Shown: in pieces, positions 1 through 64,000 of the stretch
How positions within the stretch are numbered: the first letter of the stretch is position 1
Layout of the letters: every line of letters begins with the position of its first letter
NCBI GenBank assembly: GCA_039193455.1
Contig: JBCCWO010000012.1
Location: 5,311-69,310 of the forward strand
Direction: 5' to 3'
DNA length: 64,000 bases
Source of the DNA: Pseudomonadota bacterium
Lineage (GTDB): Bacteria > Pseudomonadota > Alphaproteobacteria > Rhodobacterales > Rhodobacteraceae
Translations under genes and position numbers: made by a program
The notes under the pieces: generated by a model
Database searches by the model: none
What the model saw: the letters and a program-made list of their open reading frames with translations, nothing else
Told to the model about the DNA's origin: nothing

Positions 1-17
1 TGGGCACGCGCCCGCCG

Positions 18-767
18 TTGCTCAACATGAGCCATGTGGAGAAAACCTTCGCAGGCGATGTGGTGGCCCTGCGCGACATGAACTTGTCGGTGCAGGAGGG
101 TGATTTCATTTCGCTCCTTGGGCCCTCGGGCTGCGGGAAATCCACCGCGCTGCGCCTGATCTCGAACCTGATGCACCCGACCGCCGGCACCATCCGCTGG
201 GTCGGTGGCCAGCAGGGCGCCGATGATCTGGGCGTGGTGTTTCAGGAACCAACCCTCATGCCCTGGGCCACCGTGGCGCAAAACGTCTGGCTACCGTTTC
301 GGTTGCAGGGCAAGACCTACAACGCGGTCAAGGACGACATCCTTGAAGCGTTAAAGCTTGTGGGGCTTGAGAATTTTCAGACCGCCTATCCGCGCGAGCT
401 GTCGGGCGGCATGAAGATGCGTGTCTCCATCGCGCGGGCGATGGTCACGAAACCCCGCCTGATCCTGATGGACGAACCCTTCGCCGCGCTGGATGAGATC
501 ACGCGCTTCAAGCTCAACAACGATCTCTTGGAACTCAAATCCAAGATCGGCTGCACGGTGATCTTCGTCACCCATTCGGTCTTCGAAAGCGTGTTCCTGT
601 CGGACCGCATCGTCGTCATGGCGGCCCGCCCCGGCCGGGTGATCCGCGAATTGACGGTTGACGCGCCCTACCCCCGCAGCGAGGAATTCCGCACCTCTGC
701 CGAATACGCCGCCTTCTGCCGCCAGGCCTCCGACGCCCTGCACGAAGCCATGGAGCTTGCCGCATGA
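18..767 (+). CDS. ABC transporter ATP-binding protein (NitT/TauT-like)
   Basis: Walker A GPSGCGKST, signature LSGGMKMR, Walker B LILMDEPF. The start is TTG 18 or ATG 27. The stop overlaps the next gene (ATGA). Confidence 0.9.
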   Translation: MLNMSHVEKTFAGDVVALRDMNLSVQEGDFISLLGPSGCGKSTALRLISNLMHPTAGTIRWVGGQQGADDLGVVFQEPTLMPWATVAQNVWLPFRLQGKTYNAVKDDILEALKLVGLENFQTAYPRELSGGMKMRVSIARAMVTKPRLILMDEPFAALDEITRFKLNNDLLELKSKIGCTVIFVTHSVFESVFLSDRIVVMAARPGRVIRELTVDAPYPRSEEFRTSAEYAAFCRQASDALHEAMELAA

Positions 768-1624
768 CCATCGCCGACAACGCGCCCCCCGCCGCGCCCC
801 TGGTGGACGAAGAGGAACAGGCCCGCCTGCGCACGGCCCGCATCCACCGCATTGCCAAGTGGACGTTGCCGTCACTCGTGATGGTATTGTCGATCCTGGC
901 CTGGCATCTCTATGTCACCATCGGCGAGGTGCCGCATTACATCCTGCCCGGCCCGGTCTTGGTGGCGCAAAGCCTTGTCGAAGACTGGTCGCTTCTTTGG
1001 CCCGCGATGGTCATCACCTCGCGCCTGACGTTTCTCGCACTGATCATGGCGATCATTGGCGGGGTCGCCCTGGCCGTGGCGTTCACCCAATCGAAATGGG
1101 CCGAGATGTCGTTTTTTCCCTACGCGGTGATCCTGCAGGTGACCCCGGTGATCGCCATCGCGCCGCTGTTGCAGGTCTATGTGGAGTCGGCCTTTGTCGC
1201 CGCGCTGCTCTGCGCCTGGATCGTGGCGTTCTTCCCGATCCTGTCGAACACGACCATCGGTCTCAAATCCGCCGATCACAACCTTTCTGATCTCTTCACC
1301 ATCTACGGCGCCACCCGCTGGCAACGGCTGCGCTTTCTCGCGGCGCCCTCGGCCCTGCCGTTCTTCCTCGGCGGGCTCAAGATCGCCGGTGGGCTCGCGC
1401 TCATCGGTGCCGTGGTGGCCGAGTTCGTGATCGGGCGCGCCGGCACCGGCCTTGGCCTTGCCTCGACCCTGCTCGAGGCTTCCTATCGCTTCAACTTCGG
1501 CCGCCTTTACGCCGCACTCATCCTGATCTCGGCCATGGGCATCGTGATCTTCGCGGTGATGAGCCTCATCTCGCATCTCGCCCTGCGCAAGTGGCACGAG
1601 AGCGCCATCAAGCGGGAGGGTTGA
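764..1624 (+). CDS. ABC transporter permease
   Basis: 286 aa, multi-TM hydrophobic profile, binding-protein-dependent permease look. ATGA overlap upstream and TGATG overlap downstream. Confidence 0.85.
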   Translation: MTIADNAPPAAPLVDEEEQARLRTARIHRIAKWTLPSLVMVLSILAWHLYVTIGEVPHYILPGPVLVAQSLVEDWSLLWPAMVITSRLTFLALIMAIIGGVALAVAFTQSKWAEMSFFPYAVILQVTPVIAIAPLLQVYVESAFVAALLCAWIVAFFPILSNTTIGLKSADHNLSDLFTIYGATRWQRLRFLAAPSALPFFLGGLKIAGGLALIGAVVAEFVIGRAGTGLGLASTLLEASYRFNFGRLYAALILISAMGIVIFAVMSLISHLALRKWHESAIKREG

Positions 1625-2886
1625 TGGCGCTTCCGACCCTTCCTGACGGCCCCCTGACGCTGACCGATGTGACGATCCCCGGATGTTTTCTGGGGCAGGA
1701 CGACCCCCTGATCCGAACGACGCTGTCGATCGCAGACGGCAAGATCACCGATGTCCCGCACCGCCCGGTTCCCATGGGCGGCGCGATGGTGTTGCCGTGC
1801 TTTGTCGACATGCACACCCATCTCGACAAGGGCCATATCTGGCCGCGCTCGCCCAACCCGGACGGCACGTTCCTGGGCGCGCTGACAACCGTGCGCGCCG
1901 ACCACGCCGTCTGGACGCCAGAGGACCTGCGCCCCCGGATCGAGTTTTCGCTGAAAGCCGCCTATGCCCACGGCACCCGCGCGATCCGCACGCATCTGGA
2001 CTCGATGAACGGGCAACACGCCCGCAGCTGGCCGCTCTTTGCCGAAATCCGCAGCGAATGGACGGACCGGATCGACCTGCAGGCGGTGTGTCTGGTCAGT
2101 TGCGAGGGTGTGGACGCCGACGGTGAGTTTGTTCAGATCGCCGACACCGTGGCCCGGATCGGCGGCACGCTCGGCATGGTCAGCTACCCGGTGCCCGATC
2201 TGCAGGATCGGCTGAACCTCTTCTTCGAAATGGCCGCCGCGCGCGGCCTCGCCGCTGATTTCCACGTGGACGAGACGATGGACCCCGGCTCGGAAACCCT
2301 GCGCATGATCGCCCAGACGGCGCTGGCCACCGGTTTCGGCGCACCGGTCGTCGTGGGCCATTGCTGTTCGCTCTCAACACAGGACGAGGCGCGCGCGCTC
2401 GACACGCTCGATCTCGTCGCCAAGGCGGGAGTCCACGTCGTCAGCCTGCCGATGTGCAACCTCTACCTGCAGGACCGGCACGCCCAGCGCACGCCACGGG
2501 GTCGGGGGATTACGCTGGTGCATGAGATGAAGGCCCGCGGCATTCCCGTCGCTTTCGCCTCGGACAACACCCGCGATCCGTTCTATGCTTACGGCGATAT
2601 GGACATGTTGGAAGTGATGCGACAGGCCACCCGGATCGGGCATCTGGACCATTCCGATGCCGACTGGCCGCTGGCCTTTTCGACGACCCCCGCCGCCAGT
2701 TGCGGGTTCGATGCGCCATCGCTTGCCACCGGCGCTCCCGCCGATCTGGTGATCTGCGCGGCCCGCGAATGGACCGAGCTTTTCGCCCGCCCGCAATCTG
2801 ACCGCATCGTCCTACGCGGGGGCCGTGCCATCGACACGACCCTGCCCGACTATGCCGACCTCGACCACCTGATGGAGCCCGCATGA
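1624..2886 (+). CDS. Amidohydrolase, cytosine/creatinine-deaminase-like
   Basis: Metal-ligand motifs CFVDMHTHLDKGHIW and DFHVDE. Start chosen at ATG 1624, overlapping the permease stop. Confidence 0.75.
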   Translation: MALPTLPDGPLTLTDVTIPGCFLGQDDPLIRTTLSIADGKITDVPHRPVPMGGAMVLPCFVDMHTHLDKGHIWPRSPNPDGTFLGALTTVRADHAVWTPEDLRPRIEFSLKAAYAHGTRAIRTHLDSMNGQHARSWPLFAEIRSEWTDRIDLQAVCLVSCEGVDADGEFVQIADTVARIGGTLGMVSYPVPDLQDRLNLFFEMAAARGLAADFHVDETMDPGSETLRMIAQTALATGFGAPVVVGHCCSLSTQDEARALDTLDLVAKAGVHVVSLPMCNLYLQDRHAQRTPRGRGITLVHEMKARGIPVAFASDNTRDPFYAYGDMDMLEVMRQATRIGHLDHSDADWPLAFSTTPAASCGFDAPSLATGAPADLVICAAREWTELFARPQSDRIVLRGGRAIDTTLPDYADLDHLMEPA

Positions 2887-4283
2887 CCCCGAACGTCACC
2901 GCCGCCAAAGAAGCCCTGTCCCATCTCGACATCGAGACCTCAGACGCCGCAATCAAGGCCAATTCCCGCGACTTCTTCTGGTACTCGCCCGTGCTGAAAG
3001 AGCGGCTCGACCATGTGGTCGCCGATTTCGTCGTGCGGCCCCGGAACGAGGCCGAGGTGATCGAAATTCTCAAGACCTGCTATGCCCATGACTGCCCGGT
3101 CACCACGCGGGGCGCAGGCACCGGCAACTACGGCCAGGCGATGCCGCTCTCGGGCGGCTGCGTCATGCATCTGCGCCATATGGATAAGGTGAAAGAGGTG
3201 CACCCGGGCCGCGTGATCTGCGAGCCCGGCGTTCTGCTGAAAGACCTCGATGCCGCCTGCAAGGAGCATTCCGGCCAGGAAATCCGCATGTTTTCCTCTA
3301 CCTGGGCCACCGCCACTATCGGCGGGTTCATCGCAGGTGGATCGGGCGGCGTCGGCTCCTGCACCTGGGGATCGCTTCGGGACCTCGGCAACATCATCCG
3401 CCTGCGCGTTGTCACGATGGAGGAAGAGCCCCGCATCCTCGAATTCCGGGGCGAGGAACTGGCCCGCGTCAGCCATGCCTATGGCACCAACGGGATCATC
3501 ACCGAAATCGAGATGCCGCTGGCCCCGGCCTATGACTGGGTCGAGATGTTCGTGACCTTCAACGACTTCACCCCGGCGATGGAGTTTGCCGAAGAACTGG
3601 CCAACGAAGACGGCATCCTCATCAAGCTCGCCACCGTGTTCGAGGCCCCCGTCGCGCATGAGTATTTCCAACGGGTGAAACCCTATGTCGAGCCCGGCGA
3701 TCATATGCTGGGCCTGATGGTGGCTCGCCACTCGATGGAGGGATTCCTCACCTTCCTTGGCCGCCGCCCGGGTGCCAAGGTGATCTACCGTTCCGACGAC
3801 AACGACTGGGCCCGTGGGCCGGGGCCGGTCTTTGAATATGGCTGGAACCACACCACCCTGCGCGCGCTGAAGGTGGACCCGTCGATCACCTACCTGCAGG
3901 TTCGCTACGGGTTCCCGCAGCACAAGGAGCTGGTCGAAAAGATGCGGGCAGAGTTTTCGCCCGAGGTGCTGCAGCATCTCGAGGTGTTGCGCGAAGGCGG
4001 TAAGGTGATCTTCGCCGGGCTCAGCCTCGTGAAGTTCACGACCGAGGAACGGCTGGATGAGATCATCCGCATCCACGAAGAGGCCGGCGCGATGATCTTC
4101 AACCCGCACCGCTATACGCTGGAAGAAGGCGGGCGGCAGACGGTGGATGACCGGCAGTTGAAGTTCAAGCAGGAGGCGGATCCGAAGGGCCTTCTGAACC
4201 CCGGCAAGATGATCGCTTGGGATGTCCCGGATTGGGACTATTCGCGCATGTACAGCTACGCCAGGCTGCAGGCGGCGGAATGA
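2883..4283 (+). CDS. FAD-binding oxidoreductase (FAD-linked oxidase family)
   Basis: 466 aa with FAD-binding loop TTRGAGTGNYGQAMP. ATGA overlap with the upstream gene. Confidence 0.75.
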   Translation: MTPNVTAAKEALSHLDIETSDAAIKANSRDFFWYSPVLKERLDHVVADFVVRPRNEAEVIEILKTCYAHDCPVTTRGAGTGNYGQAMPLSGGCVMHLRHMDKVKEVHPGRVICEPGVLLKDLDAACKEHSGQEIRMFSSTWATATIGGFIAGGSGGVGSCTWGSLRDLGNIIRLRVVTMEEEPRILEFRGEELARVSHAYGTNGIITEIEMPLAPAYDWVEMFVTFNDFTPAMEFAEELANEDGILIKLATVFEAPVAHEYFQRVKPYVEPGDHMLGLMVARHSMEGFLTFLGRRPGAKVIYRSDDNDWARGPGPVFEYGWNHTTLRALKVDPSITYLQVRYGFPQHKELVEKMRAEFSPEVLQHLEVLREGGKVIFAGLSLVKFTTEERLDEIIRIHEEAGAMIFNPHRYTLEEGGRQTVDDRQLKFKQEADPKGLLNPGKMIAWDVPDWDYSRMYSYARLQAAE

Positions 4284-4305
4284 GCGCATCGCCGCAACGT
4301 CGACC

Positions 4306-4352
4306 GGGGGCTGTCTGCCCCCTGGCCCCCCGAGGATGTTTCGGGACCAAAG
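4306..4352 (+). repeat. REP-like intergenic repeat, copy A
   Basis: GGGGGCTGTCTGCCCCCTGGCCCCCCGAGGATGTTTCGGGACCAAAGA aligns with copies at 14485, 21036, 57864 and 63694. Confidence 0.6.
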
Positions 4353-4362
4353 AGGAGTGCCA

Positions 4363-4944
4363 GTGACCCGCGCCCTCGTCCTTTTCGCCCATCCCTGCCC
4401 CGAAAGCTTTTCGGCATCGCTGCACACGGCAGTGGTCGAAGAGTTGGAGCGCAAGGGCTGGGACGTGGACGATTGCGATCTGAACGCCGAGGGGTTTTCC
4501 CCCGTCCTGACCGAGGCGGAGCGGCGTGGCTATCACACCGAGCCCGACAATATCGGCCCGGTGCAGAGTTACGTCGATCGGGTGCGGGCGGCCGAGGCGC
4601 TGGTGATGGTCTATCCGGTCTGGAACTTCGGCTATCCTGCTATTCTCAAAGGGTTTCTCGACCGCGTCTTCTTGCCCGGCGTGTCGTTCAAACTGGTGGA
4701 TGGCAAGGTGAAACCGAACCTCACCCAGATCAAACGCCTGGCCGCCGTCACGACCTATGGCGGAACCCGCATGCGCGCGTTACTGGTGGGGGACCCGCCG
4801 CGGAAATGCGTCACGCGTGCGGTCTGGCATGTCTGCCGGCCGATGAAGACGCGGTACCTGGCGCTTTACGATATGAACCGCGCGACCGACAGCCAGCGCG
4901 GCGCGTTCCTGACAAAGGTCCGGCGTGAGATGGAGGCATTCTGA
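4363..4944 (+). CDS. NAD(P)H dehydrogenase (quinone), flavodoxin-like fold
   Basis: GTG 4363 is preceded by AGAGGAG. Motifs ALVLFAHPCPESF and YPVWNFGYPAILKGFLDRVF. The longer ORF from 4222 reads through the repeat. Confidence 0.7.
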   Translation: MTRALVLFAHPCPESFSASLHTAVVEELERKGWDVDDCDLNAEGFSPVLTEAERRGYHTEPDNIGPVQSYVDRVRAAEALVMVYPVWNFGYPAILKGFLDRVFLPGVSFKLVDGKVKPNLTQIKRLAAVTTYGGTRMRALLVGDPPRKCVTRAVWHVCRPMKTRYLALYDMNRATDSQRGAFLTKVRREMEAF

Positions 4945-5568
4945 ATGCAGGCGCTCGTGGTTTATTGCCACCCCAAACCGCAAAGCTTCACCGCTGCGGT
5001 GCGCGACACGGTGATCGCCCGGCTGGAGGCCGCGGGGGCGGAAGTGCGCCTCTTCGATCTTTATGCCCAGGGCTTTGATCCACGACTGACGGCGGTGGAC
5101 TTTGACGCCTACGAGGACGAGGCGGTCAATTGCACCGGGATCGAGGATGAGGTCGCGGCGCTGCGCTGGTGCGATACGCTGATCTTCGTCTACCCGACCT
5201 GGTGGTACGGGCTGCCCGCGATGCTGAAAGGGTGGCTCGACCGGGTGCTGGTGCCCGGCGTGGCCTTTGCCATGCCCGACGCGCAGGGCAACATCAAACC
5301 CTGCATGACCCATATCACCCGGCTGGGCGTGTTTACGACCTGCGGGGCCAGCTTCTGGCTCACCCGGTTCATCGGGGCGCCGGGCAAACGCACCCTGATG
5401 CGCGGCTTGCGCCTGTTATGCGCCAAACGCTGCCGGACGGTCTTTGCCGCGCATTACCTGATGGACAGCTCCACCGATGACAGTCGGAGCGCGCATCTGA
5501 TGCGGGTCGCGGCCAAGGCAGACAAGCTGATCGGCGCCCGCCCGGTCCGGGCCGAGGCGGTGGCATGA
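4945..5568 (+). CDS. NAD(P)H dehydrogenase (quinone), flavodoxin-like fold (paralogue)
   Basis: Motifs ALVVYCHPKPQSF and YPTWWYGLPAMLKGWLDRV. The ATG immediately follows the upstream TGA. Confidence 0.75.
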   Translation: MQALVVYCHPKPQSFTAAVRDTVIARLEAAGAEVRLFDLYAQGFDPRLTAVDFDAYEDEAVNCTGIEDEVAALRWCDTLIFVYPTWWYGLPAMLKGWLDRVLVPGVAFAMPDAQGNIKPCMTHITRLGVFTTCGASFWLTRFIGAPGKRTLMRGLRLLCAKRCRTVFAAHYLMDSSTDDSRSAHLMRVAAKADKLIGARPVRAEAVA

Positions 5569-6485
5569 TCCCGGTTCTCGACTGGGCGGTGTTCGGGGCA
5601 GACCCGCAGGGCTTCGCCGCCGATCTGGGCCGGGCATTCCGCGAGACGGGGTTTGCGATCCTGATGAACCCGTCGGTGCCCGAGGCCTTGCGGGCAGAGG
5701 TCTTCGCGCAATCGGACGCCTTCTTTGCCCTGCCCCGCGCCGAGAAGGCGGCGGTGTCGATCCTCAACACCCCGCATTATCGCGGCTGGGGCAAGCCGGG
5801 GGACGAAAGCCTGGATGAGACCCGGCCCGAGGTCGACACGAAAGAGACGTTCAACATCGGCTATGACATGGCGCCGGAAGATCCCCGTGTCGTCGCCTGG
5901 GAGCCCTTTCGGGGCGTGAACCAATGGCCCGATCTGCCCGGCTTTCGCGGCACGATGCTGGCCTATTATGATGCGGCGCTGGCCCAGGGCGTGGCGCTGC
6001 ACCGGGCCATCGCGCTGGATCTGGGGCTGGCCGAGGATCATTTCGCGGGGGCGTTTGAGGATCCCCTGGCCGCGCTCCGCCTGCTGCATTACCCGCCCGC
6101 CACGGGCGCCGCGAATGAGATCGGCGCGGGTGCGCATTCGGATTACGGGGCGATCACGCTTTTGATGACCGATGGCGAGCCGGGGTTGCAGGTCAAGCCC
6201 CGCACCGGTGACTGGATCGACGTGCCGCATATTCCGGGCGCCTATGTGGTCAATATCGGCGACTGCATGATGCGCTGGACCAATGACATCTATGTCTCGA
6301 CCCCGCACCGCGTGCTGCCGCCCCAGCGCACCCGCCGCTCGGTCGCGATGTTTATCGAGGCCAACCCCGATCAGATCATCGCCGCCTTGCCCGGTACCGG
6401 CACCCCCAAGTATCCGCCGATCCGGGCCGCCGATTACCTGACCTCGCGGCTCGAGGCGACCTATGCCCCGAAAGAGGCGTCATGA
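5565..6485 (+). CDS. 2-oxoglutarate/Fe(II)-dependent oxygenase (isopenicillin N synthase family)
   Basis: HxD...H facial triad in GAHSDYGAITLL and VSTPHRV. ATGA overlaps on both sides. Confidence 0.8.
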   Translation: MIPVLDWAVFGADPQGFAADLGRAFRETGFAILMNPSVPEALRAEVFAQSDAFFALPRAEKAAVSILNTPHYRGWGKPGDESLDETRPEVDTKETFNIGYDMAPEDPRVVAWEPFRGVNQWPDLPGFRGTMLAYYDAALAQGVALHRAIALDLGLAEDHFAGAFEDPLAALRLLHYPPATGAANEIGAGAHSDYGAITLLMTDGEPGLQVKPRTGDWIDVPHIPGAYVVNIGDCMMRWTNDIYVSTPHRVLPPQRTRRSVAMFIEANPDQIIAALPGTGTPKYPPIRAADYLTSRLEATYAPKEAS

Positions 6486-7276
6486 CCCGCCGCCTTGACT
6501 GGGCCCAGTACCGCACGACCGAATATGCGGATATCGACCCGATGCGCACGGTTGCGATCCTGCCCACGGCGGCGATCGAACAGCACGGGCCGCACCTGCC
6601 GGTGGGGACCGATACGATGATCGCGGAAGGCATGCTCGCACGGCTGCGCGAGACTTGCCCCGACGATCTCGATATCCGCATTCTGCCGGTGCAGGCGGTG
6701 GGCAAGTCGAACGAGCATATCCATGCGCCCGGCACGCTGACCCTAAGTGCCCAGATCGCACTGGCCGCCTGGCAGGAGATCGGGCTGAGCGTGGCACGCG
6801 CGGGTGTGCGCAAGCTGGTGATCGTGAACAGCCATGGCGGCAACCTTGATCTCGTCTCGATCCTGAGCCGCGAGTTGCGGGTGCGTGCAGGCATGCTGGC
6901 GGTGAAATGCCAATGGGGGGCGTTTGGCCACCCCGACGGGATGTATCCCGCGCAAGAGCTGGCCTACGGCATCCATGGCGGCGATGTGGAAACCTCGCTC
7001 ATGCTGCAATTCCGGCCCGAGACGGTGGATATGGGGGCCGCACTGAACAACCGCTCAACGGCCGAGGACACGGCGATCCCCCCCATCGGGCCGGTGTCCT
7101 ATGGCTGGGTCTCGCGTGATCTGAACCCGGTGGGCACGGTGGGCGATGCGAGCGTGGCCACGGCCGAGAAAGGCGCAGCGACCTGCGCCCATCAGGTGGC
7201 GGGATTCATCGATCTCTTGCGCGATGTGGTGGCGACACCGCTTGACGGTTTGGAACCGACGATGCCGGCGGTCTGA
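6482..7276 (+). CDS. Creatininase-family amidase
   Basis: Motifs AIEQHGPHLPVGTD and VNSHGGN, typical of the creatinine amidohydrolase family. Confidence 0.8.
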   Translation: MTRRLDWAQYRTTEYADIDPMRTVAILPTAAIEQHGPHLPVGTDTMIAEGMLARLRETCPDDLDIRILPVQAVGKSNEHIHAPGTLTLSAQIALAAWQEIGLSVARAGVRKLVIVNSHGGNLDLVSILSRELRVRAGMLAVKCQWGAFGHPDGMYPAQELAYGIHGGDVETSLMLQFRPETVDMGAALNNRSTAEDTAIPPIGPVSYGWVSRDLNPVGTVGDASVATAEKGAATCAHQVAGFIDLLRDVVATPLDGLEPTMPAV

Positions 7277-7313
7277 GACGGGCACCGGTGCGCGGTTTGC
7301 AAGGGTGGCGTGT

Positions 7314-7335
7314 GAGTATTTTTGCCAAGATGAAG
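7314..7335 (+). repeat. REP-like intergenic repeat, partial copy B
   Basis: GAGTATTTTTGCCAAGATGAAG matches GAGTATTTCTGCCAAGATGAAAG at 57904-57926. Confidence 0.45.
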
Positions 7336-7681
7336 TAGCACCGTACGCTGGGGCTACCGTCCGCTAACCAAGCCCGCCTAAAACCCCCAACCGAAGCTTC
7401 CTGGCGCGGGATGGGGCGACACCCCGACCACGCCTGACCCTTGGACGCCGGCCTCTGACCCGAGGCTGTCCGCCCAGGCCGCCGCATCCGGAGACGGGTG
7501 CACCAGGACATCGGGGGACACCCCGTCGGCGCTGCCAACCCTTGGCGGGCCCGTCATTTGGAAAGACAGCGATATGCACCACGACCCGGGCCGCCAGAGA
7601 GGCAGCGCCGGGCGGGGGTGCGTGAAGATGGGGCGACGGCCATGCGGGTTGGGTTCGGAGCGATCCTTGCCTTACCGCCCA

Positions 7682-8386
7682 TCACGATGCGGACGCCCGA
7701 CTGACAACATCTGCGATGATGGACGTGGTCTCCGATGGCTTTGCAAGCGGGGTGTAGTGACCGCACTCGTCGATCACGTGGAGTTGTGCTGAAGGGGCCA
7801 ACGCGGTGAGCCGTCGCGCATAGGCCAGCCCCGGGAACGCGTCCAACGCACCAGACACGACATGGATCGGACTGGTACTGGTTTCCACAACGTCTTCACG
7901 ACTTGCCCGGGTGTGAAACGCCGCAACGCCGTTCATCAGGTCCTTTGGCGATTGTTCCATCGCGATCGCTCGGCACCGTTCCCGAGCGGCCGTGTGGTTT
8001 GGCAGTTCAAAAAGCGGCTCCCAAAACCGTTCCCAAGCTGCGGCAACGCCCTGTGTCTCAATCGTTTTCAACGCTTCGGTGGCACTCTCTGGTTCAGGAT
8101 CGTGCCGGGCCTTGGTGCCGATGAGAACGGATGCCGCGACACGCTCTGGCGCGAGCCTGAGAATTTCAAGCGCGCACGACCCGCCCACAGAGCACCCGAC
8201 CACCACAAGCCGCTTCGCCGGGACATGTTTCAGGCACTGCTCGGCCCATTGCTGGAGGTTATCGCCGAGTTTGTAGAGATCGGGCGCGTAGGTCCGCTCT
8301 GGCAAGAGCGCGCGCTGGCTTTCCCACATCCGGCCATCCAGTGGCAGCGCATGGAGAAGAAGAAGCCCAAGGTCGGAACGCGTCAT
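7682..8386 (-). CDS. Alpha/beta hydrolase
   Basis: Nucleophile elbow GCSVGG and C-terminal DECGHY. Start taken at internal ATG 8386. The ORF is open to 8458, which lies 29 nt from the tRNA. Confidence 0.7.
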   Translation of the reverse strand: MTRSDLGLLLLHALPLDGRMWESQRALLPERTYAPDLYKLGDNLQQWAEQCLKHVPAKRLVVVGCSVGGSCALEILRLAPERVAASVLIGTKARHDPEPESATEALKTIETQGVAAAWERFWEPLFELPNHTAARERCRAIAMEQSPKDLMNGVAAFHTRASREDVVETSTSPIHVVSGALDAFPGLAYARRLTALAPSAQLHVIDECGHYTPLAKPSETTSIIADVVSRASAS

Positions 8387-8486
8387 TTCCCAACCGTAAC
8401 AGTCGCCGCCCCAACTGTCCGCGCTGTTCCCGCAGGCACTTAGGAGCCAGCGAAACAAAGGCCCGTTCGACCCATTGGATGAAAAG

Positions 8487-8562
<76 letters not shown>

Positions 8563-8597
8563 AACGGCGCGGGTTGTGGGCCACGGGCTGGGTGCTG

Positions 8598-9287
8598 TCA
8601 AGCGGTGGGGCGGCGGGCGATGAGCGCGGTATGGGCGTGCAGGCTGCGCCAGGGGCCCGGGCCAAAGGGGTGTAGCGCCGCGCGCAGCGCCGCCTCCATG
8701 GGCGCGCGCCGGTCGCCCAGCTTTTCGGCCGTGCTGCCGGAACGCGACAGGACATATCCCAGAAACGCGGCGAAGCTCCATGTGTGCCAGCACAGCACAG
8801 AGATCTCGACAAGGTCCGAGAAGGGCGAGGCGAGCAAGACCTCTTCATGCGCGGCATAGGCGTCGGAATAGCGGTGCGTGGCACAGGCATCCATCACCGA
8901 AAACTCCCGCGCGACGGCGTTGGCGGCCCGGTACCAGGCATTGGCGCCGGTGTCGCGCACCTTGTCGCCAAGGAGTGCAACAGCCCCACCGGGTTCTGTG
9001 ATCGTGTCGAGCGCGCCCAGCGTCGCGGCCCGGTCCATCCAGTGAAACGACCGCCCCATGGTCGTCAAACGCACCGGAGCGGGGACGATGGACAGATCGT
9101 ATGAACTTCCCACCAGATAGGTGGCGTTCACTGGCGCCTCGACCCGTGCGGCGGCGACCATCGCGTCGCTCGGATCGACGCCGACCACCTGGCCGACGCG
9201 ATCCGCGACGGCGTTGCCAATGAACCCCGGACCGCAGCCGAGATCGAGCAGCGTTGCCTCAGCGCCTGTTCCCGTCTCGTCCAGCAT
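8598..9287 (-). CDS. Class I SAM-dependent methyltransferase
   Basis: Motif I LLDLGCGPGF. The frame stays open and protein-like upstream to 9383 with no canonical start (see finding). Confidence 0.8.
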   Translation of the reverse strand: MLDETGTGAEATLLDLGCGPGFIGNAVADRVGQVVGVDPSDAMVAAARVEAPVNATYLVGSSYDLSIVPAPVRLTTMGRSFHWMDRAATLGALDTITEPGGAVALLGDKVRDTGANAWYRAANAVAREFSVMDACATHRYSDAYAAHEEVLLASPFSDLVEISVLCWHTWSFAAFLGYVLSRSGSTAEKLGDRRAPMEAALRAALHPFGPGPWRSLHAHTALIARRPTA

Positions 9288-9469
9288 CCGCGTCAGAAGA
9301 TGTGGCGCATAGCGCAGGCGGTGAGCGATGTAGCGGTCGACGGCGCTGTCGAACCGGTCGGGCAGGTAGGGGGCGACGGTTATGGCGGGGTCCTTTCGGG
9401 GCCCAGCCTAGCCGCGGCGTGTCAGAGTTCTGTGACGCGCTTGTCGGTGTCCGGGCCAAGGGTTCGCGC

Positions 9470-9934
9470 CTACTCGGTCGCCGCAAGACAGCCAGACCGC
9501 TCCATCCGCCCATCGCGCATCCGCACCCCGCAGATCCACGCCGGGGCCAGGGTGGCATCGTCGACCACGGGCGAGAAGCGGTCGGTATGGATGAACACCT
9601 GATCCAACCGCGCGCCCTCCAGAATGGTGTCGGTCAGGTCGACATAGATCATCGAGGTATAGCGCAGATCGGCGAAGGAGAGGTTGGTGCGGGTCAGGTT
9701 GGCGCCCTGGAACTCGGCGTTTCTAAGATCCGCGCCTGAGAGATCGGCGCCCGTCAGATCCGAGGATGACAGATCCGCGCCCGCCAACTGCGCCCCCGCC
9801 AGCCGGGCGCCCGTGAGATTGCAGTCGAAACAGGTGCCCGTGTCGAGAAGCCGCGCCACATGGGCCGGGTCGGCGGCCTGGGCGGGCGCGCCAACAGCCA
9901 GCACTGCGACCAATATGCCTGAGCGCAGACGCAT
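9470..9934 (-). CDS. Secreted pentapeptide-repeat protein
   Basis: Signal peptide MRLRSGILVAVLAVGAPAQA, then A(D/N)LxG-type pentapeptide repeats. AAGGAG lies 7 nt before ATG 9934. Confidence 0.8.
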   Translation of the reverse strand: MRLRSGILVAVLAVGAPAQAADPAHVARLLDTGTCFDCNLTGARLAGAQLAGADLSSSDLTGADLSGADLRNAEFQGANLTRTNLSFADLRYTSMIYVDLTDTILEGARLDQVFIHTDRFSPVVDDATLAPAWICGVRMRDGRMERSGCLAATE

Positions 9935-9986
9935 GCTTGCACTCCTTACAATCACTCAGACCCTTAGCACGAACCGGGCGCCGGCG

Positions 9987-11582
9987 CTACGCGCCAGCGG
10001 GTTCAGCGCCCTTTTGGGTCATCGAGATATGGGCCTCCGGGTCTGGGTTGGGGCAATTGCGGGCCAAGAGCGTACCAAGGCTCGCCGGTTTCTTAAGCAG
10101 GGCCCAGCCCACATCCCCGAAGGTGGCGCGCTTGTAAACATGTTCCGACAGGAGCGGGTTGGTGAGCGCCTGGGTGAAGGCATCAAGCGCCACCATCGTG
10201 CGGATCAGCTCGGGCAGCGGGCTGTTGGGGCTCAGGTCTTCGGCGAAGAGACCCACAAAGAACTCCACGTCGCGCGGGCTGTCGTACAGCCCGGCCAACA
10301 GATCCTGCACCTCGCGATCCGCGGAGATGTCGGCAAAGGTTGAGGGCGCGGACAGCCCCACATAGCGGCGATAGGCGGCATAGGTGTCGAGCTTGGCCAG
10401 GCGGCCCTGATCGATCGAATTGCCCTCGATATGCAAGAGCGCCTCGGGCGTGTTGAACGGGCCCAGACGGCCCGAAGCTTGCGCGCTCATATCCGCGAAC
10501 GCGCCCGCCAGCCCCCGTGCGGTCAAGAGCGCGTTGTTGTGAAACGTCTCATGCACCGGCAGGGTCTGGCTGCCCCAACGGATCGTGGCGGGCACCAGCG
10601 CGTGCCAGCGGTAGAGCAGGCTGAACTCGGTGGTGATCCACACCTCGCGGTTCCATTTCTTGTTCCAGGCGACCGATGGGTCGGCGCGGAACTGAAACGG
10701 GGTGGCGCCGATATGGGTGATGTATTCCTCGATCACGATCTTGATGAAGAGGACGATCATCACGTTGCGGGTGGTCTGGAACACACGCTCGTCATCCCAG
10801 TCGGGTTCGCTGTCGCAGATCAGGGCGGCCACGCGGTTGTGTTCGCGCAGCAAGAGCGTGTTGATCATCACCACCTGCGGGGCCGTGTTCACGCGGTCGC
10901 CGCCCACGGCAAAAAGCTGGGCCTGATGGTCGGGCGGGACGGTGTTGGGGTCAAAGAGCGGCGGGTCCAGGTCACCGAAGGTATCGGCGTCGTAATAGGG
11001 CGAATACTCTTCGCCATTGATATCTTGCGACAAAAGCCGCCCGCGCTGACCCGGCGTATCATCCAGCGCCCGCAAGGCCCGGGCCTGCAGATCGTTGCGG
11101 CCATAGAGCGTGCAGAGATCGATGTTGTGGGTCGAAGTATTGCGCAGGTTCTGCGCCGTGGTGCGGTCAAGCGGGTTGGGGTGCAGTACGCCGCTGCGGA
11201 TGAACCCGTCGGTGAGGTATTGCGCAAAGGCCGGGAACAGGCAGGTGGAATAGGGGCTGAGCCGCTGCTGCCCGTCCTTCTGGCGGAACAGATCGAGGAG
11301 CCGATCGATGTCGGGGTGTGCGACATCGTCTGCCTCGGGCAGGTGGCGCGCGGAATAGGTCTTGTCGGTCAGCGACGTCCAACTGGTATAGGGATGCACC
11401 GTGCTCCACGGATGGGGCCGGTTGCGCGCAACGCTGGCGGCGCGGTGGACGATCAGCCGGTTGAACAAGGCGCCAAGCGTCTCGGACCGGCTGACAAAGG
11501 AAATCAGGGAAGCGATGAAGGGGTGCATGGGAAAATCCGTGATCCAAACCGAATGGCTCGAAGGATACGCGATCTCCGCCAT
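9987..11582 (-). CDS. Cyclooxygenase-like haem peroxidase (animal haem peroxidase superfamily)
   Basis: LLLREHNRV, KIVIEEYITHI, LLYRWHALVP and THNIDLCTLYG parallel COX motifs WLREHNRV, KIVIEEYVQQL, LYHWHPLMP and GHGVDLGHIYG (by-eye recall). Confidence 0.8.
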   Translation of the reverse strand: MAEIAYPSSHSVWITDFPMHPFIASLISFVSRSETLGALFNRLIVHRAASVARNRPHPWSTVHPYTSWTSLTDKTYSARHLPEADDVAHPDIDRLLDLFRQKDGQQRLSPYSTCLFPAFAQYLTDGFIRSGVLHPNPLDRTTAQNLRNTSTHNIDLCTLYGRNDLQARALRALDDTPGQRGRLLSQDINGEEYSPYYDADTFGDLDPPLFDPNTVPPDHQAQLFAVGGDRVNTAPQVVMINTLLLREHNRVAALICDSEPDWDDERVFQTTRNVMIVLFIKIVIEEYITHIGATPFQFRADPSVAWNKKWNREVWITTEFSLLYRWHALVPATIRWGSQTLPVHETFHNNALLTARGLAGAFADMSAQASGRLGPFNTPEALLHIEGNSIDQGRLAKLDTYAAYRRYVGLSAPSTFADISADREVQDLLAGLYDSPRDVEFFVGLFAEDLSPNSPLPELIRTMVALDAFTQALTNPLLSEHVYKRATFGDVGWALLKKPASLGTLLARNCPNPDPEAHISMTQKGAEPAGA

Positions 11583-11602
11583 GCTCCAAAGGTGGAAATC
11601 CC

Positions 11603-14473
11603 CTACTCTGCCGCGTCCAGATACTCCTCTAGCGGCGGACAGGTGCAGACGAGGTGCCGGTCGCCATAGACATTGTCGACCCGGTTGACCGGCGGCCAGT
11701 ACTTATCCACCCGGAACGCCCCCGCAGGATAGCACCCCACTTCGCGGGAATAGGGCCGGTCCCAGTCGCCCACCAGATCCTCGACCGTATGAGGCGCGCG
11801 TTTCAGCGGGTTGTTTTCGGCATCCACCTCACCCGCTTCGATCTGGCGGATCTCTTCGCGGATGGCGAGCATCGCGTCGCAGAACCGGTCCAGCTCGGCC
11901 TTGGTCTCGCTCTCGGTCGGCTCGACCATCAGGGTCCCGGCGATGGGCCAGCTCATGGTGGGCGCGTGAAACCCGTTATCGATCAGGCGCTTGGCGATAT
12001 CGTCAACGGTCGCACCCGCCTCGGCGAAGGGCCGGGTGTCGAGGATACATTCATGCGCAATCCAGCCCGCCTTGCCGGTGAACAGGATGTCATAGGCCCC
12101 CTCCAGCCGCTTGGCGATGTAGTTGGCGTTCAGGATCGCGACCCGCGTCGCCTGGGTCAGCCCCTCACCGCCCATCATGAGCACATAGGCCCAGGAGATC
12201 GGCAGGATCGAGGCCGAGCCAAAGGGCGCCGCCGCCACCGGCCCCTCGCGCCCACCGGTTTCGGGATGGCCGGGCAGGAACGGGGCGAGGTGATGCTTCA
12301 CACCGATGGGCCCCATGCCCGGGCCGCCGCCGCCGTGGGGGATGCAGAAGGTCTTGTGCAGGTTCAGGTGGCTCACATCGGCGCCGATCTCACCCGGTTT
12401 GACAAGCCCCACCAGCGCGTTGAGGTTCGCGCCATCCAGATAGACCTGCCCCCCATTGGCATGGGTGATCGCGCAGACCTCGCGCACGGTTTCCTCGAAC
12501 ACGCCATGGGTCGAGGGATAGGTGATCATGCAGGCGGCCAGATTGTCGCCTGCCGCCGCCGCCTTGGCCCGGAAATCCAGCAGATCGATGTCGCCATTGG
12601 CCGCCGACTGGACCACGACCACCTCCATCCCGGCCATCTGGGCCGAGGCCGGGTTGGTTCCATGGGCAGACACCGGGATCAGGCAGATATTGCGATGCCC
12701 TTCCCCCCGCGCGCGGTGATAGGCCGCGATGGTCAGAAGCCCCGCATATTCGCCCTGCGCGCCCGAATTCGGCTGCATCGACATCGCGTCATAGCCGGTG
12801 ATCTCACACAGCTTCGCCTCAAGATCGGCGATCATCTCGTGATACCCCGCCACCTGATCGGCAGGCGCAAAGGGATGCAGGTTCGCAAAATCCGGCCAGG
12901 TGATCGGCATCATCTCGGCCGCGGAGTTGAGCTTCATCGTGCAGGACCCCAGCGGGATCATCGCGCGATCCAGCGCCAGATCCCGGTCGGCGAGCCGACG
13001 CATATAGCGCATCATCTCGGTCTCGGCGCGGTTGTGGTGAAAGGTCGGGTGGGTGAGGTAGTCGGTGTCCCGCACCAGCCCCTCGGGCACGCGGTGGTAG
13101 TCGGCGGGAAAGTCATCGCGGCTGTGGCTGAGGCCAAAGGCCCGCCAGACCCCTTCCAAGACGGCGGGGCGGATCGTCTCATCCACCGTGATGCCAATCT
13201 TCGTCTCGCCCACCTTACGAAAGTTGATCCGCTCGCGCCGCCCGGCCTCGAGGATCACACCCTGCAGTGATCCGACCTCGACCGTTAAGGTGTCAAAGAA
13301 GTGTTCCGGCTCAATGGTATAACCACCGGCCTCCAGCCCGCGGGCCAGCCGGTCGGTCTTGCGATGGATGCGTTGCGCAATCGCCTTCAGCCCCTTCGGC
13401 CCGTGGAACACCGCATAAAACGACGCCATCACCGCCAGCAACGCCTGCGCGGTACACACGTTCGATGTCGCCTTTTCGCGGCGGATATGTTGTTCGCGCG
13501 TTTGCAGCGACAGCCGGTAGGCCTTGTTGCCCCGCGCATCCACCGACACGCCGACCAGCCGCCCGGGCAGCGCGCGCTTATAGGCATCGCGGCAGGCCAT
13601 ATAGGCGGCATGGGGCCCGCCAAAGCCCAGGGGCACGCCAAAGCGCTGGGTCGAGCCCACGGCGATATCGGCGCCCATCGCGCCCGGTTCCTTCAGGAGC
13701 GTCAGCATCAGCGGATCGGCAATCACGATCCCGATGGCCTTCGCCGCATGTAGCGCCGCAATCTCATCGGTGAAATCGCGCAGATGCCCGTAGGTCCCCG
13801 GATACTGGAAGATCGCGCCGAACACCGCCCCTGGCTCCAGGTCCTCTGGCGCGCCCACGATCACCTCGATCCCAAGCGGCGCCGCGCGGGTCTGCATCAC
13901 CTCGATGTTTTGTGGATGGCAGTTCTCATCGACAAAGAACGCGGTGGCTTTCGACTTCGCCACCCGCTGCGCCATGGTCATCGCCTCGGCCGCCGCCGTC
14001 GACTCGTCGAGAAGCGAGGCATTGGCCACCTCCAGCCCGGTCAGATCGCTCACCATCGTCTGGTAGTTGAGCAAGGCCTCAAGCCGCCCCTGGCTGATCT
14101 CGGGCTGATAGGGCGTGTAGGCGGTGTACCATGCCGGGTTCTCAAGGATATTGCGCTGGATCGCCGGCGGCGTGACCGTGCCGTGATAGCCCTGCCCGAT
14201 CATGGTGGTGAAGATGGTGTTCTTCTGCGCCACCTGCCGCATCCGCCAGATCAGTTCCCGCTCGGACAGGGGTTTGCCGAAATCAAGCGGGGTCTCTTGC
14301 CGGATATCTGCGGGGATCGTCTGGTCAATCAGCTGGTCCAGACCATCGACGCCGATCACCTTGAACATCTCGGCCATCTCTTCGGGCGAGGGCCCGATAT
14401 GGCGACGATTGGCAAAGTCGTAAGGCAGGTAATCGGTCGGCTCGAATGCCATCTCAGCTCTCCTCAGGGGCAC
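11603..14473 (-). CDS. gcvP: Glycine dehydrogenase (decarboxylating), P protein
   Basis: 956 aa single-chain P protein in a gcvT-gcvH-gcvP context. Confidence 0.95.
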
Positions 14474-14484
14474 GCGGCCCGCAT

Positions 14485-14527
14485 CCTCTTTGGTCCAAAA
14501 ATATCCCCGCCGGAGGCACTCGCCCCC
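14485..14527 (-). repeat. REP-like intergenic repeat, copy C (fills the gcvH-gcvP spacer)
   Basis: The reverse complement GGGGGCGAGTGCCTCCGGCGGGGATATTTTTGGACCAAAGAGG belongs to the repeat family. Positions 14487-14519 match 63757-63788 at all but one position. Confidence 0.65.
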
Positions 14528-14537
14528 GCGGCAATGT

Positions 14538-14897
14538 TCACCCGATGAAGTCCTTGTAGGCGTCTTCGTCCATCATCTTGTCCATCTCGCCCAGATCCTC
14601 GGCCTTGATCTTGAAGAACCATGCGTCGCCGGTCGGATCCTCGTTCACGAGCGCCGGATTGTCGGCCAGCGCCTCGTTCACCGCGACGATCTCACCATCG
14701 AGGGGGGCAAGAATGTCGGAGGCGGCCTTGACGCTTTCGATCACCACGATCTCATCGCCCTTGGCGACCTGCGTCTCAAGCTCTGGCAGTTCGACAAACA
14801 CCACATCGCCCAGCTGTTCGCTGGCATGTTCGGTGATCCCGACAACCACGACATCCCCATCGACGCGCAGCCATTCATGGTCTTCGGTGTATTTCAT
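14538..14897 (-). CDS. gcvH: Glycine cleavage system H protein
   Basis: [15 protein letters not shown]..., lipoyl-lysine motif [17 protein letters not shown] before ATG 14897. Confidence 0.95.
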
Positions 14898-14910
14898 TTG
14901 TCCCTCGCTG

Positions 14911-16035
14911 TTATCGTTTGAAATTTGCTGGTGTGAACGGCATCGGCGCCACCGTCGCCGGCAGGCGTTTACCGCGCACCTCACCGTAAACCGTTGTCCC
15001 GGTCGCAGAATGCGGCGCGGTGACATAGGCCATGGACATTGGCCCCTCGATCGTGGGCCCAAAGGCGCCCGAGGTCACGACGCCGACCTCGGCACCGTCT
15101 GCGCCAAAGATCACCGTGCCCGCCCGCATCGGCGCGCGGCCCTCGGGGCGCAGGCCCACGCGTTTGCGCGCCGCGCCGTCCGCCATCTCGCCCAGAATGC
15201 GCGCGGCCCCGGGAAAGCCGCCCGCGCGGTCGCCGCCGGCACGCCGCACCTTTTGGATGGCCCAGGTCAGCCCGGCCTCCACCGGGCTGGTCGTCGCGTC
15301 GATGTCGCTGCCGTACAGGCACAGCCCCGCCTCCAGCCGCAGCGAGTCGCGCGCGCCAAGGCCAATCGGCGCAACCTCCTCCATCGCCAGAAGCGCCTGC
15401 GCGAAACCCGTGGCCTCGGCCCCGGGCACCGAGATCTCGAACCCGTCTTCCCCGGTATAGCCCGAGCGTGACACCCAGATCTCCCCGCCCGCCAGCGGGA
15501 TCACGGCCACGTCCATGAACCGCATATCGGTCACCTCCGGCGCGATCCGCGCCAGCGCGGTTTCAGCCTGCGGGCCCTGCAACGCCAGAAGCGCACGGTC
15601 CGTCACCTCGATCACCTCGCAGGTGTCGCCCAGTCCGGCCTGCATCCGCGCCAGATCCGCCGCCTTGCAGGCCGCATTCACCACGACAAACAGATGGTCG
15701 CCCCGGTTGGCGACCATCAGATCATCCTCGATCCCGCCTGAGTCATTGGTAAAGAAGGCATAGCGCTGCCGCCCCTCGGCCAGCCCCAGCACATCCACCG
15801 GCACGAGCGTCTCGAACGCCCGCGCGGCATCGGCCACGTCGCCAGACCGGGGGCGCAGGATCACCTGCCCCATGTGGCTGACGTCAAACAGGCCCGCTGC
15901 CCCCCGGCAGTGCAGATGCTCCTTCATCACGCCAAGCGGGTATTGCACGGGCATCTCATAGCCCGCGAAGGGCACCATCTTGGCGTCCAGCTCCAGATGC
16001 AGGTTATACAGCCCTGTGCGCTTCAGATCGGCCAT
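14911..16035 (-). CDS. gcvT: Aminomethyltransferase, T protein
   Basis: [32 protein letters not shown]... Start at ATG 16035. The longer ORF to 16191 runs through the riboswitch remnant. Confidence 0.95.
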
Positions 16036-16130
16036 GGTCGCTCCCGTCTTATACCGGGGTCCAGGCCGCCCGGCACCGTTCCAGGCGCGTGATCCGCGCC
16101 CGCCGATGCCCCCTCTGTCCTTCTGCCTGA
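16036..16130 (-). promoter_or_regulatory. gcvT leader: 3' end of glycine riboswitch aptamer II (UCAGGCAGAAGGACAGAG) plus expression platform
   Basis: Minus strand 16130->16113 reads TCAGGCAGAAGGACAGAG, the conserved 3' core and P1 strand of a glycine aptamer. The 5' part of that aptamer is absent locally. Confidence 0.7.
16123..16130. repeat. 8-bp direct repeat CTGCCTGA, left junction of the islet
   Basis: An identical 8-mer sits at 18837-18844. Both copies are the riboswitch core sequence UCAGGCAG on the minus strand. Confidence 0.7.
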
Positions 16131-16284
16131 TATTGCCACTATTGAGCGAAATCAGCAGGTTGGGTTGGCTAACCCATGAGAGAGCACCCAAAGTGTTCCA
16201 ACGGCTTTTTCAGATATGGCTAACCGATTGTCTAGCCATCTCGCCTGCGATGTGCAGGCTATCAACCATGCACAGGAGAGACGC

Positions 16285-16749
16285 ATGACGAAAGACCCCT
16301 TCGACTTCTCGGACCTTTCGGACCTCCCGGAAGAACTCCAGAAGAAGCTCAACACCGAAACGCAGGACCGTGCATCCGAGTTCGCCGCAGTCGTCATCAA
16401 GGGCGCTGAGGCAGGTCACGATCAGCTAACCATCAACCACATCATTGCCGCTGCTACGCGGATGGGGATGGACATTCCCTCTCAGCAGACTGTTCGGGGA
16501 TACCTGAACAAGGCAGTCGATATGGGCCTCATCTCGAAGCCCACTCGCCAAACCTACGGCCTGCCCAGCAAGCGCAGCCGGAAGGAGGACGCGGGCCTTG
16601 AGGGAGACGGCGATGCTGTTGTGACCTCCGAGGTGGAAGCACCCGTGGATGAGCCCGTGGTTGCGGAGACCATCACCGAAGCCAACGCGGCTGAGCCGGT
16701 GGAACTCCAGGCTAAGACCGACAACACGGACCCGCTCGCGGACCTATAA
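16285..16749 (+). CDS. Hypothetical protein (possible winged-helix N-terminus, acidic disordered C-terminus)
   Basis: AGGAGAG RBS before ATG 16285 and a terminator hairpin downstream. No family recognised. Confidence 0.55.
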   Translation: MTKDPFDFSDLSDLPEELQKKLNTETQDRASEFAAVVIKGAEAGHDQLTINHIIAAATRMGMDIPSQQTVRGYLNKAVDMGLISKPTRQTYGLPSKRSRKEDAGLEGDGDAVVTSEVEAPVDEPVVAETITEANAAEPVELQAKTDNTDPLADL

Positions 16750-16805
16750 TACCTGACCACCACTCAGGGTAGCGGACAGACGCCAAAGGCGCACCGCTAA
16801 CGCAA

Positions 16806-16839
16806 GGCTCTCTCCAGATCGGAGGGGGCCTTTTTCTTT
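16806..16839 (+). terminator. Rho-independent terminator
   Basis: GGCTCTCTCC-AGATC-GGAGGGGGCC (10-bp stem including two G:U pairs) followed by TTTTTCTTT. Confidence 0.6.
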
Positions 16840-16867
16840 GACCGGCTGACACCCGAGGAAACCCCGA

Positions 16868-17362
16868 ATGAAACGTATCATCTTTGCGACCGCCGCTCTG
16901 GCGGCCCTTTCGGCATGCGCCATCCCCAACACGCAACCTCAGCCCATTGACGCCTGCATCACCGGCTCTGTTGAGTTCCGGAAATCAGGCCAGTGCGTTG
17001 ACTGGAAGACCGTGACATCCACCGAGACCGTCGAAGAGGTTCGCGCCCGTGGCGTGTCCGATGGCTCGATCCACTCCAAGGACAATCTAACCAGCATGGG
17101 CAACGCTGCCTCTGATGGCGCGGAGATCGTCCGGGTCCGCTCGACCCAGCCACAGACCGTATCGCTGCGTGAAGCGGGTGGCGGTACGACCACAATCGAA
17201 GTCGATGCTGGCGACACGCTGGTGGAAGTCTCCGATGGCGCGACTGTCATCGCCGAGTTCCAAGGCTCCGGTGCCAAGAAGACCAAGGCGACCGGGAACC
17301 AGACCTTCAATGACGTGACCGAGGTTGAGGTAACGACCTCCACCCGCGTTCGGGAGGACTGA
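16868..17362 (+). CDS. Lipoprotein, unknown function
   Basis: Signal peptide with lipobox MKRIIFATAALAALSAC. Confidence 0.65.
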   Translation: MKRIIFATAALAALSACAIPNTQPQPIDACITGSVEFRKSGQCVDWKTVTSTETVEEVRARGVSDGSIHSKDNLTSMGNAASDGAEIVRVRSTQPQTVSLREAGGGTTTIEVDAGDTLVEVSDGATVIAEFQGSGAKKTKATGNQTFNDVTEVEVTTSTRVRED

Positions 17363-17365
17363 TCT

Positions 17366-17608
17366 ATGGCCCACGCTGTTCTCTCTGACGCGGAGCAGAA
17401 ACTGCCGCGCCGCATTCGCCGTGCCCTCCTGGCTGATCGCCGCCGCACGGTGAAGAAGCACACGCCGTTTGGTCGGGTGAAGGTACTCGACCTTGAGAGT
17501 GGAGTGGAGCCTCAAGACGACCGCGTTGTCTACCGGCACTTCACCAAGGGTGTCATGGACCGACGCACCACGTTCCCGCTGCTCGACAACCTCATCTCGA
17601 TTGGGTGA
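17366..17608 (+). CDS. Hypothetical protein (80 aa)
   Basis: Starts 4 nt after the upstream stop and is in operon packing. No family recognised. Confidence 0.45.
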   Translation: MAHAVLSDAEQKLPRRIRRALLADRRRTVKKHTPFGRVKVLDLESGVEPQDDRVVYRHFTKGVMDRRTTFPLLDNLISIG

Positions 17609-17612
17609 GGCC

Positions 17613-17822
17613 ATGAAGAGCGAGCCAGCAATCTTCATCCGCAAGGAAACCGCAGACGTAATCGCTTCTGGCCTGCTGGGCCGGATCAGCGACCTCGTGG
17701 CCTACGCAGTCCGTCCGCATAAGCGGCGCGGGGAGATGCAGGGCTACACCGTGAGCCTGCGCTACCGGTGCGGAAACATCCACACACTGACGGAGCAAAC
17801 CGTTGAGCAGATAGGAGCCTGA
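17613..17822 (+). CDS. Hypothetical protein (69 aa)
   Basis: ATG 17613 is preceded by GGTGAGG. Tightly packed with its neighbours. Confidence 0.45.
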   Translation: MKSEPAIFIRKETADVIASGLLGRISDLVAYAVRPHKRRGEMQGYTVSLRYRCGNIHTLTEQTVEQIGA

Positions 17823-17825
17823 CCA

Positions 17826-18620
17826 ATGAGGCCCATTACACATCTCTATGCCCCGTTCCCCGTGATTGACACAAAACGCGGAACGGGACGAACGACCCTG
17901 ATGCTGGTGGATGCATTCCACGAGGCGAAGAACGGAACTTCTGTGTTCGTCCTGTTCCCCACCCACGCACTAGCTAGACATGCGGCCTCTCAATTCGAGG
18001 ACACGTTCCGTTGTACCGTTTATTCCAACCTACTCATAGGCGTAGGTAACCCAGCACGGGAAGTGGAGCGATACCGGATGAAGAACCCGGACGGTATCCA
18101 CACATGGACTGAGGCCGAGATACGCAAGTTTCAGGAGAGATGGCCCGAAGGTACAACAGCAGACCTCGTCATAGCGCTGATGCTCTATACTGGCGCGGCC
18201 CGATCTGACGCGGTGCAGCTTGGCCCTCGGAACATCAAGGACGGGCGCTTGCAGTATGAGCGTCAGAAGATGAAGGGGCGCGATGGTGTTCTAGTGGACA
18301 TCCCACTGCACCCCGAGCTACAGCGGAGACTAGAGCCACTGATGGATCAGGACACCTTCCTCCAGACTGACTGGGGAAAGCCACGATCCGCGAACGGCCT
18401 GACGCAGAGCATACGTGGGTGGGTTGAAGCGGCGAAGCTTCCGCACTGCACGTCACACGGACTGCGTAAGGCGTGCGCCAGACGGCTTGCAGAAGCAGGG
18501 GCCACGCCCCACTAGATCATGTCCGTCACCGGACACAAGACCCTGGGTGAGGTCGCAAGGTACACTCAGAAGGTGCAGCGGGCTGGTCTCGCAGACAGCG
18601 CCATAGAGAGGATTAAATGA
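17826..18620 (+). pseudogene. Tyrosine recombinase (phage integrase family) remnant: 5'-truncated, chimeric and interrupted by TAG at 18513
   Basis: From about aa 75, GNPAREVERYRMKNPDGIHTWTEAEIRKF..TGAARSD..HGLRKACARR matches an integrase catalytic domain. After TAG 18513-18515 the same frame continues IMSVTGHKTLGEVARYT (His and catalytic Tyr) to TGA 18618-18620. Confidence 0.8.
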
Positions 18621-18817
18621 GGTTCATCTGGCCGATCATTCTGTTCATAGCCGGATTGGAAATCTGGAACCGGATAGTATTGCCGATGGACCTAGACGCA
18701 GACGTTGTCGGTCCACTCATCATGGCAGTTGCGGTGATCTGGATGGTGCTTCTATTGGCTAACCTACGCAAAAGGTTAGCCAGCAGTGAGCCGCAAGACA
18801 CTGACAAACAAGGCTAA
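18617..18817 (+). CDS. Small two-TM membrane protein (66 aa)
   Basis: GAGAGGA RBS. The ATG overlaps the ancestral integrase stop (ATGA). Two hydrophobic helices. Confidence 0.5.
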   Translation: MRFIWPIILFIAGLEIWNRIVLPMDLDADVVGPLIMAVAVIWMVLLLANLRKRLASSEPQDTDKQG

Positions 18818-18836
18818 CCGCACTCTAACTCACAAC

Positions 18837-18886
18837 CTGCCTGAGATCGTTATCCCTTCGGCGCCCCGTCCGGGGTCTCTCCAGAG
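18837..18886 (-). promoter_or_regulatory. Glycine riboswitch aptamer II, 5' two thirds only (truncated by the islet)
   Basis: Minus strand: CUCUGGAGAG ACCCC-GGAC-GGGG CGCCGAAGGGAUAA CGAUCUCAGGCAG, followed by unrelated islet sequence. Confidence 0.8.
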
Positions 18887-18897
18887 TGTCGATGCCC

Positions 18898-18988
18898 GCG
18901 ACGGTCCCTGGGCCTGAGAGTTTACCGGGGCGGTTGCTCCTTCGGCATCGGGTCCCAAACAGATCGGGCGCCCGAATTCTCCCGTCGC
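18898..18988 (-). promoter_or_regulatory. Glycine riboswitch aptamer I (complete)
   Basis: Minus strand: P1 GCGACGG...CCGTCGC, GGGAGAA, UCGGGC/GCCCGA hairpin, UGCCGAAGGAGCAA, CUCUCAGGCCCAGGGAC. Confidence 0.8.
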
Positions 18989-19068
18989 TGACCCTTTCTC
19001 GTTACTGCCAAACCGCGCGCCCGACAAGGGGTTGCGTTGCACGGCGCGGGCCACCACAGAGGGGACCC

Positions 19069-19635
19069 ATGCAAGACCCCTATTTCTTTGGCTATGGCAG
19101 CCTGGTGAACCGCGCGACCCATGCGCATGACAATGCCCATCCCGCCACCGTGCGCGGCTGGCGGCGGATCTGGCGGCACACCGACCTGCGCCCTGTGGCC
19201 TTTCTGACCGTCGTGCCCGCGCCGGGGGCCGAGATTGACGGGTTGATCGCCGCGGTGCCGGGGGCCGATTGGATGGCGCTTGATGAACGCGAACGGGCCT
19301 ATGACCGGGTCAATGCCGCCGAGGTCGCCCATCCCCTGCTCCACGCGCCGCAAGTGCAGATCTATACAATCCCCGAGGGCAAGCACGGCACGCCCGACCG
19401 CGCGCATCCCGTTTTGCTCAGCTATATCGACACGGTCGTGCAGGGCTTTCTCAACGAGTTCGGGGAAGAGGGTGTGGCCCGCTTCTTTGCCACCACCGAT
19501 GGCTGGGACGCGCCCATCGCCCAGGACCGCAAGGCCCCGCGCTATGCCCGGCATCAAAGCCTGTCGCGGCGGGAAACGGCTCTGGTCGACCGCCATCTCG
19601 ACGACTTAGCGGCGCAGGTGCAAGAGGCTCGTTAA
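19069..19635 (+). CDS. Gamma-glutamylcyclotransferase-like (AIG2/GGCT fold) protein
   Basis: N-terminal YFFGYGSL motif. AGAGGGGA RBS before ATG 19069. Confidence 0.65.
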   Translation: MQDPYFFGYGSLVNRATHAHDNAHPATVRGWRRIWRHTDLRPVAFLTVVPAPGAEIDGLIAAVPGADWMALDERERAYDRVNAAEVAHPLLHAPQVQIYTIPEGKHGTPDRAHPVLLSYIDTVVQGFLNEFGEEGVARFFATTDGWDAPIAQDRKAPRYARHQSLSRRETALVDRHLDDLAAQVQEAR

Positions 19636-20994
19636 CCGCGCCTGGCGGGCAAAGGGTTCCCGCTCGACCGGGGTTCCGCGCGCGTTCATCACGCGCACGC
19701 TGAGCCACAGCGAGATCAGGCCAAAGACCAGCCCGCCCACCGCCTGTCCGATCAGCACCCCCGCCGCCCCGAACCAGGCGCCAAAGATCAGGATCGGTAC
19801 AATCGTCCCAAGGGTATGACGCCCCCAATTGATCCAGGTGGAGTAATAGGGATGGCCCAGGTTGTTGAAGGCGGCGTTGCCCACAAAGATCATGCCATTG
19901 AAAAAGAACGCGAGCGCCAGTGGCCCGCAGAACAGGAACACCAGTTCCCGCGTGATCCCGGTGGCCGAAAACAACGCCACGATCGGTTCGCGCAACAGAA
20001 ACAGCACGAACGAGATTGCCACCACCACGATCGCGGTAAAGATCACCGCATCCCAGAACGCGCGCCGCACCCGGTCGTGATCCTTGGCGCCAAAGTTCTG
20101 GCCGATGATCGGCCCCACCGCGCCCGAGAGCGCAAAGATCACGCCAAAGGCCACCGGCGTCATCCGCCCGATGATCGCCATGCCCGCCACCGCCTCTTCC
20201 CCGTAGGCAGCCATCGAGCGGGTGACATAGGCCTGTCCGATCGGCGTGGCGAGCTGGGTCAGGATCGCCGGAAAGGCGATGGTGGCCAGGGGGCGGAAAT
20301 CGACGGCCATATCCGCCGACGTGGGCTGCCCGAGCCCGCCATGGTGGCGAAAGATCGGATAGAGCGCGGCCGCCGCGATACCGATCCGGGCCGCGACACT
20401 GGCCAGCGCGGCCCCGGTCAGTTCCAGGTCCAGCCCGAAGATCAGGATCGGGTCCAGAACCGCGTTGATCACCCCGGCCCAGATCGTCGCCATCATCGCG
20501 CGGCGCGCATCGCCATGGGCGCGCAGGATCGCGCCCCCCACCATTCCGATGAGCAGCAAGGGCAGGCTGGGCACGATGATCGCCAGATAGTTCACCGCCA
20601 GATCCAGCGTCACCCCCGACGCCCCCATCAGCATCGCCAACGGGCGCAGGTTCAGCCACACCGCGAGCGAGAAAAGCGCCCCGAAAACAACGCCATAGAT
20701 CAGCGCGGTTGCGGCGCGGCGGCGTGCCAGATCCTCTTTCCCCTCGCCCAGCGCGCGGGCCACCCGCGCGCCCGCCGCAATCGCCATGCCGATCCCGAAG
20801 GACGAGGTGAAAAACAGGATCGCCCCGGCATAGCCCACGGCGGCGGCCAGTTCCTCTTTGCCAAGCATCGAGATGAAGATCATGTCGATGAAGTCGACCG
20901 CGAACACCGCCATCAGCCCCACTGAGGACGTCAGCGACATCACCGTGATGTGGCGGAAGAGGTTGCCTGTCAGAAACTTCGCGGTATCGGCCAT
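19606..20994 (-). CDS. MATE family efflux transporter
   Basis: 462 aa, about 12 TM, N-terminus typical of NorM-like proteins. Confidence 0.9.
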   Translation of the reverse strand: MADTAKFLTGNLFRHITVMSLTSSVGLMAVFAVDFIDMIFISMLGKEELAAAVGYAGAILFFTSSFGIGMAIAAGARVARALGEGKEDLARRRAATALIYGVVFGALFSLAVWLNLRPLAMLMGASGVTLDLAVNYLAIIVPSLPLLLIGMVGGAILRAHGDARRAMMATIWAGVINAVLDPILIFGLDLELTGAALASVAARIGIAAAALYPIFRHHGGLGQPTSADMAVDFRPLATIAFPAILTQLATPIGQAYVTRSMAAYGEEAVAGMAIIGRMTPVAFGVIFALSGAVGPIIGQNFGAKDHDRVRRAFWDAVIFTAIVVVAISFVLFLLREPIVALFSATGITRELVFLFCGPLALAFFFNGMIFVGNAAFNNLGHPYYSTWINWGRHTLGTIVPILIFGAWFGAAGVLIGQAVGGLVFGLISLWLSVRVMNARGTPVEREPFARQARLTSLLHLRR

Positions 20995-21035
20995 TCTGCC
21001 CGACTAGACGCCCGAACGCGCGCAAAGGCAATGCG

Positions 21036-21096
21036 CTTCTTTGGTCGTCAAATATCCTCGGGGGCCACCGAAGGTGGCGGGGCAGACAGCCCCTCT
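21036..21096 (-). repeat. REP-like intergenic repeat, copy D
   Basis: Reverse complement is GAGGGGCTGTCTGCCCCGCCACCTTCGGTGGCCCCCGAGGATATTTGACGACCAAAGAAG. Confidence 0.65.
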
Positions 21097-21100
21097 GCCG

Positions 21101-22423
21101 TCAGCTCAGGCGCGGCGCGGTCTGCAACAGCGGCATCACATCGGCCATCTCGGGCCCGCGTTGACGGCCGGTGACCGCGTGGCGCAGCGGCATGAACAGC
21201 CCCCGGCCCTTGCGCCCCGTCGCCTCTTTCACCGCCGCCGTCCAGTCGCCCCAGGTGTCGGGGCCATAGGGCAAGGGCGGCAGCATTTCAAAGGCTTGCG
21301 CCACGAATTCGCGATCCTCGTCGGCCACTTGCGGCGTGGCGCCATCGCGGAAGAGCGTCCACCATTCGGCAATTCCGGCCCGCGTGTCGATGTTTTCGCG
21401 CACGGCGTTCCAGAACTGTTCGGCGATCTCGCCTGGCACGCCCAGGGCGGCGATGTCCGCGGCCATCGCGTCGAACGGCAACGCCGCCACGACGCGTGCG
21501 GTCAAGGGGCCCAGATCGTCGGCATCGAACTTCGTCGGCGCCGCGCCGAAGCGGGTGATGTCGAAGCCTTCGATCAGTTCTTCAACTGATCCGCGCATTT
21601 CCACCGGGTCGGACGAGCCGAGCCGCGCCAGCAGGCTGAGGATCGCCATCGGCTCCACCCCACGCTCCCGCATGTCGCGCAGCGCGAGCGTGCCCAGGCG
21701 TTTCGACAGCCCCTCGCCCTGCGGCCCGGTCAAGAGCGAGTGGTGGGCAAAGCGGGGCGAGGTGCCGCCCAGCGCCGCGATGATCTGAATCTGCGTTGCG
21801 GTGTTCGTCACATGGTCCGACCCGCGCACCACATCGGTCACGCCCATCTCGGTGTCGTCCACCACCGAGGCGAGCGTATAGAGCACCTGCCCGTCCCCCC
21901 GGATCAGAACCGGGTCCGAGACGCTGGCGGCGTCAATGGACGTCTCGCCCAGAATGCCGTCCACCCATTCGATCCGTTCGTGATCGAGCTTGAACCGCCA
22001 GTGCCCGCCGCGTTCCGCGCGCAGGCGGTCTTTCTCTTCCGCGCTCAGCGCCAGGGCCGCGCGGTCATAGACCGGCGGACGCCCCATGTTCAGTTGCTTC
22101 TTGCGCTTGAGGTCCAGTTCCGTCGGCGTCTCGAACGCCTCGTACAAACGCCCATCCGCGCGCATCCGGTCCGCCGCCGCGGCATAGCGGTCGAGGCGCA
22201 GCGATTGGCGTTCCACCCGGTCCCAGGTCAGGCCCAGCCATTCGAGGTCTTCCTGGATCGCATCGACATATTCCTCCTTCGACCGCTCGGGGTCGGTGTC
22301 GTCGATGCGCAGGATAAACGTCCCGCCCGCCTTGCGCGCGATCAGATAGTTGAACAGCGCCGTGCGCAGGTTGCCGATATGCAGGTATCCCGTGGGCGAC
22401 GGGGCAAAGCGGGTGACGGTCAT
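21101..22423 (-). CDS. gltX: Glutamate--tRNA ligase
   Basis: FAPSPTGYLHIGN (HIGH) and LSKR (KMSKS). 440 aa. Confidence 0.95.
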   Translation of the reverse strand: MTVTRFAPSPTGYLHIGNLRTALFNYLIARKAGGTFILRIDDTDPERSKEEYVDAIQEDLEWLGLTWDRVERQSLRLDRYAAAADRMRADGRLYEAFETPTELDLKRKKQLNMGRPPVYDRAALALSAEEKDRLRAERGGHWRFKLDHERIEWVDGILGETSIDAASVSDPVLIRGDGQVLYTLASVVDDTEMGVTDVVRGSDHVTNTATQIQIIAALGGTSPRFAHHSLLTGPQGEGLSKRLGTLALRDMRERGVEPMAILSLLARLGSSDPVEMRGSVEELIEGFDITRFGAAPTKFDADDLGPLTARVVAALPFDAMAADIAALGVPGEIAEQFWNAVRENIDTRAGIAEWWTLFRDGATPQVADEDREFVAQAFEMLPPLPYGPDTWGDWTAAVKEATGRKGRGLFMPLRHAVTGRQRGPEMADVMPLLQTAPRLS

Positions 22424-22485
22424 GGGCGGTCTCCGTTAGAGCGCGTCCTCTTCCACAGGCGGGGCTATTTGTCCATATCTGGCCC

Positions 22486-22890
22486 ATGGACTGGTCCGAG
22501 ATTACCGCCCCCGAGGCACATGAAATGGCGGCCATGGCAGAGGCCGCGATTGCCGCGCTGCCCCAGGCCTATCGCGCGGCGGCGGCGGAGGTTGCGCTGC
22601 GGGTGGAAGACTTTGCGCCCGAGGCCATGCTCAAGGAGATGGACATGGCCGATCCGTTCGAGCTGACCGGGCTTTATGACGGCATCCCGCTGACGCAGAA
22701 GTCGGTGATGGATCAGCCGATGGGGCCGGACACGATCTGGCTGTTTCGCCGCCCGATCCTGGATGAGTGGTGCGCGCGGGGGGATGTGACCCTGCCCGAT
22801 CTGGTCGCGCATGTGTTCGTGCACGAACTGGCGCACCATTTCGGATGGTCGGACGACGATATCGCCCGGATTGACCGCTGGTGGGAGTGA
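22486..22890 (+). CDS. Zincin-like metallopeptidase family protein (DUF1025-like)
   Basis: HELAHHFG zinc-binding motif. 134 aa. Confidence 0.7.
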   Translation: MDWSEITAPEAHEMAAMAEAAIAALPQAYRAAAAEVALRVEDFAPEAMLKEMDMADPFELTGLYDGIPLTQKSVMDQPMGPDTIWLFRRPILDEWCARGDVTLPDLVAHVFVHELAHHFGWSDDDIARIDRWWE

Positions 22891-22896
22891 GCGGTG

Positions 22897-24390
22897 CTAG
22901 GACGCCTTGCGCCACAGGCTGCGCGAGCTGCGCTTGGGGCCATTGGGATCGTCGGGGAAATCCGTCTCAGACGCTTGTTTTTGCGAACTAAAGTCAAGCA
23001 ACTTGCCCATCGACCGCGGAACACGCGTACGGGGTTTGGGTTTGGGCGGCGACGGCGTGCATTTTTCGACGACCTGCTGCTCGGCGGCTTGCCACAGTGT
23101 TTCGAGCCGGCGTTTGTGCACCGGGTCCGGAGCCCTGTGCTCTTTTTCCATCGCGAACGCTGACGAGGCGCGCCATCTCTCGATCTCGACCGACTCGCGG
23201 TTGAACTCGTCGACCCATTCGGGGCGCACGGATTTGCGCGGTGCGGGCGTCCGGCGTTTCTTGGGGGTCACCGGGATGCCCTGCGACCGCGTGACCGCTG
23301 CGTTCGTCTCTTCCACAAGTTTGGTGAGAACGCGCTCAAGCTCGGGGTTGATGGCTTCGGCGCTGGCCGGTTCTTCGGCCGGGGCCTGCGCCGCCGCGGG
23401 CGCGGGCGCGGGCTGTGCGGCCTGGGGCGCGGGCTGTGCGACCTTGGTGACGGGCTGCTCGACAGGGGCCGGTTCTGCGGCGGGGGCGGCCAGGCCCTTT
23501 GAAATCAGATCGCGCCACTCGGCTGCTGACTGCAACCGGTCGCAGGGATGGATCTGCATCGCCTTATCAATGGCTTCGAGGAATTCCGGCGCATAGCCCG
23601 GAATGCGCCCGGCCAGCGGCTTGCACGGGTCGGCGCGGCGGCCCGCGATTTCCACCAGACGGGTCTGGCTGTTGGCGGGCACCTCGTCGCTCAGTAGGTG
23701 ATAGAAGGTCGCCGCCAGGGCATAAAGATCGCTGCTCGGCGCCTGTTCGGCACCGGCGACGTAGAATTCCTGCGGCGAGTAGCCGTCTTTGACCACCAGC
23801 ATCGAGGACACGGCGCGGGTCTTGCGGCTGGCATCGCGGCGGGCGGCGCCAAAGTCGATCAGCACCGGCGTGCCGTTCGGCTCGATCATGATGTTGTCGG
23901 GCGAGATATCGCGGTGCAGCAGGTCCATGCCGTGGACCTTCTCGATCGCGTCGAGCAGTTGCAGCAAGATCTCGGTGATTGCAGACGGTGAGAGCGTCGC
24001 ACTGGGCGATTCAAGGATGCTCAGAAGCTCGCAGCCTTCGATGAGATCCAGAACCATATAGGCGGTCTGGTTCTCTTCGAAGACGCGGTGCACACCGACG
24101 ATATTGGGATGGCGCAGTCGGGCGACGGCCCGCGCTTCGCGCACGAACATCTCGACAGTCGCGCGGAAGGGGCCCTCGTAAGAGTCGTTGCGCATCACGA
24201 CGTTCAGGCCGTTGCGCGCGCAGAAATCTTCGGGGAAGCATTCTTTGATGACGATGGTGCGGTCGAGGTAGTTGTCCTGCGCCCGGTAGGTCTTGCCAAA
24301 CCCGCCCGCGCCCAGGTGGCCCGTGATCGTGAACTGACCATCCAGCAGCGTGGCACCAATAGGGAGCGCATGATCGGCGAGAGAAACCAT
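22897..24390 (-). CDS. Serine/threonine protein kinase (Hanks type) with Pro/Ala linker and uncharacterised C-terminal region
   Basis: GAGGFGKTY, VIKE, HRDISPDNIM and DFGAAR motifs. Start chosen at ATG 24390 (AAAGGA RBS). The ORF is open to 24417. Confidence 0.85.
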   Translation of the reverse strand: MVSLADHALPIGATLLDGQFTITGHLGAGGFGKTYRAQDNYLDRTIVIKECFPEDFCARNGLNVVMRNDSYEGPFRATVEMFVREARAVARLRHPNIVGVHRVFEENQTAYMVLDLIEGCELLSILESPSATLSPSAITEILLQLLDAIEKVHGMDLLHRDISPDNIMIEPNGTPVLIDFGAARRDASRKTRAVSSMLVVKDGYSPQEFYVAGAEQAPSSDLYALAATFYHLLSDEVPANSQTRLVEIAGRRADPCKPLAGRIPGYAPEFLEAIDKAMQIHPCDRLQSAAEWRDLISKGLAAPAAEPAPVEQPVTKVAQPAPQAAQPAPAPAAAQAPAEEPASAEAINPELERVLTKLVEETNAAVTRSQGIPVTPKKRRTPAPRKSVRPEWVDEFNRESVEIERWRASSAFAMEKEHRAPDPVHKRRLETLWQAAEQQVVEKCTPSPPKPKPRTRVPRSMGKLLDFSSQKQASETDFPDDPNGPKRSSRSLWRKAS

Positions 24391-24724
24391 GTGTGTCCTT
24401 TCCAAGTAAGTCATCACACTGGTTACTGAACGCCCGCCCCCGGAACCATGTCAGGGTTTGCGCGAGAATGTGTTCGAATTGCGATGCGACTTGGGCAAAG
24501 TTGCGGCGGCCGGACCGGATTTGCGGGCAATTTGATTATAGTCTGCCCGGATAGGCGGGGATTGCCCGCCCGCACGACACCCAAATGGGGCAAAATTGGC
24601 GCCAAGCCGGTCAACAAAGCGAAAGTTTGGGGCCGCATTGTTCACGGCCCGTGTCCACAACCGCCGCAAATCCGCGGGCCAGCGGCGCGTTCGGGCCCGG
24701 GACGGCCAACGGCAGATGTCTTAA

Positions 24725-24739
24725 CGATTAATTTAATCG
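24725..24739. promoter_or_regulatory. Perfect 7-1-7 palindrome CGATTAA-T-TTAATCG (possible operator)
   Basis: An AT-rich palindrome in an otherwise GC-rich 428-bp divergent intergenic region, about 107 bp before the MBL hydrolase gene. Confidence 0.3.
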
Positions 24740-24845
24740 CTCTCAAAAACGTGAGGGTTGCAGCCGCGCACAGGGGCTGTGCGCCTATTTATTAAGCGCC
24801 GCGGACCGCTACCTTGCCCCCTATCCAACAACGGGAGCCCCCAAG

Positions 24846-25784
24846 ATGTCCAAGACACCCCTTTCGCGCCGCCATGCCCTGGCTGCGGGCGCATCCTTGC
24901 CGTTTGCGGCCGCTTTCCTTGCGGGCGCAGGCCCTGCCAGCGCCTCTGCCCCGATGCTGGGAGCGAGCAGCCAGAGCTTCAACCGCTTCACGCTGGGCAG
25001 CTTTGAGGTGACCACGCTATTGGCCGGCAGCCGCACGGTGACCGACGACCCCCAGGGGATCTTTGGGATGAACGTCGATCAAGCGACCTTTCAGGCGGTG
25101 TCGGAGGCCAACTTCATCCCCGCCGACCGCGCGCAGTTCTATTTCACCCCCACCGTGGTCAACACCGGCAGCGAGTTGGTGCTGTTTGACACCGGGCTGA
25201 ACGGCGCCGGGATCACCGGCGTGCTGGCCAGCGCGGGCTACACCCCGGATCAGATCGACGTGGTGGTGATCACGCATATGCACGGCGATCACATCGGCGG
25301 GCTTTTGACCGACGGGGCCGCGACCTTCCCCAATGCGCGCGATGTCACCGGGCAGGTGGAATTCGATGCCTGGGCGGCGCAGGGCAATGACGGGTTCGAA
25401 GGCAATGTGCGTCCGCTGGCGGATCAGTTCAGCTTCATCGGCGATGGCGGCAGCGTCGCCTCGGGCATCACCGGCATGGCCGCCTTCGGGCACACGCCGG
25501 GGCACATGGTCTACATGATCGAAAGCGATGGCGCGCCGCTGGTGCTGATCGCGGATCTTGCCAACCACTATGTCTGGTCGCTGGCCTATCCCGATTGGGA
25601 AGTGCGCTTTGACATGGACAAGGCCGGCGCAGCGCAATCGCGCCGCGCGGTGCTGGGCATGCTGGCGACCGACAAGATCCCGTTTGTCGGCTATCACATG
25701 CCCTTCCCGGCCATGGGTTTTGTCGAAACGCGCGAGGATGGTTTCCGCTATGTCCCCGCGAGTTATCAGATGATTGCGGGCTGA
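24846..25784 (+). CDS. MBL-fold metallo-hydrolase, Tat-exported
   Basis: Twin-arginine signal SRRHALAAGASLPFAAAFLAGAGPASA and HxHxDH motif THMHGDHIGG. Confidence 0.8.
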   Translation: MSKTPLSRRHALAAGASLPFAAAFLAGAGPASASAPMLGASSQSFNRFTLGSFEVTTLLAGSRTVTDDPQGIFGMNVDQATFQAVSEANFIPADRAQFYFTPTVVNTGSELVLFDTGLNGAGITGVLASAGYTPDQIDVVVITHMHGDHIGGLLTDGAATFPNARDVTGQVEFDAWAAQGNDGFEGNVRPLADQFSFIGDGGSVASGITGMAAFGHTPGHMVYMIESDGAPLVLIADLANHYVWSLAYPDWEVRFDMDKAGAAQSRRAVLGMLATDKIPFVGYHMPFPAMGFVETREDGFRYVPASYQMIAG

Positions 25785-25912
25785 CGACGGGCGTCGATCC
25801 CCGGCATAGAGGCGCGTCCACAGGGCGCGCCTTTTTCGGTTGACGATCCCCCCATCTGTGCCGAGTTTGGCGCGGCCCGCGCGTTAGCGCAAACAACCCC
25901 AGCGGATCGTCC

Positions 25913-26863
25913 ATGAAAGCCCATATTCTCACGATCACCCTGAACCCCACCGTCGATTACGCGACCGCGACCGATGCCGTGGAGGCGGGGCCCAAGTTGC
26001 GCTGTGCCGAGCCGCATATCGATCCGGGCGGCGGTGGCATCAATGTGAGCCGCGCAATACGCCTGTTGGGCGGGCAGTCGACGGCGCTGGTCGCCATCGG
26101 CGGGGCGACGGGCGCGCATCTGCTTCAGCTTTTGGCGCTTGAGGGCGTGGCCACGGTTGCGTTCCAGGGGCCGGGCGAGACCCGGCAATCCGTGTCGGTC
26201 ACCGAAGACAGCTCGGGCCAGCAATACCGGTTTGTCATGCCGGGGCCGTCCTGGGGTGAAGAAGATGTGCCGCGGGCGCTGACCACGGTGGATCAGGCCA
26301 CGGGCGACGGCACGCTCGTGGTGCTGTCGGGCAGTCAGCCACCCGGGGTGGCCAAGGATTTCCCGTCGATCCTGTCGGGGCACGTCGCGGGGCGCGGGGC
26401 ACGGCTGATCGTGGATACGTCCGGGCCCGCGCTGTTCAACCTGGCCGAAGAGCCGCGCGAAGCGCTGTATGTCCTTCGGATGGACGGTGAGGAAGGCGAA
26501 GAGCTGGCCGGACAGCCCCACCCAAAGCCCGAGGATACGGCGGCGTTTGCGGAAAACCTGGTCAAAAAGGGTGTTGCACGCCATGTGATCGTGGCCCGCG
26601 GGGCCGATGGGTCGGTTTTGTCGACGGCGGATGGCAGCTGGCACGCGGTGAGCGCCCCGGTCGACGTGGTGAGCGCGGTGGGCGCGGGCGACAGTTTTGT
26701 GGGCGCGTTCACGCTGGCGCTGGCACGCGAATGGTCGGTCGAGACCTGCCTGCAATTCGGCGTCGCCGCCGCCGCCGCGGCGGTCACGACCGAAGCGACG
26801 CGGCTCTGCGACCGCGAGGTGACCGAAGCGATGTTTGCCAACTGCAACGTGCGCGCGCTCTGA
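25913..26863 (+). CDS. PfkB-family hexose kinase (1-phosphofructokinase/tagatose-6-P kinase-like)
   Basis: ITLNPTVDY N-terminus, GGGGINVS, and C-terminal GAGDSFVGA. Confidence 0.7.
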   Translation: MKAHILTITLNPTVDYATATDAVEAGPKLRCAEPHIDPGGGGINVSRAIRLLGGQSTALVAIGGATGAHLLQLLALEGVATVAFQGPGETRQSVSVTEDSSGQQYRFVMPGPSWGEEDVPRALTTVDQATGDGTLVVLSGSQPPGVAKDFPSILSGHVAGRGARLIVDTSGPALFNLAEEPREALYVLRMDGEEGEELAGQPHPKPEDTAAFAENLVKKGVARHVIVARGADGSVLSTADGSWHAVSAPVDVVSAVGAGDSFVGAFTLALAREWSVETCLQFGVAAAAAAVTTEATRLCDREVTEAMFANCNVRAL

Positions 26864-26983
26864 TCCACTCGCCCCGACCGGTTTGCATTCGAGGTATTTC
26901 GCCCGGGGCGGGATATCGCAGATTAACCGCTTGATGATCGCGTCGGCCTTAACTCGCCCGTAAGAGCAAACTTTCTACTGGGT

Positions 26984-28081
26984 GTGTCCATGGGTGATCA
27001 TGGTGGCCGGGCGTTTCCGGCGGACGTGCTGCAGTCGCTGCAGCTTTTCGACAATCCAATGTTCATTGTGACGGTTGGCGCGGGGCAGGATCTGCGTTTT
27101 GGCGGATTGAACCACGCGCATGAGCGCGCCACTGGAATGTCGAGCGGGGATGTCACCGGAAAAACCCCGCACGAGGCGCTGCCGCCCCGGGTCGCGGATA
27201 CCGTCCTGATAAACTACCGCGCCTGTCTGAGCGCCGACACCGCGACGACCTATGAAGAGCTGCTGGATCTGCCGGCCGGCGCGCGTTGGTGGCGCACAAC
27301 GCTTACCCCCTACCGGGTCGAGGGGAGGGTTCTTGCGATCATCGGTTCGTCGGTCGACATCACGCCGGTGAAAGAACGCAGCGCGGTGCTGGCCACCGAT
27401 GGCGACGGCATGCACCGCCAGGTCGCGGCGTTGCAGACGCTGGCCTTTGCCGCCACCTCGCGCATGCGCGGACCGCTCAATAACATGGTGACGCTGGGGC
27501 GGCTCTTGCGGGCCGAGCTGCGCCCGCCGCTGCGCCGCAAGGAACAGCTTCTCAGCATGATCATCGACACGGCGGTGCACGCGCTGGACGAGATCGACAT
27601 TTTTGAGCGCGATCAGGAACTGGCGCAGGTCTGTGCCGCCTTCGGCGACAGCACGATCGACTTCGGACATCTGTGCCGCGATCTTGCGGCGTTGATCGAC
27701 CCCGAACGGCGGTTGAACATTTGCTTCCCCGACGCCCATGTCATTGGCCCGCCCGCCCGGGTCGAGCCCGCGATGCAGGCCGCGCTGTGCTATGCCGCGG
27801 CCCGGGCCGATGGCCGGATCGACATCAACCTGCGCCCCGATGCGCGCGAGGCCGACGGCGTACATCTGCGCCTGATCTGGGACGCCCGGCCCGCCCCGAT
27901 GCACGACGCGCTGACCGAGACGCGGCTGCGTACCCGGATCGATGCGCTGGGGTTGCATGTGCTGTTGACCCAGAACGCCAAACGCGAGGGGCGCACCGTT
28001 CTGGACCTGACGCTGCCTAGCACGCGTTTTGTGTCAGAGCCTGCAATGGCCCTTAGCCAGAGCGGTCACGCCAGCGGTTGA
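26984..28081 (+). CDS. PAS-domain sensor with degenerate histidine-kinase core
   Basis: PAS-like N-terminal half. H-box-like ATSRMRGPLNNM lacks His, and no N or G1 boxes were seen. Confidence 0.6.
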   Translation: MSMGDHGGRAFPADVLQSLQLFDNPMFIVTVGAGQDLRFGGLNHAHERATGMSSGDVTGKTPHEALPPRVADTVLINYRACLSADTATTYEELLDLPAGARWWRTTLTPYRVEGRVLAIIGSSVDITPVKERSAVLATDGDGMHRQVAALQTLAFAATSRMRGPLNNMVTLGRLLRAELRPPLRRKEQLLSMIIDTAVHALDEIDIFERDQELAQVCAAFGDSTIDFGHLCRDLAALIDPERRLNICFPDAHVIGPPARVEPAMQAALCYAAARADGRIDINLRPDAREADGVHLRLIWDARPAPMHDALTETRLRTRIDALGLHVLLTQNAKREGRTVLDLTLPSTRFVSEPAMALSQSGHASG

Positions 28082-29717
28082 CGATCGGATAACGGCGGTC
28101 GAGCCAGAAGGACCGCGGCGTCAGGCGCGGGCCCGGCGCGGACTGAAAGCGTTTGTATTCGCTGATGTAGATCAGGTGTTCGACCTTCTTGACGGTCGCA
28201 CCGTCGAAGCCGTCGGCGACCAGCTCGGCCACGCTGCGCTCGCGATCGATCAGCCCGTCGAGGATCGCATCGAGCACCTCGTAGGGCGGCAGGCTGTCTT
28301 CATCCTTTTGATCTTCGCGCAGTTCCGCCGATGGCGGTTTGTCGATCACGCGCGGCGGGATAACCTCGCCTGCGGGCGCCTTCATCCACGGTCGGTGATT
28401 GGCGTTGCGCCAGCGGCAGGTCTCAAAAACCCGGGTCTTGTACAGGTCCTTGACCGGGTTGTAGCCGCCCGACATGTCGCCGTAGATCGTCGCATAGCCC
28501 ACCGCGACCTCGGACTTGTTGCCGGTCGTCAGGAGCATTTCGCCAAACTTGTTTGACAGCGCCATCAAGAGCAGCCCGCGCAAGCGCGACTGGATGTTTT
28601 CTTCGGCGATGTCGGGTTCGGTTCCGGCAAAGAGCCCGGCCAGCGCCTCTGTCACCGCCGCGCGGGGCCCCGAGATCGGGATCGTGTCAAGCCGACAGCC
28701 CAGCGCCGTGGCCACGCCGGTCGCGTCCTCAAGCGAGTGGTCCGAAGTGTATTCCGACGGCAGCATCACGCAGCGGACGTTTTCGGGACCCAGCGCATCG
28801 GCGGCGATGGTGGCCACCAGCGCGCTGTCGATCCCGCCGGAGAGCCCCAGCAGGACCTTGCCGAATCCGGTCTTGCCGCAATAGTCGCGCAGTGTTTCGA
28901 CCATCACGCGATAGTCCTGCTCCCACGCGTCGGGCAAGGGCGCGATATCGCCGGACAGCGCGCGCCACCCCTCGGCCGTGTGTTCGAAGGTGACCTCTGC
29001 CAACGCCTCGTCATGCACGGGCAGCCGCAGCGCCAGCGCGCCGCCGGGGTTCAGCACAAAGGAGCCGCCGTCGAACATCTGGTCGTCCTGGCCGCCCACC
29101 ATGTTGAGGTACACAAGCGGCAGGCCGGTTTCGACGGTGCGCGCCACCATGTGGTTGAGCCGGGTGTCGTACTTGCCGCGGTAATAGGGCGAGCCATTGG
29201 GAACCAGCAGGATCTCGGCGCCGCTTTCCTCAAGTGTTTCCGACACATCGGCGTGCCAGGCGTCTTCGCAGATGGGCGTTCCGATGCGGGTGAGGTTGTC
29301 GACCGAGAACGGCCCGCTGATCGGCCCCGGGGTGAAGAGGCGCACCTCGTCAAACACCGTCTCGTTCGGCAGGTGGTGTTTGAGCACCTGCGCCACCAGA
29401 CGCCCGCCTTTGAGCACGTGATAGGCGTTGTAGAGCTGATCGCCCTGTATCAGAGGCCCGCCGATCGCCATGGCGGGGCCATCCGCGCAGGCCGCGCACA
29501 AGGCATCGACATGGGCCATCGCATCGCGGGCGAACGCCTCTTTCATCACCAGGTCCTGGGTCTGGTAGCCGGTGATGAACATCTCGGGCAGCGCCACCAT
29601 GTCGGACCCGGCGGATTTCGCCGCCTCCCAGGCGGTGCGCGCCTTGTCGGCATTGCCCGCCAGATCGCCCACCGTGGGGTTCAACTGCGCCAGCGTCAGG
29701 CGAAATCGGTTGCTCAT
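28053..29717 (-). CDS. nadE: NAD+ synthase (glutamine-hydrolysing)
   Basis: N-terminal CN-hydrolase domain plus C-terminal NAD synthetase domain with GLSGGIDS. Start at ATG 29717. Confidence 0.9.
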   Translation of the reverse strand: MSNRFRLTLAQLNPTVGDLAGNADKARTAWEAAKSAGSDMVALPEMFITGYQTQDLVMKEAFARDAMAHVDALCAACADGPAMAIGGPLIQGDQLYNAYHVLKGGRLVAQVLKHHLPNETVFDEVRLFTPGPISGPFSVDNLTRIGTPICEDAWHADVSETLEESGAEILLVPNGSPYYRGKYDTRLNHMVARTVETGLPLVYLNMVGGQDDQMFDGGSFVLNPGGALALRLPVHDEALAEVTFEHTAEGWRALSGDIAPLPDAWEQDYRVMVETLRDYCGKTGFGKVLLGLSGGIDSALVATIAADALGPENVRCVMLPSEYTSDHSLEDATGVATALGCRLDTIPISGPRAAVTEALAGLFAGTEPDIAEENIQSRLRGLLLMALSNKFGEMLLTTGNKSEVAVGYATIYGDMSGGYNPVKDLYKTRVFETCRWRNANHRPWMKAPAGEVIPPRVIDKPPSAELREDQKDEDSLPPYEVLDAILDGLIDRERSVAELVADGFDGATVKKVEHLIYISEYKRFQSAPGPRLTPRSFWLDRRYPIVNRWRDRSG

Positions 29718-29877
29718 GGTCCCACCGTGTCCTTCTCGAAGCCGTCTTATCAGAACCGCGTGTAAGGGAAAGGGATAGGGCAAAAAGCGTTGCGGGCCAT
29801 GGGCGGCTCACCTAGGATTGCCACGTCCCGATGGGTGGCCGTGTGCGTGGCCCGGGACACAGGAGAGGGAGCCTGAC

Positions 29878-31311
29878 ATGACACTGTCGAAACTCGTCCG
29901 CGGAACGGGCGCAGCCCTTGTGGTGGCATTGTCCACGCAGGGCGCCATTGCACAAAGCGACGGCGAAGTCCTGACCAAGCAGTACGATGACGGCGGAATC
30001 TACGAGGGCACGTTCCGCGAGGGCAAGCAGCACGGCCAGGGCACCTATCGGTTGCCCAACGGCTATGAATACACGGGCGAATGGGTGGATGGTGAGATTC
30101 GCGGCCAGGGTGTCGCGCGCTTCCCCAACGGCTCAATCTACGAGGGTGCCTTTGCGGCGGGCAAGCCCGAAGGACAGGGCAAGATCACCTTTGCCGATGG
30201 GGGCACGTATGAAGGCGCCTGGGCCGATGGCGAGATGACCGGCGAAGGCGTGGCGACCTATGCCAACGGCGTGGTCTATACCGGCGGATTCGTAAACGCG
30301 CAGCATTCCGGGCAGGGCCGGATGGAAAGCCCCTCGGGCTATGTCTACGAGGGCGGCTGGGTCGACGGCGTCAAAGAGGGCGACGGTCGGATCGAATATC
30401 CCGACGGCGCGATTTATGAAGGCACGCTGGCCGCCGGCAAGCGCGCGGGCGACGGCACGCTGACCATGCCCGACGGGCTGGTCTATGAGGGTGGCTGGCT
30501 GGACGGGCAGATCCACGGCCAGGGGCGGTTGGTGCAGCCCAACGGCGACGTTTACGTGGGGGCCTTTGTCAACGGCCAACGCGAAGGCGAAGGCATCGTG
30601 ACCTATGCCAATTCCGACGTCTACGCCGGCGCCTTTCTGGCCGACAAGCGCCACGGCCAGGGCACATTCACAGCAACCGATGGCTATGTCTACGAGGGGT
30701 CCTGGGTTGAAGGCAGCATCGCGGGCGAGGGCCAGGTGACCTATCCCGACGGATCGGTCTATGTCGGCACCTTCGTGGACGGGGTGGCCGACGGCACCGG
30801 CACGATCACCTATGCCGATGGCTCGACCTATGAGGGCCAGTGGGTCAAGGGCGTGATCGAGGGCGAAGGCCGTGCGGTCTATGCCAACGGCCTGGTCTAT
30901 GAGGGTGAGTTCCAGAATGCGCAAAACCACGGGCAAGGCGTGATGACCTACACCGATGGGTATCGTTACGAGGGCGCCTGGATCGAGGGGCAGCGGCACG
31001 GGCAAGGCATTGCCACCTATGCCGATGGCACGATCTACGAGGGCGCGTTCGTCGAGGGGCTGCGCGAAGGTCAGGGCACGATCCGCATGGCCGAGGGCTT
31101 TGTCTACGAGGGCGAGTGGGCCGAGGGCGAGATCAATGGCATGGGCATTGCCACCTATGCCAATGGCGATGTCTACGAAGGCATGTTCGTCAATGGCCGT
31201 CGTGAGGGCGCGGGCACGATCCGCTATGCCTCGGGCGAGGTGGCCGAGGGCACGTGGGTGAACGGCGCGCTGACCCAGACCGAGGGCGCGACCGAGACCG
31301 TCACCGAATAG
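29878..31311 (+). CDS. Secreted MORN-repeat protein
   Basis: Signal peptide followed by 18 consecutive 23-aa YxGxWxxGxxxGxG repeats. GGAGAGGGAG RBS. Confidence 0.9.
   Translation: MTLSKLVRGTGAALVVALSTQGAIAQSDGEVLTKQYDDGGIYEGTFREGKQHGQGTYRLPNGYEYTGEWVDGEIRGQGVARFPNGSIYEGAFAAGKPEGQGKITFADGGTYEGAWADGEMTGEGVATYANGVVYTGGFVNAQHSGQGRMESPSGYVYEGGWVDGVKEGDGRIEYPDGAIYEGTLAAGKRAGDGTLTMPDGLVYEGGWLDGQIHGQGRLVQPNGDVYVGAFVNGQREGEGIVTYANSDVYAGAFLADKRHGQGTFTATDGYVYEGSWVEGSIAGEGQVTYPDGSVYVGTFVDGVADGTGTITYADGSTYEGQWVKGVIEGEGRAVYANGLVYEGEFQNAQNHGQGVMTYTDGYRYEGAWIEGQRHGQGIATYADGTIYEGAFVEGLREGQGTIRMAEGFVYEGEWAEGEINGMGIATYANGDVYEGMFVNGRREGAGTIRYASGEVAEGTWVNGALTQTEGATETVTE
30001..31242 (+). repeat. 18 x 69-bp in-frame tandem MORN repeat array (coding)
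   Basis: Each unit starts with Y(E/T/V/A)G and is exactly 23 codons. A partial 19th unit follows. Confidence 0.85.
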
Positions 31312-31321
31312 CGCCCCGGCG

Positions 31322-31828
31322 GTGGCGCGACAGGCGTTTACCTTCCGCTTTGCCGAGCCGGATGATGCGGGCGCGCTTGCCGCGCTGTTCCAAGAGGCAG
31401 AGCTGCACTACTGGGGTACGCGGGACGGGGCCGAGGACGACGCCCGGGCGGTGGCCGATGCCATTGTGGGCGGGCGGTCCGGCGTGCAGGCGGTGCTTGC
31501 CTGTGTCGACGCCCAGCCCGTGGGGTTTGCCACCGTAACGCTGTTGCACCCTGCGCCGACACCGGCGGGGACGCTCTTCATGAAAGATCTCTATGTCAGC
31601 GCCGGGATGCGGGGCAGCGGAATCGGTCGGGCGTTCCTGCGGTTTCTGGCACGTCATGCGGCCGCCCTGGGCTGCGTGCGGTTCGATTGGACCGCAGAGG
31701 CCGACAACCCGCGCGCGGTCGCGTTCTATGAGGCGTTGGGGGCCGAGGTGGTTCGGGAGAAGGTGTATTTTCGCGTGCGCGGCGAGGATTTGGAGGGGTT
31801 TGGAGCGGACGAGGGGCCCGCATCTTAG
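31322..31828 (+). CDS. GNAT family N-acetyltransferase
   Basis: MRGSGIGRAFL acetyl-CoA loop. GTG start. Confidence 0.8.
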   Translation: MARQAFTFRFAEPDDAGALAALFQEAELHYWGTRDGAEDDARAVADAIVGGRSGVQAVLACVDAQPVGFATVTLLHPAPTPAGTLFMKDLYVSAGMRGSGIGRAFLRFLARHAAALGCVRFDWTAEADNPRAVAFYEALGAEVVREKVYFRVRGEDLEGFGADEGPAS

Positions 31829-31845
31829 CCCTTCGCGACGGGGCG

Positions 31846-33375
31846 TTACACCACCTCCCCCGCGTCAAGCTTTGCCAAGACGCCCTCTGCCTCCGCCAGC
31901 ACCGTTGCGCGCCGCGCCGCGTCCATCCGATCCCAGGTGCGGTACATCTGGCCCATGCGCGGGTTGGTTGAGAACCGGTCACGGTGGCGGATCAGGAATT
32001 GCCAGTAGAGCAGGTTGAAGGGGCACGCCCCGTCGCCCGTCTTGGCCTTCACGCTGTAGTGGCATCCCCGGCAGTAATCGGACATCCGGTCGATGTAGGC
32101 CCCGGACGACACATAGGGTTTTGACCCCACCACACCGCCATCGGCAAACTGGCTCATCCCGACGGTGTTGGGGCTTTCGACCCATTCGAAGGCGTCGATA
32201 TAGACGCTGAGATACCATTCATGCACCTCGGTGGGGTCGATCCCCGCCAGAAGCGCAAAGTTGCCCGTCACCATCAGCCGCTGGATGTGATGGGCATAGG
32301 CGTGGTCGCGGGTCTGGCCCACCGCATGGGCGATGCAGTTCATCTTGGTCTCGGCCCCCCAGTAGAAATCGGGGAGTTTGCGTTGGTGGTTCAGCGCGTT
32401 GCGGCGGGGGTAATCGGGGCCCTCGCGGAAGTAGACGCCGCGGATGAACTCACGCCAGCCGATGATCTGGCGGATGAAGCCCTCGGCAGCGTTGATCGGG
32501 CAGTTGCCTTGCTTGTACGCCGCTTCGACGCGCTGGCAGATGTCGAGCGGGTCGAGCAGGCCGATATTGAGATAGGCCGAGATCATCGCGTGATGGAGGA
32601 AGGGGTCGTCTTCCAGCATCGCGTCCTGATAGTCCCCAAAGCTTGGCAGGGCGTGGGTGATGAAGTGGTCCAGCGTGGCTTCGGCGCCGTTGCGGTTGGT
32701 GGCCCAGACGAAGGGGCGGAGGCGGCCGAAATTGCCAGGGCACTCTCGCTCAACGAGGTCCAGCACATCGGTGGTGATCTGATCCGGCGCGGTCTCGAGC
32801 CGCGGTGCGCGGAAAAGATCGGCCTTTGCCGGTTTGCGGTTGTCGTGGTCGAAGTTCCACTTGCCGCCCTCGGGTTTGTCGCCGTCCATCAGAAGGCCGG
32901 TCTTGCGCCGCATCTCGCGGTAGAAATACTCCATCCGCAGTTCCTTGCGGCCCTCGGCCCAGCTGTCGAACTCGGCGTGGCCGGCGATAAAGCGGTCGTC
33001 TTCGAGGAGTTGCACGTCGAGCGGCGTGTCTTCCAGTGCCTGGATCAACCGCCACTCGCCGGGGCGGGTGGCGATCACTTTCGCCGCGCCGGTTTCCGCG
33101 GCCCGGCGGAGGAGTTCGCCGGGGATTGAGCCTGCGTTTTCCGGGGCGTCATAGCGGGTGTAAGCGACGGTCCAGCCCTCTGCCCGCAGCTCTTCGGCGA
33201 AGTGGCGCATGGCGGCGAAGATCAGCGCGATCTTTTGCGGGTGGTGGCCGACATAGGATGCCTCGTCGCGCACCTCGGCCATCACGACCGTGTCGGTGGC
33301 GCGGTCGCCCGCGCGCAGGGCGGCAACCGTTGGGGTCAGTTGATCCCCGAGGACAAGGATCAGACGGCTCACCAC
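31846..33375 (-). CDS. Fe-S cluster-containing cryptochrome/(6-4) photolyase family protein (FeS-BCP, CryB/PhrB-like)
   Basis: 509 aa. Four Cys with spacing C-88-CxxC-13-C (NCIAH...YCRGCHY...GACPF), as I recall for CryB/PhrB. Confidence 0.8.
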   Translation of the reverse strand: MVSRLILVLGDQLTPTVAALRAGDRATDTVVMAEVRDEASYVGHHPQKIALIFAAMRHFAEELRAEGWTVAYTRYDAPENAGSIPGELLRRAAETGAAKVIATRPGEWRLIQALEDTPLDVQLLEDDRFIAGHAEFDSWAEGRKELRMEYFYREMRRKTGLLMDGDKPEGGKWNFDHDNRKPAKADLFRAPRLETAPDQITTDVLDLVERECPGNFGRLRPFVWATNRNGAEATLDHFITHALPSFGDYQDAMLEDDPFLHHAMISAYLNIGLLDPLDICQRVEAAYKQGNCPINAAEGFIRQIIGWREFIRGVYFREGPDYPRRNALNHQRKLPDFYWGAETKMNCIAHAVGQTRDHAYAHHIQRLMVTGNFALLAGIDPTEVHEWYLSVYIDAFEWVESPNTVGMSQFADGGVVGSKPYVSSGAYIDRMSDYCRGCHYSVKAKTGDGACPFNLLYWQFLIRHRDRFSTNPRMGQMYRTWDRMDAARRATVLAEAEGVLAKLDAGEVV

Positions 33376-34034
33376 GGGATCTCCCGCCCGGCATAGTCAT
33401 AGAACCCGCCGGATTGCGCGGACGTCAGCCCCGCGACCACATCCACAAGGTTTGCCGCGGCGTCCGCGGGCGGCACCGTCGTGTGTGCCGCCGCGTATTT
33501 CGCGGTGAAGTTTGTCGCCACGGTGCCGGGGTGCAGGCAGACGGCGATGGCCTGTTTGTGGGACCGCTTCAACTCGATCGCGGCGCCGTGGATCAGCTGG
33601 TTCAAGCCCGCCTTTGCGGCGCGGTAGCTGTGCCAGCCGCCAAGGCCATTGTCCCCAATGGAGCCCACCCGCGCCGATAGTGCAGCGAAGACGGCGCGGC
33701 GGTCGCGCGGGATCAGCGGCAGCGCGTGTTTAAGGACCAGCATCGGACCCACCGCATTCAGAATGTATTGATTTGCAAGGGTTTCAGCCGTGACCTGTTT
33801 CACCGCCTTCTCGGGCTCGGCCCCGTCAATGACAAGTGCACCCGTGGCCACGAAGATCAGGTCGAACGGCCCGTCCATAGCGCCCAGATGCGCCGCAACG
33901 CTCGCCTCATCGGTGACATCAAGCCCGTCGACCGACCGCGACAGCCCCGTCACCGCAACGCCGCGTTTCGTCAATTCCGCTGCCACCGCCGCGCCGATCC
34001 CGCCCGACGCGCCGACCACCAATGCCCGTTCCAT
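33369..34034 (-). CDS. SDR family oxidoreductase
   Basis: VVGASGGIGAAV Rossmann motif and YRAAK catalytic motif. The stop overlaps the photolyase start. Confidence 0.85.
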   Translation of the reverse strand: MERALVVGASGGIGAAVAAELTKRGVAVTGLSRSVDGLDVTDEASVAAHLGAMDGPFDLIFVATGALVIDGAEPEKAVKQVTAETLANQYILNAVGPMLVLKHALPLIPRDRRAVFAALSARVGSIGDNGLGGWHSYRAAKAGLNQLIHGAAIELKRSHKQAIAVCLHPGTVATNFTAKYAAAHTTVPPADAAANLVDVVAGLTSAQSGGFYDYAGREIPW

Positions 34035-34103
34035 GCCTCACCCTTCGTTGACCTCGGGCGAGATAGGGCCAGTTGGGTTAATGACGAGCCCCGGGAGACG
34101 CCC

Positions 34104-34859
34104 ATGCGCGCTATTCTAGCTTTGTTGTTGCTCTCACTGCCGGCGCAGGCGCTGGAATTGGAGCTGCGCGATTTCTACGAACTCAGCCGCCCCGCCAGCC
34201 TGGAGTTTGATCCCGATTTCTGCGGGCTCTGGATCGCGAATGAGGGGCCCGAAGCGGTGCTTTATACGCTCGACGGGCTAGAGCTGCGCCGGGTGACAAG
34301 CGACCTGCCCCGGATCAAGGCGATCACGCGCGAGGGGACGAACCTGATCGTGGCAGATGGCTTTGGCGGGTTCCAAAGGCTTTCGCGCGACGGCGAGGCG
34401 TTGGGCGCACCGTTCCGGATGGGCCGGTCGGTGGATACCGAAGGGCTGGCGATCACCGCCGAGGGGCTGATCCTCGCGGTCGAGGATGAGCCCGGGCATC
34501 TTTTGTGGCTGGCCCCCGATGGCTCGGTCGAGCGGCGGATCGATGGCTATGCGGTGGACCCGATCATGCACGAGCCGCAGGGTTTAGAGGTGGATCCGCG
34601 CAACGGGCACATCCTGGTCACCGATGACTGGGAAGGCACGAACAGCTTGTTTGAGTTCTCGGCCGGAGGGGACCTGCTGAGCGTTACATCGCTTTTGCAA
34701 TACGGGCGCGATCCCGAGGGGATTGCCCTGCGCCCGTCGACCAACACGCTGTTTATCGCCTTTGACGGCGGCGCGCGGATTGCGGCCTTTGACTATGTGC
34801 CGACCGGCGGAATTGATGACAGCGCCGAGGTGGCGGGCGCGGACTGCGTGATGTTCTAA
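34104..34859 (+). CDS. Secreted repeat (beta-propeller-like) protein, family uncertain
   Basis: Signal peptide MRAILALLLLSLPAQA and recurring xEG(L/I)A / DP(E/R)G segments. Family assignment not secure. Confidence 0.45.
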   Translation: MRAILALLLLSLPAQALELELRDFYELSRPASLEFDPDFCGLWIANEGPEAVLYTLDGLELRRVTSDLPRIKAITREGTNLIVADGFGGFQRLSRDGEALGAPFRMGRSVDTEGLAITAEGLILAVEDEPGHLLWLAPDGSVERRIDGYAVDPIMHEPQGLEVDPRNGHILVTDDWEGTNSLFEFSAGGDLLSVTSLLQYGRDPEGIALRPSTNTLFIAFDGGARIAAFDYVPTGGIDDSAEVAGADCVMF

Positions 34860-34917
34860 GCGGGCAGCGGCAACAAAGCCCTTCCCTTCGCGCGCGACTT
34901 TTGCCATCTTCCGCGCC

Positions 34918-34998
34918 ATGACACCGACGACACATATCCCGAGTGCTGCGCCCCTGGGCGCCCTCCTGTCGTCGCTTCTTCTCCTTAGCCGCCTCTGA
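34918..34998 (+). promoter_or_regulatory. Candidate Leu-rich leader peptide ORF upstream of leuA
   Basis: MTPTTHIPSAAPLGALLSSLLLLSRL* has 8 Leu in the last 14 codons. The stop is embedded in a stem-loop, with alternative pairings before the leuA RBS. Confidence 0.5.
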
Positions 34999-35071
34999 GC
35001 GTGCCTTTCGGCGCGACCGCTCAGGGGAGGATCAGCGCCGGATCAAACGCTAAGGACCAAGGACAAAACAC

Positions 35072-36643
35072 ATGACAACCGATCCAAACCGCGTGGTGAT
35101 CTTTGACACCACCCTGCGCGACGGCGAGCAAAGCCCCGGCGCGACGATGACCCACGACGAAAAGCTGGAAATCGCGAGCCTGCTTGACGAGATGGGCGTC
35201 GATATCATCGAAGCCGGGTTTCCCATCGCCTCGGATGGCGATTTCGAAGCCGTGAGCGAGATTGCCAAGCGTTCGCAGAACTCGGTGATCTGTGGGCTGG
35301 CCCGCGCGAATTTCAAGGATATCGACCGCTGCTGGGAGGCGGTGAAGCACGCGGCCCGCCCGCGCATTCACACCTTTATCGGCACCTCGCCGCTGCACCG
35401 CGCGATCCCGAACCTGACCCAGGACGAGATGGCGGAGAAGATCCACGACACGGTTACCCACGCCCGCAACCTGTGCGACAACGTGCAATGGTCGCCGATG
35501 GATGCGACGCGGACCGAATGGGATTACCTCGCCCGCGTGGTCGAGATCGCGATCAAGGCGGGCGCCACGACGATCAACATCCCCGACACCGTGGGCTACA
35601 CCGCCCCGAATGAAAGCGCCGACCTGATCCGGCGGCTGATTGCCGAGGTGCCGGGGGCCGAGGAGGTTATCTTTGCCACCCACTGCCATAACGATCTGGG
35701 CATGGCGACCGCGAACGCGCTGGCCGCCGTGGACGGCGGCGCGCGCCAGATCGAGTGCACGATCAACGGGTTGGGCGAACGCGCGGGCAACACCGCGCTG
35801 GAAGAGGTGGTGATGGCGCTGAAGGTGCGCCATGACATCATGCCCTATACCACCGGCGTTGATACGACGAAGATCATGAACATCTCGCGCCGGGTGGCCA
35901 CCGTTTCGGGCTTTCAGGTGCAGTTCAACAAGGCCATCGTGGGCAAGAACGCCTTTGCGCATGAGAGCGGCATCCATCAGGACGGCATGCTGAAGAACCC
36001 CGAGAACTTTGAGATCATGCGGCCCGAGGATGTTGGGCTGAAAGAAACCAACCTCGTGATGGGCAAGCATTCGGGGCGTGCCGCGCTGCGCTCAAAGCTG
36101 AAAGAGCTGGGCTATGATCTGGCGGACAATCAGTTGAACGACGTGTTCGTTCGCTTCAAGGCGCTGGCCGACCGCAAGAAGGAAGTGTTCGAGGATGACC
36201 TGATCGCGCTGATGCGGGACCAGGCCTCGGGCGAGGTGCATGACACGATCCAGGTGAAGTTCCTGCGCGTAATCTGCGGGACCGAGGCACCGCAATCGGC
36301 GGATCTGACGCTGACGATTGACGGCGAGGACAAGCAGATCACGGCCCAGGGCGACGGGCCGGTGGACGCGGTGTTCAATGCGGTCAAGGCGCTCTTCCCC
36401 CATCAGGCGCATCTGCAGCTTTATCAGGTGCATGCGGTGACCGAAGGCACGGATGCGCAGGCCACCGTAAGTGTGCGGATGGAGGAAGAGGGGCGCATTG
36501 TCACCGGCGAGGCGGCGGATACTGATACGGTGGTGGCCTCGGCCAAGGCCTATGTGAATGCGCTGAACCGGCTGATCGTGCGGCGGCAAAAGTCGGACCC
36601 CGACGCGGATGTGAAGGCGGTGAGTTACAAGGATGCGGGTTAG
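35072..36643 (+). CDS. leuA: 2-isopropylmalate synthase
   Basis: IFDTTLRDGEQSPG and HCHNDLGMA motifs. 523 aa. Confidence 0.95.
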   Translation: MTTDPNRVVIFDTTLRDGEQSPGATMTHDEKLEIASLLDEMGVDIIEAGFPIASDGDFEAVSEIAKRSQNSVICGLARANFKDIDRCWEAVKHAARPRIHTFIGTSPLHRAIPNLTQDEMAEKIHDTVTHARNLCDNVQWSPMDATRTEWDYLARVVEIAIKAGATTINIPDTVGYTAPNESADLIRRLIAEVPGAEEVIFATHCHNDLGMATANALAAVDGGARQIECTINGLGERAGNTALEEVVMALKVRHDIMPYTTGVDTTKIMNISRRVATVSGFQVQFNKAIVGKNAFAHESGIHQDGMLKNPENFEIMRPEDVGLKETNLVMGKHSGRAALRSKLKELGYDLADNQLNDVFVRFKALADRKKEVFEDDLIALMRDQASGEVHDTIQVKFLRVICGTEAPQSADLTLTIDGEDKQITAQGDGPVDAVFNAVKALFPHQAHLQLYQVHAVTEGTDAQATVSVRMEEEGRIVTGEAADTDTVVASAKAYVNALNRLIVRRQKSDPDADVKAVSYKDAG

Positions 36644-36763
36644 CGTGCTGATCCCCACCTGAGGGAGGGGGACCCGCGTTTGGGGTAGAGCCCTAGGCTC
36701 GGACCCCAACGCGCAAGGGTGAGGGGGTTACTCCACCGCCAACCCAAGCTATGCTCGCGCCCG

Positions 36764-37954
36764 ATGGACAGCGCAGTGCTTCTTCTTGCGCTCGGCGGAC
36801 TTTTTTCCGCCGGGCTCGCCGCCGATCTGATCGGGCGGCGCACGCGGCTGCCCCGGGTCACGTTGCTTTTGGCGTGTGGGGTTGTCGCGGGCAGCTCGGG
36901 GCTCGACCTCATCCCCCCTGCCCTTACCGATTGGTTCGAGGTGATCTCGGTCATCGCGCTGACCATGGTGGCTTTTGTGCTAGGCGGCACGCTGTCGCGC
37001 AGTACGCTGATGGCGCATGGCTGGACGATCCTCGCGATCTCGGTCCTGATCGTGGTGGTCACGCTTCTTGGTGTCACGCTGGGGCTGACGGTGATGGGGC
37101 TCGACCTTGGGCTGGCGCTGATCCTTGGCGCGATCGCCACGGCGACCGATCCGGCGGCGGTGCAGGATGCGATCCGGCAATATGGGCGCGAGACGGGGTT
37201 TACCAAAACGCTCAGCGGGATTGTCGCCATCGATGATGCCTGGGGGGTGCTGGTCTTTGCGCTTGTGGTGGTCGTGGTGCAGCAGATGGGCGGCGGCGGT
37301 GGATCGGGCCTGTTGCTGCACGCGGGATATGAGGTGGCGGGATCGATCCTGCTGGGGCTGGCCATCGGGTTTCCGGCGGCGTTTCTGACCGGACGGATCA
37401 GCGGCGGTGAGCCCCTTGAATCCGAAGCGCTGGCGGTGGTGTTCCTGACCGCCGGGGCGGCGCTTTGGATGGAGCTGTCCTATCTGATCGCGGGGATGAC
37501 CGCAGGTTCGGTGATTGTGAATGCCGCGCGCCACCACACGCGGGCGTTTCACGAGATCGAGCATATCGAGTGGCCGTTCCTGATCCTGTTCTTTGTGCTG
37601 GCGGGCGCGTCGCTGGATTGGACGGCGCTGATCGCCGCCGGGTGGATCGGCGCGGGCTATGTGGTGCTGCGCGCGTTGGGGCGGGTGCTGGGAGGCTGGG
37701 CCGGTGCGGTCGCGGCGGGGGCCCCGATGCGGGCGCGGGCCTGGTACGGGCCCGCGTTGCTGCCGCAGGCCGGCGTTGCGGTGGGGATGGCGCTGGTGGC
37801 GAGCGAGGTCTTCCCCACCTGGGCGCCCACGATCATGGCGCTGACAATCGCCACGACTGTGATTTTCGAACTTGCCGGGCCGCCGGCGACGCTCTGGGCC
37901 GTGCGCCGAGTGGAAGGCCCCGAGCCGCCCCCGGCACCGGAGCCGAAGCCGTGA
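36764..37954 (+). CDS. Cation:proton antiporter (Na+/H+ exchanger family)
   Basis: About 11-12 TM segments. Start taken at ATG 36764. Confidence 0.8.
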   Translation: MDSAVLLLALGGLFSAGLAADLIGRRTRLPRVTLLLACGVVAGSSGLDLIPPALTDWFEVISVIALTMVAFVLGGTLSRSTLMAHGWTILAISVLIVVVTLLGVTLGLTVMGLDLGLALILGAIATATDPAAVQDAIRQYGRETGFTKTLSGIVAIDDAWGVLVFALVVVVVQQMGGGGGSGLLLHAGYEVAGSILLGLAIGFPAAFLTGRISGGEPLESEALAVVFLTAGAALWMELSYLIAGMTAGSVIVNAARHHTRAFHEIEHIEWPFLILFFVLAGASLDWTALIAAGWIGAGYVVLRALGRVLGGWAGAVAAGAPMRARAWYGPALLPQAGVAVGMALVASEVFPTWAPTIMALTIATTVIFELAGPPATLWAVRRVEGPEPPPAPEPKP

Positions 37955-38499
37955 CGCCGACCACGCATATCCGCGCCGAGACGCCGGATGACGTCGCCGC
38001 CATCGACGATCTGCACCGCGCCGCCTTTGGGCCCGCCGAACCGATCCCCGCGCTGGTGGATCAGTTGCGGCGGTTGAAGGCGCCCCTGCCAACGCTGTCC
38101 TACGTGGCCTGCGACAGCACAGGCTCGGTGGTTGGGCACGTGATGCTGTCGCACAGTTGGCTGGATGCGCCGGAGCGGTTGATTGACGTGCTGGTTCTGT
38201 CGCCGCTGGGTGTGGTGCCGGACGCGCAGGGCCAAGGCGTGGGCACGGCCCTGGTGGAGCATGCGCTTGCCGCGGCGGGTGAGACCACGGCGCCAGTGGT
38301 TATGCTTGAGGGCGACCCGCGTTACTACGGGCCGCGCGGGTTCACGCCCGCCGCGAACCTTGGGATCCGCCGCCCGTCGCTGCGCATTCCCGAAGCGGCC
38401 CTGCAAGCGGTGCGCCTGCCCGCATACCGGCCCGAGATGACAGGCACCCTGGTCTATCGCGAGCTTTGGTGGGCGCTGGATTGTGTGGGGTTGCGGTAG
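37951..38499 (+). CDS. GNAT family N-acetyltransferase
   Basis: GTG 37951 overlaps the antiporter stop (GTGA). QGQGVGTALV acetyl-CoA loop. Confidence 0.7.
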   Translation: MTPTTHIRAETPDDVAAIDDLHRAAFGPAEPIPALVDQLRRLKAPLPTLSYVACDSTGSVVGHVMLSHSWLDAPERLIDVLVLSPLGVVPDAQGQGVGTALVEHALAAAGETTAPVVMLEGDPRYYGPRGFTPAANLGIRRPSLRIPEAALQAVRLPAYRPEMTGTLVYRELWWALDCVGLR

Positions 38500-38505
38500 C
38501 GGCCC

Positions 38506-39474
38506 TCAATACGCCTGGTCGCGATCCACAACATTCAAAAACCCCTCGCCCACCTCGCCCCTGCGCACGTTCTCGGCGATAGACTGGCTCGCCGTTTCCT
38601 TGCGCGTGGCGCTGGCGATGTGGGGGGTGACCGTTACGCGGGGGTGGGACCAGAAGGGATGGTCCTGTGGCAAAGGTTCAACCCGGAAGGCATCGAGCGT
38701 GGCGTGGGCGATGTGGCCTGCGTCCAGCGCCGAAAGAAGGGCCGTGTCGTCAATCAGCCCGCCGCGGCCGGGGTTGATCAGCACGGCGCCCTTGGGCAGC
38801 TGGGCGAGGCGTTCGGCGTTCATCAGGTTTTCGGTGCCGGGTGTCAGGGGCATCAGCAGGACGACGATGTCGGATCGCGCCAAAACGGGGGCAAGGCCAT
38901 CCGGGCCCTGGAAGGTCGCGACGCCGTCGATCTCTTTCGCGCTGCGCGCCCATCCGGCGACGTCAAAGCCAAGGCGGGACAGGGCGATGGCGCAGGCGGT
39001 GCCCAATTCGCCCAGCCCCAGCATCCCGACGCGACGCTCGGGCGCGAGCGGCGGAAACCCTGTGCGCCAGACGCCGTCCTGGCCCATCACATGCGCATCT
39101 ACTCCAAGGTGATGGCGCAGGACATGGCCGGTCACCCATTCAACCATGCCCTGGGTCATCCCCGGCTCGACCATCCGGCAGAGCGGTGCTGTGAGCGTTG
39201 CGTTGTGCACCACATCCTCCACCCCGGCCCAGAGGTTCAGCACGGCCTTCAGTCGGGTGTAGGGCGTGAAATCCTGCAAGGGGCTGTTCGGGGCATAGAC
39301 CACGTAATCGACGCTGCCCGGGGGCATGTCACGGGCGAGGATCGCGGGCACGCTGGCAGCGTTAAAGGCCCGGGTCAGCGGCTCTTCATATTCGGCCCAG
39401 CGCCGGTCATCGGCGGCAAAGAGGACGTTCACCACGCCTGTCGCCCCGTCAGTTGCCGCGGGGGCGGTGGACAT
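38506..39474 (-). CDS. D-2-hydroxyacid dehydrogenase (glyoxylate/hydroxypyruvate reductase A-like)
   Basis: GLGELGTA NAD-binding motif and a PHIAS catalytic His region. Start ambiguous (ATG 39474 or GTG 39435). Confidence 0.7.
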   Translation of the reverse strand: MSTAPAATDGATGVVNVLFAADDRRWAEYEEPLTRAFNAASVPAILARDMPPGSVDYVVYAPNSPLQDFTPYTRLKAVLNLWAGVEDVVHNATLTAPLCRMVEPGMTQGMVEWVTGHVLRHHLGVDAHVMGQDGVWRTGFPPLAPERRVGMLGLGELGTACAIALSRLGFDVAGWARSAKEIDGVATFQGPDGLAPVLARSDIVVLLMPLTPGTENLMNAERLAQLPKGAVLINPGRGGLIDDTALLSALDAGHIAHATLDAFRVEPLPQDHPFWSHPRVTVTPHIASATRKETASQSIAENVRRGEVGEGFLNVVDRDQAY

Positions 39475-40594
39475 GGGCGGACTGCACCAAACCGAAAGCG
39501 ACGAGCAGGACCAGCATGGCCGAGCCGCCATAGCTGACCAGCGGCAGGGGCACGCCCACCACGGGCGCAAGGCCCATCACCATCGACATGTTGACCGCGA
39601 AGTAGAAGAAGAACGCCGCCGCGATGCCATAGACCAGAAGGGCCGAAAACCTGTCCTTCATCGTCATGGCCGAGGCGATGCAGAAAAAGATGATCAAGCC
39701 ATACAGAGCCAGAAGCGAGAAGGCCCCCATGAAGCCGAACTCTTCCGCCAATGTCGTAAAGATAAAGTCGGTGTGCTTTTCGGGCAGGAAGTTCAGCCGG
39801 GATTGCGTGCCCTGCATAAAGCCCCGCCCCGACAGCCCGCCCGAACCCAGTGCGATCTTGGATTGCGTGATGTGGTATCCCGCCCCGAGCGGGTCCTGGC
39901 TGGGATCAAGGAAGGTGTCGATGCGGCGGAACTGATAGTCCTTGATCAGCTGCCAATCCGTTCCACGTGAGGTAAACACGGCCGAGACAAGGCCCACCCC
40001 GGCCGCGATCACCGTGCCAAAGTACCACCAGCTGACCCCGGCGAGAAACATCACCACGCCCCCGCCTGCCAGCAGGAGGATCGAGGTGCCGAGGTCGGGC
40101 TGGATCACCACAAGGCCGGTGGGAATGAGGATCAGAATCACCGGAATGGCCACCCAGAGCGGGCGCGAGACCTTTTTCGGATCAAGCCAGTCGTAATAGG
40201 CGGCGAGGATCATCACCAGCGTGATCTTGGTGACCTCTGACGGCTGCAACCGCATGAATCCCAGGTCGATCCAACGCTGCGCCCCCATGCCGGTGACGCC
40301 AAAGAACTCTACCGCCAGCAGCAAAAGGAGCGACACGCCATAGGCGAGCGCGGCGACGTTGCGCCAGAACCAGATCGGGACCATGGCGACGATGAACATC
40401 GCCAACAGCCCCAGTCCGAAACGCTGCATCTGCGGCTCGGTCCAGCGGTTAATGTTGCCGCCCGCGACCGAGTAGAGCATCAAAAATCCGATCGACGAGA
40501 CCGCGATCAGAAGCAGGATCAAGGGCCAGTTGAGGTAGAGCACCTTGCGAAAGCCCGTGGGGACGGTTTTGACGTTGTACTCAAGATAGCTCAT
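39449..40594 (-). CDS. rodA: Rod shape-determining protein RodA (SEDS glycosyltransferase)
   Basis: 381 aa polytopic membrane protein immediately downstream of mrdA. Confidence 0.9.
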   Translation of the reverse strand: MSYLEYNVKTVPTGFRKVLYLNWPLILLLIAVSSIGFLMLYSVAGGNINRWTEPQMQRFGLGLLAMFIVAMVPIWFWRNVAALAYGVSLLLLLAVEFFGVTGMGAQRWIDLGFMRLQPSEVTKITLVMILAAYYDWLDPKKVSRPLWVAIPVILILIPTGLVVIQPDLGTSILLLAGGGVVMFLAGVSWWYFGTVIAAGVGLVSAVFTSRGTDWQLIKDYQFRRIDTFLDPSQDPLGAGYHITQSKIALGSGGLSGRGFMQGTQSRLNFLPEKHTDFIFTTLAEEFGFMGAFSLLALYGLIIFFCIASAMTMKDRFSALLVYGIAAAFFFYFAVNMSMVMGLAPVVGVPLPLVSYGGSAMLVLLVAFGLVQSAHVHRPRGN

Positions 40595-42534
40595 GCGCGG
40601 CTCCGCCCGGGTGCGGGGGGACGGGGATCCTTGAGATCCATGGCCTCGTACATCGTGCGGATACGCTCACGCTGGCTGGTGGGATAGGCCTCAAGCGGCG
40701 GGACCTCTCCGAATTGCGCGAAGGCGAGGATGTCGCGCGCGACGGGCGCCGCGGCGCGGGAGCCACCGCCGCCATGTTCGACCACGACCGAGACAGCGTA
40801 TTTCGGTTTGTCGCGGGGGGCGTAGCCCACGTAGAGCGCGTGGTCGCGGCGTTCCCACGGCAGATCCTCGTTGCGGATCACGCCGGCTGCGCGTTCGGCG
40901 GGTGTGATGTTGCGGACCTGGCTGGTGCCGGTTTTTCCGGCGATCTCATAGCCTTCCATGACGATCCGGCTGCCCCGTGCGGTTCCGCGCGACCCGTTGT
41001 TCACGCTGTCCATGGCATCGCGCATGAGCCTGAGGTGATAGGGGTTGATGTCGATCTTTTCCGGCGGATCGGGATAGAGCGCGACGCCATCGACCGTCTT
41101 GATCAGGTGGGGCTCAAGGTTCAGCCCGCTGGCCATCCGCGCGGTGTAGACGCAGAGCTGCAGCGGCGAGGCCAGCGTGAAGCCCTGCCCGATGGAGGCG
41201 TTGAGCGTATCGCCCACGCGCCAGGCCTCGCCCCGGCGGACCTGTTTCCATTGCTGGGTCGGCGCCAGGCCCTCGGTCACCGCCGACATCGGGATATCGT
41301 GGCGCACGCCAAGGCCCAGCTTGTTGGCCATGGCCGTGATCCGGTCGATGCCGACGCGTTGCGAGATGTCGTAATAGTAGACGTCGCAGGACTGGATCAG
41401 CGAATCCGAGAGGTTCATGTGCCCGTGCCCCCCGCGCTTCCAACAGTGAAAGCGGCGGCGGCCGAGTTGATAGTGGCCCGGACACCAGACGGTTTCGTCG
41501 GGGTTCAGTACCCCCATTTCCAACGCCGCAAGGGCGACCACCATCTTGTAGGTCGAGCCGGGTGGATAGGTGCCCTGCACGGGCTTGTTGCGGAGCGGCA
41601 CATATTTGTCTTCGCGCAAGACGTTGTAGTCGGCGCTGGAGATGCCGCGGACAAAGAGGTTCGGGTCATAGGCCGGGGCCGAGCCGATCGACAGGATGTC
41701 GCCGTTCTCGCAATCCATGACGACCACGCCGGCGCTTTCCCCGGCAAGGCGTGCCTGGACAAAGTTCTGCAACCGCGCATCGACGGTCAGTTGGATGTCG
41801 GATCCTGGAGTTCCCGGATCGCGATCCAGTTCGCGCATAACGCGACCTGCGGCGTTCACCTCGATCCGCTTGCTGCCCGCCTTGCCGCGCAGGTTTTCTT
41901 CAAGCTTGGTCTCGACCCCGATCTTGCCGATCTGGAATTTTGGGATCTGCAGCAAGGGATCGGGGTCTTCGATCCGGCTGAGATCATAGTCGCTGACCGG
42001 GCCCACATAGCCGATGACATGGGCGAAATCGTCCTTCAGCGGATAGTAGCGCGAAAGGCCGACATCCGGGGTGATGCCCGGCAGCGCAGGTGAGTTCACG
42101 GCGACCTTGGAGAACTCTTCCCAGGTCAGGCGGTCGGCGAGCGTGACGGGGACAAACGGGCTACGCCGGTTCATTTCGCGGATTGCGCGCTCAAGCTCGT
42201 CCTCGTCGAGCGTGACGAGTTCCTTCAGCTTGCCGATCACCTCATCCACATCGCCCGCGTCCTCGCGCACGATGATGATGCGGTAGTTCTGGCTGTTGTC
42301 GGCGATGATTACGCCGTTACGGTCAAAGATCAGGCCCCGCGGCGGGGCCAGCAGGCGCACGTTGATGCGGTTTTCTTCGGCCAGAAGGCGGTATTCGTCG
42401 GCTTCTTCGATCTGCATCTGGCGCATGCGCAGGCCGAGCATGCCCATGAAGGCCAGTTGCAGGCCGCCGACAACAAGACCGCGCCGGTTCACCACGCGGG
42501 CGTTTTCTTCGATATCCTTGGGCGACTGTTTCAT
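40591..42534 (-). CDS. mrdA: Penicillin-binding protein 2
   Basis: STYK, SGD-like and KTGT transpeptidase motifs. mreBCD context. Confidence 0.9.
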   Translation of the reverse strand: MKQSPKDIEENARVVNRRGLVVGGLQLAFMGMLGLRMRQMQIEEADEYRLLAEENRINVRLLAPPRGLIFDRNGVIIADNSQNYRIIIVREDAGDVDEVIGKLKELVTLDEDELERAIREMNRRSPFVPVTLADRLTWEEFSKVAVNSPALPGITPDVGLSRYYPLKDDFAHVIGYVGPVSDYDLSRIEDPDPLLQIPKFQIGKIGVETKLEENLRGKAGSKRIEVNAAGRVMRELDRDPGTPGSDIQLTVDARLQNFVQARLAGESAGVVVMDCENGDILSIGSAPAYDPNLFVRGISSADYNVLREDKYVPLRNKPVQGTYPPGSTYKMVVALAALEMGVLNPDETVWCPGHYQLGRRRFHCWKRGGHGHMNLSDSLIQSCDVYYYDISQRVGIDRITAMANKLGLGVRHDIPMSAVTEGLAPTQQWKQVRRGEAWRVGDTLNASIGQGFTLASPLQLCVYTARMASGLNLEPHLIKTVDGVALYPDPPEKIDINPYHLRLMRDAMDSVNNGSRGTARGSRIVMEGYEIAGKTGTSQVRNITPAERAAGVIRNEDLPWERRDHALYVGYAPRDKPKYAVSVVVEHGGGGSRAAAPVARDILAFAQFGEVPPLEAYPTSQRERIRTMYEAMDLKDPRPPAPGRSRA

Positions 42535-43070
42535 AGCCTGTGTCCCAACTGATCCACCGCCCCCGGCGCCATCTTACGTAGGCCGAGAATACGGCCAGAG
42601 AAGACCACCGCCAACGGGTAGCACAGGATCGTCATGATCATCTGGATGAGCGTGAGGCCCAAGGCCGGTTGGTCGACCGCAAAGAGCGCGAGCGTGATGA
42701 CATAGCCCAGCGTCATCGACACGATAACACCGGTGACCATCATCCATTCGAGCAGGAAGGGCAGGTCGCGCGAGGCCGCTTCGCGCGAGCGCAGGAATTC
42801 AAGTCCAAGGACAACGCATGCGGCCCAAAGCCCCAGCGGGCGCAGGAACAGGACGTCGGTCATCAGGACGACGGCTGCGACGAGGAGGGCCGGCACATAA
42901 TCGGGGCGGCGCAGGACCCAGACGAAGGCCAAAAGCAGGATGACATCCGGCCCGGGGAACCGGCCTGCCCCGGCATCGAGCGGCAGGAGGCGGGCGAAAA
43001 CGTCCAGGAACGCCAGCGCCACAAAGAGCGTGCGGTAGCGCCAGCGCCGGGTGACCACGACCTCAGCCAT
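42531..43070 (-). CDS. mreD: Rod shape-determining protein MreD
   Basis: 179 aa hydrophobic protein. ATG 43070 overlaps the mreC stop. Confidence 0.8.
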   Translation of the reverse strand: MAEVVVTRRWRYRTLFVALAFLDVFARLLPLDAGAGRFPGPDVILLLAFVWVLRRPDYVPALLVAAVVLMTDVLFLRPLGLWAACVVLGLEFLRSREAASRDLPFLLEWMMVTGVIVSMTLGYVITLALFAVDQPALGLTLIQMIMTILCYPLAVVFSGRILGLRKMAPGAVDQLGHRL

Positions 43071-43956
43071 CGGTGCCCTCCGCCGCGGGGAAGATCGCGT
43101 CGGGGCCGACAAGGCCGCCCGGCGCGCCAATCGCCTCAGCCGGGCGCGAGCGGAGGACGCGCAGAAACTCAAGCCGTTCATAGTCGGCAGCAAGGCGCAC
43201 GCGCAGGCGGTCGTCCGGCCCGGCGACGAGCTGGCCCACAAGAAGGCCCGCGGGAAAGACGCCGCCATCGCCCGAGGACACGACGCGGTCGCCGGGGCGG
43301 ACCTGTTCGGTATCTTCGATGAAATCCACGGGCGGCAGGGCCGAATTGTCACCCGCCAGAATGCCGCGCTGGCCGGTGGGTTGGATCGTGACGGGGATGC
43401 GGCTGCCCGGATCGGTGAGTAGGATCACACGGCTGGTGGTCTGCCCCACGCCCGAGATGCGGCCAACCAGGCCCAGCCCGTCGGTGGTGGCCCACCCGTC
43501 CTGGATGCCATCGCGCGCGCCGACGTTCAGCAAGACCGATTGCCGGAAGGGCGAGCCGCTGTCGGCCAGGACCACGCCGGTGACAAAGGTCAGCTTGGGG
43601 TCGAGGCGCACCTTGTTGAGATCGAGAAGCTTGGCGTTTTCCTGTTCCAGTTGCAGCGCCGCCTCGCGCCAGGCGCGCATCTGCTGCAACTCGCGGCGCA
43701 ACTCCTGGTTCTGTTCGCGGATGCGGGCATAGCTTTGGAAATCGCCTACCAGATCGACGGCGTTCGTCACCGGCACAAGCGCCCAATCCATCGAGGGCAC
43801 GAACCGGTCCACCAGCATCGCACGGAAGCGTTCGGCACGGGGGCTGTCGATCCGCCAGAGCAGGAACAGCGCAAACAGGACCAGCACCAAGCCACCGATG
43901 AAGATGCGGCGGATTGGGCGCGTATAGCTGTCGGTACTGCCTCGGTCTTGTGCCAC
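43063..43956 (-). CDS. mreC: Rod shape-determining protein MreC
   Basis: N-terminal TM, coiled-coil region, then beta domain. Gene order supports the call. Confidence 0.9.
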   Translation of the reverse strand: MAQDRGSTDSYTRPIRRIFIGGLVLVLFALFLLWRIDSPRAERFRAMLVDRFVPSMDWALVPVTNAVDLVGDFQSYARIREQNQELRRELQQMRAWREAALQLEQENAKLLDLNKVRLDPKLTFVTGVVLADSGSPFRQSVLLNVGARDGIQDGWATTDGLGLVGRISGVGQTTSRVILLTDPGSRIPVTIQPTGQRGILAGDNSALPPVDFIEDTEQVRPGDRVVSSGDGGVFPAGLLVGQLVAGPDDRLRVRLAADYERLEFLRVLRSRPAEAIGAPGGLVGPDAIFPAAEGTDG

Positions 43957-43988
43957 GGCCTCGTCCCGGGCCGGAGGGTCCGGCCCTG

Positions 43989-45104
<1,116 letters not shown>

Positions 45105-45171
45105 TTAACGGGGAAGATGTAAAGCCGCTTATTTCATAGGATTGTCGCGGCTTTGCACAAATGCGACATTG

Positions 45172-45954
45172 TCACCTCAGTTTCGGTGGTTTTGACGGGT
45201 CCGAACCGGGTGCGGATTGCACTTTTTGAGCAATCGGGGTCGGCAGATCAAAGCGCAGGGCGGCTTTGGCGAGCTTTGCGGCCATCGGATCGGTGGCGGC
45301 AAAGAAGGCCACGTCCATCTGCCCAGCCTCAACCCCGGAAAAGATCAGCGCCTCGGATGCCGCCTGGGCAAGGCTGTCTTCGGCCCCGGGAACGGGGTCA
45401 ATGAAGGCGAGCATGTGGCCCTTCACGCCGCCCTCATAGGTGATACCGGCGAGGAACGCGTAGCGGGCCAAACCCGCCGCCGTTGGCAATTTGGCATCAA
45501 GCGCGGCGATCAGGCTTTCGGGCAGACCAGCAGGGGCGGTCACCTCGACCGGGCGGGCCTCGATCTCGGTCGGTGCCTCGGCGAGCGTTTCGGCGAGCCA
45601 GGCGACCGCGTCGGCGGGGATCAGGATCGAGGATGGCGCAACGCCAAGGTTGACGCCCAAACCCATGCCCTGGCCTGCAAGAAGACTTGCCAGCGCCCGG
45701 CCCGACAGCGCGGCGTAGGGCGAGATGACGCCCGTGAATTCGGTCAATCGGTCTTCGCGGTCAAAGGCGAGGACGACCTCGCCCTCTTCCAACGCGAAAA
45801 CCTGGGGGGTGATGCGGTCGCCCTGCGCCTCTTCAGTCAGCAAGAGCATCAGCTCCGCGTCTGCCAGCCGTTCGTAGAACCGAAGCCGCGCCGCGTCATC
45901 TTCGGGCGCCGCCTCCATCGCGGCGTGGGCGGCATCAAGCGGGGTGTCGGTCAT
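45172..45954 (-). CDS. SseB-like family protein (assignment tentative)
   Basis: 260 aa. ATGA overlap with the upstream UDG gene. Family recalled by eye only. Confidence 0.45.
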   Translation of the reverse strand: MTDTPLDAAHAAMEAAPEDDAARLRFYERLADAELMLLLTEEAQGDRITPQVFALEEGEVVLAFDREDRLTEFTGVISPYAALSGRALASLLAGQGMGLGVNLGVAPSSILIPADAVAWLAETLAEAPTEIEARPVEVTAPAGLPESLIAALDAKLPTAAGLARYAFLAGITYEGGVKGHMLAFIDPVPGAEDSLAQAASEALIFSGVEAGQMDVAFFAATDPMAAKLAKAALRFDLPTPIAQKVQSAPGSDPSKPPKLR

Positions 45955-46538
45955 TGCAATACCTCTGCGACCCGGGCGCGCAGGGCCGGCAGAACCTCGG
46001 CCCCGAACCAGGGATTTTTCTTCAGCCACGCGGTGTTGCGCCAGGACGGGTGCGGCAAGGCAAAGACGTCCGGCGCATGGTCGCGCCAGGCGGCGACAGT
46101 CGCGGTGACGCCGGTTTTGGCGCCAAGGTGCCATTTGTGCGCATAGCCACCGACCAGCAGGGTGAGTTGCACCGTGCTGAGCGCGGCCATGACACGGGCA
46201 TGCCAGGTTTCTGCACAGATTTTCGGTGGTGGCAGGTCCGATCCCTTGGCGTCATATCCGGGAAAACAAAAGGCCATGGGCACCACCGCGATGCGGTCGC
46301 GGTCATAGAATGTGGCCTCATCGACCCCCATCCAGTCGCGCAGCCGGTCGCCCGAAGGATCAAAGAACGGACGGCCCGCGTTGTGAACGCGCAGGCCCGG
46401 CGCCTGCCCGGCGATCAAGAGGCGCGCACCGGGGCGGAACCAGACCACGGGCCGCGGCGCATGAGCCGTGGCGGTCGCGGCAAACCGGTCGGTGCAGATC
46501 CGGCAGGCAGAGATTTCGGCGGGCAAAGTGGCGGACAT
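45951..46538 (-). CDS. Uracil-DNA glycosylase superfamily protein
   Basis: LLIAGQAPG motif A plus a C-terminal HPS motif (LPHPSWRN). Confidence 0.75.
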   Translation of the reverse strand: MSATLPAEISACRICTDRFAATATAHAPRPVVWFRPGARLLIAGQAPGLRVHNAGRPFFDPSGDRLRDWMGVDEATFYDRDRIAVVPMAFCFPGYDAKGSDLPPPKICAETWHARVMAALSTVQLTLLVGGYAHKWHLGAKTGVTATVAAWRDHAPDVFALPHPSWRNTAWLKKNPWFGAEVLPALRARVAEVLQ

Positions 46539-46595
46539 GGGCGGCACACTAGGCGCACAGGCGGGTGGCGGCAAATCGGCTCTTGCATTATTTCG

Positions 46596-46611
46596 ATATT
46601 TCTAGAAATAT
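46596..46611. promoter_or_regulatory. Perfect 16-bp palindrome ATATTTCTAGAAATAT (probable ArsR-family operator)
   Basis: Ends 6 nt before the arsR-like ATG, in an AT-rich 79-bp divergent spacer. Confidence 0.55.
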
Positions 46612-46617
46612 AGATAT

Positions 46618-46956
46618 ATGAGCGACTCAACCCCACCCCCCGACCAGCTGGCCGAAATGGCGTCGACCTTTGCCGCGCTTGGGTCGGAACAGCGATTGTC
46701 GGTCTTGCGCACGCTGGTGCGCGCGGGACCCGATGGGCTGACCATCGGAGAATTGGGCGTGCGCTCAGGGGTTTCGGGGTCTACCCTGACCCATCACATG
46801 AAGATCCTCGCAGCAGCCGGACTGGTCAACCAGTTGCGGCAGGGCCGCAAGATCATCTGCATCGGGGCGGCTTATGACACCATGAGCGGTCTCTCGGAGT
46901 TTCTCTTGTCGGAATGCTGTGCCGACGCGTCACAAACGGATCACACCCATGGCTGA
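46618..46956 (+). CDS. ArsR/SmtB family transcriptional regulator
   Basis: wHTH with LSVLRTLV...TIGELG...STLTHHMKIL. Confidence 0.85.
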   Translation: MSDSTPPPDQLAEMASTFAALGSEQRLSVLRTLVRAGPDGLTIGELGVRSGVSGSTLTHHMKILAAAGLVNQLRQGRKIICIGAAYDTMSGLSEFLLSECCADASQTDHTHG

Positions 46957-47980
46957 TATCCCCGCCCCCGCCCCGCTGCCGCGTCTGTGGGCGCGGATCG
47001 ACAAGGTCTGGCTTCTGGTATTGATCATTCCGCTGGTGGTTCTGGCGCTGGATCCGCCTGCGGCCTGGCCCACGGTGCGCGATGCCGCCAATGCGTTGCT
47101 GAACACCGCGCCGTTCATTCTGTTTGCGGTCAGTGCCATTGGGTTTCTCAAGGCGACGGGGTCCGAGGCGCTGGTGGCGAAGGCGTTTCAAGGGCGCGAG
47201 ATGCGGATGATCGTGGTTACCGCGCTGGCCGGTGGGTTGTCGCCGTTTTGCTCCTGCGAGGTGATCCCATTCGTGGCGGCGCTTCTGGCGGCGGGGACAC
47301 CGCTGTCTGCGGTGATGGCCTTCTGGTTGTCGTCGCCTCTGATGGACCCGGCGATGTTTGCGATTACTGCGGGCGGGCTGGGCCTGGACTTTGCGGTTGC
47401 CAAGACGCTGTCGGCGATCAGCCTGGGGCTGATGGGCGGGTTTGCCGTCATGATGCTGAAGAACACCACGCTGTTGACCGACCCACTGCGCAAATCGGAA
47501 AAGCGCGGCTGCGGATGCGGGCCGTCGCCGTTTGAGGGCAAGCCGGTTTGGGCGTTCTGGCAGGGCAAGGACCGGCTCGCGACCTTTGGTGAGGCAGCCT
47601 GGGCGAACCTTGTGTTTCTGGGGAAATGGCTGTCGCTGGCCTACCTCTTTGAGGTTCTGATGATCCGCTATGTCCCGGCCGAGCTGGTGGCCGGCGTGGT
47701 CGGCGGCGAGGGGCTGAGCCCGATCCTGGTCGCGGCCACGGTAGGGGCGCCCGCTTATCTGAACGGCTATGCCGCCGTTCCGCTGCTGGCCGGGTTGGTG
47801 GAACAGGGGATGAGCCAGGGCGCGGCCATGGCCTTTGTGATGGCGGGCGGCGTCAGTTCGATCCCCGCGGCGGTGGCGGTCTGGGCGCTGGTGAAACCGC
47901 GGATCTTTGCGGCCTATATCACCCTGGGCTTTCTGGGCGCCGTTTTTGCGGGCATCGGGTGGAGCGTGTTCGTCGCCTGA
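46949..47980 (+). CDS. Permease (DUF318/ArsP-like family)
   Basis: Polytopic protein with SPFCSCEVIP motif. ATG 46949 overlaps the arsR stop (ATGGCTGA). Confidence 0.7.
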   Translation: MADIPAPAPLPRLWARIDKVWLLVLIIPLVVLALDPPAAWPTVRDAANALLNTAPFILFAVSAIGFLKATGSEALVAKAFQGREMRMIVVTALAGGLSPFCSCEVIPFVAALLAAGTPLSAVMAFWLSSPLMDPAMFAITAGGLGLDFAVAKTLSAISLGLMGGFAVMMLKNTTLLTDPLRKSEKRGCGCGPSPFEGKPVWAFWQGKDRLATFGEAAWANLVFLGKWLSLAYLFEVLMIRYVPAELVAGVVGGEGLSPILVAATVGAPAYLNGYAAVPLLAGLVEQGMSQGAAMAFVMAGGVSSIPAAVAVWALVKPRIFAAYITLGFLGAVFAGIGWSVFVA

Positions 47981-48136
47981 CGCCCGTGGCACCGCCATAT
48001 CGGCAAGAATCGGAAGGCACTGGCGGCGTTGCGCCCAAAAAAGGGCCCTGCCGCCGCTGGTATTGCGTTAAAACCGTGCTATGACCGATCCTTAACAGTG
48101 CTTGTCTAAAAGAGCACGGTGCGGCCGGGCAGGTCC

Positions 48137-48796
48137 ATGATCGAGTTTGAGAACGTCAGCAAGTCCTTCTGGACTGGGACGCAGCGCAAGGTGATCCTTG
48201 ATCGCGCCTCTTTTCGTGTGGAGCAAGGGAACTCGCTTGGGATCCTGGCGCCGAACGGCACCGGGAAGACAACCGTCATCAACATGATGGCCGGGCTGGA
48301 GAAACCCGACGAAGGCCGGATTACGCGCACCAGCCGTATCTCATTTCCGCTGGGCTTTATGGGCGGGGTGATCGGCAAGCTGTCGGCGCAGGAAAACTGC
48401 CGCTTTATCGCCGGGCTTTATGGGATCGATCCCGACTACCTTGAGGCGTTCTGCCGCTGGCTTGCGAATATCGACGAATACTTTGAGATGCCGGTGGCGA
48501 CCTATTCGGCGGGGATGCGGGCGCGCCTGTCCTTTGCGCTGCTTCTGGCGCTCGATTTCGACTTCTACCTGATCGACGAAGGCATGCCCGCCGCCACCGA
48601 TGCCGAGTTCAATCGCAAGGCGGGGACAATCCTGCGCGAACGCCTTGAAAAAGCCACAGTGGTGATTGTGTCTCATCAGGCCGAAACGCTTGAGAAATTC
48701 TGTCGTTCCGCAGCCGTTCTGTTGAACGGGCAACTGTACATGTTCGACACGCTGGAAGAGGCGAAACAGCTCTATGACTACGAAACCCAAAGCTAA
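48137..48796 (+). CDS. kpsT: Capsular polysaccharide export ABC transporter ATP-binding protein (KpsT-like)
   Basis: Walker A APNGTGKTT, signature YSAGMRARL, Walker B YLIDEG. Confidence 0.75.
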   Translation: MIEFENVSKSFWTGTQRKVILDRASFRVEQGNSLGILAPNGTGKTTVINMMAGLEKPDEGRITRTSRISFPLGFMGGVIGKLSAQENCRFIAGLYGIDPDYLEAFCRWLANIDEYFEMPVATYSAGMRARLSFALLLALDFDFYLIDEGMPAATDAEFNRKAGTILRERLEKATVVIVSHQAETLEKFCRSAAVLLNGQLYMFDTLEEAKQLYDYETQS

Positions 48797-50402
48797 GCGT
48801 TTCCGCATCCGCCGGAGCAGCGCGGGCACCGCGGCCGAGGGCGCGCCCACTCCGTCGGGTGCAACGCCGCCGCCCGCCAGCGAATCCAAAACACGGGTCG
48901 AAGACGGCTTTGGTTCTAAGCCCTTTCCCACATCCGCCGCCGCACAGGCCGCGCCGAGCGATGAGGCGGTGGCCGCCGACATCGCCGCCATCCGCAAAGA
49001 AGGGTTGACCGGGCGGCAGCTGCGCATGGCGCGGCGGCTGGCGCATAAGCACGGCATGGCGCCGACGTCGGATTTCGACGCGGTGCGCCTGCTGCGCAAG
49101 GCAGGGATCGATCCGTTCGAGCGGGCCAATATGCTGGAGCTTGTGGTCGTCGATCCCGCCGCCAAGGCCGGAACGGGGGCTGCAGCGCCTGTGCCCGCGC
49201 CTGCGACGACACCGGGGCGCGAGATTTCGACCGAAGTGCGCCCACCCGAGTCGCGCCATGTGCGCGAGGTGGCCGAGATCCAGCGCGACATTGCGCGCCG
49301 CCGCCGTCGTCGCATGGTGGCCTTGGCCATCAAGCTTGTGGGGTTCGTGCTGCTGCCCACGGTTCTTGTGGGCTTTTACTATACCCAGATCGCGACACCG
49401 ATGTACGCGACCAAATCCGAGTTCGTAATTCAGCAGGCCGACAATCCCGGCGGCGCCGGCATGGGCGGGCTGTTGTCGGGGACGGGGCTGGCCACCAGCC
49501 AGGATTCGATCACCGTCCAAAGCTATTTGCAGTCGCGCGAGGCGTTGATCCGCCTGGACGAAGACCAGGGCTATCGGGCCCATTTCTCGGACCCTAACAT
49601 CGACGTGATCCAGCGGCTGGATGCCGATGCAACGCGCGAAGATGCCTATAAGCTGTTCCGCAAGAACATAAAAATCGGCTACGATCCGACCGAGGGGATC
49701 GTGCGGATGGAGGTCATCGCGGCCGATCCCGAGACGAGCGCTGCGTTTTCCCGCGCGCTTATCGGCTATGCCGAAGAGCAGGTGGATAACCTGACCCAGC
49801 GGCTGCGGGCAGACCAGATGCAGGGCGCGAACGCGACCTTTGCCGAGGCCGAGGCCAACATGGTCGCCGCGCAGCAAAAGGTGCTGGATCTGCAGACCCA
49901 GTTGGGCGTGCTGGACGCCGCGGGCGAAACCTCGTCCCTGATGGGCCAGATCACCACGTTCGAGACCGAGATGGTGGAAAAACGGCTGCAGTTGCAGCAG
50001 CTTCTCGACAATCCGCAGCCAAATCAGGCGCGGGTGTCGGGGCTGGAGGGTGATATCGAACGCCTGCAGGACGTCGTGGCCGAGCTGCGCGCGCAGCTGA
50101 CGGCGGGGTCTGAAGGCGGCGGGTCGCTTGCGTCGATCACCAGCCAGATGCGGATGGCCGAGGTCGATCTGGAGACCCGCACGCTAATGATGCAGGAATC
50201 GTTGCAGGCGCTGGAGACCGCGCGGACCGAGGCGAACCGGCAGGTGCGCTATCTGTCGACCGGGGTGAACCCGGTACCGCCGGACGAGCCGACCTATCCG
50301 CGCGCCTTTGAGAACACGATCCTGGCGTTCTTGATCTTTTCAGGGATCTATCTGATGTGCGCGCTGACAGCGTCGATCCTGCGCGAGCAGCTGTCGGGGT
50401 AA
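48774..50402 (+). CDS. Capsule export inner-membrane protein (KpsE/chain-length-determinant-like) with long N-terminal extension
   Basis: TM segment, periplasmic coiled-coil region, C-terminal TM. Overlaps kpsT by 23 nt. Confidence 0.65.
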   Translation: MTTKPKAKRFRIRRSSAGTAAEGAPTPSGATPPPASESKTRVEDGFGSKPFPTSAAAQAAPSDEAVAADIAAIRKEGLTGRQLRMARRLAHKHGMAPTSDFDAVRLLRKAGIDPFERANMLELVVVDPAAKAGTGAAAPVPAPATTPGREISTEVRPPESRHVREVAEIQRDIARRRRRRMVALAIKLVGFVLLPTVLVGFYYTQIATPMYATKSEFVIQQADNPGGAGMGGLLSGTGLATSQDSITVQSYLQSREALIRLDEDQGYRAHFSDPNIDVIQRLDADATREDAYKLFRKNIKIGYDPTEGIVRMEVIAADPETSAAFSRALIGYAEEQVDNLTQRLRADQMQGANATFAEAEANMVAAQQKVLDLQTQLGVLDAAGETSSLMGQITTFETEMVEKRLQLQQLLDNPQPNQARVSGLEGDIERLQDVVAELRAQLTAGSEGGGSLASITSQMRMAEVDLETRTLMMQESLQALETARTEANRQVRYLSTGVNPVPPDEPTYPRAFENTILAFLIFSGIYLMCALTASILREQLSG

Positions 50403-50478
50403 GGCATTTGGCCCTGCCCTGCCCCTTTCCCGAGGGGAGGGCGTTGGAACTAGCTCGCCAGGGTTACGTCCCCAGGGG

Positions 50479-51405
50479 TTAGGCCGGGGGCTCGGTCATC
50501 AGCGCACCCCGCAGCACACCGCCCGCTGCAGTGAGACGCGCGCGCGCCGCATCGGCGCTCAGCTCTGCCGTGTGCATAACGATGGCGGTCTTCACGTCAT
50601 CATCGGCCTCGGCCAAAAGCTGCGCGGCCGCGTCACCGGGCAGTCCGGTGACCGTGCACAGGATGCCCAGCGCGCGGGCGCGGAGTTTTTCGTTCGAAAC
50701 CGCCACATCGACCATCAGGTTCCGATAGGTCTTGCCGATCCGGATCATTGCCGCCGTGCTGATCATGTTCAGCACCATCTTTTGCGCCGTGCCGGATTTC
50801 ATCCGGGTCGAGCCGGTCAGCACTTCGGGGCCCACCTCTGGCGCGATCGAGATATCGGCGTGCTCGGCCAGTTCTGGCGCGGGGACACAGGTGAGCGCCA
50901 CGGTGCGCGCGCCGATGGAGCGGGCATATCGCAGCGCGCCGATGACATAGGGGGTGCGCCCGCTGGCGGTGAGGCCCAGAACCACATCCGCCGCGGTGAC
51001 ATTTGCGGTCTGAAGGTCGCGCGCGCCTTGACGGGCATTGTCTTCCGCGCCCTCGACCGCGGTGCGCAGCGCAGTTTCGCCGCCTGCAATGAGGCCCACG
51101 ACCATAGCGGGCGGGACCGAGAAGGTCGGCGGGCATTCGGACGCGTCAAGCACGCCGAGCCGCCCGCTGGTGCCGGCGCCGATATAGACCAGCCGCCCGC
51201 CCTGACGGAAGGCCGCGACGGCGGCGTCCACCGCGCGGGCAATCTGCGGCAACTCGAGGCGAACGGCGGCGGCGACGCGCGCATCCTCATCATTGATGCG
51301 GGCCAGCAGGTCCGTTGTGGCAAGCGTGTCGATATCGCCGGTGCGCGGGTTGCGCTGTTCCGAGGCGAGGCGGTTCAGATCGTCGACTGTGAAGGCGCGT
51401 GACAT
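50479..51405 (-). CDS. murQ: N-acetylmuramic acid 6-phosphate etherase
   Basis: SIS domain with EQRNPRT and YIGAGTSGRLG motifs. Confidence 0.9.
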   Translation of the reverse strand: MSRAFTVDDLNRLASEQRNPRTGDIDTLATTDLLARINDEDARVAAAVRLELPQIARAVDAAVAAFRQGGRLVYIGAGTSGRLGVLDASECPPTFSVPPAMVVGLIAGGETALRTAVEGAEDNARQGARDLQTANVTAADVVLGLTASGRTPYVIGALRYARSIGARTVALTCVPAPELAEHADISIAPEVGPEVLTGSTRMKSGTAQKMVLNMISTAAMIRIGKTYRNLMVDVAVSNEKLRARALGILCTVTGLPGDAAAQLLAEADDDVKTAIVMHTAELSADAARARLTAAGGVLRGALMTEPPA

Positions 51406-51646
51406 CGACTTGAGTGTATACGCGCCGCCGATGACGCCGAAATGACAGGTGGCGGAGGTGGGGTGGTTTTGTGAGTATGCGGAAACAATGACGGTCGATT
51501 GGGTTTGATTGTTGCTCTATAGGAGAAACCTCAGAATGGGGGTGGCGTCTGGGTGCGAGGCGTTTGATTGAGCCGTGCAGGGTGTTGGCCTAGGGTCACG
51601 CTATGACAGCACTCACATTGACGCCGCCTCGGCGGACCGGCGCGGC

Positions 51647-52063
51647 ATGATCTCTTACGTCTCTGTCGGCGCGGATGACATTGCGCGCGCGAAGCGGTTC
51701 TACGACGCATTTCTGCCCGCCCTCGGATTTGGGCTGGAGGAAGGCCCCGAGGGGCTGAGCTATGCGCTGCCCGAAGCACCGGGCAATGGTCCCGCGCTGC
51801 CTGAGTTTTACGTCAAACCGCCCTATGATGGGCAGGCCGCCACGGTTGGGAACGGGACGATGGTTGCCTTTGAGGCGCGCAATCAGAACGAGGTGCGCGC
51901 GCTGCACGCCGCCGCGCTTTTGGCCGGCGGCACGGATGAGGGCGCGCCCGGGTTTCGGGCGGCCTATGGGCCGCGGTTTTATGTGGGGTATCTGCGCGAT
52001 CCGCAGGGCAACAAGATCGCTTTGTTTTCAAGCAATCCCGACGATCCCGGGCGCGACGGATAG
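51647..52063 (+). CDS. VOC (glyoxalase/bleomycin resistance) family protein
   Basis: 138 aa starting at ATG 51647 with the typical MISYVSVG...RFYD start. Confidence 0.75.
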   Translation: MISYVSVGADDIARAKRFYDAFLPALGFGLEEGPEGLSYALPEAPGNGPALPEFYVKPPYDGQAATVGNGTMVAFEARNQNEVRALHAAALLAGGTDEGAPGFRAAYGPRFYVGYLRDPQGNKIALFSSNPDDPGRDG

Positions 52064-52073
52064 CGGGCGCCCC

Positions 52074-54167
52074 CTATCTGTCCGGGGCCGCGGCACGATC
52101 GAACCGCATCGGAGGCTGGCGCCTTTTCCGCGACGGGAGCCATTGCGGTGCGGGCGGCCTGCCACGCTCGGCCTTTGCTTTCGGCAGCGAGGCGAGCCAG
52201 GCCTGCAACTCTGGCAGCGCCATTGGGGCGCCGATCTGATAGCCTTGCACGACCTCAACGCCCAGTTGCTGCAAACGTTCGAGATGTGTGGCGGTTTCGG
52301 CGCCTTCGGCATAGACGCTGACGCCAAGCCCATGGCCCATCGCAATCGCGGCGGTGAGGATCTTGTGGATGCGGGGATCGCCCAGTTGGCGCACCAGCGA
52401 CTTGTCGATCTTAAGGATCGACCCGCCGATCGCTGCGACACTTTCAAGCGACGAGTAGCCGGTGCCAAAGTCATCGATCGCAACCTGAAAGCCCTGCCGC
52501 ATCAGCCTTTGCACCGTGGCGATGGCTTCGTCCCGGCCGGTGTCGAGAACCACGCTTTCAAGGACCTCGACGGTAAAATCCTCGGGCGGAAGAAAGTGCT
52601 CTTTGACGATTTCCGAAAACGTTGTGCTGAACGTGGGGTCCCGCAGCAGCGTACCCGAGACGTTGACCGCCATCCGTTCGATGAACAGGCCCTGTTTGCG
52701 CAGATGGCGCAGCGCCTCGACCGTGCGCAGGATGATCTGGCCATCCAGCAGATCTGATTTGGAGGCCTGTTCGATCTGGTCCATGAAATGGGCCGGTTCG
52801 ATCAGGCCAAGCTTGGGATGGTGCCACCGGGCCAGCGCTTCGAGCCCCACCACGCGCCCGGTCGCTAGATCGATCTGGGGTTGAAAGAACGCCTCAAATT
52901 CAAGCTCCTGCAAACCGCGGGTGATTTCATTTGCCCATTGATTGCGGGCCTCGGCCTCTTCGCGCATGGACGCACGGAACCCCGTTGCGATCCCTTTTCC
53001 CGATTTCTTGGAGGCATAAAGCGCGATATCGGCATTGGCGATCAGCACGTCGATATTGCGGCAAAGCTCGGTGCCAAAGGCGATGCCGACGCTGACGCCG
53101 ACGCGAACGTCCGTGGAATTGGCATCCCGCAGAGCCACAGGGATCGGTTTCGACAGGTCGTCAATCAGATGGTCAGCGAGCCATTCGGCCACGGTCGCCG
53201 TCGCGCCAGGGTCCAACACGCCGAAGGCCAGAAACTCGTCGCCCCCCTGCCGCGCCAGTTCAAAGGTGGACAGGTCCGGACTTGCCGCAAAGATGCGGCG
53301 CAGATCATCCGCGACCGAGCGCAGCACCGCATCGCCGACCGGGTGGCCCAGCGTGTCGTTGACCTGTTTGAAGCCATCGAGGTCAAGCGCGAGGATGAAC
53401 ACACGCTCAAGCTCGTGTTGGTGTTGGTCGAGGAGCATTTGTGTCTGGGCGATGAAGTGGCGCCGGTTCGACAGGCGCGTCAACGGGTCGATCTCGGCCA
53501 GCGACTGCAACCGGCGGATCATGCCGGACAGCTGCCGATGCGCGGGCACAAAGACGAACACCGCCTGGAGGCCGACGACCAGCAAGACGACGAGCATGGC
53601 GCCTTTCTGAAAGTACTTCTGATGCTCAGAGCGGCTGTTCGCAGCGTCTTCGAACAGCATCACGGCCCCGTTCAAGGCGCCGAGCAAGTCGAAAAACGCA
53701 CGGTCTTCGGCGTCTTGCATCAGCGCTGGCGGCGCGGGCCCCCGCGTTTGAGCGTCCGCAATTTGCGAGACGATCGAAATGAACTCGGTCGTTCGCGCGT
53801 CAAGCTGGGCCCCGTCCTCGCCCCGGTAATGCTCCCAAACCGGGGTGTCGGGCTGGAGCTGGCTGAGAAGCCAATTGTGGCTTTCCGTAAAGTCGCCGAG
53901 GCTTTCAACGAGGATACCCCGGTATCGTGGGTCCTGCGTTTCATCGTACCTGACCGCGGCAAGGACGATCCGCTGCGACAGCATCCGTTGCCGCCCGCTG
54001 ACATTCAGGAGCTCCTCGTCAAGCCCGCCCTGGCGCGTGTAGTTCAGGCTGACCGTCAGGCTTGCCAGAATCGCAGCAACGGTGACCACAAGGGCCACAA
54101 GGAACCTCAGGAAGATCTTTTGTGGAGAAATGCGGTGCTGACGTCGCTTTCCCATAACACTGCTCAC
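52074..54167 (-). CDS. Diguanylate cyclase/phosphodiesterase (PilJ/NarX-type sensor N-terminus, GGDEF, EAL)
   Basis: NVSGRQRMLSQRI sensor motif, TM, RQGGDEF and EALARW. Confidence 0.9.
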   Translation of the reverse strand: MSSVMGKRRQHRISPQKIFLRFLVALVVTVAAILASLTVSLNYTRQGGLDEELLNVSGRQRMLSQRIVLAAVRYDETQDPRYRGILVESLGDFTESHNWLLSQLQPDTPVWEHYRGEDGAQLDARTTEFISIVSQIADAQTRGPAPPALMQDAEDRAFFDLLGALNGAVMLFEDAANSRSEHQKYFQKGAMLVVLLVVGLQAVFVFVPAHRQLSGMIRRLQSLAEIDPLTRLSNRRHFIAQTQMLLDQHQHELERVFILALDLDGFKQVNDTLGHPVGDAVLRSVADDLRRIFAASPDLSTFELARQGGDEFLAFGVLDPGATATVAEWLADHLIDDLSKPIPVALRDANSTDVRVGVSVGIAFGTELCRNIDVLIANADIALYASKKSGKGIATGFRASMREEAEARNQWANEITRGLQELEFEAFFQPQIDLATGRVVGLEALARWHHPKLGLIEPAHFMDQIEQASKSDLLDGQIILRTVEALRHLRKQGLFIERMAVNVSGTLLRDPTFSTTFSEIVKEHFLPPEDFTVEVLESVVLDTGRDEAIATVQRLMRQGFQVAIDDFGTGYSSLESVAAIGGSILKIDKSLVRQLGDPRIHKILTAAIAMGHGLGVSVYAEGAETATHLERLQQLGVEVVQGYQIGAPMALPELQAWLASLPKAKAERGRPPAPQWLPSRKRRQPPMRFDRAAAPDR

Positions 54168-54339
54168 GCTGCTCGCACCCTTAGGCCATTTCGCAGGCTC
54201 CTTTTGCCGAACGAGACGCTAAGAATTCGCAAACTTTGCACCGCTTCGGGCTAAGACGCGGGCGCGAAACGCCAAAAAGCGTGACAGCTATTGGCGTGAC
54301 CACGCCATGGGCGAGCTGAGCAATGGGCCCCGCGCAGAC

Positions 54340-54903
54340 CTACATTTGCGGGATTTTGCGCCCCTCTGCCGTGGCGGTGGCGGCTTCGGCCACGCGTTTC
54401 GCGCGGGTGGCCGGCGTCTTGGCAAGCTTGATCCAGCGCAGGACGTTCCGGCGATAGGATGGGGCATACCCCTCCCAATCGCCTGCGGTCAGCGCGGCGC
54501 GCAAATCGTCGGGGACGATGAGCGCATCCACATCGTCCAGAAAGCTCCATGATCCGTTGGCCTTGGCCGCCGCGATGGCGGCGCGGCCCGCATCCGTCAT
54601 TCGGCCCTCGGCTTCGAGCCGGGCGGCGCGGATCTTGTAGGTTTTTGACCAGTGCTGAACTTTACGCGGTGCGATGAGCTGCATCGTGCGATCATCGTCA
54701 AGCTTGCGGCGAATCCCGTCGATCCAGCCAAAGCAGAGCAGTTCGTCGAGCACGGCGCCGGTGGAGACGTATTTCTCGGGATTGGTCTTTTTCCATGTGA
54801 TGAGCCAGACGCTGGCCGCCTGCGCGTGGTTGGCCGTGAGCCAGACGCGCAGGTCATCTGCCGACGCGATCTCAACCGTCTCGAAACTGTCGGTCTGAAG
54901 CAC
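54340..54903 (-). CDS. YdeI/OmpD-associated family protein
   Basis: WLxxNH...WLITWKK...GWIDG pattern. 187 aa. Confidence 0.65.
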   Translation of the reverse strand: MLQTDSFETVEIASADDLRVWLTANHAQAASVWLITWKKTNPEKYVSTGAVLDELLCFGWIDGIRRKLDDDRTMQLIAPRKVQHWSKTYKIRAARLEAEGRMTDAGRAAIAAAKANGSWSFLDDVDALIVPDDLRAALTAGDWEGYAPSYRRNVLRWIKLAKTPATRAKRVAEAATATAEGRKIPQM

Positions 54904-54929
54904 AGCACCCCCGGCGGGGCGCTCTGCCC

Positions 54930-55310
54930 CTATGCGCGCATCAACATAGGCCCAAGCGGGCGCCCGGCGAGGATGTGGACGTGGAGGTGCGGAACCTCTT
55001 GCACCGCATCATCGCCCGCATTTGACAGGGTACGATACCCGGCACCGCCCTCACCGGGTTGCACACCCAGCATCTTGCAAACCTCGCCGATGGCGCGGGT
55101 GTAGTCGACGATCTCTTCCGGGCTGGCTTCCAGCGCGAAGTGATCAAAGGTCACGTACGGGCCCTTGGGGATCACCAGCACATGGGTCGGCGATTGCGGA
55201 CGGATGTCGTTGAAGGCCAGCGAATGCTCGGTCTCGTAAATCGGCTCGTTGGGGATCTCGCCACGCAGGATTTTGGCGAAGATGTTCTGATCGTCATAGG
55301 CATAGGCCAT
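54930..55310 (-). CDS. HIT family protein
   Basis: Histidine triad HLHVHILAG. Confidence 0.9.
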   Translation of the reverse strand: MAYAYDDQNIFAKILRGEIPNEPIYETEHSLAFNDIRPQSPTHVLVIPKGPYVTFDHFALEASPEEIVDYTRAIGEVCKMLGVQPGEGGAGYRTLSNAGDDAVQEVPHLHVHILAGRPLGPMLMRA

Positions 55311-55321
55311 GGGCGGGGTCC

Positions 55322-56899
55322 TTAGTCCTGGAACAGGTAATCGGTCTCGGCGATTTCCATGGCACGGTTTTCGGGGATGGAAAAGAAGGCGGCCAGTTCG
55401 GGCGCGTTTTCCTGCGGTTCGGCCACTTCGCGGATGCGGTGGTAGTTTGGGAAACGCTCATCCCGCATCCGATCGCTTTCAAAGATCACGTCGTTGCGGA
55501 TCGTCGGCAAAAGCTGTTCGACCTTGTCGGACGGGGTGTCGGGCCCCGCCAGACCCACGCGGCGGGCATGGCCGATCAGATAGGTGTCCGAGAAGTTGCA
55601 GGCGACCTCCAACAGCTTGGTCTGGCTGCGGTCGGCGTAGAAGTCGCGCAGCAGATCAATGTTGGCGGGGTCCATGCAGACCACGAGGCGGTCGGTCTCA
55701 TAGTAATCAAAGAGCATCCGCATCAAGGCCCGCCGGTGGCGCGCGCGCTTGGCCAATGTTGCCTGGATCCCGCCCAGATCCGGTAGCGGGGTGGATTCTT
55801 CGTCAAACAGATACTCGACGGTCGGGACATTGGAGTGAAAGCTGACCTGATCGAGCAAACGCTTGGCCACATGCCATTTCTTGCAGGCCACAATCATCAA
55901 CTCGCGCTCGCGACCGAGCGAGGATTCCTTTTCCCAGAACCGTGGCGCAAACCGTCGTCCATTGCGCCCGCGCTGGGTGAGAAAGTCATAAAGCTTGGCC
56001 CCCTCGTTCGAGAGCTGAATGTCCCTGCCCTGGCTGACATAGAGTTCCCCCAGGCGCCGTTTCAGTTCATCCGCCTCGGGCGAGATTTTGCGGGCGAACA
56101 GGAAATCCTGCGCAACCAGCATCTCGTAATGGTCGTTGTAGAACTGCACGGGGATGCCGTAGTCCGAGAACATCAGGAAAGTCAGCGTGCGCGAGCGGAT
56201 TTCACCCGAAGGGACCAGATGGCGTACCAAGGTCTGAAAAAACGTCTCATCCGGGATCCAGGTGGTGCGGAAGAAGCGCATGACGTCGCGGCGCTTGGCG
56301 GTGAAGTCGAGGATTGCCTCGATCGTGCGGCGCCGCAGGCACCACCACTGGCTGCCGATCATGATCCGCAAGTCATCGGGGATCGGGCGCGCCAGCCCAA
56401 GCTTTTTCTGCCACCGCATCGAGGCGTAAAACAGATCCTTATGCGCGCGTTCGTTGAACCAGTGGCGATAGATCAGGCGTTCTTCCTTGATCCCGGTCTT
56501 GATCCAGTCGCTGTCGAAGAAATCGAAGCTTTCGATGAAGTCGGCGTCTTCGCGATCAAGATAGGCGTGGACGTATTCCGCCGGTTTGATCGCCATGCAA
56601 TCGCCTGAAAGCATGTAGAAATGCGTGGCGTCCGGGAACGCATCGACCGCCGCCTCGACGGCGTTGAGCGTCGCGCGCACAAGGCTCCATTCCCCCCAGC
56701 CGCAGCGGACGCGGCGTTTGGCGAAAGTGACGCGCGGGTTTTCGGCCAGGGCCGAAGTGATCTTTTCGTAATCCGCTTTGCGGGCAGAGGCGTCAAAGTG
56801 GATCGCCATGCAATCGCCAGCCCGCGTCAGCCGCCGCGCCTGATGGATGATCGCGGTGGGGTCTTTGTGACACAAAAGGACGAAGGCGATCTTTGCCAT
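55322..56899 (-). CDS. Core-2/I-branching (GT14-like) glycosyltransferase with uncharacterised C-terminal domain
   Basis: N-terminal IAFVLLCHKD...HFDA...FYMLSGDCMAIK resembles the Branch/xylosyltransferase fold. By-eye assignment. Confidence 0.6.
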   Translation of the reverse strand: MAKIAFVLLCHKDPTAIIHQARRLTRAGDCMAIHFDASARKADYEKITSALAENPRVTFAKRRVRCGWGEWSLVRATLNAVEAAVDAFPDATHFYMLSGDCMAIKPAEYVHAYLDREDADFIESFDFFDSDWIKTGIKEERLIYRHWFNERAHKDLFYASMRWQKKLGLARPIPDDLRIMIGSQWWCLRRRTIEAILDFTAKRRDVMRFFRTTWIPDETFFQTLVRHLVPSGEIRSRTLTFLMFSDYGIPVQFYNDHYEMLVAQDFLFARKISPEADELKRRLGELYVSQGRDIQLSNEGAKLYDFLTQRGRNGRRFAPRFWEKESSLGRERELMIVACKKWHVAKRLLDQVSFHSNVPTVEYLFDEESTPLPDLGGIQATLAKRARHRRALMRMLFDYYETDRLVVCMDPANIDLLRDFYADRSQTKLLEVACNFSDTYLIGHARRVGLAGPDTPSDKVEQLLPTIRNDVIFESDRMRDERFPNYHRIREVAEPQENAPELAAFFSIPENRAMEIAETDYLFQD

Positions 56900-57077
56900 T
56901 CTGGCGCTTGTGCGCCCCCCTCTATCGGCTTGTTGCTGCTCTTAAGAGTGTTATCGTGAAGGTCGATTGAAGAGACAACCGTTTCTTGATGTTTTGACGG
57001 CCATGGGCGGGAACCCGGCGATACAGCCAGGACGGGCCGGCGGTTTGGGGGCGAGCATGGGGTTTCCCGGCACCTGG

Positions 57078-57860
57078 ATGACCGAGAGCGAGAGCATGGT
57101 GTACCGCGTGGTGCCCAAATGCGCCTGCTCGTCCATCGGGCAGATCATGTATTACTCGGACCATGCGACGTTTTTTGACGGCGACATTCATGATGCCAAG
57201 ACCGGCCTGCACAAATGGGCCATCGAAGAGAGCCAGCCGAAGATCACCGACAACGTGCGGGCGCATGGCTCTTTCTCGTTCAGCTGCGTGCGCAACCCCT
57301 ATACCCGGATCCTGAGTTCTTTTTTCGACAAGATCTGTGGCATCCAGCGCAACGGACAGCGCTATCGCGGGAACCTTGTGCCGATGCTGGCCCAGAAATA
57401 CGGGATCGAGGTCGAGGGCACGTTCGACCAGATTGCAAGCTTTCGGCGGTTCCTCTTGTTTGCCCGCGACACGATCCGGTTCCGCAAACCGATGGACCCC
57501 GACATCCATTGGTCTGCCATGTCGGGCCACCTGTCGACCTTCATCGTCAATGGCGGGCGGTTCGATCAGATCTTTTTCACCGAGACGTTCAACGACGGGA
57601 TGCAGAAGGTTCTGGATGCGGTGGACACCCCGGTGCCCATCGACCTGGCCGCGGTGCCGCGTTTTAACGAAAGCGAGGGGCACGGACCCAAACGCGCGCA
57701 TCCGGTGGAAGACTTCTTTGACGATCTGTCGATGCACCTGGTCTACGAGATCTACAAGCGCGACTTTCAGTTGTTCCGCTACGATTTCGAGAACCCGGGC
57801 AACAAGATGCCGCTGGGTGAGATCGATCTCGATGAGGTGCATGCCAAGCTGGGGGACTGA
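57078..57860 (+). CDS. Sulfotransferase family 2 (carbohydrate sulfotransferase-like) protein
   Basis: 5'-PSB-like VVPKCACSSIG near the N-terminus. Start uncertain (TTG 56967, ATG 57057, 57078 or 57096). Confidence 0.6.
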   Translation: MTESESMVYRVVPKCACSSIGQIMYYSDHATFFDGDIHDAKTGLHKWAIEESQPKITDNVRAHGSFSFSCVRNPYTRILSSFFDKICGIQRNGQRYRGNLVPMLAQKYGIEVEGTFDQIASFRRFLLFARDTIRFRKPMDPDIHWSAMSGHLSTFIVNGGRFDQIFFTETFNDGMQKVLDAVDTPVPIDLAAVPRFNESEGHGPKRAHPVEDFFDDLSMHLVYEIYKRDFQLFRYDFENPGNKMPLGEIDLDEVHAKLGD

Positions 57861-57863
57861 GCG

Positions 57864-57928
57864 CAGAGGGGGCGCTGCCCCCGCCGCCTGAGGGCGGCCC
57901 CCCGGAGTATTTCTGCCAAGATGAAAGC
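57864..57928 (+). repeat. REP-like intergenic repeat, copy E
   Basis: GGGGGCGCTGCCCCCGCCGCCTGAGGGCGGCCCCCCGGAGTATTTCTGCCAAGATGAAAG. Confidence 0.65.
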
Positions 57929-57931
57929 GCG

Positions 57932-58699
57932 TCAGCGCGTCTGGGCGTGTTCGAAGCGTTGGCGCGCGACGGCTTCGTTGCGTTCGTCCTTTTGCTGGCC
58001 CAAAAGCGCGGTTTCCACGAAATCGAGATGGGCCGAGATGGCGGCGCGACCGGCCGCGGGGTCGCGCGCCTGGAGCGCGTCGTTGATCGCGCGGTGCTGA
58101 TCGAGCAGCATGTCGCGCGTCATCCGCTGCTTGAACATGACCTGGCGGTTGAAGAACACCCCTTGCTGCAACAGGTCGAACATCGAGCGCATCATGTGCA
58201 GCATCACCACGTTGTGGCAGGCCTCGATGATGGCCATGTGGAACTGGGCGTCGAGGTCGGCCTCCTCCGTGGGATCGCGCTGGCTGTGGGCGGCCTCCAT
58301 CTTGCGAAAGAGCGTGTCGACCACCTGAAGATCGGTGTCCGAGCCAAAGCGCGCGGCGCGGTCGATGGCGAGGCCTTCCATATCGCGGCGGAAGGCGATG
58401 TAGTCGAAGACCGCGTCAGGGTGGCTGGCGAAAAGGCGGGTCAATGCCGGGGGAAAATGGGCCCGCAGGTCGTCGGCCACGTAGATCCCCGAGCCGGGCT
58501 TGGTGATGAGGAGTCCGTTGGCGTGCAGATTGGCCACCGCTTCGCGCAGGCTGGGGCGCGACACGCCAATGCGTTCGGACAATTCCCGTTCTGACGGCAA
58601 TCGTTCGCCCGGGCGCAGGATCCCCTGCAGGATCAAGAGCTCGATCTGTCGAACGACGGATTGGGCCAGTTTTTCCGACTGGACCTTTTTGAAAGGCAT
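57932..58699 (-). CDS. GntR/FadR family transcriptional regulator (FCD domain)
   Basis: wHTH with LPSERELSERIGVSRPSLREA plus a helical FCD C-terminus. Confidence 0.85.
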   Translation of the reverse strand: MPFKKVQSEKLAQSVVRQIELLILQGILRPGERLPSERELSERIGVSRPSLREAVANLHANGLLITKPGSGIYVADDLRAHFPPALTRLFASHPDAVFDYIAFRRDMEGLAIDRAARFGSDTDLQVVDTLFRKMEAAHSQRDPTEEADLDAQFHMAIIEACHNVVMLHMMRSMFDLLQQGVFFNRQVMFKQRMTRDMLLDQHRAINDALQARDPAAGRAAISAHLDFVETALLGQQKDERNEAVARQRFEHAQTR

Positions 58700-58717
58700 G
58701 GTTTTTCCTCGCGCGCG

Positions 58718-58736
58718 TGGTCAAAAGATATGACCA
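58718..58736. promoter_or_regulatory. GntR-type operator TGGTCA-N7-TGACCA
   Basis: Inverted repeat TGGTCAAAAGATATGACCA, 19-37 nt upstream of the GntR-family ATG. Confidence 0.5.
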
Positions 58737-58754
58737 ATTCGGCGTTCGGGCAAG

Positions 58755-59642
58755 TCAGGGGGCCTTGGTCAGATCAACGCAGGGGATCGGGCCGGGCCAG
58801 CGTTGCTCGGGCCAATGGGCGTGGCCGCGCACATGTCCGGCGTGGCGAACCGTTGCGATTGCGGCCAGATCGGCCTCTGCAAAGACCCAGCCGGGTGTGT
58901 TCATGTCGCCCAGCGCGAGAAGGCCCGTTTCAGGAAATCCCAGATCGGGCGGGCCATAGATGCCTGCGGCGCCGCGGCTGAGATCGACCGGGGGCGACCA
59001 CGGGGCCGGACCCACGAGCGGTGCGTGGGCCACGACGCATTGCCCTTCGAGCGCGCGGGCCATGGAACCGATGCGCACCCGCCAATAGCCTGCCACCGTC
59101 TCGGTCGCCGAGGGCACGAGCAGGATCGTGGCGCCGGCCTCGACCATCGCGCGGGCGATCAGCGGAAACTCGGCGTCATAGCAGATCGCGATGCCGATGC
59201 GGGTGGGCCCGATGTCGAAGACCTGCGCCCCCTGCCCCGCATCGATGCACCAGGGATCGCGTTCATAGGGCGTGGGGATCAGCTTGTCCTGATGCGCGGT
59301 TTGCCCCGCGGGCCCGAAGAGCCGTGTGCGGTTCACCACCCGGTCACCCACACGAAACGGAAGCGAGCCTGCGGCAATCCAGAGGTTGTGGGCGCGGGCC
59401 AGATCGGCGTGGAGCGCATCGCTCCATCCGATCCGGTCGGTGGCGGCATCGATGCATCCGGTCAGGCTTTGCGCCGCCTCGGCCCCCGCGAGGGCGGTCA
59501 GTTCCATCCCGGCATATTCGGGAAAGAGCAGCAGGTCGGCGCCTGCATCCGCCGCGTCGGCCACCCAGCACGAAAGCTTGTCGGCAAGCGCGGCCTCGGT
59601 GTCGCAGTAGTCCAGCGGATAGGCGGCGGCAGCGAGGCGCAT
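58755..59642 (-). CDS. Carbon-nitrogen hydrolase family protein
   Basis: LLLFPEY (Glu) and IAICYDAEFP (Cys) motifs. ATG 59642 overlaps the upstream stop (ATGA). Confidence 0.8.
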   Translation of the reverse strand: MRLAAAAYPLDYCDTEAALADKLSCWVADAADAGADLLLFPEYAGMELTALAGAEAAQSLTGCIDAATDRIGWSDALHADLARAHNLWIAAGSLPFRVGDRVVNRTRLFGPAGQTAHQDKLIPTPYERDPWCIDAGQGAQVFDIGPTRIGIAICYDAEFPLIARAMVEAGATILLVPSATETVAGYWRVRIGSMARALEGQCVVAHAPLVGPAPWSPPVDLSRGAAGIYGPPDLGFPETGLLALGDMNTPGWVFAEADLAAIATVRHAGHVRGHAHWPEQRWPGPIPCVDLTKAP

Positions 59643-60232
59643 CAGCGGAGCTCCTTCAGCCAGAATTGCAGGGGTTTCTCGGTCTCTTCGGTGTCGCCCA
59701 CATCCCTCCATGGGAAATGCGCGATGGCGTCGGGAAGAGGGGCATAGCCGCGCGCGCGCCAGAACCCATCGAGGGGTCGGTAACCGGCAGGTCGTGCCGG
59801 GTGGTCGTCCGGGCGCTGGACGGCACAAAAGGCCGACCAGCGGCGGGCGAGCGTGCGGGCGTGGGCCTCGCGCTGATCGAAGAACGCGTGACCGGCGCCT
59901 TGCCGGCGATACCGGGGCAAGAGAACCGATTCCGCGCAATAGTAGACCTCGGCCGGGTCCATGCCGCGCGCCTCGAGCGGTGCGGCAAAGGCGGCCTCGT
60001 GCTGTTCGAGCGGAGAGCCGGTGGCCACCCCCACGAGGCGGTCGCCGTCAAAGGCGCCGACGATGCAGACATCGGCGCTTTCGGCATAGGTGGCGAGGTA
60101 GCGGGCCTCATAAGCCGCGTCGCCGTCGTAGAGATAGGGCCAGTCGCGGAAAACAGTGATCCTGAGATCGGCCAGGGCCGCGAGGTGGCCCGCCGTCTCG
60201 GCCTTAGGGAGAACCTGAATGCGGAGCGCCAT
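59642..60232 (-). CDS. GNAT family N-acetyltransferase
   Basis: RRQGAGHAFF loop. Start taken at ATG 60232, downstream of the ompA-like terminator. Confidence 0.65.
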   Translation of the reverse strand: MALRIQVLPKAETAGHLAALADLRITVFRDWPYLYDGDAAYEARYLATYAESADVCIVGAFDGDRLVGVATGSPLEQHEAAFAAPLEARGMDPAEVYYCAESVLLPRYRRQGAGHAFFDQREAHARTLARRWSAFCAVQRPDDHPARPAGYRPLDGFWRARGYAPLPDAIAHFPWRDVGDTEETEKPLQFWLKELR

Positions 60233-60265
60233 GGGCCGAGGCTTAGACCGGGCCTGCAGGGCGCG

Positions 60266-60297
60266 CAAATGCAAACGGCCGGGGCTGGGCCCGGCCG
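60266..60297 (-). terminator. Rho-independent terminator after the OmpA-like gene
   Basis: Minus strand: CGGCCGGG-CCCAGC-CCCGGCCG followed by TTTGCATTTG. Confidence 0.5.
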
Positions 60298-60319
60298 CTG
60301 CGCGTTTCGTCTGACCCGA

Positions 60320-60976
60320 TCAGTTCGGTTGAATGACGATATCGACCCGGCGGTTCTGTTGCCGCCCCTCGGGCGTGAGGTTCGACGCGATCGGTTGATT
60401 TTCGCCCGCACCGAAGGTCCGAAGCCGGAAGGACGGGACGCCGGCGCTGGTGAGCGCTGTTGCGACCGACTGTGCCCGGCGTTCCGAGAGGCCCTGGTTG
60501 TAGGAGGCCGTTCCGGTATTGTCGGTGTGGCCCACGATCTGGACGGTGCTGTCGGGATAGCGTTGCAGGCTGTCGGCCAGCGTAAAGAGGTCGGCGCGCA
60601 AGTCGGGGCGCAGCTGGGCGCTGTCGACGGCAAAAAGGATGTCCTGCGGCATCCGCACGATCAGCTCGTCACCGGTGTTGATGACCTCGACCTCGTTGCC
60701 CAGATCGCGGCGCAACTCCTGCGCCTGTTTGTCCAGGATGTTGCCGACAATGGCCCCGCCGGCGGCACCGATGGCCGCGCCGGTCAGGGCACCGCGCACG
60801 CGGTCATTGCCGCTTTCCTCGATACCGCCGATCAGCCCGCCGATGACGGCGCCTGTCAGCGCGCCCTGGCCCGTGCGCTCAAGCTCTCCCCCGGACTGGA
60901 ACCGCGGGTCGGTACAGCCGGCGACGACCATGGCACCGACGACAGCGATGAGCGCGGGTTTCTTTGCTACTCTCAT
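60320..60976 (-). CDS. OmpA-family lipoprotein
   Basis: Lipobox VVAGC, Gly-rich segment, and OmpA_C motif GHTDNTG...YNQGLSERRA. GAGGAA RBS. Confidence 0.85.
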   Translation of the reverse strand: MRVAKKPALIAVVGAMVVAGCTDPRFQSGGELERTGQGALTGAVIGGLIGGIEESGNDRVRGALTGAAIGAAGGAIVGNILDKQAQELRRDLGNEVEVINTGDELIVRMPQDILFAVDSAQLRPDLRADLFTLADSLQRYPDSTVQIVGHTDNTGTASYNQGLSERRAQSVATALTSAGVPSFRLRTFGAGENQPIASNLTPEGRQQNRRVDIVIQPN

Positions 60977-61083
60977 AGGTTTCCTCAATCTCAATTGGCG
61001 ACACTGCGCCCCCACTGATACAAGGAAACCAAATAGGGCAACACTAAGTTGATATGCGATAGCACGCGGAGAACCGCCTATTT

Positions 61084-61932
61084 TTAAGCGGTTTCGGCGG
61101 CCTCCCAGGCGAGCATGGCGCGCTTGACCGGCAGGCCCCAGTGATACCCGCCAAGCCCGCCGGACTTTCTGAGGGCCCGGTGGCAGGGGATCAGCCAGCT
61201 GATCGGGTTGCGGCCCACGGCGGTGCCGACGGCGCGCACGGCCTTGGGGTGGCCGATCACACGGGCGATGTCGGAATATGTGGTGACATGGCCTGTCGGG
61301 ATGCTGAGCAGCGCCTCCCACACCTTGATCTGGAACGGGGCCCCGATCAGATGCAGCTTGGTGTCATCGCCGCCATAGGCCGCCGCCGCAAGCGGGCCGA
61401 CGGTTTCGGGATCTTCGACATAGGTCGCTGCGGGCCAGCGTGCCACCATATCCTGGTAGGCCGCGTCGCGGCCGGTCTCCTCGGCAAAGGCCAATCCGCA
61501 CAGGCCCCGATCGGTGGCCATGGCCAGCGACAGTCCAAAGGGGCTGGGCACCCAGGCGTAGCGGATCGTCAGCCCGGCGCCGCGGCGGGCGTAATCGCCG
61601 GGGCTCATCGCTTCCCACCGCAGAAACAGGTCGTGCAGGCGGCCCGACCCGCTGAGCCCGACGGCATCGGCGGTGTCGAGCATGGTGTAGCGGTCGGCCA
61701 AAAGCTGTTTGGCGTGATCGAGCGTCAGAAACTGCTGGAAACGCTTGGGCGAGACCCCGGCCCAACGGCTGAAGACGCGTTGAAAATGGGCAGGGCTGAG
61801 GTTCATCTCATCGGCGATCTCTTCCAGCGACAGCCCCCGGCCTTCGCCGGAATCGATCCGGTCGATGGCGCGGCGCATCAGGCGATAGTAGTAGGCGTCT
61901 TCGAAGGCGGGCTCGGTTTGCAGGACGGTCAT
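61084..61932 (-). CDS. AraC-type HTH / methylated-DNA--protein-cysteine methyltransferase fusion (Ada/Ogt-like)
   Basis: N-terminal AraC HTH and C-terminal active site IPCHRA. Confidence 0.85.
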   Translation of the reverse strand: MTVLQTEPAFEDAYYYRLMRRAIDRIDSGEGRGLSLEEIADEMNLSPAHFQRVFSRWAGVSPKRFQQFLTLDHAKQLLADRYTMLDTADAVGLSGSGRLHDLFLRWEAMSPGDYARRGAGLTIRYAWVPSPFGLSLAMATDRGLCGLAFAEETGRDAAYQDMVARWPAATYVEDPETVGPLAAAAYGGDDTKLHLIGAPFQIKVWEALLSIPTGHVTTYSDIARVIGHPKAVRAVGTAVGRNPISWLIPCHRALRKSGGLGGYHWGLPVKRAMLAWEAAETA

Positions 61933-62046
61933 CGCTCATCTCCTTGGCTTGCCTCTGATCTAAGCGACGGCGCGGTGGCATGCGACCCGTTTCCTGCGCG
62001 AAGGCACCGCTTGCCGCCCGGTGGGCTTGGCGGCATAACCCCCCGG

Positions 62047-62691
62047 ATGGCCAAGCAACTCCCCTACTCCGCGATCCACGAGATCTTCACGCGCTTTCGC
62101 GATCTCGACGCAGAACCCAAGGGCGAGCTCGATCATGTGAACGCCTATACGCTGGTCGTCGCTGTCGCGCTGTCGGCGCAGGCCACCGATGTGGGGGTGA
62201 ACCGGGCGACGCGGGAGCTGTTCAAGATCGCGGACACGCCCGAGAAGATGCTGGCCCTGGGCGAGGCGCAGTTGATCGAGCACATCAAGACCATTGGGCT
62301 TTATCGCAACAAGGCCAAGAACGTGATGAAGCTGAGCCAGATCCTGGTCGATGAGTACGGGGGCGAGGTGCCGTCCTCGCGCGCGGCGTTGCAATCGCTG
62401 CCCGGGGTCGGACGCAAGACCGCGAACGTGGTTCTGAACATGTGGTGGGGGATGCCGGCGCAGGCGGTGGACACGCATATTTTCCGCGTTGGCAACCGCA
62501 CCGGGATCGCGCCGGGCAAAACGGTTGAGATCGTGGAGCGCGCGATTGAGGACAATATCCCGGCCCCGTTCCAGCAGCATGCCCATCACTGGCTGATCCT
62601 GCATGGCCGCTATATCTGCAAGGCGCGCAAGCCCATGTGCCCCACCTGCCCTATCATTGATTTGTGCCCGTTTGAGGAGAAGACGGAATGA
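62047..62691 (+). CDS. nth: Endonuclease III
   Basis: HhH-GPD motif LPGVGRKTANVV and 4Fe-4S motif CKARKPMCPTCPIIDLC. Start at ATG 62047. Confidence 0.95.
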   Translation: MAKQLPYSAIHEIFTRFRDLDAEPKGELDHVNAYTLVVAVALSAQATDVGVNRATRELFKIADTPEKMLALGEAQLIEHIKTIGLYRNKAKNVMKLSQILVDEYGGEVPSSRAALQSLPGVGRKTANVVLNMWWGMPAQAVDTHIFRVGNRTGIAPGKTVEIVERAIEDNIPAPFQQHAHHWLILHGRYICKARKPMCPTCPIIDLCPFEEKTE

Positions 62692-63680
62692 AAGACCTCC
62701 ACGTGGTCGGCATCGGCAATGCCATGGTCGACATTTTGGCGTCGGCCGAAGACCAGTTTCTGCACGACAGCGGTGTCGAGAAGGGCATCATGCAGCTGAT
62801 CGACATGGACCGGGCGGTGGAGCTTTATGCCTCGATCGGCCCGGCACGGGAAATCTCGGGCGGGTCGGCTGCCAACTCCATCGCGGCGATAGCGCAGCTT
62901 GGCGGGCGGACGGCCTATGTCGGCAAGGTAAAGGACGATCAGCTGGGCGCAATCTTTGCCCATGACCTGCGCGCACAGGGGGCGATCTATGAAACGCACC
63001 TGGCGCCCAACGATCACCGGGACGAGACCGGGCGCTGCATCGTGCTGGTCACGCCGGATGGGGAGCGGTCGATGAACACCTATCTGGGTGTGACCGAACA
63101 TTTGAGCCCCTCCGACATCGACGAGGATCAGATCGCGCGCGCCGAGTGGATCTATCTTGAAGGCTACCGCTTCGACGGGCCGGAAAGCCACGAAGCCTTC
63201 GCGCGCGCGATTTCAGTGGCCAAACGCACCGGCGGGCGCGTGGCGCTGACGCTAAGCGATCCGTTTTGCGTCGAACGCCACCGGGATGCGTTTTGCCGGA
63301 TGATTGCCGCGGATGTTGACCTGCTTTTTGCCAACCGGGCCGAAGTCATGTCGATGTATCAGACCGAGGATTTCGAAGCCGCGTTGGCGCAGGGCGCGGC
63401 GGAGGTCGAAATTCTGGCGGCGACAGAGGGTGAGAAGGGCGCGCATATCCTGTCGGGTGAGCAGCGGTGGCATGCACCGGCGATGCCGGTTCAGATCGTC
63501 GATGCCACTGGAGCAGGTGATCTGTTTGCGGGCGCTTTCCTTTGGGCGATCACCCATGGCCACGATCTGGAGACGGCAGGGCAAATGGGCTGTGTCGCCG
63601 CGTCCGAGGTGATCAGCCATATCGGCGCGCGACCAGAGGAAGATCTGGCGGCGCTCTTCAAGACACAAGGCTTGCTCTGA
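62688..63680 (+). CDS. Adenosine kinase (PfkB family)
   Basis: VVGIGNAMVD N-terminus and DATGAGDLFAGAF. ATGA overlap with nth. Confidence 0.7.
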   Translation: MKDLHVVGIGNAMVDILASAEDQFLHDSGVEKGIMQLIDMDRAVELYASIGPAREISGGSAANSIAAIAQLGGRTAYVGKVKDDQLGAIFAHDLRAQGAIYETHLAPNDHRDETGRCIVLVTPDGERSMNTYLGVTEHLSPSDIDEDQIARAEWIYLEGYRFDGPESHEAFARAISVAKRTGGRVALTLSDPFCVERHRDAFCRMIAADVDLLFANRAEVMSMYQTEDFEAALAQGAAEVEILAATEGEKGAHILSGEQRWHAPAMPVQIVDATGAGDLFAGAFLWAITHGHDLETAGQMGCVAASEVISHIGARPEEDLAALFKTQGLL

Positions 63681-63693
63681 CGGGGCGCGGTTA

Positions 63694-63747
63694 GGGGCTC
63701 TGCCCCGCCGCCTGCGGCGGCCCCCCGGGATATTTGAAGACCAAAGA
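63694..63747 (+). repeat. REP-like intergenic repeat, copy F1
   Basis: GGGGCTCTGCCCCGCCGCCTGCGGCGGCCCCCCGGGATATTTGAAGACCAAAGA. Confidence 0.65.
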
Positions 63748-63753
63748 CATCCC

Positions 63754-63790
63754 CTTCTTTGGTCCAGAAATATCCCCGCCGGAGGCACAA
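63754..63790 (-). repeat. REP-like intergenic repeat, partial copy F2 (inverted relative to F1)
   Basis: TCTTTGGTCCAGAAATATCCCCGCCGGAGGCAC differs from 14487-14519 at one position. Confidence 0.6.
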
Positions 63791-63823
63791 AAAAACCCGG
63801 CACGTGGCCGGGTTCTTCTGTTT
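63789..63823. terminator. Bidirectional rho-independent terminator
   Basis: AAAAAAA-CCCGGC-ACGTG-GCCGGG-TTCTTCTGTTT: a stem flanked by an A-run and a T-rich run, between convergent genes. Confidence 0.65.
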
Positions 63824-63839
63824 GTGAGGGACGCGGCGC

Positions 63840-64000
63840 TTAGTGCAGCTTGGCATCCACCGTGGCGATGGCGTCTTCGATCAGGCTGTCGGCCTGGGCG
63901 GCGTCCATCTGTTTGGCCACAACCTCGCCTGCCGCTGCCACCGCAATCTCGGTCGCGCGGTCGCGGACCTCACGCAGGGCGGAGGCTTCGGCAGAGGCGA
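63840..64000 (-). CDS. 3' end of a gene running off the window (possibly ATP synthase F0 subunit b/b')
   Basis: My translation of the minus strand gives ...AEASALREVRDRATEIAVAAAGEVVAKQMDAAQADSLIEDAIATVDAKLH*. It is helical and Ala/Glu-rich, and the resemblance to b subunits is by eye only. Confidence 0.4.
   Translation of the reverse strand, partial: ASAEASALREVRDRATEIAVAAAGEVVAKQMDAAQADSLIEDAIATVDAKLH

Follow-up and report, generated by a model that had tools for sequence, protein, structure and literature searches.

A putative fatty-acid dioxygenase with a cyclooxygenase fold encoded behind gcvP in an alphaproteobacterium

In a 64,000-nucleotide stretch of DNA (the window) from a bacterium of the Rhodobacteraceae, a gene for a cyclooxygenase (COX)-like protein lies directly behind gcvP. 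This arrangement raises two questions: what reaction such a protein may catalyse, and whether its neighbour says anything about its function. Bacterial relatives of cyclooxygenases have long been "putative sequences only" (PMC4420034). The reading that we favour, with a probability of roughly 0.7, is that the gene product is a haem b dioxygenase of fatty acids, a stand-alone and probably membrane-associated protein that has the cyclooxygenase fold and belongs to a bacterial branch. In this analysis the reading draws on homology and fold, on conserved residues and purifying selection, and on distribution and the domain fusions of relatives. The genes and intervals concerned are the following.

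9987..11528, minus strand: coding sequence of the putative COX-like haem fatty-acid dioxygenase, 513 aa from Met19 (open reading frame, PF03098, PGHS, AF2 and Foldseek)
11603..14452, minus strand: gcvP, glycine dehydrogenase, 949 aa, the upstream neighbour (PF02347 and PF21478; 949-aa form in a public collection)
11529..11602, minus strand: intergenic region between gcvP and the COX-like gene, 74 nt if translation starts at Met19
9470..9934, minus strand: pentapeptide-repeat protein, 154 aa (PF00805, E 2e-23)
9439..11602, no strand assigned: segment of ~2.2 kb with the COX-like and pentapeptide-repeat genes (blastn of the window against two same-genus genomes, G001 and G002)

A sequence-only reading of this DNA had reported a 531-aa open reading frame at 9987-11582, and this long version is present on the minus strand, complete and intact. 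The true start is most likely Met19 (ATG, 11526-11528), which gives 513 aa. This start is favoured because residues 1-18 of the long form show no conservation in the alignment of homologues, because the 513-aa form is the one present in the NCBI-derived public collection (the 531-aa form is absent from it), and because of the start codons of relatives: one that is 95% identical has GTG in place of the upstream ATG, and in another, 82% identical, the gene is called from the Met19 equivalent. The reported 20-nt spacing was correct for the upstream ATG at 11582, counted from the gcvP stop codon (TAG, 11603-11605); it becomes a gap of 74 nt with the Met19 start. With a dN/dS of 0.10-0.17, the gene is maintained by purifying selection.

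The surroundings were as the same reading had described them. The pentapeptide-repeat gene, which has a Shine-Dalgarno sequence (AAGGAG) and encodes a signal-peptide-like N-terminus (MRLRSGILVAVLAVGAPAQA), comes next downstream and is followed by a class-I methyltransferase gene (Pfam), and no terminator-like site separates gcvP from the COX-like gene. No promoter-like site was found within 11529..11602 either. Within the intergenic region an imperfect hairpin without a U-tract extends between the upstream ATG and that of Met19; its fold of -40.1 kcal/mol (z -2.2) was equalled in 6 of 200 shuffles. By eye, a shorter hairpin with likewise CAUGGG...CCCAUG ends is visible at a related locus, L095. 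Co-transcription of gcvP and the COX-like gene is a plausible prediction from the sequence.

Could the protein then be a genuine member of a gcvTHP operon, for example with a lipoyl, N-acyl-glycine or one-carbon-related compound as its substrate? The shared strand, the short gap (20-74 nt), the lack of a terminator-like site and the retention of the adjacency in two relatives (95% and 82% nucleotide identity) would fit such a role. The wider comparison speaks against it. At 80 other loci of homologues gcvP was never found nearby (0/80), and gcvP, gcvH and gcvT were all missing except for one distant gcvT-like hit. G001 and G002 lack the segment: in these genomes gcvP is followed straight by the methyltransferase gene after ~200 bp (blastn). 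No neighbour is conserved across the family, since among 142 flanking genes scanned with Pfam no family came up more than five times, and the top clusters of open reading frames around homologues proved to be shadow frames of the COX-like gene itself. The pentapeptide-repeat gene occurs near just 1 of 80 homologues; it also follows the COX-like gene at locus L096 and is absent at L095. A link to glycine cleavage is thus largely refuted by synteny, and we give it hardly any credence. The segment behind gcvP consists of two genes present only in part of the genus, and the adjacency is a local accident: it is lineage-specific and so says nothing about function. The "odd pairing" with the glycine cleavage operon that had been remarked on holds as adjacency and fails as a functional pairing. 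If transcription does read through from gcvTHP, this would be incidental. The riboswitch ahead of the operon is interrupted by an islet in this genome.

We also considered recent horizontal acquisition of the COX-like gene and found it unsupported by composition or divergence. Its GC3 of 0.829 is similar to that of the neighbouring genes and host-like, and at synonymous sites (dS) it has diverged from L095 about as far as gcvP has from congeners. We saw no hallmarks of mobile elements.

The protein itself belongs to a known family. The profile search for PF03098 (An_peroxidase) proposed in the sequence-only reading gave a clear match of 147.2 bits against a cut-off of 25 (E 8e-43, Pfam), the only such hit in the genome; 14 control genomes contained no PF03098 gene, and no NCBIfam model matched. 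By phmmer the best solved relatives are PGHS-1 and PGHS-2 (E ~5e-50; PGHS-1 4.8e-50), with 33% identity over 434 residues of the catalytic domain. The matches to PF03098 and PGHS-1 are far above chance level. The AF2 model (pLDDT 91.6, pTM 0.93) has COX-1 and COX-2 as its closest solved structures by Foldseek (TM 0.85-0.88, 26-29% identity), ahead of LPO and MPO (TM 0.65-0.70). Bacterial COX-like proteins form a radiation of 262 clusters at E<=1e-30, and the present protein is a member of a widespread proteobacterial subfamily within it, named here "YLTDGF" after its distal motif, which occurs in roseobacters, methylotrophs, nitrifiers and Acidobacteriota.

Plant and cyanobacterial alpha-dioxygenases share the superfamily and the tyrosyl-radical dioxygenase chemistry, and one might ask whether the protein is an alpha-dioxygenase that oxygenates C2 and yields chain-shortened aldehydes. 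Bacterial alpha-dioxygenases do exist, and the distal His is only partly conserved in them (PMC8720084). However, similarity to this group is far lower. In the structural comparison, which had also been proposed, COX was clearly closer than alpha-dioxygenase (TM 0.70, 14-16% or ~15% identity), and the family profile matched COX-2 at E 4e-71 as opposed to 1e-20, over the C-terminal part only, for alpha-dioxygenase. We regard this assignment as very unlikely.

The EGF domain of COX proper is absent, as had been claimed. The membrane-binding domain, said to be missing as well, appears truncated rather than wholly absent: its four-helix form is not present, and the AF2 model has two N-terminal helices only. 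Against COX-1 the alignment of the family profile begins near residue 96, which is also where the protein starts in COX-1 terms, a position that we take to be inside the later helices of the membrane-binding domain.

Catalytic residues were assigned from a HMMER alignment to ovine COX-1 and a residue map, in the numbering of the 531-aa form. The sites of interest are as follows.

10602..10613, minus strand: Y324-R325-W326-H327, equivalent to COX Tyr385-His386-Trp387-His388, with the radical Tyr and the proximal haem His (alignment)
11220..11222, minus strand: codon of Gln121, equivalent to COX Gln203 on the distal face (alignment; invariant)
11208..11210, minus strand: codon of Asp125, at the position of the COX distal His207 (alignment; conservation)
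10893..10895, minus strand: codon of Arg230, which takes the place of COX-1 Val291 at the distal face of the haem (alignment)
10170..10193, minus strand: V464, A468 and Q471 within VALDAFTQA, at COX Gly526, Ser530 and Gly533 (alignment)

All six motif comparisons with COX-1 drawn in the sequence-only reading were recovered in this alignment: FAQYLTDGF/FAQHFTHQF, THNIDLCTLYG/GHGVDLGHIYG, LLLREHNRVAAL/WLREHNRVCDL, KIVIEEYITHIGA/KIVIEEYVQQLSG, EFSLLYRWHALVP/EFNQLYHWHPLMP and DVEFFVGLFAED/ALEFYPGLLLEK (COX-like protein first). So were the radical Tyr (Tyr385, Y324), the proximal His (His388, H327) and the Asp at the distal His position (His207, D125) that it had pointed out. COX Gln203, Tyr348, Phe381, Leu384, Tyr385, Trp387 and His388 are all kept. 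None of the 121 aligned sequences, 120 listed homologues included, departs from Q121, D125, Y324 or H327; Y287, the equivalent of Tyr348, is invariant in the family alignments, and Arg230 does not vary in alignments A1 and A4. Relative to COX-1 and COX-2, His207 is replaced by Asp, Val291 by Arg and His386 by Arg.

Of 80 diverse cluster representatives whose motif could be read, 79 have the distal Asp. This residue is a near-universal signature of the bacterial COX-like radiation, usually together with Arg at the Val291 position. Plant alpha-dioxygenase and fungal 8R-dioxygenase are dioxygenases that retain the distal His. Because such enzymes exist, His versus Asp alone cannot tell a peroxidase from a dioxygenase. 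The earlier argument that Asp points to dioxygenase chemistry agrees with the best reading of the protein, but is not supported in that form: Asp is no peculiarity of this protein that would reveal its chemistry, since the residue is family-wide and occurs in a characterised dioxygenase of Nostoc as well.

To our knowledge, that enzyme, the linoleate 10S-dioxygenase of Nostoc punctiforme, is the sole characterised member of the bacterial branch of the peroxidase-cyclooxygenase superfamily; our literature search found no experimentally characterised member of the proteobacterial, "YLTDGF" subfamily. We judged the likeness from the published description of the Nostoc enzyme (UniProt B2J5P4; Brash et al. 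2014, as described in PMC13049297, Table 2). According to this 2026 review, it has a distal Asp (F143-T-D-S-F), dioxygenases carry a "unique and conserved" Arg at the Val291 position, and the Nostoc relative yields a simple 10S-hydroperoxide (PMC13049297). Like the present protein, it is a stand-alone bacterial COX fold of ~520-540 aa without an EGF domain, and its N-terminal helices correspond by homology to those late in the COX membrane-binding domain. The two proteins have in common Asp at His207, Arg at Val291, Phe at Tyr504, the retained Tyr385, His388 and Tyr348, and a terminal substrate-site motif DAFxQA, in its longer form I/V-G/A-x-D-A-F-x-Q-A and here V464-A-L-D-A-F-T-Q-A472. They belong to different subfamilies: the distal motif is FAQYLTDGF in one and of the F-T-D-S-F type in the other, and our protein is ~40% identical to representatives of the "WFTDSF" type (the Nostoc motif type) and falls in a separate clade of the tree. 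Among 150 representatives, none matched the fingerprint of the Nostoc enzyme exactly. The fungal linoleate diol synthases and other DOX-CYP fusions (8R-, 9- and 10R-dioxygenases) likewise contain a haem dioxygenase domain related to COX, which has a radical Tyr and the Arg at the Val291 position. They differ in keeping the distal His, in their size of ~1,050-1,170 aa with a P450 domain, and in a different membrane-binding region (PMC13049297).

The substrate site departs from that of COX. Tyr355, Gly526, Ser530 and Gly533 are required in COX for arachidonate binding and cyclisation, and the residue map places Thr294, Val464, Ala468 and Gln471 at these positions. Because of these replacements, the protein would not be a prostaglandin endoperoxide synthase, and neither endoperoxide formation nor aspirin-type acetylation is expected of it. 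A true prostaglandin G/H synthase, making PGG2/PGH2-like endoperoxides, might be suggested by the rank of COX-1/2 as best solved matches and by the JGI name "prostaglandin-endoperoxide synthase 2" that many homologues carry. We know of no C20 polyunsaturated acid synthesis in such hosts, His207 is replaced in addition to the four residues above, the EGF domain is lacking, and the product reported for the characterised bacterial relative is a simple hydroperoxide (PMC13049297). We consider a prostaglandin synthase most improbable.

Relatives of the COX-like protein (43-53% identity) offer hints about its product. Fusions with a catalase-related domain occur in P0153 and in an 881-aa open reading frame of Methylorubrum rhodesianum (L083), a patatin phospholipase fusion in P0161, and P450 fusions in six cases, at either terminus. 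The last of these echo the fungal DOX-CYP arrangement, although our protein itself is single-domain. A catalase-related gene lies directly upstream on the same strand at 6 of 80 same-subfamily loci (L037, L070, L074, L081, L082 and L083), which makes it a frequent accessory that is not universal. These catalase-related neighbours and fusions mirror the pair formed by the Nostoc dioxygenase and its catalase-related lyase. Unlike the Nostoc enzyme, the present one has no catalase-related partner: no such homologue was found in the window or the genome, and P450 or patatin partners of the types seen in fusions are missing from the genome as well. The fusions with catalase-related, P450 and patatin domains support a role in forming fatty-acid hydroperoxides.

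The partner genes also bear on the strongest competing explanation, namely that the protein is mainly a peroxidase or lipid-hydroperoxide reductase, in which an Asp125/Arg230 acid-base pair would cleave the O-O bond heterolytically and thus detoxify peroxides. DyP-type peroxidases use an Asp/Arg distal pair for peroxide cleavage, and here both residues are strictly conserved. Membership in a peroxidase superfamily (PF03098) and a genome without a hydroperoxide-consuming partner would agree with such a role, and little is known of the peroxidase activity of dioxygenases (PMC13049297). Yet the Tyr385 and Tyr348 equivalents and the COX-like substrate-channel helices are strictly conserved too, among characterised enzymes the nearest one to share this distal face is a dioxygenase (PMC13049297), and the fusions and operons of relatives imply a fatty-acid hydroperoxide as the product. 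A mainly peroxidatic function thus appears unlikely.

For the dioxygenase that we favour, we infer haem binding, a radical mechanism, a fatty-acid substrate, a hydroperoxide product and membrane association. His327 would ligate the haem, and a peroxide or hydroperoxide would oxidise it on a distal face where Gln121, Asp125 and Arg230 replace the Gln/His of COX. The oxidised haem would create a radical at Tyr324, which would strip an unsaturated fatty acid of an allylic hydrogen; addition of O2 would give the fatty-acid hydroperoxide. One consideration weighs against this reading: the fatty acids that alphaproteobacteria such as this one make are mainly monounsaturated. As a tentative idea, about which we have more doubt than belief, the "YLTDGF" subfamily may oxygenate monounsaturated fatty acids of the host (e.g., cis-vaccenate) or a non-classical lipid, by means of a Gln/Asp/Arg peroxide-activating distal face of a kind not yet described for the COX fold.

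The window does not contain a categorically new kind of enzyme, and a supposed link to glycine cleavage is removed as a false lead. One cyanobacterial enzyme is the experimental anchor of the whole bacterial COX-like branch. The Asp signature, the purifying selection and the repeated pairing with catalase-related, P450 and patatin proteins make this a tractable family for finding bacterial oxylipin pathways, and Methylorubrum rhodesianum DSM 5687 is a cultured carrier of a natural catalase-related fusion. If the idea of host lipid oxygenation is true, "YLTDGF" enzymes would make a bacterial oxylipin that may have a signalling or ecological role.

We read the window's COX-like protein as a tyrosyl-radical haem dioxygenase that yields a fatty-acid hydroperoxide, with a probability of about 0.7. 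The locus contains the following features (window numbering).

9987-11582, minus strand: COX-like open reading frame of 531 codons found by ORF search, with gcvP directly upstream
11603-14473: longest open reading frame of gcvP, the neighbour behind which the COX-like frame begins
11529-11602, minus strand: spacer between gcvP and the Met19 start, with an imperfect hairpin linking both ATG codons (predicted fold, z -2.2)
9439-11602: indel segment with the COX-like and pentapeptide genes, from comparison with two same-genus genomes
18892-18994, minus strand: glycine riboswitch aptamer (RF00504), about 2.7 kb upstream of gcvT

The protein matched the Pfam An_peroxidase family (PF03098) with 147 bits, and an NCBIfam scan returned no matching model. 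PGHS-1 and PGHS-2, the animal cyclooxygenases (COX), were the top phmmer matches among PDB sequences (E 5e-50). Residues 125-572 of ovine COX-1 align to residues 54-510 of the query (531-aa numbering), and the residue map gives 33% identity across 434 positions; the codon coordinates were confirmed. COX residues Gln203 (Q121), Tyr348 (Y287), Phe381 (F320), Leu384 (L323), Tyr385 (Y324), Trp387 (W326) and His388 (H327) are kept, and His207 (D125), Val291 (R230), His386 (R325), Tyr355 (T294), Gly526 (V464), Ser530 (A468), Gly533 (Q471) and Tyr504 (F442) are changed. The COX motif pairs given in the sequence-only reading were all recovered in the phmmer alignment to ovine COX-1; the radical Tyr and proximal His that it reported fall at Tyr385 and His388, and the Asp that it saw in place of the distal His sits at His207.

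From an alignment of 117 sequences, AlphaFold2 gave a model with pLDDT 91.6 and pTM 0.93, which was compared with the PDB by Foldseek. COX-1/2 gave TM scores of 0.85-0.88 (rmsd 2.3-3.0 A, identity 26-29%), and plant alpha-dioxygenase (0.70, ~15% identity), LPO/MPO (0.65-0.70), and a cyanobacterial peroxidase and Dictyostelium peroxidase A (0.66-0.69) were far behind. The EGF domain is absent, as first proposed, but the membrane-binding domain, also thought to be missing, appears to be partly kept. The COX-1 alignment of the family profile begins at about residue 96, and two helices lie at the N-terminus of the model, the first of them moderately amphipathic (muH 0.51). By the COX-1 domain boundaries, what is retained is presumably the tail of the membrane-binding domain.

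The bacterial family is large. More than 2,100 homologues, about 520 aa in length, came from a word-indexed search; their names are 'heme peroxidase', 'peroxidase family protein' or (JGI) 'prostaglandin-endoperoxide synthase 2'. An exhaustive search of 50%-identity representatives gave 3,533 proteins at E<=1e-3, of which 262 reach E<=1e-30. Hosts include Alpha-, Beta- and Gammaproteobacteria, Acidobacteriota, Chloroflexia, Acidimicrobiales, Planctomycetota and others. D125, Q121, Y324 and H327 are invariant in the query and the 120 matches listed, and R230 is invariant in two alignments of homologues (A1 and A4). Since the distal position is also Asp in 79 and Glu in 1 of 80 diverse representatives with a recognisable motif, absence of the distal His is the rule in this bacterial radiation. 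The distal Asp had been taken to argue for a dioxygenase; the protein is most likely a COX-like dioxygenase, but its Asp is a known family trait rather than a special clue. A FastTree phylogeny with ovine COX-1 as a long-branched outgroup places the protein, by topology only, in a 'YLTDGF' subfamily apart from the larger 'WFTDSF' group.

One bacterial enzyme has been characterised, the 542-aa Nostoc punctiforme linoleate 10S-dioxygenase (B2J5P4; Brash et al. 2014, as described in the 2026 JBC review PMC13049297). Its substrates are oleate and linoleate, from which it makes 10S-hydroperoxides, and it acts alongside a separate catalase-related hydroperoxide lyase (PMC13049297). F143-T-D-S-F replaces COX F205-T-H-Q-F, Arg is conserved at the Val291 position and Phe occupies that of Tyr504; Tyr348, Tyr385 and His388 are kept, helices alpha-B to alpha-D resemble a membrane-binding domain, and the terminal motif is ...I483-G-x-D-A487-F-x-Q490-A (PMC13049297). 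Judged from this published description, all these sequence and structural features are also found in the window's protein, whose distal motif reads FAQYLTDGF compared with F-T-D-S-F in Nostoc.

Across 80 homologous loci no neighbour gene is conserved; association with lipid-oxylipin partners recurs among relatives. In 20 long representatives scanned for fusions, cytochrome P450 is fused in six, N-terminally in P0166 and P0167 and C-terminally in P0198, P0205, P0228 and P0259; a catalase-related domain (P0153) and a patatin-like phospholipase (P0161) each occur once. Several further fusions of 700-1,300 aa have extensions without a Pfam match. At six loci of the window's subfamily (L037, L070, L074, L081, L082 and L083), the next gene upstream is catalase-related and on the same strand, and the gaps that could be measured are 3-100 bp. 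L085 carries its copy farther upstream, on the opposite strand, and L024 shows a partial match only. Pfam confirmed PF00199 in the partners of L070, L082 and L083, and the L037 partner, which has no Pfam match, was assigned by a tblastn match of 34% identity with the catalase-related domain of P0153. In L083 (Methylorubrum rhodesianum DSM 5687, 6834-9476) one 881-aa frame combines a small N-terminal PF00199 domain with a COX-like domain that shares 53% identity with the window's protein. The best solved relative of the catalase-related partner is 3e4w, a small protein labelled uncharacterised, which we take to be the catalase-related haemoprotein of Mycobacterium avium on which the groups of Brash and Newcomer have worked. 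Phospholipases release fatty acids, and catalase-related or P450 enzymes transform hydroperoxides. A set of phospholipase, dioxygenase and catalase-related or P450 enzymes is organised like the eicosanoid, fungal DOX-CYP and Nostoc pathways, which supports a role in forming fatty-acid hydroperoxides. No catalase-related, P450 or patatin partner of these types is encoded in the window's genome.

The gene had been described as a 531-aa frame 20 bp from gcvP. The long frame exists, but the start is likely Met19, giving a coding sequence of 9987-11528 and a 74-nt spacer, because residues 1-18 are not conserved in any homologue, a public NCBI-derived collection contains the protein in exactly the 513-aa form that begins at Met19, L096 (a relative with 95% identity) has GTG in place of the upstream ATG, and the gene call in L095 (82% identity) is at the Met19 equivalent. 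That collection has no entry for the window's 531-aa form; one ENA cluster member is 531 aa long. The window, L096 and L095 all have the Met19 ATG. No terminator-like or promoter-like site was found in the spacer, in agreement with the sequence-only reading, which saw no terminator, and the hairpin has no U-tract. Its ends, CAUGG...CCAUG, predict sequestration of the Met19 start codon; it may act on translation or mRNA stability, or be an insertion-junction remnant. L095 shows, by eye, a shorter hairpin at about 95-165 with identical ends and a different inner stem.

Among 41 relatives, the window's genome alone has a full-length homologue. In two same-genus genomes (G001 and G002), which have no COX-like homologue, the methyltransferase gene comes about 200 bp after gcvP (protein 94-96% identical). 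GcvP also lies directly upstream in the metagenomic L095 and L096, and the COX-like gene is followed by a pentapeptide gene in L096 and by DUF2161 and NUDIX genes in L095. The COX-like gene has a dS of 0.72 between window and L095, close to the value of about 0.6 for gcvP against congeners; dN/dS is 0.10-0.17, and in GC3 the gene matches its neighbours. The arrangement is therefore old in part of the genus, and selection maintains the gene. The pairing with the glycine cleavage operon had seemed odd; the adjacency is lineage-bound, the congeners lack the gene and nothing points to a functional tie, so that the pairing is incidental.

The 2.7-kb segment between riboswitch and gcvT (16134-18838) is missing in both same-genus genomes, which have the riboswitch region immediately next to gcvT. 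In the methyltransferase region (8608-9438), homology to congeners reaches about 9438, upstream of the first canonical start at 9287. A tRNA (8490-8562) and an alpha/beta-hydrolase gene (7682-8458; GC3 0.67, below the neighbours' about 0.8) lie in 7621-8607, a further variable spot that differs from G001, where the equivalent carries about 4.4 kb of other sequence.

The interest of the window's protein is chiefly that no characterised member of its proteobacterial subfamily was found in the literature, and the natural fusion in Methylorubrum rhodesianum DSM 5687, a cultured type strain, provides a convenient experimental model.

What the first reader, a model, noticed from the sequence alone, without database searches (positions are those of the whole stretch)
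16113..18988. A 2.7 kb integrase-bearing islet sits inside aptamer II of the tandem glycine riboswitch that should control gcvTHP
All reads below are on the minus strand.
- 18988->18898 is a complete glycine aptamer: P1 GCGACGG...CCGTCGC, GGGAGAA, UGCCGAAGGAGCAA, CUCUCAGGCCCAGGGAC.
- After an 11-nt linker, 18886->18837 is the 5' two thirds of a second aptamer: CUCUGGAGAG, hairpin CCCC-GGAC-GGGG, CGCCGAAGGGAUAA, CUCAGGCAG. It then breaks off into unrelated, AT-richer sequence.
- The missing 3' end, AAGGACAGAG, lies 2.7 kb away at 16122->16113, about 77 nt upstream of the gcvT ATG. It completes the conserved CUCAGGCA..AAGGAC core and closes P1 (CUCUG/CAGAG).
- That 3' end is preceded by a second copy of UCAGGCAG. 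On the plus strand this is CTGCCTGA at 16123-16130 and 18837-18844.
- Deleting one repeat copy plus 16131-18836 in silico rebuilds a textbook tandem riboswitch directly in front of gcvT.

The interposed DNA carries plus-strand genes and an integrase remnant at its right end. This fits site-specific integration with an 8-bp crossover/duplication.

Consequence: the presumed promoter, aptamer I and most of aptamer II now fire antisense into the islet. gcvTHP and the downstream COX-like gene keep only the expression platform. Glycine cleavage must therefore be silent, constitutive, driven by an islet-borne promoter, or dependent on 2.7 kb of antisense read-through. I do not know of a described case of a mobile element splitting a riboswitch aptamer core.
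Basis: partly seen in the sequence, partly recalled or inferred. Interest (0 to 1): 0.9.

Follow-up and report, generated by a model that had tools for sequence, protein, structure and literature searches.

The report
Mobile islet splits a glycine riboswitch
A small, now-defunct integrase-carrying mobile element has inserted into the second glycine-sensing domain of the RNA switch that normally controls the glycine-cleavage genes; a near-identical wild relative still has the intact switch, so this is a genuine natural uncoupling of a riboswitch from its operon.

Summary
Aptamer I is intact (RF00504, 60 bits). Aptamer II is cut in its J3/1 junction. Its 5' two thirds lie at 18889->18837 and its 3' end AAGGACAGAG lies at 16122->16113. 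An 8-bp direct repeat (CTGCCTGA) flanks 2,706 bp of lower-GC DNA.

A metagenomic contig from a ~97%-identical strain (L088) carries the predicted empty site. It is 264/266 identical to the in-silico join and has one repeat copy. Its aptamer II scores 48.3 bits, against 13.5 bits for the truncated native copy.

An independent single-run assembly (L109) reproduces both junctions at 100% identity.

The islet is a decayed member of a family of small tyrosine-integrase elements. Its two ends align with a contiguous attP region in the closest relative (L089). All five GGTTAGCC motifs in the window sit at its ends. Relatives target the 3' end of tRNA-Met; this one sits in a riboswitch.

The integrase lacks its N-terminal domain and has an in-frame TAG, so the insertion is fixed.

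The functional outcome is inferred, not shown. gcvTHP is uncoupled from glycine sensing but remains intact and under purifying selection.

The case is interesting but is a single event: a new variant of a known kind.

The parts
18892..18994 (-). Glycine riboswitch aptamer I, intact
   Evidence: RF00504 at 60 bits, gathering score 32, full model 1-94
18837..18889 (-). Aptamer II, 5' two thirds: P1 5' strand CUCUG, P2 hairpin, P3, up to CUCAGGCAG
   Evidence: Local RF00504 hit of 13.5 bits. Aligns with aptamer II of 9 relatives and of L088.
18815..18889 (-). Hybrid 'aptamer II*': the host 5' part closed by islet-derived UAGAGUG pairing with CACUCUG. The conserved GGAC junction is missing.
   Evidence: RF00504 at 25.3 bits, below the gathering score of 32, model 6-94, E 0.0015 for that 99-nt search
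18837..18844 (.). Aptamer-side copy of the 8-bp crossover repeat CTGCCTGA (att core)
   Evidence: L088 maps across it with an 8-bp overlap.
16123..16130 (.). gcvT-side copy of the 8-bp crossover repeat CTGCCTGA
16113..16122 (-). Displaced 3' end of aptamer II: J3/1 AAGGA plus P1 3' strand CAGAG
   Evidence: Invariant GGACAGAG block in the relatives. Pairs with CUCUG in 10 of 10 sequences.
16036..16112 (-). Remaining leader or expression platform, including the conserved hairpin GGCAUCG (16110-16104) / CGGUGCC (16078-16072) and the GGGAG Shine-Dalgarno sequence
   Evidence: The hairpin is kept with compensatory changes in the relatives
16131..18836 (+). Islet body, 2,706 bp, 58.9% GC, all ORFs on the plus strand
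   Evidence: Absent from L088. Reproduced at 100% identity in the independent assembly L109.
16167..16225 (-). Two GGTTAGCC motifs (16167-16174 and 16218-16225), taken as arm-type sites of the gcvT-side arm
   Evidence: All 5 copies in 64 kb lie at the islet ends, against 0.77 expected. Same positions as in the L089 attP.
18757..18819 (.). Three GGTTAGCC motifs: an inverted pair at 18757-18764(-) and 18774-18781(+), plus 18812-18819(-). These form the integrase-side arm.
   Evidence: The inverted pair with a 9-10 nt spacer also follows the integrase genes of relatives L084-L087, L089 and L091.
16285..16749 (+). orf154, first gene after the att site, with no family match
   Evidence: N-terminus is 68% identical to the ORF that follows attP in L089. 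No Pfam, PHROG or NCBIfam hit.
16868..17362 (+). Predicted lipoprotein, 164 aa (cargo)
   Evidence: Lipobox signal LPAM_1, E 8e-4
17366..17822 (+). Two small ORFs (80 aa and 69 aa) of unknown function
   Evidence: No family hits.
17826..18047 (+). 74-codon Walker-A / helicase-like fragment fused in frame to the integrase remnant
   Evidence: Sub-threshold DEAD/ResIII hits. Integrase homology starts only at residue 75.
18048..18617 (+). Tyrosine-integrase pseudogene. Only the catalytic domain is present. An in-frame TAG at 18516-18518 precedes the catalytic-Tyr motif (ARYT).
   Evidence: PF00589, E 1.1e-8. Translation. The 32 codons after the TAG are still 78% identical to L089. Full-length homologues are 306-320 aa.
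18617..18817 (+). orf66, a small hydrophobic ORF between the integrase and the att core
14911..16035 (-). gcvT, intact, 374 aa
   Evidence: GCV_T and GCV_T_C domains. Full-length matches to relatives.
11603..14897 (-). gcvH (14538-14897) and gcvP (11603-14473), both intact
   Evidence: The GcvH protein is identical in two other assemblies. Across gcvT, gcvH and gcvP, synonymous changes far outnumber non-synonymous ones against ~96-97% identical strains.

Best explanation
**Shown.** A small integrative element that uses a tyrosine recombinase inserted by site-specific recombination at the 8-bp sequence UCAGGCAG. This sequence covers the 3' end of P3 and the first two nucleotides of J3/1 in aptamer II of the tandem glycine riboswitch that precedes gcvTHP. 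The 8 bp were duplicated.

The insertion separates two blocks by 2.7 kb. One block holds the promoter, aptamer I and the P1-5'/P2/P3 part of aptamer II. The other holds the J3/1-GGAC core, the P1 3' strand, the expression platform and gcvTHP.

The element belongs to a family whose other members integrate at the 3' end of tRNA-Met. Its attP arms are conserved with theirs, but its crossover core differs.

**Shown for the defects, inferred for their timing.** The integrase lost its N-terminal DNA-binding domains through a deletion or fusion, and it acquired a TAG codon before the catalytic tyrosine. The islet can therefore no longer excise on its own, and the split is permanent.

**Inferred.** Glycine can no longer control gcvTHP through this riboswitch. 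The gcv genes are intact and evolving under purifying selection. They are therefore most likely still expressed without regulation, from a weak islet-borne or read-through transcript that carries only the orphan platform.

Aptamer I and the hybrid aptamer II* now head an antisense transcript into the islet.
For: - **Empty site.** L088 maps to window 20008->18837 and then 16130->15999 with an 8-bp overlap. It is 264/266 identical to the join.
- **Aptamer scores.** Aptamer II scores 48.3 bits when contiguous. It scores 13.5 bits when truncated and 25.3 bits as the hybrid.
- **Relatives.** Nine relatives have the halves contiguous, and covariation supports the fold.
- **Not an artefact.** An independent assembly, L109, is 100% identical across both junctions.
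- **Element ends.**
  - All five GGTTAGCC copies lie at the ends.
  - The reconstructed attP aligns block by block with the L089 region that runs from int through attP to the orf154 homologue.
  - At the corresponding position L089 carries 19 nt of the tRNA-Met 3' end.
  - L090 and L091 sit next to the 3' end of tRNA-Met, and L084 next to a tRNA 3' end of similar sequence that ARAGORN did not call.
- **Integrase defects.**
- **Composition.** GC is 58.9% against 65-66%.
- **gcv genes.**
  - The gcv ORFs are intact.
  - Against L081 there are 46 synonymous and 4 non-synonymous codon differences.
  - Against L082 there are 30 and 3.
Against: - Only 8 bp (11 with one mismatch) are shared between the element and the target, against 19 bp in the tRNA-Met relative. 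The riboswitch may therefore be a secondary site rather than the cognate one.
- No attP form or second copy of this exact element was found.
- No integrase closer than 65% identity exists in the protein collection other than the window's own copy.
- No promoter-like site was detected anywhere in 15900-19200. This includes the region where the native riboswitch promoter must lie, so the scan is uninformative. The source of gcvTHP transcription remains unknown.
- There are no expression data.
- The purifying-selection signal integrates over the whole divergence between strains. It does not isolate the period since the insertion.
Confidence: 0.9

Rival explanations
1. Secondary-site integration. 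The element's cognate attB is something else, such as a tRNA or another gene containing ...GGCAAUAUCAGGCAGGUUGUGAG.... The riboswitch merely happened to contain the 8-bp overlap sequence. The event would then be an accidental, mildly deleterious or neutral insertion that became trapped when the integrase decayed. This is a sub-hypothesis of the best explanation, not an alternative to integration.
For: - Relatives use the tRNA-Met 3' end with a 19-bp identity block. Here the identity is only 8 bp.
- The last base of the GGCN motif, inside the core, varies among relatives' riboswitches (A, G, C or T in A1). The exact 8-mer is therefore not a broadly conserved target.
- None of the other gcvT leaders with a recognisable tandem riboswitch among the 80 loci examined is split.
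Against: - The attP core of this element shows no tRNA-like sequence.
- The islet end carries a 7-bp complement to the P1 5' strand. This raises the hybrid to 25.3 bits. My rough, post hoc estimate of the chance of this is about 0.01. It is what one expects if attP retains a degenerate copy of the target's 3' part, as tRNA-targeting elements do.
Confidence: 0.55
2. Cognate riboswitch targeting. This integrase lineage switched from tRNA-Met to the conserved core of the glycine aptamer as its normal attB. It exploits a conserved structured-RNA sequence in the way other integrases exploit tRNA, tmRNA or 4.5S RNA genes. Its attP carries a partial mimic of the displaced 3' end.
For: - The geometry matches that of tRNA-targeting relatives. 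The RNA element reads towards int, the crossover lies in its 3' third, and the element supplies a replacement 3' strand.
- The core lies in the most conserved CUCAGGC block of the aptamer.
Against: - There is one occurrence only.
- The identity block is short.
- The replacement lacks the conserved GGAC junction, so it does not restore a canonical aptamer (25.3 bits, below the gathering score of 32).
- No related element was found at a riboswitch.
Confidence: 0.25
3. Assembly or binning artefact. The islet was wrongly stitched into the gcvT leader of a metagenome-assembled genome.
For: The source is a MAG. P0001 is named by NCBI as a MAG protein and lies on a 94-kb contig.
Against: - A chimeric join would not create an 8-bp target duplication, which is below assembler k-mer size.
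- It would not create two ends that reconstitute a family-typical attP.
- A separate single-run Logan assembly gives the same 2,918 bp across both junctions at 100% identity.
Confidence: 0.02
4. Reversible genetic switch (regulated gene integrity, or active lysogeny). The element excises under some condition and restores glycine control of gcvTHP.
For: Both att copies are perfect, and precise excision would restore a functional tandem riboswitch, as L088 shows.
Against: - The integrase lacks its N-terminal domains and has a stop codon before the catalytic Tyr.
- No excisionase-like gene was identified.
- No paralogous integrase is present in the 64-kb window.
Confidence: 0.04

Closest known systems
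Genomic islands and prophages that integrate into the 3' end of tRNA genes. The element's own relatives do this at tRNA-Met (L089 attP; L090 and L091 integrated).
   Same: - The integrase clade is the same (58-65% identity in the catalytic domain).
- The attP architecture is the same: int, then an inverted GGCTAACC/GGTTAGCC pair, then the core, then GAAATCAG, then two GGCTAACC motifs, then orf154.
- The geometry relative to a structured-RNA target that reads towards int is the same.
- A short direct repeat flanks the element.
   Different: - The target is a cis-regulatory riboswitch aptamer, not a tRNA gene.
- The identity block is 8 bp, not 19 bp.
- The target is not functionally restored, because the GGAC junction is missing and the platform is displaced by 2.7 kb.
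Phage phiEf11 attachment site within ffs, the 4.5S RNA gene (PMC12540744), and tmRNA-gene targeting
   Same: A conserved structured non-coding RNA sequence is used as the integration site.
   Different: Those targets are stable RNA genes, and the phage usually regenerates them. Here a regulatory leader is split, and its sensor is cut off from its output.
Gene-splitting integrative elements such as skin in sigK and the comK prophage of Listeria ('regulated gene integrity'; from my own knowledge, not tested here)
   Same: An integrase-bearing element interrupts a functional unit, and precise excision would restore it.
   Different: Those elements have working recombinases and excise on cue. This one is doubly pseudogenised and interrupts an RNA aptamer, not an ORF.
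Laboratory transposon insertions in the B12 riboswitch upstream of metE in M. tuberculosis (PMC3603451)
   Same: Insertion of mobile DNA into a riboswitch leader abolishes ligand control of the downstream gene.
   Different: - Those insertions were made experimentally, by random transposition.
- That riboswitch is an OFF switch, so disruption derepresses the gene.
- The present case is a natural site-specific integration into what is presumed to be an ON switch, so the sign of the effect is not obvious.
Singlet glycine riboswitches with a 'ghost aptamer' (Ruff et al. 2016, RNA; from my own knowledge, not tested here)
   Same: One complete aptamer is followed by a degenerate partner that keeps helices but lacks the ligand-binding core. 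This resembles aptamer I plus the hybrid II* described here.
   Different: Ghost aptamers are evolved, conserved and connected to an expression platform. The hybrid here is an accident of integration with no known platform downstream.

Membership tests
Tandem glycine riboswitch (two RF00504 aptamers, gcvT leader) | A first aptamer that passes the Rfam gathering score | tested here: met
   60 bits against a gathering score of 32, at 18892-18994(-)
Tandem glycine riboswitch (two RF00504 aptamers, gcvT leader) | A second, contiguous aptamer with P1 closed and the GGAC junction present | tested here: not met
   - Native truncated copy: 13.5-bit local hit.
- Hybrid closed by islet sequence: 25.3 bits, below 32.
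- Empty-site allele L088: 48.3 bits, which meets the criterion.
Tandem glycine riboswitch (two RF00504 aptamers, gcvT leader) | Aptamers immediately upstream of the regulated gene and joined to its expression platform | tested here: not met
   - Aptamer I ends 2.86 kb from the gcvT ATG.
- In L088 and nine relatives the whole leader is at most about 270 nt.
Tyrosine-recombinase integrative element (genomic islet) | Encodes a tyrosine integrase next to one end | tested here: met
   PF00589, E 1.1e-8. The gene ends about 220 bp from the att core. It is a pseudogene, with an N-terminal truncation and an in-frame TAG.
Tyrosine-recombinase integrative element (genomic islet) | Flanked by direct repeats that correspond to the crossover core | tested here: met
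   CTGCCTGA at 16123-16130 and 18837-18844
Tyrosine-recombinase integrative element (genomic islet) | A precise empty site with one repeat copy in a close relative | tested here: met
   L088, 96.7-97.7% identical flanks, 8-bp overlap
Tyrosine-recombinase integrative element (genomic islet) | Arm-type repeats and attP organisation shared with relatives | tested here: met
   - All five GGTTAGCC copies lie at the ends.
- The joined ends align with the L089 attP region.
- Binding by the integrase is inferred, not tested.
Tyrosine-recombinase integrative element (genomic islet) | Demonstrated mobility of this element (attP form or other copies) | tested here: not met
   - No attP match in viral contigs, the window or the fetched loci.
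tRNA-Met-targeting integrase clade (L089, L090, L091, L084-like) | Integration at, or an attP identity block to, the 3' end of a tRNA-Met gene | tested here: not met
   - The reconstructed attP core has no tRNA-Met sequence.
- The only tRNA in the window is tRNA-Ala, about 7.6 kb away.
Reversible gene-splitting elements (regulated gene integrity) | A functional recombinase able to excise the element | tested here: not met
   - There is an in-frame stop before the catalytic Tyr, and the N-terminal domains are missing.
- No paralogue is present in the window.

The most novel reading that the evidence does not exclude
This integrase lineage has retargeted from tRNA-Met to the conserved core of the glycine riboswitch aptamer as its normal attachment site. 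Its attP carries a partial mimic of the aptamer's 3' end, the P1-closing UAGAGUG. Integration therefore creates an intact aptamer I plus a ghost-like hybrid aptamer II* that heads an antisense transcript into the element. In this way the element captures a glycine-responsive promoter and sensor for itself while stripping it from gcvTHP. Riboswitches would then join tRNA, tmRNA and 4.5S RNA genes as a class of structured-RNA att sites.
Probability: 0.15. Interest if true: 0.8.

Novelty: new variant of a known kind. Interest (0 to 1): 0.5.

Why it matters
Riboswitch aptamers are among the most conserved non-coding sequences in bacteria. In principle they are as attractive as tRNA genes for site-specific integrases, yet six full-text searches found no natural case of one being split by an integrative element.

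This locus gives a clean natural before-and-after pair, with filled and empty alleles at about 97% identity. In the filled allele a tandem glycine riboswitch is physically disconnected from gcvTHP while the operon stays intact. This raises two testable questions:
- Can a glycine-cleavage operon dispense with glycine sensing?
- Can aptamer I still bind glycine next to a hybrid partner that lacks the GGAC core? This bears on the long debate over why glycine riboswitches are tandem.

It also shows an integrase clade changing target class. On the practical side, annotation pipelines would report this genome as having a normal glycine riboswitch (one hit above the gathering score) and would miss the fact that it no longer controls anything.

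Tried and rejected
- **Direct CM scoring of the join.** It was replaced by scoring the natural empty-site contig L088, which is 99% identical to the join.
- **Exact-protein look-ups.**
  - GcvT and P0001 found nothing.
  - GcvH found only 1.2-1.4 kb contigs that do not reach the leader.
- **DNA comparison of the islet.** Searches against the phage and plasmid collections gave no match. PHROGs, NCBIfam and relaxed Pfam searches on the cargo ORFs gave nothing usable.
- **Viral-contig scans.**
  - The scan for the reconstructed attP gave 0 hits.
  - The scan for the conserved 5' block of aptamer II gave 0 hits.
  - The scan for the inverted arm pair gave 17 hits.
  - Only two of those lie next to distant (39%) integrases, and none lies near a riboswitch.
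- **Promoter scan.** No sigma-70-like site was found anywhere in 15900-19200, including where the native promoter must be. The scan is therefore uninformative for this organism.
- **Single-sequence MFE folding.** Folds of the join, the orphan platform and the native upstream RNA did not reproduce the aptamer folds and were not used.
- **Integrase homologues.** P0004 and P0007 were checked for riboswitch fragments and none were found. P0007 sits next to a tRNA 3' end.
- **Assembly artefact.** Rejected because of L109 and the att architecture.
- **IS6110 precedent.** I half-remembered a natural IS6110 insertion in the M. tuberculosis B12 riboswitch. The paper I read supports only laboratory transposon insertions.

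Full report
**1. Checking the observation**

- Rfam finds one glycine aptamer above threshold, at 18994->18892 (RF00504, 60 bits, gathering score 32).
- Eleven nucleotides downstream come CUCUGGAGAG, a CCCC/GGGG hairpin and CGCCGAAGGGAUAACGAUCUCAGGCAG, ending at 18837.
- This stretch alone gives only a 13.5-bit local hit to model positions 20-75.
- UCAGGCAG recurs at 16130->16123. It is followed by AAGGACAGAG (16122->16113), and the gcvT ATG lies 77 nt further on, at 16035.
- The 8-mer is the longest repeat shared by the two junction regions.

**2. Does the join make a riboswitch?**

I could not feed an artificial sequence to Infernal, so I used two substitutes.

*Relatives.* I fetched gcvT loci from 80 genomes and aligned the in-silico join with the leaders of the nine closest Paracoccaceae-like relatives (A1).
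- The join aligns column for column.
- ...CGCCGAAGGGAUAACGAUCUCAGGCN and NAAGGACAGAGGGGGCAUCG are contiguous in five relatives.
- In four relatives they are separated by a 10-35 nt extra hairpin at exactly this junction.
- RNAalifold on A1 recovers both aptamers. P1 of aptamer II (CUCUG/CAGAG) is kept in 10 of 10 sequences, P2 shows compensatory changes, and a conserved hairpin follows aptamer II.

*A natural empty site.* A metagenome scan with the species-specific 46-mer from the 5' part of aptamer II returned one contig, L088 (ENA ERZ1740058).
- L088 maps to window 20008->18837 at 96.7% identity.
- It then jumps to 16130->15999 at 97.7% identity, with an 8-bp overlap.
- It is 264/266 identical to the join and carries a single CTGCCTGA.
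- On L088, Rfam's tandem model RF03166 spans both aptamers (55 bits, below that model's gathering score of 110, E 2e-10).
- Aptamer II alone scores 48.3 bits on RF00504, well above the gathering score.

**3. Is the insertion real?**

The source is a metagenome-assembled genome, so an artefact had to be considered. An exact-protein look-up of two islet ORFs found a Logan single-run assembly, L109 (SRR22824305). It is 100% identical to window 15950-18867 and spans both junctions. Together with the target duplication and the att architecture described below, this excludes a chimeric join.

**4. What the islet is**

It is 2,706 bp at 58.9% GC, against 65-66% in the flanks. All its ORFs are on the plus strand.

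*The integrase.* The last long ORF (17826-18515) carries a tyrosine-integrase catalytic domain (PF00589, E 1.1e-8). It is defective in two ways.
- Homology to relatives begins only at residue 75. The first 74 residues are a helicase-like Walker-A fragment.
- An in-frame TAG at 18516-18518 precedes ...GHKTLGEVARYT.... These remaining 32 codons are still 78% identical to the closest homologue.
- Full-length homologues are 306-320 aa.

*The ends.* All five copies of GGTTAGCC in the 64-kb window lie within about 100 bp of the islet ends, against 0.77 copies expected.

*The closest relative.* The closest integrase other than the window's own copy is P0002, at 65% identity. It lies on a 1.3-kb contig, L089, in this order:
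1. the integrase gene;
2. an inverted GGCTAACC-N10-GGTTAGCC pair;
3. 19 nt of the 3' end of tRNA-Met;
4. GAAATCAG;
5. two more GGCTAACC motifs;
6. a homologue of the islet's first ORF, 68% identical.

This is an attP arrangement. When I join the islet's right end to its left end, the result aligns block by block with L089. The CTGCCTGA core falls where L089 has its tRNA-Met block.

*Other relatives.* L090 and L091 sit next to the 3' end of tRNA-Met, and L084 sits next to a tRNA 3' end of similar sequence that ARAGORN did not call. L090's element also encodes a NikA/MobC-like protein. The family therefore looks like small integrative, possibly mobilisable, elements.

*Cargo.* The cargo here is a lipoprotein and three small ORFs with no family match.

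**5. Mechanism**

*Shown.* A tyrosine-recombinase element recombined at UCAGGCAG, which is the end of the P3 3' strand plus two nucleotides of J3/1 in aptamer II. The recombination duplicated the 8 bp. The sensor (promoter, aptamer I and most of aptamer II) is now separated from the actuator (GGAC junction, P1 3' strand, platform hairpin and Shine-Dalgarno sequence) and from gcvTHP.

*Shown for the defects, inferred for their timing.* The integrase subsequently decayed, so the element is immobile.

*Inferred.* Glycine control of gcvTHP is lost.

*State of the gcv genes.* They are intact.
- Against strains about 96-97% identical, L081 gives 46 synonymous and 4 non-synonymous codon differences. 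L082 gives 30 and 3.
- GcvH is identical at the protein level.
- The operon has therefore been under purifying selection.
- I infer that it is still expressed, most likely constitutively at a low level from within the islet or by read-through.

The promoter scan found nothing. It also missed the native promoter, so it says little.

**6. An unexpected detail**

The islet sequence just inside the aptamer-side junction reads GUUGUGAGUUAGAGUG. UAGAGUG pairs with CACUCUG, the 5' strand of aptamer II's P1.
- Scanned on its own, the native 18889->18815 segment scores 25.3 bits on RF00504. P1 is closed by islet sequence and the AAGGAC junction is replaced.
- This is below the gathering score but well above the 13.5 bits of the bare stump.
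- My rough, post hoc estimate of the chance of such a 7-bp complement within about 20 nt is 0.01.
- It may be coincidence. It may instead be a degenerate remnant of a longer attP-attB homology, as tRNA-targeting elements carry.
- In the second case the riboswitch could be this lineage's cognate target.

**7. Cognate or accidental target?**

*For an accident.*
- The identity block is only 8 bp, against 19 bp in L089.
- One position within the core varies among relatives' riboswitches.
- None of the other gcvT leaders with a recognisable tandem riboswitch among the 80 loci examined is split.
- No sibling element was found.

*For a cognate target.*
- The geometry is the same as at tRNA genes.
- The islet end carries the P1 mimic.

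I put the accident at about 0.55 and the cognate target at about 0.25. The decisive searches, of genomes and metagenomes for the attP core and for other split aptamers, were beyond the remaining caps.

**8. Comparison with what is known**

- Integration into conserved structured-RNA genes is classical. Examples are tRNA, tmRNA and recently ffs (PMC12540744).
- Gene-splitting elements that excise on cue are known.
- Laboratory transposon insertions in the M. tuberculosis metE B12 riboswitch abolish regulation (PMC3603451).
- Six full-text searches found no natural case of an integrative element inside a riboswitch aptamer. This is absence from a partial library, not proof.

I file the finding as a new variant of a known kind. 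The integration mechanism is familiar. The target class is unusual, and the sensor-actuator split it produces is clean.

**9. Verdict**

- The interpretation as a site-specific insertion is supported with high confidence (0.9).
- The functional consequence is inferred only.
- Interest is moderate (0.5). The case has a matched empty allele and an intriguing hybrid aptamer. However, it is a single, fixed event in an uncultured organism.

Noticed in passing
L002:7835-7930, L003, L004, L007 (alignment A1, columns 189-216): Four relatives carry a 10-35 nt extra hairpin in aptamer II exactly where the islet is inserted here, between CUCAGGCN and AAGGAC. This J3/1 position therefore tolerates natural insertions. 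L002 also reads AUAGAC instead of AAGGAC.
   Followed up: partly
L001-L007, L010, L071 versus L088:1115-1190: In gathering mode Rfam reports only one glycine aptamer per leader in all nine relatives. Yet the second aptamer scores 48 bits when scanned alone, and the tandem model RF03166 spans both at 55-71 bits. Standard annotation therefore under-calls the tandem architecture in this clade. It would also not flag the split seen here.
   Followed up: partly
window 18815-18836 (-): The islet-derived UAGAGUG pairs with the P1 5' strand of aptamer II. This gives a 25.3-bit hybrid aptamer that lacks the GGAC junction. It may be chance, or it may be an attP remnant of target mimicry.
   Followed up: partly
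L089:880-1307: A 1.3-kb metagenomic contig (JGI 3300036046) shows the closest relative in attP configuration. An integrase gene is followed by a 19-nt tRNA-Met 3' block and then the orf154 homologue. This suggests a circular or excised form of a small element family.
   Followed up: partly
L109 (window 15950-18867): The independent Logan contig ends 31 nt beyond the last islet-specific base on the aptamer side. From memory, this is about that assembler's k-mer size. It could reflect a graph branch caused by co-occurring filled and empty alleles in run SRR22824305, although the other junction is traversed without a break.
   Followed up: no
window 19069-19635 (+): A ChaC/GGACT-like gamma-glutamylcyclotransferase gene is transcribed divergently from the riboswitch promoter region. 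The same neighbour is present in the empty-site contig L088.
   Followed up: no
window 8487-8562 (-): tRNA-Ala(CGC) is the only tRNA in the window. It is not associated with the islet.
   Followed up: no
window 16804-16832 (+): A strong terminator-like hairpin follows orf154 inside the islet. On the opposite strand it has no T-tract, so it would not obviously stop antisense read-through towards gcvT.
   Followed up: no
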